Assembly: GCA_036275935.1 (NCBI GenBank)
Contig: DASUCS010000112.1
Coordinates: forward strand, 1 to 35,767
DNA: 35,767 nucleotides
Direction of reading: 5' to 3'
Source: Acidimicrobiales bacterium
Lineage (GTDB): Bacteria; Actinomycetota; Acidimicrobiia; Acidimicrobiales; JACDCH01
Shown here: piece after piece, positions 1-35,767 of the stretch
Numbering within the stretch: the stretch's first letter is position 1
Layout of the letters: each line of letters opens with the position of its first letter
Position numbers and translations under genes: made by a program
Notes under the pieces: model-generated
The model's input: only the letters and a program-made list of their open reading frames with translations
What the model was told of the DNA's origin: nothing
Database searches by the model: none

Positions 1-2591
<2,591 letters not shown>

Positions 2592-3704
2592 GTGAGGGAT
2601 TTCGGTGACGACCTTGGCGCGCTCCGGCAGCGGCTGAGCGAAGCGGAGCAGTACCTCCGCATCGACGAGCTGCGACAGCGACGTCCGCAACTCGAGACGG
2701 AGATGTCGCGCCCGGATTTCTGGGACGACCCCGATGTCGCGAAGAAGGTCAGCGCCGATTTCGCGGCCGCCAACGACGATCTGCAGCTGTTCGAAGGTCT
2801 GCTGCAGAAGGTCGACGACGCGGAGACGCTCGCGGAGCTGGCTCGTGAGGAGGGCGACGAGTCGCAGGTGCCCGAGATCGAGCGCGAGCTGGGCTCGGTC
2901 GCGGCGAAGCTCGACGAGCTCGAGTTGCGGTCACTGTTCTCCGGCGAGCACGACGAGGTCGACGCGCTGTGCACGCTTTCGTCCGGTGAGGGCGGCGCCG
3001 ACGCGCAGGACTGGACCGAGATGCTGTACCGCATGTACACCCGCTGGGCGCAGAGCCACGGGTTCGAGGTCGAGGAAGAAGACTCGACGCCGGGCAGCGA
3101 AGCGGGCCTGTCATCGGTGGAGTTCGTGGTCAAGGGTCGCTACGCGTACGGCTGGCTGAAGGCCGAGCGCGGCGTGCACCGGCTCGTGCGGATGAGCCCG
3201 TTCAACGCGCAGGGCAAGCGGCAGACAGCGTTCGCCGCGCTCGCGGTCGCACCGTTGCTCCATGAGGGTGACGTGGACATCGAGATCCCCGAAGACGAGA
3301 TCAAGATGGACGTCTTCCGGTCGTCCGGCGCCGGTGGCCAGCACGTCAACAAGACGTCCTCCGCGGTGCGGCTCACCCACCTGCCCACGGGTGAGGTCGT
3401 GTCCTGCCAGGTCGAGCGCAGTCAGCTCCAGAACCGGGCCAAGGCCATGACGATGTTGAAGGCCAAGCTCGCCAACCGGGAGCTCGAGCGCCGGGAAGCG
3501 GAGCTCGCGGCCATCCAGGGTGAGCAGCAGCGCGTCGGGTTCGGGAGCCAGATCCGCAGCTACGTCCTGCAGCCGTACCAGCTGGTGAAGGACCTGCGCA
3601 CCGAGCACGAGACGGGCAACGTCGAGGGCGTGCTCAACGGCGATCTCGATCCGTTCATCGAGGCCTACCTGCGATGGCAGCGCGCCGCCTCCGCCTCGGC
3701 GTAG
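2592..3704 (+). CDS. prfB: Peptide chain release factor 2
   Basis: 370-aa ORF with the RF2-specific SPF tripeptide (RMSPFNAQGKRQT) and the GGQ motif (SGAGGQHVNKTSSAVRLTH). The GTG start directly abuts the secA TGA (cgt tga gtg). The frame is single and uninterrupted. Confidence 0.93.
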   Translation: MRDFGDDLGALRQRLSEAEQYLRIDELRQRRPQLETEMSRPDFWDDPDVAKKVSADFAAANDDLQLFEGLLQKVDDAETLAELAREEGDESQVPEIERELGSVAAKLDELELRSLFSGEHDEVDALCTLSSGEGGADAQDWTEMLYRMYTRWAQSHGFEVEEEDSTPGSEAGLSSVEFVVKGRYAYGWLKAERGVHRLVRMSPFNAQGKRQTAFAALAVAPLLHEGDVDIEIPEDEIKMDVFRSSGAGGQHVNKTSSAVRLTHLPTGEVVSCQVERSQLQNRAKAMTMLKAKLANRELERREAELAAIQGEQQRVGFGSQIRSYVLQPYQLVKDLRTEHETGNVEGVLNGDLDPFIEAYLRWQRAASASA

Positions 3705-3712
3705 TTGCGGAC

Positions 3713-3771
3713 CCCCACCTGTCCTTACGAGGTGGGGAACTGCGTTCGACGCGAGCGCAGTGTTCGCGTCG
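3713..3771 (+). terminator. Two tandem GC-rich hairpins immediately after prfB (possible U-tract-less terminator)
   Basis: CCCCACCT-n9-AGGTGGGG (3713-3737) and CGACGCGA-n9-TCGCGTCG (3747-3771). Neither is followed by a T-tract. Confidence 0.35.
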
Positions 3772-4211
3772 GCCGGCTTCGGTCTGCGCGTGCAGGATGT
3801 GATGTCCGAGCGCGGTGAAGGTGCGCAGCCGTTCGACGTGCGTGCGCGCACGCTGGTCGAGGACGCGCCCAGTGGCCATGTGGTGCTCACGCACTTCCCC
3901 GTGCTGTCACTCGAGCAGCGCGCTCGTCACGCGCACTTGCTCTACGCCGGTCACTTGTCGCAACTGTCGCCCGCTCCGCCGTCGTTGCCGGGGACGTGCT
4001 GCAACTCGTGTTCGCCGCATTGGTCGAGCCGCCGTACGAGTTTGCGCGCGTCGAGGTCGAATCGGACAATGGGTGCATGTCGGTCGGCCACTCCTGCTGG
4101 TCGGCCCGCGTTCCGGATGCTCCGAAGCTGCCGGTCCTCGATCCTGACCAGGGACGATGGACGTGGTCGGCGGGCGAGGGGTGGTCACAACCTTCAGAAG
4201 GCCACTGGTAG
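3760..4211 (+). pseudogene. Possible frameshifted gene relic in the prfB-ftsE gap
   Basis: Third-position G/C is high, roughly 80% by hand count, in the frame of ORF 3760.. up to about 3960-3990. The high third-position G/C then switches to the frame of ORF 3996..4211. The matching minus-strand frame contains stops. I recognised no family in either piece. Confidence 0.2.
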
Positions 4212-4283
4212 CCTGACCGCCCGAAGCGTGCGGATGCGGAGCGTCCCGCTTCGCGTCTCGCCACGCCTTGCCTCTGCCTTGCC

Positions 4284-4961
4284 ATGATCAAACTCGAAAA
4301 CGTGACGAAGGTGTACAAGGGCGACGTCGTCGCGCTTCGTGATGCCAGCGCCGACATCCAGAAGGGCGAGTTCGTCTTCCTCGTCGGCCCGTCCGGCTCC
4401 GGGAAGTCGACGATGCTGCGCCTCCTGAACAAAGAGGAGACCCCTGAGAAGGGCCGCATCTACGTCGCCGGCAAGGACATCGGCCAGCTCAGTCACTGGA
4501 AGGTGCCGTACCTGCGCCGCAACATCGGCTCGGTCTTCCAGGACTTCAAGCTGCTCCCCAACAAGAACGTCTACGAGAACGTGGCGTTCGCGCTCGAGGT
4601 GATCGGGCGGCCGAAGCACGTCATCAAGACGCAGGTTCCCGCCATCCTCGAGCTCGTCGGGCTGGCCAAGAAGATGGACAACCTCCCGCACGAGTTGTCC
4701 GGCGGCGAGCAGCAGCGCGTGTCGATCGCTCGCGCGTTCGTGAACCGGCCACTGATCTTGCTGGCCGACGAGCCGACTGGAAACCTGGACCCCACGACGT
4801 CAGTCGGGATCATGCGACTGCTCGACCGCATCAACCGCACAGGAACCACCGTGGTGATGGCCACTCACGACCGCAGCATCGTCGACACCATGCGCCGCAG
4901 AGTCATCGAGCTCGACCGTGGCGTGATCGTTCGCGACCAGTCGCGCGGCGTGTACGAGTAG
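4284..4961 (+). CDS. ftsE: Cell-division ABC ATPase FtsE
   Basis: [14 protein letters not shown]-terminus, Walker [10 protein letters not shown], signature LSGGEQQRV, Walker [12 protein letters not shown]. ftsX follows 9 nt downstream. There is no obvious Shine-Dalgarno sequence upstream; the tract is pyrimidine-rich (cctctgccttgcc). Confidence 0.93.
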
Positions 4962-4970
4962 GGACGAGAC

Positions 4971-5864
4971 ATGGCACTCAAAGTCGATTACGTCGTTCGG
5001 GAGACCGGCACCAACCTCCGCCGGAACCTGACGTTGTCGTTCGCGACGATGGTCACGATCGCCATCGCGCTGACCCTCGTTGGTGCGTCGTTGCTGATGA
5101 AGCAGGGCGTCACGAAGTCGAACGTGAAGTTCCACGGCAACATCCAGACGATCGTCTACATGAAGGCTGACGCGTCCGACGACCAGGTGAAGCTCGTCGG
5201 TGATCAGCTGAAGCAGAACCCGCACGTCGCGTCGATCCAGTACCTCAACCATCACGACGCGCACGTGGAGTTCGAGCAGATCTTCTACGACCAGCCCGAG
5301 ATCCGGAAGAGCCTTCCGGAGGCCGCGACACCGACGAGTTACAAGCTCAAGTTCACCGGTGAAGCGAATGCCGAGGTCGTGCAGTCGATCAAGGACCAGT
5401 TCACGAAGCTGCCGGGTGTGCAAGAGGTGATCGCCCCGACCGACCAAGTGCGGCGACAGGAGAGCAGCTTCACCAAGTTCAGCAACTTCGCGTTGATCAT
5501 CGCCGTGATCGTCGGCGTCACGTCGTTGGTCCTGATCGTCAACTCGATCCGCATCGCGATGTTCGCTCGTCGCCGTGAGATCGAAGTCATGAAGCTCGTC
5601 GGCGCGACCAACTGGTTCATCCGCGTACCGTTCATGGCGGAAGGATTGGTGCAGGGCATCATCGGCGGCATCATCGGGATCGCGACGGTTGCTGCGCTCC
5701 GGGCGTGGATGCTCCCGACCCTGGTCGATGGCGGCGGTATCTGGACCGGCTTCCATCTCGACCCGTCGGATGTGCAAGGCACGGCGTACGTCCTCATCAT
5801 CGCCGGCGCGCTCGTCGGCATCTTCGGCTCCGCGGTCGCCGCCACGAGATTCCTCGACGTCTAG
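4971..5864 (+). CDS. ftsX: Cell-division permease-like protein FtsX
   Basis: 297 aa with one N-terminal TM helix, an extracytoplasmic domain and three C-terminal TM helices. It carries the FtsX-type segment RREIEVMKLVGATNWFIRVPF and follows ftsE directly. Confidence 0.92.
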   Translation: MALKVDYVVRETGTNLRRNLTLSFATMVTIAIALTLVGASLLMKQGVTKSNVKFHGNIQTIVYMKADASDDQVKLVGDQLKQNPHVASIQYLNHHDAHVEFEQIFYDQPEIRKSLPEAATPTSYKLKFTGEANAEVVQSIKDQFTKLPGVQEVIAPTDQVRRQESSFTKFSNFALIIAVIVGVTSLVLIVNSIRIAMFARRREIEVMKLVGATNWFIRVPFMAEGLVQGIIGGIIGIATVAALRAWMLPTLVDGGGIWTGFHLDPSDVQGTAYVLIIAGALVGIFGSAVAATRFLDV

Positions 5865-5867
5865 GTG

Positions 5868-5915
5868 TTTTGGCAGCACCGGCAACACGTTTCTGTGTTG
5901 CGGGTGCTGCCAAAA
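5868..5915. terminator. Large near-perfect hairpin (20 of 21 bp paired, 6-nt loop) between ftsX and the crotonase gene
   Basis: TTTTGGCAGCACCGGCAACAC gtttct GTGTTGCGGGTGCTGCCAAAA, with one G-G mismatch. T4 lies at the 5' side and A4 at the 3' side on both strands, so there is no canonical 3' U-tail. Confidence 0.55.
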
Positions 5916-5929
5916 GCCAGGATGAGGTC

Positions 5930-6776
5930 GTGGACTACACAGAGATCGCGTACGAGGTTGCTGACCGAGTCCTGACCATCACGCTCGATCGTCCCGATCG
6001 GCTCAACGCCTTCACGTGGGTGATGCACCGTGAGCTGATCGACGCGTTCGATCGGGCCGACGCCGACGACGACGTTCGAGTCATCGTCGTCACCGGCCGG
6101 GGCCGTGGGTTCTGTGCCGGGGCCGATCTCGGTGGCGGCGGCCAGACGTTCGACCACTCCGAAGTGCTCGAGCAGCAGGGCGAGCATCGCGACGAGGGTG
6201 GGCTGGTGACGCTGCGCATCTTCCAGTGCACCAAGCCGGTCATCGCGGCCGTGAACGGTCCCGCCGTCGGGGTTGGAGCCACGATGACGCTGCCGATGGA
6301 CATCCGGCTCGCGTCCGAGAGCGCTCGGTACGGCTTCGTGTTCGCCCGGCGCGGTCTCGTTCCCGAAGCGGCGTCGTCATGGTTCCTGCCGCGGGTCGTC
6401 GGCATCAGCAAGGCGGCTGAGTGGACCTTCACCGGTCGGGTGTTCGGTGCCGACGAGGCGCACGCGGCCGGGCTGGTGCGCTCGGTGCATCCTGCGGACG
6501 ATCTCTTGCCGACGGCGTACGCGCTGGCGGAGGAGATCGTGGCGAACACGTCTGCAGTGTCGGTGTCGCTCACGCGCCAGATGTTGTGGCGAATGTTGGG
6601 GGAGCCACACCCGATGTCGGCGCATCGAGTCGACTCGCGTGCGATCAACGCGATGGGTGCGTCACCGGACGCACGCGAAGGCGTGATGTCGTTTCTGGAG
6701 AAGCGTCCGCCTCAGTTCACGATGCGTCCGAGCGCGGACATGCCGGCGTTCTATCCCTGGTGGGAGGAGCCGGAAT

Positions 6777-6784
<8 letters not shown>
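5930..6784 (+). CDS. Enoyl-CoA hydratase/isomerase (crotonase) family protein
   Basis: The listed ORF (5705..) overlaps ftsX. I chose the GTG at 5930, preceded by aggatgagg, which gives MDYTEIAYEVADRVLTITLDRPDRLNAF. The crotonase oxyanion-hole segment VVTGRGRGFCAGADLGG is present. Confidence 0.85.
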
Positions 6785-7694
<910 letters not shown>

Positions 7695-8061
7695 CGGCGA
7701 GTTCTCCCCTTGAAATCAGTTGACTGGCGCAACCGGGTTCGCGGAGCATAAGCGCCACCTGTTCGGCCGAGCGAAGGAGGCCAGTGCACATGACTGTGTT
7801 TGCCTGCCCCCGCCGGCCTTCGCGCTCTTGGTGACCTGAGTCAGAAGTCCTGCGGCACCTCGACGGCCAGATGACGCCGATCGACTGCGTCCTCGTCGCT
7901 TGCGCATTGGTATGCGCGGCGCTCCTGCGTCCTTGCGCTCGACGTCCCTGGCTCGCCGAATGTGCTCGCCAACTTCAGACTCACGCCACCTAGCTCCGTA
8001 GAGCACCTCGCGCGCCGCCGGCGGCACCAACCCTCCGTCCGGCTATGCAAAGGAGCCCGCG

Positions 8062-8829
8062 TTGGCGCGCGCCATCCCCGATTGGGTCATCACCGAGGAC
8101 TACGACGACGTCGACCTCGGGGTGATCGCCACTGGCAAGGAAGGTGAGGTCGGCCTCGTCGAGCGCGTCGCGCACGACGGCGCTCGGTCGCATCTCATCG
8201 CTCGCAAGCGGTACCGACCTCGCTCGGTCCGCAAGGGTGAGTTACAGGCGCTCGGCTTCGAACGAGCACCGACGTTCCGCAACGACATCGTGTACCGCGA
8301 CGGCCGCAACTACGGGAAGCGCAGTCGCGACCGGCGCGCGGTCGAGACGATGACCAAGTACGGCAAGGAGCTCGTGAAGCAGAAGTGGCTCGGCCACGAG
8401 TACGAAGTCATGTCTGCCGTGTGGGAAGCGGGGGCCAGCGTGCCGTACCCGATCGGTTCGAGCGACGACGGCGGTTTGTTGCTCGAGTACATCGGCGACG
8501 AGGTGCAAGCCGCGCCGCGACTGGCACAAGCGCGACTGTCCAAACCCGAGCTCGAGGACGCGTGGGAACAGCTGCGCGAGAGCATCCGTCTCGTCACCGA
8601 AGCCGGGTACGTCCACGCAGACCTGTCGGCCTACAACTCGCTGTGGTGGCACGGTCAGCTGTGCCTCATCGACTTCCCGCAGGCCGTCGACCTCGTGCAG
8701 AGCCCGCACGGATTCGACCTGCTGCATCGGGACGCGCTCAACATCAGCACGTGGTTCGCGTCGAAAGGCGTGGATGCCGACGGCGAGGCGCTGTTCGCGG
8801 AGCTGTTGGGTTCAGCGTTCTCCCGGTAG
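8062..8829 (+). CDS. RIO-type atypical serine protein kinase
   Basis: RIO hallmarks appear in order: IATGKEGEV (P-loop-like TGKE), IARKRYR (Lys), LLLEYIGD (hinge), YVHADLSAYN (catalytic loop), LIDFPQAVD (metal-binding loop). TTG start with AAAGGAG 6 nt upstream. Confidence 0.85.
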   Translation: MARAIPDWVITEDYDDVDLGVIATGKEGEVGLVERVAHDGARSHLIARKRYRPRSVRKGELQALGFERAPTFRNDIVYRDGRNYGKRSRDRRAVETMTKYGKELVKQKWLGHEYEVMSAVWEAGASVPYPIGSSDDGGLLLEYIGDEVQAAPRLAQARLSKPELEDAWEQLRESIRLVTEAGYVHADLSAYNSLWWHGQLCLIDFPQAVDLVQSPHGFDLLHRDALNISTWFASKGVDADGEALFAELLGSAFSR

Positions 8830-8831
8830 TT

Positions 8832-8850
8832 GCACGCCACAACGGCGTGT
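8832..8850. terminator. Small hairpin between the convergent RIO kinase and the unknown gene
   Basis: GCACGCC-acaac-GGCGTGT, 6 bp plus a G-U pair, starting 3 nt after the RIO kinase stop. Confidence 0.3.
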
Positions 8851-8872
8851 AACCACCGCACAAACGAACGGA

Positions 8873-9814
8873 TCAGCGCTGGCCGGTGAGGACGGCGGCG
8901 CTCTTGATGTAGCCGCCCGCGTCGCGGATCCGCTCGCTGATCGGGCCGATGATCGAGATCAGCTCGTCGAAGTCGTCACCCAGCGCTTCGATCGTCGGCC
9001 TCATCTGGCGGTCAGTGGCGCGCTCGACTTCCTCACGAGCGGCGCGTCCTGCATCCGTGAACTGGCCGCCCTTGAACAACCCACGCGCCTCGAGTCGCGC
9101 GTCGGCGGCATCGAGCTGTGCGTCACTCCACGCCCGTGACCTGATGTAGCTGCGGGGCGGGACACCGATGAACAGCTCGGTGAGCAATCCGATCTCGGTG
9201 GCGTCGAAGCCGGCCGCGGTCCACGCCGCCGTGTGTGCGTCGCCGCGGAACTCACGCAGCTGATCGCCGCGGCGCCACAAGTCGCCGATGGGCGAGCCCG
9301 GGAGTCCGAGCGACAGCACGCCGGAGAACAGCGGCTTGCCCTCGGGGCGCAGTGGCTCGACGGCCCTGGCCAACAGCACGTTGGCGCGGTCGATGCCGTC
9401 CGGCGTCTCGCCGAGGATGCGTACGAGTTGCCCGATCGCGCCGCGATCACGCGCCGCGCAGATCGTGGGCGCGTCGGTGAGCGACCAACCCATGTGCACG
9501 CAGGGCAGCACGATCTCCGGGTTGAACACTGCGAACGCGGCGGCGATGAGCTCGCCAGGAACCTGTCCCATCACCGAGCCACGGCTCGTGAAGTACGCCG
9601 GCCCGTCCGGCATCGCGACGCCATCGACCTCCGCGGGACTCGGACTGAAGCCCAGCGCCTCGTACTCCTTGTGGCACTCGGGCGAGAAGTACACCTGCCC
9701 AACCAGTGGTTCGAGGGCGTTCGCCAGACGGCGCGCCCGATCGCTCACAACGTCGTCAGTCAGCACGGGCGAGGATGGTAGTCGTGACCGTGTCGCGAGC
9801 CTCCCGAGCAACAT
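8873..9814 (-). CDS. Conserved actinobacterial protein of unknown function, with a possible C-terminal winged-helix-like segment
   Basis: Long ORF with coding-like composition. From memory only, ANALEPLVGQVYFSPECHKEYEALGF ... YFTSRGSVMG resembles the family annotated as SCO6745-like. The start is uncertain: the maximal ORF reaches 9814, and in-frame GTGs at 9766 and 9748 are more plausible because the maximal ORF overlaps the divergent EamA gene. Confidence 0.7.
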   Translation of the reverse strand: MLLGRLATRSRLPSSPVLTDDVVSDRARRLANALEPLVGQVYFSPECHKEYEALGFSPSPAEVDGVAMPDGPAYFTSRGSVMGQVPGELIAAAFAVFNPEIVLPCVHMGWSLTDAPTICAARDRGAIGQLVRILGETPDGIDRANVLLARAVEPLRPEGKPLFSGVLSLGLPGSPIGDLWRRGDQLREFRGDAHTAAWTAAGFDATEIGLLTELFIGVPPRSYIRSRAWSDAQLDAADARLEARGLFKGGQFTDAGRAAREEVERATDRQMRPTIEALGDDFDELISIIGPISERIRDAGGYIKSAAVLTGQR

Positions 9815-10695
9815 CGGGTGCGACCGCCGACGCGCTGCTGCTCACCATTGCCGTGCTGGCGGTGTCGACGTCGGGACCGCTGGTGCGCGAAGCCGACGCC
9901 CCGGGGATGTCGATCGCGTTCTGGCGCACCTTCATGGGCGCGCTCGTCGTCATCGGCATCGCCGCCGTCCGTCATCGTTCGGAGCTTCGGAGCCTGCACC
10001 GCAAGGAGCTCCGCACTGCCGTCGTCGCAGGAGTGTTCCTGGGGTTGCACTTCTCGACATGGATCCCGAGCCTGTCGTTCACCACGGTTGCGTCGTCCGT
10101 TGCGCTCGTGTGCACGCAACCGGTGTGGGCCGCCGTGATCGCACGCGGTCGGGGTGAGCATGTCGCCAGCACTGCGTGGGCCGGCATCGCCGTCGCGCTG
10201 TGTGGGGTGCTCGTGCTGACCGGCGTCGACCTGTCCGTTTCCGGTCGGGCGCTGTTCGGCGACGCGCTCGCGCTGGCCGGCGGTGTGCTTGCCGCCGCCT
10301 ACGTCACCGCGGGTTCCGACGCTCGCCGCTCGATGTCAACGGCGACGTACACCTCGCTCTGTTACTCGGTTGCAGCCTGCGGGCTGCTCACGGCCTGTCT
10401 CCTGGGCCGGCAATCGCTGACGGGTTACGACGCGCGCACCTGGTGGGTGCTCGTCGCCATCACCGTCGGACCGCAGCTCCTGGGGCACACGCTGGTCAAC
10501 CGGGTGCTGCGCACCTTCACCGCCACCGTCGTCTCAGTGGCGATCCTGTTCGAGATCGTCGGCGCCACCCTCATCGCGTGGTGGTGGTTCGACGAAGCGC
10601 CACCGGCCGGTGCGTATCCGGCGGCTGCACTGATCGCGCTGGGCGTCGTGCTCGTGGTGCGGGCGAGCAGTGCACCCGCGCCGGCGGTGGAGTGA
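9775..10695 (+). CDS. EamA/DMT-family membrane transporter
   Basis: About ten hydrophobic helices forming two EamA-like halves (LLLTIAVLAVSTSGPLV..., FLGLHFSTWIPSLSFTTVASSVAL...). The listed ORF starts at 9706 but begins with an Arg/Ser-rich stretch; I chose the ATG at 9775. The start is uncertain. Confidence 0.8.
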   Translation: MVVVTVSRASRATSGATADALLLTIAVLAVSTSGPLVREADAPGMSIAFWRTFMGALVVIGIAAVRHRSELRSLHRKELRTAVVAGVFLGLHFSTWIPSLSFTTVASSVALVCTQPVWAAVIARGRGEHVASTAWAGIAVALCGVLVLTGVDLSVSGRALFGDALALAGGVLAAAYVTAGSDARRSMSTATYTSLCYSVAACGLLTACLLGRQSLTGYDARTWWVLVAITVGPQLLGHTLVNRVLRTFTATVVSVAILFEIVGATLIAWWWFDEAPPAGAYPAAALIALGVVLVVRASSAPAPAVE

Positions 10696-10702
10696 GTCGC
10701 GA

Positions 10703-10885
10703 CTACGCCGCGGGCACCGTGACGTCGGTCCGGATCACTTCGAGGACCTCGACCGGTCCACCGAAGCGCTCGCGCCCGGTCCTCTGAGCCGTCCGTTCCG
10801 CGATCAACGCGTCGTCCGCTCGGACTTCGATTGCCGCAATTCGCCCTGAAGGCAGCAGATCGACCACACACAGATACGTCTTCAT
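10703..10885 (-). CDS. Hypothetical 60-aa protein downstream of the GGDEF-EAL gene
   Basis: The ATG lies 26 nt after the GGDEF-EAL stop. Sequence: MKTYLCVVDLLPSGRIAAIEVRADDALIAERTAQRTGRERFGGPVEVLEVIRTDVTVPAA. Third-position GC is only about 75% by hand count and I recognised no family. Confidence 0.3.
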   Translation of the reverse strand: MKTYLCVVDLLPSGRIAAIEVRADDALIAERTAQRTGRERFGGPVEVLEVIRTDVTVPAA

Positions 10886-10911
10886 CGCCCCCCGGCTCCC
10901 ATGCTGTTGGC

Positions 10912-13455
10912 TCAGTTCAAGATCGGCGCAACCGCCGAGAACCTTGAGTAGGCCGAATGGCTCTGCGGGTCCGGACGGTCGGTCGGGCGGCCGAAGTAGA
11001 AGCCCTGTGCGTAGTTGCAACCCAGCTCGGTGAGACGGCGGGCCTGACCCGCGTCCTCGACGCCTTCGGCGACGGTGTGCACACGCAGCACGTTGGCGAG
11101 GTGCAGGATCGCTTGCACGAAGCACGCACCTTCGACGTCCATCTCGATGTGGTCGATGAAGGACTTGTCGATCTTCAAGATGTCGACGGGGAACGTGCGC
11201 AGGTAGCTCAGTGACGAGTAACCCGTTCCGAAGTCGTCGATGGCGATGCGCACTCCGAGCTGCTTCAGCGAGTTGAGTTGGAACACTGCGAGCGTCGTGT
11301 CCTCGACCAACACGCTCTCGGTGATCTCGAGCGTGAGTCGTGTCGGATCGAGCTTCGTGCGGGCCAAGGTGTTCGCCACCATCTGTGCGAAGTCGGGATC
11401 GAACAGCTGACGGGCCGAGATGTTGACGCTCAGCCCGATGGGCCGTGGTCCTGTCCACGTGGTGGCCGCCGCGCACGCGTGCTCGAGCACCCAGTCACCG
11501 ATCGGCACGATGAGACCGGTGTCCTCGGCCAACGGAATGAATTCGAGCGGAGGCACGAGACCACGTGTCGGGTGCTCCCAGCGCAGGAGCGCCTCGAATG
11601 CGACTGTCCGCTTCGTGTCGAGCGCCACCACGGGCTGGAAGTGCAGGACGAGCTCGTTGCGCGCCAGCGCGTTGCGCAGCTCGCCCTCGAGCTCGAGACG
11701 AGCGAGCGCGGCGTCGTGCATCGTCGTCTCGAACACACGCCAGCTCGCAGGGCCGCTGGCCTTGGCGGCGTACATCGCCGCGTCCGCGTTGCGGATGAGC
11801 TCGTCCGCGGTCGCGGTGCCGTCGCGATGCGCCACGATGCCGACGCTGGCGCGCACGGCGACCTCCCGGCCCGAGACCGAGAACGGTGCTTCCAAGGCTG
11901 CGATGATCGTCGCGGCGAGATCGGTGGCATCGGACAGCTCGGCGATGTCCTCGACCAGCACGACGAACTCGTCGCCCCCGAGGCGAGCGGCAGTCGTTCC
12001 CGGGCCGAGGCAACCCGAGAGCCGGCCGGCGACTGCAACCAGCAGCTCGTCGCCGGTGCCATGGCCGAGGCTGTCGTTGATGGTCTTGAACCGGTCGAGG
12101 TCGAGCAGGAGGACTGCGAGCCCGTGGCCGTCCGGCCGGGTGAGCTGCAATGCGTGCTCGAGGCGGTCAGTGAACAGCGGGCGGTTCGCCAGTGAGGTGA
12201 GTGGATCGTGGAATGCCTGGTGGCGCAGCTGCTCTTCGAGCGCGTTCCGCTCTGTCACGTCGTTGATGTCGACGAGGACCGCATCGCGGCCAGCGAACAT
12301 CAATCGATGCGACGTGATCTCGACGTCGATGAGGCGTCCGTCCGCAAGGAGGTGCTGCCAGCGCCCTGACTGGTTCAGGCCGGGTTGCAGCTCGGCCACC
12401 GCGGCCAGGACCGAGTTGACGTCCGCGTCGGGACGGATGTCAGTGATGCGCTTCGCGAGGAACTCGTCGCGCGTGTAGCCGTAGTGACGAAGGGCAGAGT
12501 CGTTGACCTCGATGAAGTCGAGGGTCTGGACGTCGTACACCCACATCGGCCGCGGGTTCGACTCGAACAACATCCGGAAGCCGTTCTCGCTGGCGGCCAG
12601 TGCCTGCGCCGCGAGTCGCTCGTTCGTGACGTCGTGGATGTTGCACACGAACCCGCGCACGCTCGGCTCATGCAGGAGGTTGCGGATCGCGATCGAGCAC
12701 CACCGCCACGATCCATCCGCATGGCGCAAGCGCACGTGGACGCGGGTCGTCGCGTCCGGGTGCTCGCGCACCTCGGTGGTGACTTCGGCGAGCTCCTCGC
12801 GATCGTCGGGGTGGATTCGATCTGCGGCCGGTGTCCCGACGGTCTCGGACGGCCGGTAGCCGAGCACGTCGTAGAGGGGTGCGCTCTCGTAGGTGATGAC
12901 ACCCGCCTCGTCGACGACGGTGATGATGTCGGCGGCATTGGCCACGAGCGCTCGAAATCGCCGCTCGCGCGCGCGAATCGTCTGTTCACCGCGTCGAGCC
13001 TGCGATGACACCCATGCGACGACTTCACCCATGAGGATGGTCGTCGGGATGGCGTACGCGCCCGACGCGAGCGCCGACGCGTCCTCACCGCCGACGAGCA
13101 GCATCGGGGCGAAGTACGCGACCAGCAGCAACGGCGCGAACCGCAACGACATGCCCTGACGGTGACCGAGGCCGAGCCAGATGAAGATCACCATGTAGAA
13201 GAGGCCGTAGAGGAACCCGTCCGCGTGGGTCGCCATGTTGAAGCCGCAGACGACCGCGAGTGACAGCGGCATCAACCACAACGTCGCAGAGTGTCGCCAC
13301 TGGCTCCACGGCAGCAGTCCGATGACGACGCCACACACCAGCGCGGCGGCGGCCACGGCCTCCACCGCCCAACGGTTCGATCCCGGCGAGGTCGGGAGGG
13401 CTGCGGCTCCGATGGCCACGAGCGCGCCGCAGAGGAGGTAGAGCGCACTCGACAA
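10912..13455 (-). CDS. Membrane-anchored PAS-PAS-GGDEF-EAL protein (c-di-GMP synthase/phosphodiesterase)
   Basis: About 5 N-terminal TM helices and two PAS-like segments (FRALVANAADIITVVD..., FRMLFESNPRPMWVYD...). Intact GGDEF (ARLGGDEFVVLV, LDLDRFKTINDSLGHGTGD). Intact EAL signature set (FEALLRWEHP, VNISARQ, LEITES, DDFGTGYSSLSYL, LKIDKSF, AEGVED, QGFYFGRP). TTG start without a clear SD. Confidence 0.92.
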   Translation of the reverse strand: MSSALYLLCGALVAIGAAALPTSPGSNRWAVEAVAAAALVCGVVIGLLPWSQWRHSATLWLMPLSLAVVCGFNMATHADGFLYGLFYMVIFIWLGLGHRQGMSLRFAPLLLVAYFAPMLLVGGEDASALASGAYAIPTTILMGEVVAWVSSQARRGEQTIRARERRFRALVANAADIITVVDEAGVITYESAPLYDVLGYRPSETVGTPAADRIHPDDREELAEVTTEVREHPDATTRVHVRLRHADGSWRWCSIAIRNLLHEPSVRGFVCNIHDVTNERLAAQALAASENGFRMLFESNPRPMWVYDVQTLDFIEVNDSALRHYGYTRDEFLAKRITDIRPDADVNSVLAAVAELQPGLNQSGRWQHLLADGRLIDVEITSHRLMFAGRDAVLVDINDVTERNALEEQLRHQAFHDPLTSLANRPLFTDRLEHALQLTRPDGHGLAVLLLDLDRFKTINDSLGHGTGDELLVAVAGRLSGCLGPGTTAARLGGDEFVVLVEDIAELSDATDLAATIIAALEAPFSVSGREVAVRASVGIVAHRDGTATADELIRNADAAMYAAKASGPASWRVFETTMHDAALARLELEGELRNALARNELVLHFQPVVALDTKRTVAFEALLRWEHPTRGLVPPLEFIPLAEDTGLIVPIGDWVLEHACAAATTWTGPRPIGLSVNISARQLFDPDFAQMVANTLARTKLDPTRLTLEITESVLVEDTTLAVFQLNSLKQLGVRIAIDDFGTGYSSLSYLRTFPVDILKIDKSFIDHIEMDVEGACFVQAILHLANVLRVHTVAEGVEDAGQARRLTELGCNYAQGFYFGRPTDRPDPQSHSAYSRFSAVAPILN

Positions 13456-13514
13456 CCGGCCGAGCGACCGCGGCGAAAGAAAACCCTCGATCCTGCGTAG
13501 ATCGGCGGGACGGC

Positions 13515-14321
13515 GTGCGAATCAACCCTTACGGCCGGGTTCTCTGCGCTGACCTGGCAGTACTGTCGGCCTCGGTGCTACCTGGGGACCTCGAGCGCGA
13601 CGGTTTCGCCGTCATCCCTGATGTCCTGACCGGTGACGAGATCGCCGCGGTTCGCGGCGCCCTCGCCCCGGAGTTTGCGATGGGACTCCACGGGCGCAAT
13701 CCGTTCGAAGGCCATCAGACGCAGCGGGTCTACTGCCTCGTCGCGAAGTCGCGAGCCTTCGATCGCCTGATCCTCGATCCCGCGGTCCTCGACATCGCGG
13801 AGCAAGTGCTCGGTCCCAACTTCCTGCTCACGGCCACCCTGGCGATCAAGCTCGAGCCAGGGGAGACCGCGCAGGACTTCCACTGGGACGACATCTTCTA
13901 CAAGGTCCCGCGTCCCCGACCGGCGATCTCGTTGAGCACGCTGTGGGCGATCGACGACTTCACGGAGGAGAACGGGGCCACCCTCGTGTATCCGGGAAGC
14001 CACCTGTGGGGTGACGGCCCGCCGTCGTCCGTGCCCGAGGCCGTGGCGACGACGATGCGCGCCGGTTCGGTCCTCGTGTACTACGGCACGCTCGTGCACG
14101 CGGGCGGCGCCAACCGCTCGGACGGCGAACGCCTCGGCATCTCGCTGCAGTACGCCGCGGCCTGGGCGCGGCAGCAGGAGAATTTCATGATGGCCATCGG
14201 CGTCGACGGTGCCCGCGCGTTGCCACCGCGACTGCAGGAGCTGATCGGGTACTCCATCCACCCGCCGTTCATGGGCATGATCGACGGACGCCATCCGAAG
14301 AAGCTCTTGACTGACATATAG
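13515..14321 (+). CDS. Phytanoyl-CoA dioxygenase (PhyH) family Fe(II)/2-oxoglutarate oxygenase
   Basis: DGFAVIPDVLTGDEI N-terminal pattern, HxD facial-triad candidate (FHWDD), distal His and Arg (LVHAGGANRS). An alternative in-frame GTG start lies at 13575. Confidence 0.8.
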   Translation: MRINPYGRVLCADLAVLSASVLPGDLERDGFAVIPDVLTGDEIAAVRGALAPEFAMGLHGRNPFEGHQTQRVYCLVAKSRAFDRLILDPAVLDIAEQVLGPNFLLTATLAIKLEPGETAQDFHWDDIFYKVPRPRPAISLSTLWAIDDFTEENGATLVYPGSHLWGDGPPSSVPEAVATTMRAGSVLVYYGTLVHAGGANRSDGERLGISLQYAAAWARQQENFMMAIGVDGARALPPRLQELIGYSIHPPFMGMIDGRHPKKLLTDI

Positions 14322-14342
14322 TGCTATGACATATATATGTTC
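14307..14342 (+). promoter_or_regulatory. AT-rich sigma70-like promoter with two 9-bp direct repeats (putative operator), apparently driving a leaderless GGDEF-RHH transcript
   Basis: TTGACT (14307-14312), 17 nt spacer, CATATA (14330-14335), or TATATA with a 19 nt spacer. TGACATATA occurs at 14312-14320 and again at 14327-14335. The ATG at 14343 lies about 7-8 nt after the -10 element. The PhyH stop (14319-14321) lies inside the element. Confidence 0.45.
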
Positions 14343-14969
14343 ATGGCTACTACATCAAAGGTGGTAACGCGAGCTACGCCAGCGGAGTGGATCGAAACCC
14401 TCGATCGAGCGCTGCACCACGGGAACGTGCCGCTGGCGGCGTTGCTGACGGACCTCGACGGCTTCGCCGTCATCAACGATGCGTATGGGCACGAGGCGGG
14501 GGACAAGGTGCTCGCGGCGTGGGGGACGACCCTGACCAGCAACCTGCCGGCCGACGCGGTCGTCGTGCGGCTCGGCGGCGACGAGTACGGCGTCGCGTTG
14601 CCGGGATTCTCCGCGGAGAACGCGCTGATCGTGTTCGAGGAGATCCGCACGCACTTCGCAACCCATCCGGTGAACGGCATCGACGCCGAGCTCGACGCGT
14701 CTGCCGGGATTGCCGCCGCGCCTCCGCACGGCGCGACGGGCGAGGAGCTGCACCGGGCCGCCGGCGAGGCGTTGATGCGAGCCAAGCGCGAGGGCCGCGG
14801 TCGGGCGGCGATCTACGTCGAAGAGAAGATGACCCTCAAGAGCAACTACTACAGCCGCGCGAACCTCGACCGGCTGTCCAAGTTGTCGGGCGCCACGAGT
14901 CGTACCGAGGCCAGCCTGCTGCGGGAGGCGCTCGACGATCTCTTCCTCAAGTACCGCGACGCGCTGTAG
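14343..14969 (+). CDS. Sensor-less GGDEF-domain protein fused to a C-terminal ribbon-helix-helix-like DNA-binding domain
   Basis: GGDEF-domain hallmarks LLTDLDGFAVINDAYGHEAGDKVL and RLGGDEYGVAL (motif at 14574-14588), plus RAKREGRGR. The C-terminal about 45 aa (14826-14966), KMTLKSNYYSRANLDRLSKLSGATSRTEASLLREALDDLFLKY, fit a strand-helix-helix CopG/Arc pattern. An alternative ATG lies at 14337. Confidence 0.8.
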   Translation: MATTSKVVTRATPAEWIETLDRALHHGNVPLAALLTDLDGFAVINDAYGHEAGDKVLAAWGTTLTSNLPADAVVVRLGGDEYGVALPGFSAENALIVFEEIRTHFATHPVNGIDAELDASAGIAAAPPHGATGEELHRAAGEALMRAKREGRGRAAIYVEEKMTLKSNYYSRANLDRLSKLSGATSRTEASLLREALDDLFLKYRDAL

Positions 14970-15004
14970 ACGCTTAGCATCCGCCTCGACTTGAGGGGGA
15001 TGCC

Positions 15005-16240
15005 ATGGCCGAGTTGAAGGTCGAGATCGATCCGGCGGAGGCGGGCTTCGATGCCACACGGCTGGCGCGCATCGATGCACACTTCGCTCGTTACGTCGAC
15101 GACGGACTGTTGCCCGGCTGGCTGGTCGTCGTGGCTCGGGGCGGCGACGTCGTGCATCTGTCGACGTACGGCGACCGGGACAAGGAAGCCGGCCTTCCTG
15201 TCGAGCTCGACACCATCTTCCGCATGTACTCGATGACGAAGCCGGTCACGTCGGTGGCCGCGATGATGCTCTACGAGGAGGGTGGCTTCGAGCTGAAGGA
15301 TCCCGTCTCCCGCTACATCCCGTCGTTCGAGAGCGTGCGCGTGTACCGCGGCGGCTCCGCGCTCGCGCCGGTGACCGAACCGGTGACCGAACCGATGCGG
15401 GTGTGGCATCTGCTCTCGCACACGTCGGGCCTCACCTACGGCTTCCATCACGCCCATCCGGTCGACGCGATCTACCGCAACGGCGGGTACGAGTGGGGCT
15501 GGCGTCCGGACGACGACCTCGAGAAGGCGTGCGACACGTGGGCGACCTATCCGTTGCTGTTCCAGCCGGGAACCGAATGGAACTACGGCGTGAGCACCGA
15601 CGTGCTCGGCCGGGTGGTGGAGGTCGTGAGCGGCCAATCGCTCGACGAGTTCTTCCGCACGCGGATCTTCGAGCCGCTCGGGATGAGCGACACCGCGTTC
15701 TTCGCTCCGGAGTCGGATCATCACCGCCTCGCGGCGCTGTACTTCCCCGAGCCCGGCTCACGGCGTGCCGTGCGGCTCGACGCGATGGGTGACGCGGCGA
15801 AGACGAAGCCGACGTTGTTCTCCGGCGGGGGCGGTCTCGTCGGTACCGCCGCCGACTACCACCGGTTCGCCACGATGCTGCTGCACGAGGGCGAGCTCGA
15901 CGGCGTGCGTCTCCTGGGCTCGCGCACCGTCGAGTACATGACCCAGAACCACCTGCCGGGGGGAGCCGACCTCGAAGCGTTCGGTCGCCCGTTGTTCTCC
16001 GAGACGACGTTCGACGGTGTCGGTTTCGGGCTCGGTTTCTCGGTGCTCGACGACCCGGCGAAGGCGAAGGTGCTGTCGACGGCCGGCGAGTACGGCTGGG
16101 GCGGTGCGGCCAGCACCGCGTTCTGGGTGGATCCTGTCGAAGGCATCACCGCGCTGTTCCTGACGCAACTTCTGCCGTCGAGCACACATCCGATCCGTCC
16201 GCAGCTGAAGCAGCTCGTCTATCAAGCGCTGGTCGATTGA
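15005..16240 (+). CDS. Beta-lactamase-related serine hydrolase (class C / EstB-like esterase family)
   Basis: SxxK nucleophile motif (FRMYSMTKPVTS), a YGxS region and a C-terminal GWGG motif (GEYGWGGAAST). SD GAGGGGGA upstream. Confidence 0.88.
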   Translation: MAELKVEIDPAEAGFDATRLARIDAHFARYVDDGLLPGWLVVVARGGDVVHLSTYGDRDKEAGLPVELDTIFRMYSMTKPVTSVAAMMLYEEGGFELKDPVSRYIPSFESVRVYRGGSALAPVTEPVTEPMRVWHLLSHTSGLTYGFHHAHPVDAIYRNGGYEWGWRPDDDLEKACDTWATYPLLFQPGTEWNYGVSTDVLGRVVEVVSGQSLDEFFRTRIFEPLGMSDTAFFAPESDHHRLAALYFPEPGSRRAVRLDAMGDAAKTKPTLFSGGGGLVGTAADYHRFATMLLHEGELDGVRLLGSRTVEYMTQNHLPGGADLEAFGRPLFSETTFDGVGFGLGFSVLDDPAKAKVLSTAGEYGWGGAASTAFWVDPVEGITALFLTQLLPSSTHPIRPQLKQLVYQALVD

Positions 16241-16878
16241 AGGTCACGCTCACCTTCGACAACGGGCCGTGGCCCGGCGTCACGGAGCAGGTGCTCGACA
16301 CGCTCGCCGACCGCGGCCTGCGGTCGACGTTCTTCGTCGTCGGAACGCAGCTGGCGCGTCATCGAGCGCTGGCCGAGCGCGCCGCGGCCGAAGGGCACTG
16401 GATCGGCAACCACACGATGACCCATTCGGTGCCGCTCGGTGACGGCGCGGATCCGGTTGCGGAGATCGACGCCACGCAAGAGCTCATCGGCCCGCTCGGT
16501 CATCCGGCGCGATGGTTCCGTCCGTTCGGGCGCGGCGGTGTGCTCGACGAGCACCTCTTCAGCGCGACATCGGTCGCGCACCTCGAACGGTGTGGTTACA
16601 GCTGCGTGCTCTGGAACAGCGTGCCGCGTGACTGGGAGGACCCGGACGCGTGGATCGACATCGCGCTGGCCGACGTCGACTCCAACGAGTGGACCGTCGT
16701 GGTGTTGCACGACCTGCCGACAGGCGCGATGGATCGGCTGCCGCGGTTCATCGACGAGCTCGAGGCCCGCAGTGCGCACATCGTGCAGGACTTCCCCGGG
16801 GTCGTGGTGCCGATCCGAGACGGTCGCGTCGTGGGCGACCTCGCGGGGTTGGTCAGCCCTGCGGCATCTGCGACATGA
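16237..16878 (+). CDS. Polysaccharide deacetylase (CE4/NodB homology) family protein, no signal peptide
   Basis: MKVTLTFDNGPWPG (motif 1, with DN where DD is usual) and WIGNHTMTH (motif 2, HxxxH). The TTG start overlaps the upstream stop (TTGA). Confidence 0.82.
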   Translation: MKVTLTFDNGPWPGVTEQVLDTLADRGLRSTFFVVGTQLARHRALAERAAAEGHWIGNHTMTHSVPLGDGADPVAEIDATQELIGPLGHPARWFRPFGRGGVLDEHLFSATSVAHLERCGYSCVLWNSVPRDWEDPDAWIDIALADVDSNEWTVVVLHDLPTGAMDRLPRFIDELEARSAHIVQDFPGVVVPIRDGRVVGDLAGLVSPAASAT

Positions 16879-17239
16879 ACTGGTTCATGTCGAAGTAGTC
16901 ACGCCAGGCGGCAATCTTGTCGCCCTTCACCTCGAACGTGCCCATCACCGGAAGTTCGATCGTGTGCCCGGGCGTGATGAAGGCGTCGACACGTTCGGTC
17001 ATCACGACGTTGCCGTCCGCCGAGATGTTGAGAACACGGAACTCGATGGTGTCGACGCCGCCGGTGAATCCGGCGATGGTGGCGCGGATCGCCTCCTTGC
17101 CCGTCACCGGAGCGATCGGGATGTTGTGGTACACGGCGTCGTCGGTGAACGACTCGACGATCGCGTCGATGTCCCCCTTCTCCCACAACGCACAGAACTC
17201 GCGAACCACATCGATCGGTTGTGCCATGGGCGCGGACAC
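16853..17239 (-). CDS. Limonene-1,2-epoxide hydrolase family (NTF2/SnoaL-like fold) protein
   Basis: It aligns by eye with Rhodococcus LEH: DAVYHNIP (vs YQNMP), VMTERVDAF (vs YTERVD), DKIAAWRDYFDMNQF (vs GKITGWRDYFDLREF). The GTG start at 17239 shares one nucleotide with the upstream ABC TAG; an alternative ATG lies at 17227. Confidence 0.85.
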   Translation of the reverse strand: MSAPMAQPIDVVREFCALWEKGDIDAIVESFTDDAVYHNIPIAPVTGKEAIRATIAGFTGGVDTIEFRVLNISADGNVVMTERVDAFITPGHTIELPVMGTFEVKGDKIAAWRDYFDMNQFMSQMPQG

Positions 17240-19047
17240 TACCGGTAGGCCGCGGCTTGGATCCCGTAGAGCTCGGCGTACTGACCGCCACGACCGATGA
17301 GCTCGTCATGACTGCCGACCTCGACGACCTGCGAGCCGTCGAGCACGACGATCAGGTCCGCCATGCGCACGGTGCTGAAGCGGTGCGACACCAGGATGGT
17401 GATGCGGGTGTCGTCGTCGCCCCCACGCGCCCCCGACGCGTACCGCTCGAACAGCGCGTGCTCGGTCTCGGCGTCGAGCGCCGCGGTCGGTTCGTCGAGG
17501 GCAACGACGAGCGGCTCGTCGCGCATGAAGCCGCGGGCGAGGGCGAGCTTCTGCCACTGCCCGAACGACACCTCGACGCCATCCGGCCAGGTCGGACCGA
17601 GTTGGGTCTCCAACCCGGCCTCGAGCCGCTGCACGACGTCGTCGGCACCGGCACGGTCGACCGCTTCGACCACCGCGGGAACGTCGTCGAACCTCGGCAC
17701 GTCGCCGACGCCCACCGAGTGGCGGGCGCGGAACTCGAAACGGAAGAAGTCCTGGAACGCCCCTGACAGACGGCTGCGCCACTCGACGGCAGGCATGCGA
17801 GTGAGGGGTTGACCGTCGACGTAGATCGCGCCGCTGGTCGGCTCGTACAACTTCGCCAGAAGCTTCACGAGCGTCGTCTTGCCTGCGCCGTTCTCACCGA
17901 CGATGGCGACGACACTGCCGGCCGGGAATTCGACCGACACGTCGTCGAGCACGAGCCGGTCGGTGCCCGGATACGCGAACGACACGTGATCGAACGTGAT
18001 GCCGTCGTGCAGGGTCTCGGGTACCTCGAGGTCTTCGTGGGCGACGATCGATGCTGCGTAGTCCTCGAGCCACGCGAGCCGCCGGGAGCCGTCGACCCAG
18101 ATGCCGCGTAGGAAGCCGATCTCACCGACAGTTGCGCCGATGTACTGCGACAGGCGCGAGCCGGCGGCGAGCACCAGCAGAACGTCACCGACCGGCGCAT
18201 CGAGTCCGCTCGACACGAACACGATCGCACCGACGTAGGCGAGGCCGAACACCGACCATGCCAGCGCATGCCACACCGCACTCACGGCCCGGGCATGTCC
18301 CATGCCTTCGTACCAACGCTCCCACGCGTCGCGCCGATCGGTCGTGAGGCGCGGCCCGATCCCCGTGACCCGGACTTCCTTCCCGGCCGGTGCGGTCGTC
18401 GCGGTGGTGAAGAGGTGCTGGGACAGCCGCTTCGCGGGTGCGCCCTTCTCCTCGACGTCACGCTCGACTCCCGGACGCCACGAGGAGGTCAACACCGTCG
18501 GCAACGCAAACGCAGCGAGCAGGACGAGGGCGGGATGGATCGATGCCAACAAGAGCACGGTGACGCCGAGCCTCAAGATCCATCCGGCAGTCGAGAAGAC
18601 CGACATGTACATGTGGTCGAGCACGAAGATCTGGTTCCGGAGCACCGACAGCCGGTCGAGGTACTCGGGGCGCTCCTGGTGCGCAATGGTCGACACGGAC
18701 GCCTGCAACCTCGCGACGTGGGACTCGAGGGCGATCGTCACCTTGTCGCGGAAGCGACGTTGCACGCGGGTGGACACGGTGGCGAGAAACCACGTCAATG
18801 TTGCCGACAGCGCGATGCCCATCGCCGCGACCTGCACCTTCCCGCGATCGCCGGCGACGACGCCGTCACCGAGCATCTTGAACCACACTGCGAGCAGCGC
18901 GTCCGGGAGTGCGGCGAGCAGCGCGAGCACGAACGCGACGAGCATCAGTGCGGGCTCGTGCTGGTAGCCGAGCTTGCACAACCGCCACATCGACTTCAGT
19001 GCAGGCGGCAGCTCCTCGTCGGTCGACGGCGCGTCAAGCGAGGACAT
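17239..19047 (-). CDS. ABC exporter half-transporter (TMD-NBD fusion), subunit with a degenerate signature motif
   Basis: Six-TM exporter domain followed by an NBD. Walker A GENGAGKTT and Walker B VVALDEPTAALD are present, and the H-loop is SHRF. The signature reads VSFGQWQKLA instead of LSGGQ. SD GGAGGAG upstream. It overlaps the upstream gene by 14 nt. Confidence 0.9.
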   Translation of the reverse strand: MSSLDAPSTDEELPPALKSMWRLCKLGYQHEPALMLVAFVLALLAALPDALLAVWFKMLGDGVVAGDRGKVQVAAMGIALSATLTWFLATVSTRVQRRFRDKVTIALESHVARLQASVSTIAHQERPEYLDRLSVLRNQIFVLDHMYMSVFSTAGWILRLGVTVLLLASIHPALVLLAAFALPTVLTSSWRPGVERDVEEKGAPAKRLSQHLFTTATTAPAGKEVRVTGIGPRLTTDRRDAWERWYEGMGHARAVSAVWHALAWSVFGLAYVGAIVFVSSGLDAPVGDVLLVLAAGSRLSQYIGATVGEIGFLRGIWVDGSRRLAWLEDYAASIVAHEDLEVPETLHDGITFDHVSFAYPGTDRLVLDDVSVEFPAGSVVAIVGENGAGKTTLVKLLAKLYEPTSGAIYVDGQPLTRMPAVEWRSRLSGAFQDFFRFEFRARHSVGVGDVPRFDDVPAVVEAVDRAGADDVVQRLEAGLETQLGPTWPDGVEVSFGQWQKLALARGFMRDEPLVVALDEPTAALDAETEHALFERYASGARGGDDDTRITILVSHRFSTVRMADLIVVLDGSQVVEVGSHDELIGRGGQYAELYGIQAAAYR

Positions 19048-20839
19048 CGAACACCATCTCCTCCTCGCCTTCTTCCGCGCCGCCGGTGAGGAACCGCCGA
19101 GCCTGGAGATCGAACATCGTGAAGTAGCGCCCGCGCCGTGCCATCAGCTCGTCGTGCGTACCGAGCTCGATGACCCGTCCGTGTTCCAGCACACAGATCC
19201 GGTCGGCGTGGCGCACCGTCGAGAAGCGATGCGAGATGAGGATCGTGGTGCAGCTCCGCGTCGCCGCGAGGATCCGGTCGAAGATCTCGGCTTCGCCGCG
19301 GACGTCGAGCTGAGCCGTCGGCTCGTCGAGCAGCACCACTCCCGCTCCGAGGTTGACGGCGCACAAGGCCCTGGCGAGCGCGACACGCTGCCACTGTCCG
19401 CCCGACAGGTCGGTTCCGCCCTCGTAGCCACGGGCGAGGATGGTGTCGAGCTCGGCGAGGTCGGCCGCGCCGGCCTGTTGCAACGCGTCGAGGATCACCT
19501 CGTCCGGGGCGCCGCGCGGGGCGACGTTGTCGCGCATCGGCAGCTCGAAGCGGATGAAGTCCTGGAACACCGCAGTGAGACGAGCGCGCCAGGACTCGAG
19601 ATCGAAGGCGCGGATGTCGGTGCCGTCGACTTCGATCGAGCCCGATTGCGGGTCGTAGAGCCGGCAGAGGAGCTTCGCCAGCGTGGTCTTGCCTGCGCCG
19701 TTCTGGCCGACGATCGCAAGCGACGAGCCTGCGGGGATCGCGAGGTCGAACCCTTCGAGAACCGGCGCGCCTCCCGGATAGGCGAACGTCACGTCGTGGA
19801 ACCGGATCTCCTGCGCGGGCTGCGCGTCGGCGCTCGCCGTCCCGGACGTCAACGCGCCTGCCGGCGCCATCGCCGGTTCGAGACGCAGGACCGCGGCCAC
19901 GGGCGCCGCGGCGCCGTCGAGCGCCCAGTTCAGGCCGCCGAACGCGATCATCGAGGTCCCGATCGCCGCCGTCGCGTAGGCGGTGACCGCGCCCACGCCG
20001 ATCGTGCCGTCCGTGGCCGCATCGGCCAGCGACCACAGCACCACGAGGTTCGCGGCGGTGACGAGCACCAGACTCCACGCGACCGACTTCTCGCGCAGTC
20101 GCGTCGCTTCGTACTGAAGCTTGTGCAGCGTCGTGCGCCGATCGATGAAGCGGTCGATGGTCCAGTTCGCCAGACCGAACATCCGCAGTTCCTTCGCTGC
20201 AGGCGGGTCGACCGCGAGCCGGTATGCGTACTCCGCGTCGCGTTGCGCGCCGCGCACGGTCTCCGTGTTGCGATCGCGCCACACCGCGCTCTCGCGCAAC
20301 AGCCAATGTGTCGCCAGCCACGCGCCACCGAGCAACAGCGGTGCCCACCAGGTGTAACCGAACAGGACCGCCGCCGACGCAAGCCCGCCGACCATCTGCA
20401 CGAGGCCGTCTGCGATGAAGTCCATCGAGAGGTAGAGCGGTGGCCCGGTCATCCCGGCGTCGAACTCGCGGGCGACGGTGAGGTCGTTGGTGAGTGCCGG
20501 GTCTTCGAGATGACCCATGCCCGGCGGTTTCACGCACGCGTCGGTGAGGCGGTCGTACAGCCACGCCGCCGTGCGATCACCGAGGTTCGCGCTGACCGCG
20601 GTGTGGATCGGCTTGAGGACCTGCAGCGTGACGAAGACGACGCCGGTGACGGTGAGCGGACCGGCGAGCGAGTGCCCGTGCTGGACGGCGCCGATCAGCA
20701 CGCCCATCGCGATCGCGAAGGCCGCCGGGAGCACGCCGCGCAGCGCCAACACCGTCCACCACGTGACCGCCAGGCGACGGTCGGCGCGGGGCAGCACGGA
20801 GAAGAACTGCCATTCCTGACGTTGACGGAGCCGCGACAA
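19034..20839 (-). CDS. ABC exporter half-transporter (TMD-NBD fusion), canonical subunit
   Basis: Walker A GQNGAGKTT, canonical signature LSGGQWQRVALARAL, Walker B VVLLDEPTAQLD, H-loop SHRF. TTG start with a strong SD (GGGAGGTGGGGG) upstream. Confidence 0.9.
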   Translation of the reverse strand: MSRLRQRQEWQFFSVLPRADRRLAVTWWTVLALRGVLPAAFAIAMGVLIGAVQHGHSLAGPLTVTGVVFVTLQVLKPIHTAVSANLGDRTAAWLYDRLTDACVKPPGMGHLEDPALTNDLTVAREFDAGMTGPPLYLSMDFIADGLVQMVGGLASAAVLFGYTWWAPLLLGGAWLATHWLLRESAVWRDRNTETVRGAQRDAEYAYRLAVDPPAAKELRMFGLANWTIDRFIDRRTTLHKLQYEATRLREKSVAWSLVLVTAANLVVLWSLADAATDGTIGVGAVTAYATAAIGTSMIAFGGLNWALDGAAAPVAAVLRLEPAMAPAGALTSGTASADAQPAQEIRFHDVTFAYPGGAPVLEGFDLAIPAGSSLAIVGQNGAGKTTLAKLLCRLYDPQSGSIEVDGTDIRAFDLESWRARLTAVFQDFIRFELPMRDNVAPRGAPDEVILDALQQAGAADLAELDTILARGYEGGTDLSGGQWQRVALARALCAVNLGAGVVLLDEPTAQLDVRGEAEIFDRILAATRSCTTILISHRFSTVRHADRICVLEHGRVIELGTHDELMARRGRYFTMFDLQARRFLTGGAEEGEEEMVFDVLA

Positions 20840-21132
20840 GAACCCCCACCTCCCTCAGCGCGAGCACATTACTTTGATGGTGTCTCGTCCGAATCGAGCA
20901 AGGCGCGTCGGATGGCGAGCGACGAGCTCGGCGAATCCCTCAAGAGCCGCAGCCCGTAGCCGACGTACATGGTGGCAACGGGATGATTCCGAAGGCTCAT
21001 TGCTGATGAGTCGCTGAATCGTCACAATGCCGCAATCGACGTCGGAGGTCGGCGTCGGTCGGGATACCAAGTTTCCGGCGGACTTCCCAGCGCGGGCGGC
21101 GCGCAGGGCACTCAGCCTGTCGCCGCAGTTCG

Positions 21133-22203
21133 ATGCCAAATTCGCTCCCACGACGGGCGCGCGCCGTTGTCGCGCTCTGCATCATCGCCGCCGTCGCGAT
21201 GGTCACGGTGGTCCGTCTCAGTTCGTCAGGTCCGTCGCCGCGCGCCGCCACTCTGCATGCGACGGCGACCGGCCATCCCACGGTCGTTCCTGCGCCCACT
21301 GCGCCGGCGACGACCGTCGCCCCCACCCTTCCGCCGACGACCGTCGCCCCCACCACGACGACGACCGCCCCGCCGCCGACGACCGCTGTACCTGCGCCGC
21401 CCGCACCACCACCTCCGCCCCCGGCGCCGGTGGTGCCGTCCGGCAAGGGCATGTGGATCTGGCAACCCGATCAGGCCGATGGCGGCGACCCCAACGCGAT
21501 CGTGGCGCGCGCCAAGGCGACTGGCCTCACGCACCTGTACGTGCGCACCGGCTCGTCGGTCGACGGGTTCAACGCCTCCGACTTCCTCAACGCGCTGTTG
21601 CCGGTCGCGCACGCCAACGGCATTCGCGTGATCGGATGGGACTTCCCGTACTTCGACGACGCCGAAGGTGATGTGGTGCGGGCTCTGTCCGCGATCAACT
21701 ACACGACGCCGAGCGGCGATCGCATCGATGGGTTCAGCCCTGACATCGAAACGCCCGGCGAAGGCGTCGCGCTCTCCGCGCAAGCCGTGTACCTGTACGC
21801 CAGCGCGCTGCGGGCGAACGTCGGCCCCAGCTACCTGTTGATCGCGACGGTGCCGCGGCCGAGCGCGTACCGCATCGCGGACTATCCGTACGGGACGATC
21901 ATCCAGTACATGGATGCGGTCGCGCCGATGGTGTACTGGATCAACCAGCCGCCGGATCAGGAAGCGGCCGACGCCGTCGACTACCTGTCACAGTTCGGCA
22001 AGCCCGTGCTGCCGATCGGTCAGGCCTATGACAGCGGGCTCGAAGGCGGTCCTCCGGGCGCGCCGACCGGTGACGAGATCGACGCGTTCATCAACGCCGC
22101 GCAAGCACACGGCGCCGCCGGGGTGTCGTTCTGGTCGTGGCAGCACGCCAGCGACGACATGTGGAACGCGATCGCCGCCGCCCAAGAAGTCGGCCAGCAC
22201 TGA
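21133..22203 (+). CDS. Membrane-anchored or secreted protein with a Pro/Thr-rich linker and a putative glycoside-hydrolase-like TIM-barrel domain
   Basis: N-terminal signal anchor (AVVALCIIAAVAMVTVV), then an about 75-aa P/T/A linker. The following domain starts GKGMWIWQPD...LTHLYVRTGSS...IRVIGWDFPY...FSPDIE. The resemblance to GH-like (GHL/DUF4015-type) domains is from memory only. Confidence 0.6.
   Translation: MPNSLPRRARAVVALCIIAAVAMVTVVRLSSSGPSPRAATLHATATGHPTVVPAPTAPATTVAPTLPPTTVAPTTTTTAPPPTTAVPAPPAPPPPPPAPVVPSGKGMWIWQPDQADGGDPNAIVARAKATGLTHLYVRTGSSVDGFNASDFLNALLPVAHANGIRVIGWDFPYFDDAEGDVVRALSAINYTTPSGDRIDGFSPDIETPGEGVALSAQAVYLYASALRANVGPSYLLIATVPRPSAYRIADYPYGTIIQYMDAVAPMVYWINQPPDQEAADAVDYLSQFGKPVLPIGQAYDSGLEGGPPGAPTGDEIDAFINAAQAHGAAGVSFWSWQHASDDMWNAIAAAQEVGQH
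21308..21354 (+). repeat. In-frame 20-nt direct repeat with 27-nt period inside the Pro/Thr linker
   Basis: CGACGACCGTCGCCCCCACC occurs at 21308-21327 and 21335-21354, encoding ATTVAPTLP / PTTVAPTTT. Confidence 0.8.
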
Positions 22204-22427
22204 CGTTCGCGCGGCGGTGACCGCGTTGTCGCCGTCGGTGCGGGGGGACCGGAACCTGTGTGCTGCGCACGCAGCGAACCACACCAGAACTCGGGTGCTC
22301 GCCGTGGGATGACGGGGTGGTTCTCCGCGGGCCGCCCGGAGTTCGTAGCAAGAGGGTTCCACGCCCGCCCAACGCCCCCGGACGGCCGCGCGTCACGTGA
22401 TGTTCCGCCGGTGCACTCGACCGAGCA

Positions 22428-23585
22428 CTAGTGGTGGTGGCTTTCGGACCATGTCTTGCCGGCCTCGACGTCGATGTCGTGGGCGAGGCCGAGGATGCGC
22501 TCGGCGATGACGTTGCGCAGCACCTCTGACGTACCGCCGCCGACGGTGAGCGCGGGGCTGAACAGGAAGCCCTCGGACCATGGCGCCCACTGCGCGTCGA
22601 CGTCCTCTGTCGCGAGCATTCCGTACGCACCCATCATGTCCTTGCCGAGCCGGAAGCCGACCTGGCCGTGGGGATCCTTCAACGCCTTGCGCAACGATGC
22701 ATCGGGACCGGGCTGCTTGTTCACCGCGGCCGAGATCTGGCGCAGCTGGTGGTACCGGAGGATCTCGCCGTCGATGTACGCGGAAACCAACCGCTGACGA
22801 ATCATGGGATCGAGCGAGCCGTTGCTGCGAGCAAGCTGCACCAAGTCGCGCACTGTCGGCCCGTATCCCCACTGCAGGCCTTCCTTCGACAGCGACACCC
22901 GCTCGTTGGCCAGCGTCTCCTTGGCCATCGCCCAACCGCCGTTCAGTGTGCCGATGAGATTCTCGGCCGGCAGCTGCACGTCCGTGAAGAACACCTCGCA
23001 GAACCCGGCGTCACCGAACCCGCCGACCATGTTGCGCAACGGCCGCTTCTCGATGCCCGGGAGATCCATCGGCACGATGAAGTACGAGATGCCCGTGTAC
23101 TTGGACGTGTCCGGATCCGTGCGGGCAATGAGGATGCCGAACTTCGCCACCATCGCGAGCGACGTCCAGATCTTCTGACCGTTGACGATGAACACGTCAC
23201 CGTCGCGCACTGCGCGCGTGGCGAGGTTGGCGAGATCGGACCCTGCATCGGGCTCGGAGAACAACTGGCACCACAGCTCTTCGCCACGCAGCATCGGCGG
23301 CAAGTAACGCTGCTGCTGTTCTTCGGTCCCATGCACCACGATCACCGGACCGCAGTGACCGATACCGATCGGGTTCATTGGCTTGCTGACGCCGGCGCGG
23401 CGCATCTCGTCGTCGATGATCAGCTGCAGCTCGGGTTCGGCGTCGAGACCCCAGGGCGCCGGCCAGTGCGGTGTGACGAAACCGCGGTCGACGAGCTCGG
23501 CTGCGGTCGGCTGCGGATGCTCCTCGAACCATCGCCGCACTTCGAGGCGGCGTGGGTCGTCGTCGTGGGGGAGATCGATGTCCAC
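22428..23585 (-). CDS. Acyl-CoA dehydrogenase
   Basis: The ACAD pattern runs throughout (LWCQLFSEPDAGSDLANL, IVNGQKIWTS, C-terminal GGTSEVLRNVIAERILGL). The listed ORF extends to 23822 through an Arg-rich stretch. I chose the GTG at 23585, giving VDIDLPHDDDPRRLEVRRWFEEHP, a typical ACAD N-terminus. Confidence 0.88.
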   Translation of the reverse strand: MDIDLPHDDDPRRLEVRRWFEEHPQPTAAELVDRGFVTPHWPAPWGLDAEPELQLIIDDEMRRAGVSKPMNPIGIGHCGPVIVVHGTEEQQQRYLPPMLRGEELWCQLFSEPDAGSDLANLATRAVRDGDVFIVNGQKIWTSLAMVAKFGILIARTDPDTSKYTGISYFIVPMDLPGIEKRPLRNMVGGFGDAGFCEVFFTDVQLPAENLIGTLNGGWAMAKETLANERVSLSKEGLQWGYGPTVRDLVQLARSNGSLDPMIRQRLVSAYIDGEILRYHQLRQISAAVNKQPGPDASLRKALKDPHGQVGFRLGKDMMGAYGMLATEDVDAQWAPWSEGFLFSPALTVGGGTSEVLRNVIAERILGLAHDIDVEAGKTWSESHHH

Positions 23586-23630
23586 GGCGCGATTGAAACA
23601 GGCGACGCCCGACGCGTCATCATCCGGGAC

Positions 23631-24401
23631 GTGGCGTACTTCATCCCGACGGACGAGGGGCTGCAGCCGGTGCCCGAGGCGCGCAGCCCGTGGTCGGCGG
23701 ACATGTTGCATGGACGCCTGCTGTCGGGTCTCGCGGCGCGTGCGGTCGAGCTCGACTTCCCGGACGCGCACTACCGCGTGGCGCGGCTCACGCTCGACAT
23801 GTTCCGCTTCCCGCCGATGCAACCGTTCACGGCGACCACGAGGGTGGCGAGGGACGGGCGGCGTGTGCGCGCCGTCGACGTGTCGATCACGTGCGCCGGG
23901 GTCGAAGTCGCGCGAGCAAGCGTGCTGCTCCTACGGACCGGGACGCATCCCGAGGCCACGGTCTGGCAACCCGACGTGTGGCACGTCCCCGCGCCCGAGG
24001 AGCTGGAACCACCACCCGAGATGGCTGACTCGGGTTGGGAGATACGGCTCGTCTCGGAGGGTGGGTTCTGGAGCGACGCCCGCAAGCAGGCGTGGTCTCG
24101 GGACGGCTGGTCGCTCGTCGAGGGTGAGGAGATGTCGCCGCTCGTTCGGGTCGCGATCGCTTCGGACCTGCCGAACCCGATGGCCAACTCGGGGCCCGAA
24201 GGTCTGCAGTTCATCAATCCTGATCTCACGATGTTCCTGGCGCGCGAACCGACGTCGGAGTGGATCGGCCTCGATGTCACCGGTCACGTGGGCGCGGACG
24301 GAATCGCGATCGGGACCTGCGCGCTGTACGACCTGAAGGGTCCGATTGGCTACTCGACGGTGTGCGGGCTGGCCAACGAAGTGCTGGCCCCTAACGAGTA
24401 G
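23631..24401 (+). CDS. Thioesterase-like (double hotdog, acyl-CoA thioesterase family) protein
   Basis: This is the C-terminal part of listed ORF 22668..24401; the upstream part is the antisense shadow of the ACAD gene. The GTG at 23631 gives VAYFIPTDEGLQPVPEARSPWSADMLHGRLLSG. I assigned the family from memory of this N-terminal pattern. Confidence 0.6.
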   Translation: MAYFIPTDEGLQPVPEARSPWSADMLHGRLLSGLAARAVELDFPDAHYRVARLTLDMFRFPPMQPFTATTRVARDGRRVRAVDVSITCAGVEVARASVLLLRTGTHPEATVWQPDVWHVPAPEELEPPPEMADSGWEIRLVSEGGFWSDARKQAWSRDGWSLVEGEEMSPLVRVAIASDLPNPMANSGPEGLQFINPDLTMFLAREPTSEWIGLDVTGHVGADGIAIGTCALYDLKGPIGYSTVCGLANEVLAPNE

Positions 24402-24900
24402 CTCGGCGCGCCCGGCGGCGGGCGACGCCTTCTTCGATCGCCGTGCGGACGAGTCGATCGTTGTCCTTCGAGATGAATCGGTGCACGTAGCCCTCGAGGA
24501 GCAAGCGCCACACAGGGTTGAAGGCGTGATATGTCTCGCCGAACTCGACGCGTGTGCGGGTGTCCGAGATGGGTTCGAGCCGGTGCCACCCGCTGGCCTT
24601 CGACCACAGTGGCTTGCCGACCGCCTCGTAGCGCGACGAGCGGTTGGGTACCACCTCGGTGACGCACTCCCACGAGCGCCCGACGCCGTTGCTGAGCAAC
24701 AGCTTCGGGACCTTGAAGGTGCAGGTGCGTACCAATCCCTCACCCTTGTCATCGCCCTCGTGCACGATCTCGATGCGCACATCGCCGTGCTCGATCACTC
24801 GGCGTCGGCCATCGGGCGCCGGCCGCACCTTGGGATGCAGCACCGCCCAGATCTCGTCCGGCGTCGCCTCCACCTCGAACGAGTAGGTGTGTTCTCTCAC
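24391..24900 (-). CDS. SRPBCC (START/cyclase-dehydrase-like) family protein
   Basis: The GTG at 24900 gives VREHTYSFEVEATPDEIWAVLHP, a typical SRPBCC N-terminus. The maximal ORF reaches 24981. The 3' end overlaps the convergent thioesterase-like gene by 11 bp. Confidence 0.7.
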   Translation of the reverse strand: MREHTYSFEVEATPDEIWAVLHPKVRPAPDGRRRVIEHGDVRIEIVHEGDDKGEGLVRTCTFKVPKLLLSNGVGRSWECVTEVVPNRSSRYEAVGKPLWSKASGWHRLEPISDTRTRVEFGETYHAFNPVWRLLLEGYVHRFISKDNDRLVRTAIEEGVARRRARRATR

Positions 24901-24974
24901 GCCAGTGGCCCCCAATCCCGTGCGCGCGCAGTTTCGCGTGACTACCTTCTGCTCACCACCGCGGGGGACGTCGT

Positions 24975-25736
24975 TTGGCATTGCTCGAGGTACGAGAGAT
25001 CACAGTGCGCTTTGGTGGCGTCACCGCGCTCGATCGGCTGTCGTTCGACATCGACAGCGGCCAGATCTGCGGCCTGATCGGGCCCAACGGTGCGGGCAAG
25101 ACGACGATGTTCAACGTCATCAGCCGGATCTACCAACCCACGTCGGGGATCGTGGCCTTCGACCATGTGGCTCTCCTGGACCTTCCGGCTCATGCCATCG
25201 CCAAGTACGGCATCGCCCGCACGTTCCAGAACCTCGCGCTGTTCCCGTCCATGACGCTCCTCGAGAACGTCATGGTCGGGGCGCACAGCACCGGCACCGT
25301 CGGGTTCGTCCGGGCCGCGCTGCGGATCAACCCCTGGCGGGAGGAGAAGGGCACCCGCGAGTTCGCGTACGAGTTGCTGCACGAGCTCGGACTGGCGCCG
25401 CTCGCCTTCCGGCCGGCCATCGGCCTTCCCTTCGGCACCCTCAAACGGCTGGAGATCGCACGGGCGCTCGCCGCCCGACCCAAGTTCCTGCTGCTCGACG
25501 AGCCTGCGTCGGGTCTGACGCACAGTGAGGTCGACGAGCTCGGCGAGACGGTCAAGCACGTGCGCGACCAGTTCGGGTTGACGGTGTTGCTCGTGGAGCA
25601 CCACATGCAGATGGTGATGGGGATCTCCGACAAGGTCGTCGCCATGGACTTCGGTCGCAAGCTGGCCGAAGGAACTCCCGACGAAGTGCGCAACGATCCG
25701 GCCGTCATCGAGTCGTACTTGGGGTCGGTCGCGTGA
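24975..25736 (+). CDS. livG: Branched-chain amino acid ABC transporter ATP-binding protein LivG
   Basis: LEVREITVRFGGVTALDRLSF, Walker A GPNGAGKTT, Walker B LLLDEPASGL, LivG-type C-terminus DPAVIESYLG. TTG start with GGGGGA upstream. Confidence 0.9.
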   Translation: MALLEVREITVRFGGVTALDRLSFDIDSGQICGLIGPNGAGKTTMFNVISRIYQPTSGIVAFDHVALLDLPAHAIAKYGIARTFQNLALFPSMTLLENVMVGAHSTGTVGFVRAALRINPWREEKGTREFAYELLHELGLAPLAFRPAIGLPFGTLKRLEIARALAARPKFLLLDEPASGLTHSEVDELGETVKHVRDQFGLTVLLVEHHMQMVMGISDKVVAMDFGRKLAEGTPDEVRNDPAVIESYLGSVA

Positions 25737-26440
25737 CGCCGTTGCTCGAGGTGCGCGATCTCAAGGCCGGTTACGGGCCGATCGAGGTGCTCCACGGGTT
25801 CGACCTCGCGGTCAACGAGGGCGAGGTCGTGGTCGTGCTCGGCGCCAACGGAGCGGGCAAGACGACGACCATTCGCGCGATCTCCGGCACCATCGCCCGC
25901 CGCGGGGACGTGACGTTCGCTGGACAAAAGATCAGCCACGCGTCGCCGGACGCGATCGTGCGCGCCGGCATCGCGCAGGTGCCCCAGGGCCGCGGGACCT
26001 TCGTCGATCTCACGGTGGAGGACAACCTTCGAGTCGGCGCGTATGTGCGTGATGACGATCCACAGCCTGACATCGACCGTTGGTTCGAAGTGTTCCCGCG
26101 CCTCGAGGAGCGCAGCAGCCAGAAAGCCGGCAGCCTCAGCGGCGGCGAGCAGCAGATGCTCGCCATAGCTCGTGCTCTCATGAGTCGCCCAAGGCTTGTC
26201 CTGTGCGACGAGCCGAGCCTCGGCCTCGCGCCGATCATCGTGCAGGAGCTGTTCAGAACGCTGTCTCGGTTGAACCAGGAGGAGGGCACGTCGATCCTGC
26301 TCGTCGAGCAGAACGCCAACCTCGCGATGGAGATCGCCCATCGCGCGTATCTCCTCGAGACCGGCACCATCGTCGCGTCCGGCGACGCCAAGGAGATGCT
26401 CGACAACGACGCGATCCGAAAGGCGTATCTCGGCTACTGA
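25733..26440 (+). CDS. livF: Branched-chain amino acid ABC transporter ATP-binding protein LivF
   Basis: LLEVRDLKAGYGPIEVLHG, Walker A GANGAGKTT, LSGGEQQMLAIARAL, C-terminal DAIRKAYLG. It overlaps livG by 4 nt (GTGA). Confidence 0.9.
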   Translation: MTPLLEVRDLKAGYGPIEVLHGFDLAVNEGEVVVVLGANGAGKTTTIRAISGTIARRGDVTFAGQKISHASPDAIVRAGIAQVPQGRGTFVDLTVEDNLRVGAYVRDDDPQPDIDRWFEVFPRLEERSSQKAGSLSGGEQQMLAIARALMSRPRLVLCDEPSLGLAPIIVQELFRTLSRLNQEEGTSILLVEQNANLAMEIAHRAYLLETGTIVASGDAKEMLDNDAIRKAYLGY

Positions 26441-27342
26441 TGATCAGCGACTTCTTGCAGTACCTGTTCGATGGGCTGTCCGCGGGAGCGATCTACAGCC
26501 TTCTCGCGCTCGGCCTCGTGATCGTGTACCGCGGGACTGGGCATCTGAACTTCGCGCAAGGTGAGATGGCGATGCTGTCGGCGTTCCTCGCGTGGTGGCT
26601 GAGTGACAACTGGTTGCCGATCTGGGTGGCGGTCTTCATCTGTGCGGCCTTCGGCTTCGCACTCGGGGCGGTGGTCGAACGCGTCATCATCAGGCCGATC
26701 GGCCAGCGCTCGATCTTCGCCGTCGGCGTGGCAGCAATCGGCTTGCTGCTCGGGATCAACGCGCTTGCGCCGTTCATCTGGAAGGTGACCCATCCAGAAG
26801 GGTTCGAGTCGCTGTTCCCGAAGAAGCCGACGGACTTCGTGACGATCGGCGGCGCCCATTGGCGCTACGAGAACATCGGCGTCCTCGTGGTGATGCTGAT
26901 CGTCGCCGGGCTGCTCTATCTCCTGTTCCAGAAGACGAAGCTCGGGCTCGCAATGCGTGCCGTCGCCTCCAACCCCGAGTCCGCGCCGCTCGCCGGCATC
27001 AAGACCGGTCAGGTGCTGATGATGTCGTGGGGCCTGGCCGCGGCCGCGGGAGCCATCGGAGGCTGCATGGTCGCGACGCTGCGCGGCAACGTCGAGCCGT
27101 CGATGATGCTCGCCATCTTCTTCTCGGCGACCGCCGCCGCGATGCTCGGCGGGTTCGACAGCCTGCTCGGTGCGGTGGTCGCCGGGCTGCTGCTCGGCGT
27201 GATCGAGAGCATGGGCGCCGGTTACCAGCCTGACGTCATCGGTCCCGAGCTCAAGGGTTCGCTGAGCCTCATCATCATTCTCATCGTGCTGCTATTCCGT
27301 CCCAGCGGACTGTTCGGCAGCAAGCGAGTCGAACGCGTGTGA
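26440..27342 (+). CDS. livH: Branched-chain amino acid ABC transporter permease LivH
   Basis: The ATG at 26440 overlaps the livF TGA by 1 nt. The sequence MISDFLQYLFDGLSAGAIYSLLALGLVIVYRGTGHLNFAQGE is a typical LivH N-terminus. The listed ORF (26080..) is over-extended into livF. Confidence 0.9.
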   Translation: MISDFLQYLFDGLSAGAIYSLLALGLVIVYRGTGHLNFAQGEMAMLSAFLAWWLSDNWLPIWVAVFICAAFGFALGAVVERVIIRPIGQRSIFAVGVAAIGLLLGINALAPFIWKVTHPEGFESLFPKKPTDFVTIGGAHWRYENIGVLVVMLIVAGLLYLLFQKTKLGLAMRAVASNPESAPLAGIKTGQVLMMSWGLAAAAGAIGGCMVATLRGNVEPSMMLAIFFSATAAAMLGGFDSLLGAVVAGLLLGVIESMGAGYQPDVIGPELKGSLSLIIILIVLLFRPSGLFGSKRVERV

Positions 27343-28517
27343 AGTTCCAGCCGATCCGCATCAACCAGGGAAGCCCAACACATTGGGCGCTGCGGGTCGC
27401 CGGTTTCCTCGTCATCGCGTATCTCGCGCTGTCACCGTTCGTGCGCGATCTGAAAGCCAACGAGTTCGGTGAGCTCACCGACATCGCGATCCTTGCGCTC
27501 GCCGCCGCGTCCCTGAACCTGCTGATCGGCTACACCGGCCAGATCTCCATCGGCCACTCGGCGTTCTTCGGCCTCGGCAGCTACACGACCGCCATCCTCA
27601 TGCACACGTACGGATGGTCGCCGGGCTGGACGTTCCCAGTGGCAGCCCTGATCTGCTTCGGCGTCGGTGTGCTGGTCGGCATTCCTGCGCTGCGACTCAG
27701 CGGCGTCTACCTCTCGCTCGTCACGCTCGCACTGGCGCAGCTGTTCCCCGCGCTCGTGCGCAAGTTCGACGACCTGACCGGCGGGTCGCGCGGCATCTCC
27801 AACCTGCGCTACGACCCGCCTTCGTGGACGGGCCTCGATCCCCGCAACCGCGTCGATCGCGCCGAGTGGCTGTTCATCGTCGCATTGTTCATGCTCGTGC
27901 TCGGCTACATCATCGTGCGCAACCTCGTGAAGAGCCGCGTCGGCCGGGCCATGGTCGCGGTGCGCGACAACACGACGGCGGCCGCCGTGATGGGTGTGCA
28001 TGTCGCGGTGGTCAAAACGGTCACCTTCGGCATCTCCGCTGCCCTCGCGGGGCTGGCCGGCAGCGTGTTCGTTCTACGCCAGACGCAGGCCAATCCGGAC
28101 AATCTGAGCTACACGATCCTCGGCGCGATCCTCTTCCTCGTGGTGATGGTGATCGGCGGCACCGCGAGCCTGCTCGGACCGATCGTCGGTGCCCTCGTGT
28201 ACTACCGCGTCGACCAGTACACGCGCGGCCTGCCTTCGAAGGATTACCTGCCGGGGTTCGTGCACGACTTCCTGAACGGTCGAGCCAACCTTGCAACGAT
28301 CGTGTTCGCTAGTTTGCTGATCCTGCTGATGTTCCTGGCGCCGTTCGGCATCGTGGGGCTGGCAAAGCGAATGGGCCGGCGCCTCGTGTTCGTGATCCCG
28401 CGCCCGCCGCTCGCGCTCGACGACGTCCCCGTTCCCGACCTGGAGCCGGCGGATGTCGCACCTACACCGCTCGAAGACGTAGTTCCGTCACCACCGACAC
28501 AAGGGGGAAGTCCATGA
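27339..28517 (+). CDS. livM: Branched-chain amino acid ABC transporter permease LivM
   Basis: LNLLIGYTGQISIGHSAFFGLGSYT motif and multiple TM helices. The GTG start overlaps the livH stop (GTGTGA). Confidence 0.9.
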   Translation: MKFQPIRINQGSPTHWALRVAGFLVIAYLALSPFVRDLKANEFGELTDIAILALAAASLNLLIGYTGQISIGHSAFFGLGSYTTAILMHTYGWSPGWTFPVAALICFGVGVLVGIPALRLSGVYLSLVTLALAQLFPALVRKFDDLTGGSRGISNLRYDPPSWTGLDPRNRVDRAEWLFIVALFMLVLGYIIVRNLVKSRVGRAMVAVRDNTTAAAVMGVHVAVVKTVTFGISAALAGLAGSVFVLRQTQANPDNLSYTILGAILFLVVMVIGGTASLLGPIVGALVYYRVDQYTRGLPSKDYLPGFVHDFLNGRANLATIVFASLLILLMFLAPFGIVGLAKRMGRRLVFVIPRPPLALDDVPVPDLEPADVAPTPLEDVVPSPPTQGGSP

Positions 28518-29881
28518 ATCGACGTAGGGGGACACGCGCGCTCGTGATCCTCGTGACTCTCGCGTTCATCGTTGCCGCGTGCAGCAGTGACAAGAAGAAC
28601 AACGCGACATCGAGCGGATCGGGTGGCGGTGGATCGTCGTCCAGTGTTGGCAACACGAGCGTGTACAAGGTCGACACGTCCAACTGCCCATCGGACGTCA
28701 ACGACAAGATCACCGGCACCGTGAAGATCGGCTCCACGATGCCGCTGTCGGGCGGCGCGGCGGCCGCGGCGTTCGCGCCGGTGGCCGCGGGGCTGAAGGC
28801 CTACATCGCAGAGGCCAACGACAAGAACCTCATCCCGGGGATCAAGATGGACCTCACGATCGAGGACGATCAGTTCAACCCGACGTTGACGACACCGGCG
28901 ATCGAGAAGCTGCGCGACCAGACCGGTGTGAACCTCATCACCGGAATGATCGGTACTGCGAACGGCCTTGCCGTACGTGACGAGCTCAACCGGGACTGCA
29001 TCCCGCAGATCCTCAACAACAGCGGCGATCCCCGGTGGGGCGACTCGAAGAATTTCCCGTGGTCGATCGGTGCGCTGGCTCCGTACAACACGGAGACCTC
29101 CATCTACGTGAAGGACATCGAGTCCAACTTCCCCAACGGCACGACTGCGGCGGTGTTCAACGTGAACAGCGACTTCGGTCAGGACTACAAGGACCAGTTC
29201 GAGAAGCTCGCCAAGGATGCAAAGATCGACATCGTCGACACCCAGACGATCGAGGGTGAGGACTCCAACCCGCCGACGTCGCAGATCACGAGCATCGCGG
29301 CGAAGAAGCCGGCCGTGATCCTGGCCGTGCCGTTGGGTGCGCAGTGCATCTCGTTCCTGAAGGAGGTCGCCAACGCCAAGGCGACGACACCCGGTTGGAA
29401 CCCGCGCATCTACATCACCGCGACGTGCGCCAGCACCCTGTTGCTCGGGCTCGCCGGTGACGCGGCGGACGGGATCATCACCGTCACGAATGGCATCGAC
29501 GTGGCCGACCCGAAGAACGCCACGGATCCGAACGTCGTCGCCTACAAGGCGGCGATGCTGAAGCAGGGCTTCCCCGCGGACGGCGACATCGCGACAGCGT
29601 CGGCCGGTTGGGCCGTTGGTGAGCTGACCGTCGAGATCCTGAAAGAGGCGGCGGCGTCCCAGGACGGGCTCACGCGAGCGTCGATCATCAACGCGGTTCG
29701 GAACTTCGCCTACCACCCGACCCTGGCACGACAGGGTGTGGTGTTGAAGAGCTCTGGCGACTCCGATCCCTACCTGAACGAGATCGAGCAGGTCGTGCAG
29801 TACAGCGCCAAGACGAAGACGTACACGGACATCGGTCCCCTCGTGACCGAGTTCGAGGGCAAGACGGAGAAGCCCAGCTGA
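28514..29881 (+). CDS. ABC transporter substrate-binding lipoprotein (LivJ/K-like, type I periplasmic binding fold)
   Basis: Lipoprotein signal with lipobox (LAFIVAAC-SSD) and a Gly/Ser linker. It is in an operon with livGFHM (ATGA overlap; SD AAGGGGGAAG). Confidence 0.85.
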   Translation: MNRRRGTRALVILVTLAFIVAACSSDKKNNATSSGSGGGGSSSSVGNTSVYKVDTSNCPSDVNDKITGTVKIGSTMPLSGGAAAAAFAPVAAGLKAYIAEANDKNLIPGIKMDLTIEDDQFNPTLTTPAIEKLRDQTGVNLITGMIGTANGLAVRDELNRDCIPQILNNSGDPRWGDSKNFPWSIGALAPYNTETSIYVKDIESNFPNGTTAAVFNVNSDFGQDYKDQFEKLAKDAKIDIVDTQTIEGEDSNPPTSQITSIAAKKPAVILAVPLGAQCISFLKEVANAKATTPGWNPRIYITATCASTLLLGLAGDAADGIITVTNGIDVADPKNATDPNVVAYKAAMLKQGFPADGDIATASAGWAVGELTVEILKEAAASQDGLTRASIINAVRNFAYHPTLARQGVVLKSSGDSDPYLNEIEQVVQYSAKTKTYTDIGPLVTEFEGKTEKPS

Positions 29882-29894
29882 TCTCTTGGTGACA

Positions 29895-29940
29895 TTGCCC
29901 GGGCAGCCAGTCGCGACAACGCGTTCGGTTGCCCGGGCAA
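29895..29940. terminator. Pair of palindromic GC-rich boxes able to form an 11-bp stem between convergent genes
   Basis: TTGCCCGGGCA (29895-29905) and TTGCCCGGGCAA (29929-29940) are separated by 23 nt. They lie between the binding-protein stop (29881) and the YbaK stop (29948). Confidence 0.5.
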
Positions 29941-29947
29941 TCGACTC

Positions 29948-30412
29948 TCAGGCGCGGATGTGGACGACCTTCGCGTCGGCGGCCGCGACCAACGCGTGAG
30001 GCTCGCTGGCGAACACATGTGTCGGGGTGCCGGCTGCGGCCCACACGACGTCGTGCGCGAGCAGCGCCTCGTCGACGAAGCACTGCAGCGATGTCGCGTG
30101 ACCGAACGGCGGCACCCCGCCAACGGCGTAGCCCGTCGCGGCCCGGACCTCGTCCGCGTTCGCTCGGCGCGCAGCGGTCCCGCCGGCGGCGGTGGCCAGC
30201 TTCCGCTCGTCGAGACGGTCCGCCCCGCCGACCAGTGCGATCACGGGCTGGTCGTCGACGACGAACACCAACGACTTCACGATCTGAGCGACGTTGCAGC
30301 CAACCGCGGCGGCCGCGTCCTCGGCTGTTCGCGTTCCCTGAGGGAATGTCCGCACATCGATGTCGAGCCCGAGAGCGCGCGCGGCGTCGGCTACCTGTTC
30401 CTCACGTCCCAC
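29948..30412 (-). CDS. YbaK/EbsC-family aminoacyl-tRNA deacylase domain protein
   Basis: 154 aa with the YbaK pattern AQIVKSLVFVVDDQPVIALVGGADRLDERKL and GYAVGGVPPFGH. GTG start 13 nt after the upstream lipoprotein stop. Confidence 0.82.
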   Translation of the reverse strand: MGREEQVADAARALGLDIDVRTFPQGTRTAEDAAAAVGCNVAQIVKSLVFVVDDQPVIALVGGADRLDERKLATAAGGTAARRANADEVRAATGYAVGGVPPFGHATSLQCFVDEALLAHDVVWAAAGTPTHVFASEPHALVAAADAKVVHIRA

Positions 30413-30425
30413 ACTCGCATGCGTA

Positions 30426-31613
30426 TCAGTTGGCGGCCGCCGTCGTGGAGGTGGTTGATGCGGAGGTGGTCGTCGATGCGGTCGTGGACGTCGTTGATGC
30501 TGCGCTCGACGAGCTCGACGACGTCGTCGTGGAGGCCGCCGCCTGCGTCTTCTGTTGCACGGCGGCGAGCGTCGCGATGTCGAGGACTCCGCTCGGCGGC
30601 ACGCCGATGCTCGTCTGGAACGCCATCAGCGCCGTCGTGAGCTCGTCGGTCCACTTGCCGTCGATCGCTCCCGGCCAGAAGCCGGCCAGTTTGAGGGTCG
30701 TCTGGACCGCGGCAGTCGCGCTCACCGACTGGACCGCGATCGCTCCGCCCTTCTGTGTCACCGCGGCGTCGAGCGCGGCCATCGTCGCCTTGTCGACGAG
30801 ACCGGTCACAGGGAGCCCGGCCGCGGTCTGCAGCGCCTTCACGGCGTCGACTGTGGAGGGTCCGTACACGCCATCGACCTCGCCCTGGTAATAGCTGGCG
30901 GCGGTGAGCGCAGCCTGCAGGTTCGTCGTGTACTGCAACAGTGCCGCCGTCGCGTTTGCCTGTTGCTGGTCCGTGAAGCAGTTGGCGTTGTTGAACAGGC
31001 TGAGCCATGCAACCTCGAGGGCGAAGGCGGCCGAGGTGTACTGGATCTGCGCCTGAACCAACGGTGTCGCGTCGGTGATGCCCTGCGAGGCCGCTTCGAG
31101 ATCCGTCTCGGCCTTCTTCACGCGATCGACGGACGCGGTCGGCAACGACGGAGGTGTGCTCGTCGGAGTGGGAGCCGTGGTCGAGGGCGGAGGGCTCGAC
31201 GCCGATCCCACCGCGGCCGCGTACGCCGCCTGCGCGTCGACGAGCTCCTTGTTGGCCGAGTTCAGTGAATCGTGCGAAGTCTTCAGCGCTTGCGCGGCCG
31301 ACTCGGCGGACGCACTCGGCTTGGCCAGATCGGCGCCCTGCGTCTTGACGTCGCCAACGGTCGCCCCGGACTGATCGAACAACTTCCCGTAGCGGTCGAT
31401 CGCGGCGATGTAGTCCTTGGCTTCGGTGCAGAACTTCTGCCCCGCGCCGGCGTACGCGGCCTGCGCCTCCTGCACGTCCTTCTCCGCCGCGGTGACCCGG
31501 GCTTGCGCCGCGGACACCCCGTTCTTCTTGGTGTCGCTCGAACAGGCGGCGAGGACGAGGCCCACGGCCGCAACCAGGGCAACGATCCGTCGGCAGGGAG
31601 TCGATCCGTTCAT
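30426..31613 (-). CDS. Lipoprotein with helical N-terminal region, Pro/Ser/Thr linker, two peptidoglycan-binding (PG_binding_1-like) repeats and a Ser/Thr-rich tail
   Basis: The ATG at 31613 gives MNGSTPCRRIVALVAAVGLVLAAC-SSD (lipobox). The two PG-binding repeats are YYQGEVDGVYGPSTVDAVKALQTAAGLPVTGLVD and GFWPGAIDGKWTDELTTALMAFQTSIGVPPSGVLD. The C-terminus is ASTTTSSSSSSAASTTSTTASTTTSASTTSTTAAAN. Confidence 0.8.
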   Translation of the reverse strand: MNGSTPCRRIVALVAAVGLVLAACSSDTKKNGVSAAQARVTAAEKDVQEAQAAYAGAGQKFCTEAKDYIAAIDRYGKLFDQSGATVGDVKTQGADLAKPSASAESAAQALKTSHDSLNSANKELVDAQAAYAAAVGSASSPPPSTTAPTPTSTPPSLPTASVDRVKKAETDLEAASQGITDATPLVQAQIQYTSAAFALEVAWLSLFNNANCFTDQQQANATAALLQYTTNLQAALTAASYYQGEVDGVYGPSTVDAVKALQTAAGLPVTGLVDKATMAALDAAVTQKGGAIAVQSVSATAAVQTTLKLAGFWPGAIDGKWTDELTTALMAFQTSIGVPPSGVLDIATLAAVQQKTQAAASTTTSSSSSSAASTTSTTASTTTSASTTSTTAAAN

Positions 31614-31943
31614 GTCGCCATCGAGCGGCAATTCGGTCCGTTCGACATCACCCGACTTGGGTGACCACATTCAGGACGAGTTGCGGCACGATCGGGGGAC
31701 ATGAACGGCGAACTCGCGCAGGCGATCGCCCTCGCCGCTCACGGGAGCGCATGGTTGCGCGCCCCTGGTTCAGCGCCACCGGATCTCTCCACGAGCTCCA
31801 CGTTCGGCTACGTGCATGAGTTCATGCAACGACGTCGCATCCTCGGATGAAGCCTTGAACCGCCAGCACCCCGACTTGTCTCGACGGCTGTGGCAGGCGG
31901 TCACCTCCGCGGTCGTCGCCGCAGTGAACGTCGATCTCGAAGG

Positions 31944-32609
31944 TCAGCCGCCAGGCGTGACGACGCCCGCTTCATACGCCAGCATCACGAGCTGCGCTCG
32001 GTCGCGCGCATTCAACTTCGTCAGGAGTCGGCTCACGTGCGTCTTGGCGGTCGCGTGTGACATGAACAGCTCCTCGGCGATCTCTGCGTTCGACAGTCCT
32101 CGGGCGACGGACGCGAGCACCTCGCGTTCTCGCTCTGTGAGTGCATCGAGTCCGGGTGGTGGGGTAGCCGCCGCGGTCGTGGGTTGCTGCACGAACTGCT
32201 CGATGAGGCGTCGGGTCACCTTCGGTGCGAGCAATGCTTCGCCCTCCGCGACCACACGCACGGCGGCCAGAAGGTCGTCGGGCAGCGTGTCCTTCAGGAG
32301 GAATCCGCTCGCGCCGGAACGCAGGGCCTCGAACACGTACTCGTCGAGGTCGAAGGTCGTGAGGATCAGCACCTTGGTCGACGCGACTCGTCCGTCGGTC
32401 GTGATGCGACGTGTGGCTTCGAGCCCATCCATCTCGGGCATGCGGATGTCCATCAGGATCACGTCCGGTCGGGCGCGATCTGCGAGTTCGACCGCCTCGC
32501 GTCCGTTGGCCGCCTCACCGACCACGTCGATGCCGTCTGCGGAGCGCAGCAGCACGACGAACCCGCTCCGGACGAGCGCCTGGTCGTCGGCGACCGCGAC
32601 GCGGATCAT
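31944..32609 (-). CDS. NarL/FixJ (LuxR-type HTH) response regulator
   Basis: Receiver domain (MIRVAVADDQALVR ... DVILMDIRMPEMDG) plus a LuxR HTH (LTEREREVLASVARGLSNAEIAEELFMSHATAKTHVSRLLTKL). ATGA overlap with the kinase gene. Confidence 0.93.
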   Translation of the reverse strand: MIRVAVADDQALVRSGFVVLLRSADGIDVVGEAANGREAVELADRARPDVILMDIRMPEMDGLEATRRITTDGRVASTKVLILTTFDLDEYVFEALRSGASGFLLKDTLPDDLLAAVRVVAEGEALLAPKVTRRLIEQFVQQPTTAAATPPPGLDALTEREREVLASVARGLSNAEIAEELFMSHATAKTHVSRLLTKLNARDRAQLVMLAYEAGVVTPGG

Positions 32610-33802
32610 CGCGGTTGCTCGTAGGGCAGGTGGACGGACACGCCGAAGCCGCCGCCGGTGCGGGGCCCCGCCGCGAACGACCCGCCGTACACCGCGACAC
32701 GCTCGCGCATGCCGACGAGGCCGTGGCCGCCCGGCACCGTGCGGCCGTTGACGCCGCGCCCGTCGTCGACGACGTCGAGGCTCACTGCGCCTGGTTCGTA
32801 CGCGATCGTCACCGTCGCTCGCGCGGGACCGGCGTGCTTCAACACATTCGTCAACGCCTCCTGCACGATGCGGTACGCGGTGAAATCGACGCCGGGCGGG
32901 AGTTCCGTCTGCGCGCCTTCGCGCTTCACCTCGACCTCGACTCCCGCGTTTTCCACGTCGCGCACGAGACGGTCGAGATCGGCGAGCCCCGGCGCAGGCG
33001 TGTAGGACGCTCCGTCGTCGTCGCGGAGCACGCCGAGCAGGCGACGAATCTCGGTGAGCGTCGTGCGGCTCGTCTGTGAGATCGCCTCCAACGACTTCTT
33101 CGCCTCGGCGGGGTCGGTGTCGATCACGTGCGCGCCGACGCCAGCCTGCACCGCGATCACCCCCATCGAGTGCGCAACGACGTCGTGCAGCTCTTGTGCG
33201 ATGTGCAGCCGCTCTTCAGCGACGGCCCGACGTGCCTCCTCATCACGGTCCTTCTCGAGCTGCGCAGCGCGTTGCTCGAGCTGTTCCCCGTACAAGCGGC
33301 GGTTCCGCATCGTCGAGCCGAACAGATACGCAGCGGTGAAGATCGCGAAGTTGAACGCGGCATCGACGTTGCTGCTTCCCGGAATGCCGACGACGGCGAC
33401 GATGATCAAGCCCGTTGCGAGCGCGGCTGCGCCGATGAGGCGATCGCGTCTCGGTGCCCAGGCGGCGACGGTGTACGTGCCGACCAGCAGGATCGAGGGG
33501 GCCGCGGCGGTTTGGTACTCCCAGACGGTGAGGAGCACCACGCCGATCTCGCTCACCAGCATCACCGCAAGTGGTGCATGTCGGCGGAAGTAGTACGGAA
33601 CGGCCACAACGAGCGTGAGGAGCACGGACAACGCGCTCGTGTCGTGGTACACGACGCCGGAGTTCCCCGTGGCCGACACATGGCCGACGATCGCCAGCAC
33701 CACGAAGATCGTCGCCAGCAGAGCGTCGACGGCCCACAGGTTCAAGTTGCGCAGCCGAGCACCGGCTTGCGAGACCCGAACCGACAGCGGCGGACGTTCC
33801 AC
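32606..33802 (-). CDS. Sensor histidine kinase, HisKA_3/DesK-LiaS type with a polytopic membrane sensor
   Basis: About 5 TM helices, an H-box (EERLHIAQELHDVVAHSM) and HATPase_c motifs (ALTNVLKHAG, DDGRG, GGHGLVGMRER). Confidence 0.92.
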   Translation of the reverse strand: MERPPLSVRVSQAGARLRNLNLWAVDALLATIFVVLAIVGHVSATGNSGVVYHDTSALSVLLTLVVAVPYYFRRHAPLAVMLVSEIGVVLLTVWEYQTAAAPSILLVGTYTVAAWAPRRDRLIGAAALATGLIIVAVVGIPGSSNVDAAFNFAIFTAAYLFGSTMRNRRLYGEQLEQRAAQLEKDRDEEARRAVAEERLHIAQELHDVVAHSMGVIAVQAGVGAHVIDTDPAEAKKSLEAISQTSRTTLTEIRRLLGVLRDDDGASYTPAPGLADLDRLVRDVENAGVEVEVKREGAQTELPPGVDFTAYRIVQEALTNVLKHAGPARATVTIAYEPGAVSLDVVDDGRGVNGRTVPGGHGLVGMRERVAVYGGSFAAGPRTGGGFGVSVHLPYEQPR

Positions 33803-33845
33803 GGACTCAACGTACCGATGACCGCGATCCGCAGCATCGTCTCAG

Positions 33846-33879
33846 GGATGACATCCGCGTACATCTCGAGATGTACGCG
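33846..33879. promoter_or_regulatory. Adjacent palindromes (11 bp plus a 24-bp perfect one) in the divergent region between the two-component system and the ABC genes; candidate response-regulator operator
   Basis: GGATGaCATCC (33846-33856) is followed by CGCGTACATCTC|GAGATGTACGCG (33856-33879, perfect). ACATC occurs at 33851 and 33861, 10 bp apart, and GATGT at 33870. Confidence 0.5.
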
Positions 33880-33975
33880 CGTGTCGGCCGTCACCGTCTG
33901 CGATCACCTCTGGGCCGATTGCAGTACCGCCGCGAGGCCGACGCCGCGAAGGCGTCGAGCCTTCATGGTGAGCGC

Positions 33976-34761
33976 ATGACCTTCACACTCACTCACACCA
34001 CACAGGACACAACTCATGACACGACCGTCCCCGTTCTCGTGCCCGCCGCTCGCGCCGTCGCCGCCACGAAGGTGTACGGCAAGGGCGAGGCCGAAGTACG
34101 TGCGCTCGATGGAGTCGATGTCGAGTTCGACACGTCGCGGTTCACCGCGATCATGGGTCCATCCGGGTCGGGCAAGTCCACGCTCATGCACGCCATGGCC
34201 GGCCTCGACACGCTCACGAGCGGTTCGGTCTGGATCGGCGACATCGACCTCGGCACGCTGAAGGAGAAGAAGCTCACGAAGCTGCGGCGCGACCGCATCG
34301 GCTTCATCTTCCAGGCCTTCAACCTCGTCCCGACGCTCACGGCGGCCGAGAACATCGCGCTGCCGATGCGCCTCGCGGGACGCAAGCCCGACCAGGCGTG
34401 GTTCGACCACGTCGTCGAGACCGTCGGGCTGCAGCACCGGCTGACGCACCGACCGTCCGAACTGTCCGGGGGACAGCAGCAGCGCGTCGCGGTGGCCCGG
34501 GCGCTGGCGTCGCAGCCACACATCATCTTCGCCGACGAGCCAACGGGAAACCTCGACTCTCGTACCGGTGCAGAGATCCTCGCCTTCATGCGTCAGGCCG
34601 TGCGCGAGCTCGGCCAGACGATCGTGATGGTCACGCACGATCCGGTAGCCGCGTCGTATGCCGACCGCGCCGTGTTCCTGGCTGACGGTCGCATCGTCGA
34701 TGACGTCGAGGGTCCGACCGCCGATTCCGTCTTCGACCGCATGCGCACCTTGGGGGCCTGA
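33976..34761 (+). CDS. ABC transporter ATP-binding protein (MacB/LolD-like)
   Basis: Walker [28 protein letters not shown], signature [15 protein letters not shown], Walker [13 protein letters not shown] chose the ATG at 33976; the listed ORF begins at 33871. Confidence 0.9.
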
Positions 34762-34766
34762 AACCG

Positions 34767-35767
34767 ATGTTGTCACTCACCATCAAGTCCATCCGTGCCA
34801 ACAAGGCGCGCTTCTTCCTCACCGGCGTCGCCGTGCTGCTCGGCGTCGCCTTCATGGCCGGCACCTTCGTGCTGACCGACACGATCAAGAAGTCCTACGA
34901 CGAGATCTCCGCCAACGTGTACCGCTCCACGGATGCAGTGGTGCGCTCGGCGAACGAGACCGAGAGCAGCAACCAGGGGGGAGCGACGACTCGCGGCACG
35001 ATCGCGGCGTCGAATCTCGTCACCGTCCGTTCCGTCCCCGGCGTACAAGCCGCGGAAGCTCAGCAGCTGGGCATCGCCGTGGCCGTCGCGCACGACGGGT
35101 CGCTGTTGGACGCTCGCGCCGACCGTGCGGTGCCGGTGGCGCTCGCGTGGCAGGACACGCCACAGCTCAACCCGCTCGCGCTCGTCTCGGGTCACGCCCC
35201 GCGTGCGCCTGACGAGATCGTCATCGACAAGACGTCGGCCGAGAAGGGCCGGTTCGAACTGGGGGAGCACATCCGGGTCGTGGGCCCTACAGGCTCGAAC
35301 GAGTACCGCCTCGCTGGTGTCGCCACTTACGGCGGCGCGGCAGATGCGGCTGGGGCGCAGGTCGTGGCCTTCACGCCCGACACCGCGTCGATGGTGCTCG
35401 GGACGCCTGGGCGTTACTCGGCCATCCAGGTGGTCGGAGCCCCCGGCGTGTCGCAGTCACAGCTCGTCTCGAACCTGCGCAGCGCCCTACACGATTCGTC
35501 GTTGGAAGTGATCACCGGAGCGAAAGCCGCTGACGAAGCCAAGGAAGCGACGACGACTGCGCTGAGTTTCGTGAACATCGCGTTGATGACGTTCGCCATC
35601 GTGGCGCTCGTCGTCGGATCGTTCGTGATCTACAACACGTTCTCGATCACCGTTGCGCAGCGCACGAAGGAAACCGCGATGTTGCGGGCGATCGGCGCCA
35701 AGAGGCGTCAGGTGATGCGGTCGATCCGGTTCGAGGCCTTGATCACCGGACTGTTCGCATCCACTGC
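34767..35767 (+). CDS. FtsX/MacB-type ABC transporter permease, 3'-truncated by the window edge
   Basis: It is not in the ORF track because no stop lies within the window. The ATG at 34767, 6 nt after the ATPase stop, gives MLSLTIKSIRANKARFFLTGVAVLLGVAFMAGTFVLTDTIKKS. This is followed by an extracytoplasmic domain and FVNIALMTFAIVALVVGSFVIYNTFSITVAQRTKETAMLRAIGA (FtsX-domain motif). Confidence 0.88.
   Translation, partial: MLSLTIKSIRANKARFFLTGVAVLLGVAFMAGTFVLTDTIKKSYDEISANVYRSTDAVVRSANETESSNQGGATTRGTIAASNLVTVRSVPGVQAAEAQQLGIAVAVAHDGSLLDARADRAVPVALAWQDTPQLNPLALVSGHAPRAPDEIVIDKTSAEKGRFELGEHIRVVGPTGSNEYRLAGVATYGGAADAAGAQVVAFTPDTASMVLGTPGRYSAIQVVGAPGVSQSQLVSNLRSALHDSSLEVITGAKAADEAKEATTTALSFVNIALMTFAIVALVVGSFVIYNTFSITVAQRTKETAMLRAIGAKRRQVMRSIRFEALITGLFAST

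Follow-up and report, generated by a model that had tools for sequence, protein, structure and literature searches.

What does a GGDEF protein do when it lacks the devices that normally keep such enzymes in check? To our knowledge, c-di-GMP synthesis in every studied cyclase is controlled by N-terminal sensor or dimerization domains and by product inhibition through the I-site. The gene considered here, on the forward strand of the window (that is, the whole 35,767-bp stretch of DNA that was analyzed), encodes a member of a family that has neither control; the sole partner of the GGDEF domain in these proteins is a C-terminal module, putatively for DNA binding and dimerization, and the promoter carries what resembles an operator for this module. 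We address, in turn, the architecture of the protein and its relatives, the promoter, the likely function, and the most similar known systems.

Domain architecture and the protein family

The open reading frame occupies positions 14337..14969 (forward strand; 210 aa). Within it, the coding sequence proper, 14343..14969 on the same strand, consists of 208 codons and a stop codon. The ATG at 14343 is favored by the family alignment and by the promoter geometry and yields the conserved MATT start of the protein; translation is less likely to begin at the alternative ATG further upstream (14337). The gene is chromosomal, is present in a single copy, and has the same composition as its surroundings. 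The GGDEF domain (residues 19-153; 14397..14801, forward strand) is delineated by the Pfam match, the core of the AF2 model, the Foldseek results, and the invariant catalytic columns. It is followed by the end of the GGDEF fold and the linker (14802..14828, forward strand), a stretch that includes the beta strand I155-Y-V157 and an acidic E-E-K segment and extends up to Met163. The rest of the protein is almost entirely taken up by the ribbon-helix-helix (RHH) domain (residues 163-205; 14829..14957, forward strand), which was assigned through transitive homology to RHH families, the AF2 helices, and hhalign. Judging from the AF2 secondary structure and the family alignment (A1), the linker between the two domains is only ~5 residues long. 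We are highly confident in this two-domain architecture; the fusion proposed in the original prediction is borne out both by the strong matches to GGDEF profiles and by relatives of the tail that pass the curated thresholds of RHH_3 or RHH_1.

The protein matches the Pfam GGDEF profile PF00990 over residues 19-153 with E = 4.4e-27 and 95.3 bits (cut-off, 23.8), and TIGR00254 with E = 8.2e-29 and 100.5 bits (cut-off, 37.4). The GGDEF core of the AF2 model has pLDDT >90, and a Foldseek search with this model retrieved DosC, PleD, DgcB, WspR, and others, with E values from 1e-13 to 1e-15 and TM to the target of up to 0.89; the best structural matches are active cyclases. The motifs quoted in the original prediction (DLDGF, INDAYGHEAGD, and GGDEY) are present, and the catalytic columns are invariant among 43 aligned family sequences with 61-90% identity, namely D37-L-D39-G-F41, N45, G49, G53-D54, K148, and R152. 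By correspondence to PleD-type positions, we take D37 and D39 to be metal-binding, N45 and D54 to be guanine-binding, and K148 and R152 to be the transition-state residues. The A-site of the window protein reads G78-G79-D80-E81-Y82; GGDE is invariant in the 43 members, and position 82 is occupied by either F or Y. An RxxD I-site is indeed missing, with residues 69-72 reading PADA. The domain had also been described as complete-looking, which is accurate for the catalytic set but not for the N-terminal DxLTGLxNR, given that the Pfam match begins at profile position 22 of 161. This wide-turn segment is absent throughout the subfamily in the family alignment and is kept in distant relatives with the same RHH tail. 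With the active site so preserved, we lean toward active c-di-GMP synthesis by the window protein; the absence of DxLT and the F-to-Y change in the A-site could lower or abolish the predicted activity.

The tail had been expected to match RHH profiles, and here the relatives succeeded where the window sequence itself did not. Taken alone, the window tail stays below the cut-offs of PF20605 (Antitoxin-like RHH; E = 3.9e-4, 20.9 bits, cut-off 27.2) and PF12651 (E = 2.2e-3, 18.4 bits, cut-off 21.6). Each of the 25 family tails matches both PF20605 and PF12651, with best E values of 7.8e-7 and 8.6e-6, respectively; the CopG family RHH_1 is matched by 12 of them. Relatives linked to the window tail via the tail profile, with E values from 1e-9 to 1e-14, pass the curated threshold of RHH_3 (P0167 with 35.6 bits, P0205 with 29.3 bits, P0225, P0226, P0246, P0253, and P0258) or that of RHH_1 (P0243, 24.4 bits). 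The hhalign comparison of the tail with CopG gave E = 3.2e-4 over helix 1, the loop, and helix 2; the comparison with Arc was not significant. The search of the tail profile against PDB sequences yielded nothing relevant (best E = 0.38, for a phage sheath protein), and Foldseek found no significant match for the tail-only AF2 model, the low-rmsd, high-E structural neighbors of which (Arc, CopG, CdbA, PutA-RHH, and VapB) all fall short of significance.

The tail opens with a putative beta strand, MTLKSNYY, with an alternation of polar and hydrophobic residues in KMTLKSNYY, and continues with two helices in the AF2 model (residues 172-185 and 189-205) connected by the loop G-A-T-S-R-T-E; at the sequence level, the loop motif G-x-[ST]-R-T-E marks the N terminus of helix 2. 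In the family alignment, conservation is highest in the RHH, where it is extreme. In the AF2 monomer models, the strand is not formed: its region, residues 162-169, is disordered in one model and a low-confidence helix in the other, with a pLDDT of 44 at residues 161-170 of the full protein; this is the expected outcome if the strand forms in the dimer only, and is not proof of it.

The window protein belongs to a conserved family of proteins of 195-210 aa, the few named members of which come from Acidimicrobiia, and no sensor domain of any kind is present in this GGDEF-RHH subfamily. In a scan of the genome collection, which was swamped by the generic GGDEF pattern, the only true members were L006 (Microthrixaceae) and L007 (Acidimicrobiia). 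L008 and L044, which were considered as members because of a seeming tail alignment, are really ordinary GGDEF-EAL proteins. The tail represents a GGDEF-associated type of RHH, for which the tail profile retrieved 318 clusters at 50% identity. These come from at least four phyla, and their annotations go no further than 'diguanylate cyclase' or 'GGDEF domain-containing protein'. Matches of 45-90 aa were considered as standalone RHH proteins, and all three that were inspected are frameshifted or truncated GGDEF-RHH genes. The original prediction stated that no characterized GGDEF-RHH fusion was known, and we found no description in the literature of a GGDEF fusion with a ribbon-helix-helix, CopG, or RHH domain; the architecture itself, however, is not rare. 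Proteins of this widespread type do not appear to have been studied.

In 64 of the 76 representative full-length clusters, the active site is degenerate, with the A-site altered or the guanine-binding N/D gone, and the RHH is highly conserved; the subfamily of the window protein is among the catalytically intact minority. Because most of the GGDEF domains are degenerate and the RHH is kept, the conserved job of the module may be DNA binding or dimerization, with the GGDEF domain playing a regulatory part. In the wider module, some proteins carry the RHH between a GGDEF domain and an HD-GYP, FliG_C, or FHIPEP domain, and for such sandwiched domains a purely dimerizing role is as plausible as DNA binding. 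A homolog from a Bacillus toyonensis plasmid carries GKDEF in the A-site. GGDEF_2 (PF17853) is a secondary match in a few relatives only, and the window protein itself shows a canonical GGDEF domain and no HTH match, in contrast to the PucR type, which combines PF13556 with a degenerate PF17853.

The promoter region and its operator-like palindrome

The neighbors of the gene in the window encode PhyH, beta-lactamase-family, and polysaccharide deacetylase proteins. These genes vary at other loci, and the gene-neighborhood analysis of the family loci revealed no conserved partner, so that the unit to be considered is the gene with its promoter. A -35-like hexamer, TTGACT (14307..14312, forward strand), is contained in the 3'-terminal part of the PhyH-family gene upstream. 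TATATA occurs just once in the 35,767-bp window (0.06 expected), as a -10-like box (14332..14337, forward strand). The 46 distinct promoter regions of the family share TTGAC 35-37 nt before the start codon and the TATATA box, and the spacing TTGAC/~18 nt/TATATA is conserved. Outside promoters, the family loci contain 0.02 TATATA-type boxes per kb, a value for which the box density within promoters is a circular counterpart since an AT-rich box was among the criteria by which the 46 regions were picked. Upstream of the gene, conservation in the family peaks at positions -11 to -5. None of the 46 regions contains a Shine-Dalgarno sequence, and its absence behind the conserved box, along with the conserved MATT start, suggests that the mRNA is leaderless; in one family member (L007), an ordinary Shine-Dalgarno leader is present and the box is absent. 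The TATATA box does not fit TANNNT, and a strict sigma70 scan called no promoter at the locus, so that both the transcription start and the leaderless status are what we infer from the conserved layout.

The upstream repeats noted originally are real. Two identical direct copies of TGACATATA (14312-14320 and 14327-14335, forward strand; repeat family D2, 100% identity, spacing of 15 nt) form the operator-like left half of a conserved, imperfect palindrome of ~42 bp, a putative RHH operator (14313..14356; columns 15-58 of alignment A5). The palindrome is centered at a TATATAT core and takes in the spacer and the -10-like box as well as the start codon and codons 2-5. In the window, 15 of its 21 pairs are Watson-Crick; the number ranges from 8 to 21 across the family loci, and at one of these (L129), the 42-bp palindrome is perfect. 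In alignment A5, the Watson-Crick symmetry is 60.6% in register, compared to 12-33% in slid registers. Complementarity of the outer arms within a locus is 58.7%, compared to 51.1 +/- 1.6% with the arms permuted among loci (0/2000), a test that overstates independence because the loci are phylogenetically related, with most of the symmetry being family-wide consensus. There are compensatory A:T to G:C changes, for example, in columns 22/52 (13 vs 8 loci), and G:T pairs, at 6.3%, are not enriched in the outer arms. The ungapped palindrome score per locus, 13.8 of 25 compared to 10.9 in shuffles, is only modestly elevated because the arms carry indels, and for only 6 of the 46 left arms is its own right arm the best partner. 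The covariation signal is real but weak.

Two further observations concern the element itself. The third positions of codons 2-3 are A or T in 72-74% of the cases, compared to 12% elsewhere in the gene. Furthermore, AT-rich palindromes are located upstream of four of the five distant GGDEF-RHH genes; ATACATATGTAT is common to the distant loci L168 and L170, and at L168, the ATACATATGTAT palindrome lies downstream of a separate, canonical -35/-10 promoter and hence is more than a -10 box. There are no further copies of the operator in the window, where a single match with 3 mismatches occurs at 18602, or in the ~173 kb of sequence flanking the family loci, and therefore we do not propose a regulon.

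Proposed function and alternative explanations

The best reading of the sequence data, to which we assign a probability of about 0.5, is that the protein is a sensor-less diguanylate cyclase that is dimerized by its RHH domain and represses its own promoter. The RHH would form the usual intertwined dimer and so confer constitutive dimerization, which elsewhere comes from N-terminal sensor or stalk domains; an RHH that serves as the dimerizer would explain the loss of the stalk-coupling DxLT segment. Dimers of this fold insert an antiparallel ribbon into the major groove of DNA, and the conserved palindrome at the gene's own promoter lends indirect support to such a dimer here. RHH dimers, probably at least two abreast, would occupy the palindrome and block access to the promoter. 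In this way, the protein would repress the gene that encodes it, the transcript of which is probably leaderless, and set a ceiling on its own abundance, with transcriptional self-limitation in place of product inhibition through the I-site. Taken by itself, DNA binding with autoregulation by the GGDEF-RHH protein appears somewhat more probable than its absence.

The coupling of catalysis to DNA binding is a tentative and rather improbable extension of this scheme. In this more speculative step, the nucleotide or dimer state of the GGDEF domain would modulate operator binding and turn the protein into a 'trigger' cyclase, a possibility that arises from the direct attachment of the GGDEF domain to the N terminus of the DNA-reading strand. 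It is doubtful that GGDEF-RHH proteins as a whole are an unrecognized class of such trigger cyclases, each making c-di-GMP and reading DNA, with operator binding and the formation of the catalytic dimer mutually coupled. If they are, the coupling would consist in DNA-templated activation, or else in dissociation from DNA induced by substrate or product, and second-messenger homeostasis at the level of transcription would result; the ancestral core of the device would then be the GGDEF-associated RHH, conserved in at least four phyla, along with the AT-rich (TA)n palindrome, and the many members with a degenerate GGDEF domain would be derived, nucleotide-sensing repressors.

Several alternatives have to be weighed against the self-repressing cyclase. 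The GGDEF domain might be a sensor that binds GTP, c-di-GMP, or another ligand, with the RHH as the output, in a nucleotide-sensing transcription factor analogous to PucR and MabR. Apart from this precedent and the PF17853 matches in a few family members, such a role fits the combination of a degenerate GGDEF domain with a nearly invariant RHH in those 64 of the 76 clusters, the GKDEF of the B. toyonensis plasmid homolog, and the lack of DxLTGLxNR in the window's own subfamily. We nonetheless consider it unlikely for the window protein because the invariance of the catalytic residues in 43 members would be difficult to account for unless catalysis, or at least substrate binding, has been under selection, and there is no I-site to bind c-di-GMP. 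Conversely, the RHH could be a dimerization clamp of the cyclase that does not bind DNA, and the palindrome could be no more than a promoter that is AT-rich and unusually strong, or a site at which another regulator binds. The TATATA core does double as a -10-like box, the RHH is sandwiched between GGDEF and HD-GYP, FliG_C, or FHIPEP domains in some relatives, and the strand sequence is kept from phylum to phylum, as is seldom the case in sequence-specific DNA readers. A mere clamp seems improbable, however, given that the symmetry extends ~20 bp to each side of the core and into the coding region, with compensatory changes, that codons 2-3 are constrained at the nucleotide level, and that the L168 palindrome stands apart from the canonical -35/-10 pair. 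Moreover, the outward-facing residues of the strand, K/T/K/N, are typical of DNA contacts, and a similar box accompanies GGDEF-RHH genes across lineages, in keeping with an invariant DNA-reading strand.

The symmetry of the element could also reflect an RNA hairpin in a longer transcript, one that sequesters the start codon or terminates the upstream gene. The start codon does lie inside the inverted repeat, 71% of the cells pair if G-U is counted, and the upstream PhyH-family gene of the window ends within the element. Still, this appears highly improbable: the invariant TTGAC at a fixed distance places the left arm upstream of the transcription start, the upstream genes differ or are divergent at other loci, and the outer arms show the above lack of G:T enrichment. 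Nor did the terminator scan find a T-run terminator at the locus, and the window contains no match to any Rfam family, such as the c-di-GMP riboswitch. A tRNA is likewise absent from the window. Finally, that the best-matching Pfam family of the tail is the 'Antitoxin-like RHH', PF20605, and that one homolog resides on a conjugative Bacillus plasmid might point to an antitoxin-type RHH in a toxin-antitoxin or mobile module. This is the least credible of the alternatives, with hardly any probability left to it: in no examined locus does a toxin-like partner adjoin the gene, which, in the window, is chromosomal, single, and compositionally indistinct from its surroundings.

If the self-repressing cyclase is the correct reading, the protein would be the first cyclase to double as a transcription factor and would mirror, on the side of synthesis, the phosphodiesterase PdeL. 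It would also reveal a new, C-terminal route to GGDEF dimerization and a cyclase the output of which is limited by autorepression rather than by allostery. The system is compact, with a 208-aa protein and ~50 bp of promoter and operator, and hence directly testable; potentially, it could serve as a self-limiting source of c-di-GMP. More broadly, a likely function would be at hand for hundreds of proteins that are annotated as 'diguanylate cyclase', many of which are probably not cyclases, and c-di-GMP biology would be opened up in Acidimicrobiia, abundant and largely uncultured Actinobacteria of soil and water.

Comparison with known systems

Canonical diguanylate cyclases, such as PleD, WspR, DgcB, and DosC, have to form a homodimer for catalysis, in which c-di-GMP is made from 2 GTP. 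Their catalytic fold and residues are those of the window protein. However, these enzymes dimerize by N-terminal receiver, coiled-coil (DgcB), or sensor domains that act via DxLT, and most possess the RxxD I-site, whereas in the window protein the only candidate dimerizer is located at the C terminus, and neither DxLT nor RxxD is present. On the DNA-binding side, CopG, Arc, Mnt, and MetJ act on palindromic or repeated operators that overlap the promoter under control and accommodate at least two dimers. The window tail, a small module with a putative beta-alpha-alpha arrangement and a G-x-S/T loop that precedes helix 2, resembles these repressors. They are, however, standalone proteins of 45-105 aa with the strand at or near the N terminus, whereas in the window protein an enzyme domain of 160 aa lies ~5 residues ahead of the RHH strand. 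The nearest precedent for an N-terminal globular domain combined with a C-terminal RHH is probably provided by HicB-type antitoxins.

A connection between the RHH fold and c-di-GMP is known from CdbA of Myxococcus xanthus, an RHH receptor of c-di-GMP in which the binding of c-di-GMP and that of DNA are mutually exclusive, with both ligands competing for the strand and loop surfaces (PMC7156744). The similarity to the window protein lies in the putative RHH fold of the tail: the tail model aligns with CdbA at 1.9 A over 37 residues, which is not significant, and the tail shows no detectable sequence similarity to CdbA, a standalone, tetrameric nucleoid-associated protein of 67 aa without an enzyme domain. 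Proteins of the PucR/MabR type, which are frequent in Actinobacteria, share with the window protein the order of a GGDEF-fold domain (in their case, the GGDEF-like PF17853) and a C-terminal DNA-binding domain (in their case, the PucR HTH; putative in the window protein) (PMC11617747). The GGDEF-like domain of PucR lacks the catalytic and inhibitory motifs, and the corresponding sequence in MabR is HGTWL (PMC11617747). These proteins are larger and contain additional sensor domains along with the HTH, whereas the window protein has an RHH and retains all the catalytic residues.

In the trigger enzymes of c-di-GMP signaling, PdeR and PdeL, the catalytic or ligand state of an active enzyme controls a macromolecular target, for example, DNA; what the window protein shows of this is the architecture and the operator-like site. 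A functional parallel is PdeL (YahA) of E. coli, a 'trigger phosphodiesterase' that consists of a LuxR-type HTH and an EAL domain and binds an imperfect palindrome in its own promoter (PMC5052742). As in the window protein, a domain that metabolizes c-di-GMP and a DNA-binding domain, the latter putative in our case, are joined in one polypeptide, and a palindrome is located at the protein's own promoter; there is no sequence relationship, and the likeness is one of function. The two systems are also opposite in several respects. PdeL degrades c-di-GMP via its EAL domain, whereas the window protein is predicted to make it, and the DNA-binding domain is an N-terminal HTH in PdeL and a C-terminal RHH in the window protein. 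Furthermore, the autoregulation of PdeL is positive and involves a site far upstream, whereas the palindrome in the window overlaps the promoter, which predicts repression.

The GGDEF domain and its C-terminal tail

The ORF at 14337-14969 on the forward strand encodes a protein of 210 aa, or 208 aa if the second ATG (14343) is the start. Residues 19-153 match the Pfam GGDEF domain (E = 4.4e-27), and the protein also matches TIGR00254 (E = 8.2e-29). All three predicted motifs (DLDGF, INDAYGHEAGD and GGDEY) were found, and the predicted lack of an RxxD I-site is borne out by PADA at residues 69-72. The domain had also been described as complete-looking, which is right for the motifs and the overall match but not for the N-terminus: the Pfam match covers the profile only from position 22 of 161 onward, so that DxLTGLxNR, the 'wide-turn' segment that canonical GGDEF domains carry at the N-terminus, is absent. 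In an AlphaFold2 model with 43 homologues as input, the catalytic core has pLDDT above 90, residues 162-169 are disordered, and helices follow at 172-185 and 189-205; the core superposes on the solved cyclases DosC, PleD, DgcB, WspR and SadC (Foldseek E 1e-13 to 1e-15). The protein is a member of the GGDEF family with every defining feature except the wide-turn segment.

A short linker (E-E-K) joins the last GGDEF strand to a tail that was predicted to be a ribbon-helix-helix (RHH) domain. The tail alone stays below threshold (PF20605 Antitox_RHH, E = 3.9e-4; PF12651 RHH_3, E = 2.2e-3), but all 25 distinct tails of its close full-length relatives match both profiles (best E 7.8e-7 and 8.6e-6); the CopG-type RHH_1 is matched by 12 of the 25 as well. 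Searching 1.84 billion representative proteins with a tail profile yielded 318 clusters at E <= 1e-3, of which 88 reach E <= 1e-10. Among the relatives so retrieved, P0167 (35.6 bits), P0205 (29.3), P0226 (26.4), P0225 (26.1), P0253 (25.7), P0246 (25.6) and P0258 (24.0) exceed the curated Pfam cut-off for RHH_3 (21.6 bits), and P0243 (24.4 bits) exceeds that for RHH_1 (20.5 bits). With hhalign, a broad tail alignment matches CopG over helix 1, loop and helix 2 (E = 3.2e-4), leaving the register of the strand loose, and two RHH hallmarks are present: the strand of alternating character K-M-T-L-K-S-N-Y-Y and the loop G-x-T-S-R-T-E at the N-terminus of helix 2. The sequence search of the tail against solved structures gave no match; the tail-only model had no significant Foldseek match, its low-rmsd neighbours being Arc, CopG, CdbA, PutA-RHH and VapB, and the RHH strand is not formed in monomer models of either the protein or the tail. 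At the level of transitive homology, rather than of structure, the assignment of the tail to RHH is well supported, the protein very probably belongs to the RHH superfamily, and we hold the GGDEF plus C-terminal RHH architecture with high confidence.

The close family and the wider module

The protein has many full-length relatives (192-210 aa, 62-100% identity); the few that carry an organism name come from Acidimicrobiaceae or Acidimicrobiales MAGs, and a genome scan adds Microthrixaceae and Acidimicrobiia. A 43-sequence family alignment shows no variation at D37, D39, F41, N45, G49, G53, D54, G78-G79-D80-E81, K148 and R152, and either F or Y at position 82. Sensor domains, I-sites and DxLT are lacking in all members, and conservation peaks in the tail (mean column identity 86%).

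The same type of RHH follows GGDEF domains beyond Acidimicrobiia, in Chloroflexota (Anaerolinea thermolimosa, Oscillochloridaceae), Bacillota (Bacillus toyonensis plasmid pDC11_2, WP_259418203.1) and Pseudomonadota MAGs, with the consensus (E/D)xKM[VIT]LK[ST][NS]YY..QLxRL..LA....R[TS]EAxLLREALDDLLxKY. The predicted fusion is real but, with 318 tail-profile clusters in at least four phyla, common in sequence data. Its architectures comprise GGDEF-RHH, GGDEF-GGDEF-RHH, GGDEF-RHH-HD(GYP), GGDEF-RHH-FliG_C and GGDEF-RHH-FHIPEP. The larger ones, with HD_5 (HD-GYP-like), FliG_C, an FHIPEP fragment or tandem GGDEF, occur in P0159, P0261, P0174, P0226, P0246, P0205 (the A. thermolimosa protein, UniRef A0A7C4KFU5) and P0225, and thus include fusions to flagellar-motor and export domains. 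Many short matches resembled standalone RHH proteins; all three that were inspected are frameshifted or truncated GGDEF-RHH genes, so the RHH type looks specifically GGDEF-associated. Two of these ORFs, labelled 'standalone RHH' or 'predicted DNA-binding protein' (L166, 2750-3215; L168, 2001-3234), are the 3' portions of GGDEF-RHH or GGDEF-GGDEF-RHH genes broken by a frameshift, and the third (L167, 2031-2280) is a remnant with the last GGDEF residues, GRNKIAL, still in frame upstream; these broken genes could be assembly errors or pseudogenes.

The full catalytic set is kept in 12 of 76 representative full-length clusters, a count from an automated alignment in which a few sites may be misplaced; what the module conserves best is therefore the RHH rather than catalysis. 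In many of the 76 the motif reads GRDEF, GKDSF, SGDEF or AGDEF and the guanine-binding N/D is lost; some others retain DxLT and an RxxD I-site. The subfamily studied here belongs to the minority predicted to be catalytically intact. WP_259418203.1 (189 aa; L173 2069-2638, that is, NZ_CP103779.1 48566-49135) has the same tail and a degenerate GGDEF (GKDEF) without the guanine-binding N/D; it is annotated 'diguanylate cyclase' but probably is not one.

A palindrome over a promoter-like element at the gene start

The gene neighbors are kept among close relatives only and are wholly different in more distant family loci, so the gene and the stretch just upstream of it make up the functional unit. 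In the window, the neighbors include a PAS-GGDEF-EAL protein, a PhyH-family gene, a polysaccharide deacetylase and ABC transporters. Just upstream lie an 847-aa membrane PAS-GGDEF-EAL protein (10912-13455, reverse strand) and the PhyH-family dioxygenase (13515-14321, forward strand), both of which keep this position only in the close relatives L001/L002. The next gene, for a beta-lactamase-family protein (15005-16240), has its own Shine-Dalgarno-like GAGGGGGA and begins 35 nt (14970-15004) after the GGDEF-RHH stop; no terminator was detected, so the two could be co-transcribed in this genome. This neighbor is missing even in L001/L002, and downstream genes in more distant loci are unrelated.

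When 46 distinct family loci were aligned on the start codon, TTGAC was found 35-37 nt upstream, followed by a spacer of about 18 nt, a TATATA(T/C) box and (G)TC-ATG, with no Shine-Dalgarno sequence before the start, a geometry compatible with a sigma70-type promoter whose mRNA would be leaderless. The promoter reading is supported by two variant loci (L163, L118) that pair TTG(A/C)AC / N17 / TATATA with a leader carrying a Shine-Dalgarno sequence. A strict sigma70 scan called no promoter at the locus; alternating TATATA is incompatible with TANNNT. The only TATATA in the 35.8-kb window lies inside the element (0.06 expected). Elsewhere in the family loci such boxes occur at 0.02 per kb, none in front of another gene; their density inside the family promoters is circular, as the loci were chosen for the AT-rich box. 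One family member of 54% identity (L007 2902-3576, Acidimicrobiia MAG) has an ordinary AAGGAG leader and no TATATA/TTGAC element, and another locus (L155, ~2000-2040) has ACG in place of the start ATG in an otherwise intact element.

Superimposed on this element is a long inverted repeat centered on a TA core. In the window it spans 14313-14356 with 15 of 21 pairs and contains two TGACATATA direct repeats, the upstream repeats of the original prediction; L129 carries it as a perfect 42-bp palindrome, GACGTAGTAGCCATGACATATATATGTCATGGCTACTACGTC. In the window the PhyH gene ends within this region, its last codons and its stop codon (14319-14321) falling on the -35 box and the left arm, so PhyH read-through could interfere with the GGDEF-RHH promoter. 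Over the 46 loci, 60.6% of the 21 register pairs are Watson-Crick, versus 12-33% when the register is slid by 1-4 columns. For the ten outer pairs the value is 58.7% versus 51.1 +/- 1.6% with right arms permuted among loci, which none of 2000 permutations reached, although, the loci being related, this cannot be read as a true probability. Some pairs change in a compensatory way: columns 22/52, for example, have A:T in 13 loci but G:C in 8. Pairs per locus range from 8 to 21 of 21 and the arms carry indels, so the symmetry signal is not overwhelming.

The right arm coincides with codons 1-5. Across the 46 family loci, A or T fills 72-74% of third positions in codons 2-3 versus 12% in codons 11-190 (GC3 of the window gene, 0.88), and the first codons (14343-14357) are evidently under nucleotide-level selection, which accounts for the conservation of MATT, a disordered N-terminal peptide. 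AT-rich palindromic boxes also precede four of five distant members with fetched DNA: ATACATATGTAT is common to L168 and L170, L172 has a TTGACA box and then GTTATATATATGTAAC, and L169 has inverted copies of GTATATAT; the fifth, L171, has no such box. In L168, a canonical TTGCAT / N17 / TATACT promoter lies separately, about 20 nt upstream of the palindrome; this speaks against the box being just a -10 element.

A putative autorepressing cyclase and its alternatives

We propose, with a probability of roughly 0.5, that this is a sensor-less, RHH-dimerized, autorepressing diguanylate cyclase. The RHH would form the usual intertwined dimer and serve as the dimerization device of the cyclase; loss of DxLT, which couples to the stalk, would fit a shift from N-terminal to C-terminal dimerization. 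At least two RHH dimers on the palindrome would block the promoter and thereby repress the gene, and such autorepression would cap the enzyme level, substituting for I-site feedback. Judged from sequence, autoregulatory DNA binding is somewhat favored, and so, to the same degree, is catalysis. The original prediction of one polypeptide linking cyclic-dinucleotide synthesis to DNA stands in part, as to the fusion and the DNA link (RHH relatives, conserved palindrome). More speculatively, DNA binding may affect, and be affected by, GGDEF pairing or nucleotide binding, as the catalytic domain is attached directly to the N-terminus of the DNA-reading strand; coupling of catalysis to DNA binding is possible but doubtful.

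The protein might instead be a non-catalytic, nucleotide-sensing repressor, as the degenerate GGDEF in the majority of the wider module and the PucR/MabR precedent (PMC11617747) would suggest; the catalytic residues are, however, invariant in this family, and we consider this unlikely. It is also unlikely that the RHH is purely a dimerization clamp, with the palindrome serving only as a promoter or as the site of another factor. An RNA hairpin is very improbable: outer-arm G:T pairs are not enriched (6.3%) and the left arm lies upstream of the inferred start, which points to symmetry at the DNA level. That the gene is an antitoxin module is scarcely credible.

Full-text searching of a part of the journal literature found no description of a GGDEF-RHH fusion, in line with the original prediction, and the database names are generic; the type is apparently common in sequence data yet uncharacterized. 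A PucR-type regulator is excluded, the HTH being absent and the GGDEF canonical. There are two precedents for the proposed mechanism: in CdbA, c-di-GMP and DNA contest the RHH (PMC7156744), and PdeL autoregulates in a c-di-GMP-dependent manner via a palindrome (PMC5052742); neither is related in sequence to the protein described here. PdeL is its closest functional likeness, turned inside out: PdeL degrades c-di-GMP, has an HTH and activates, whereas this protein has an RHH and is predicted to synthesize and to repress.
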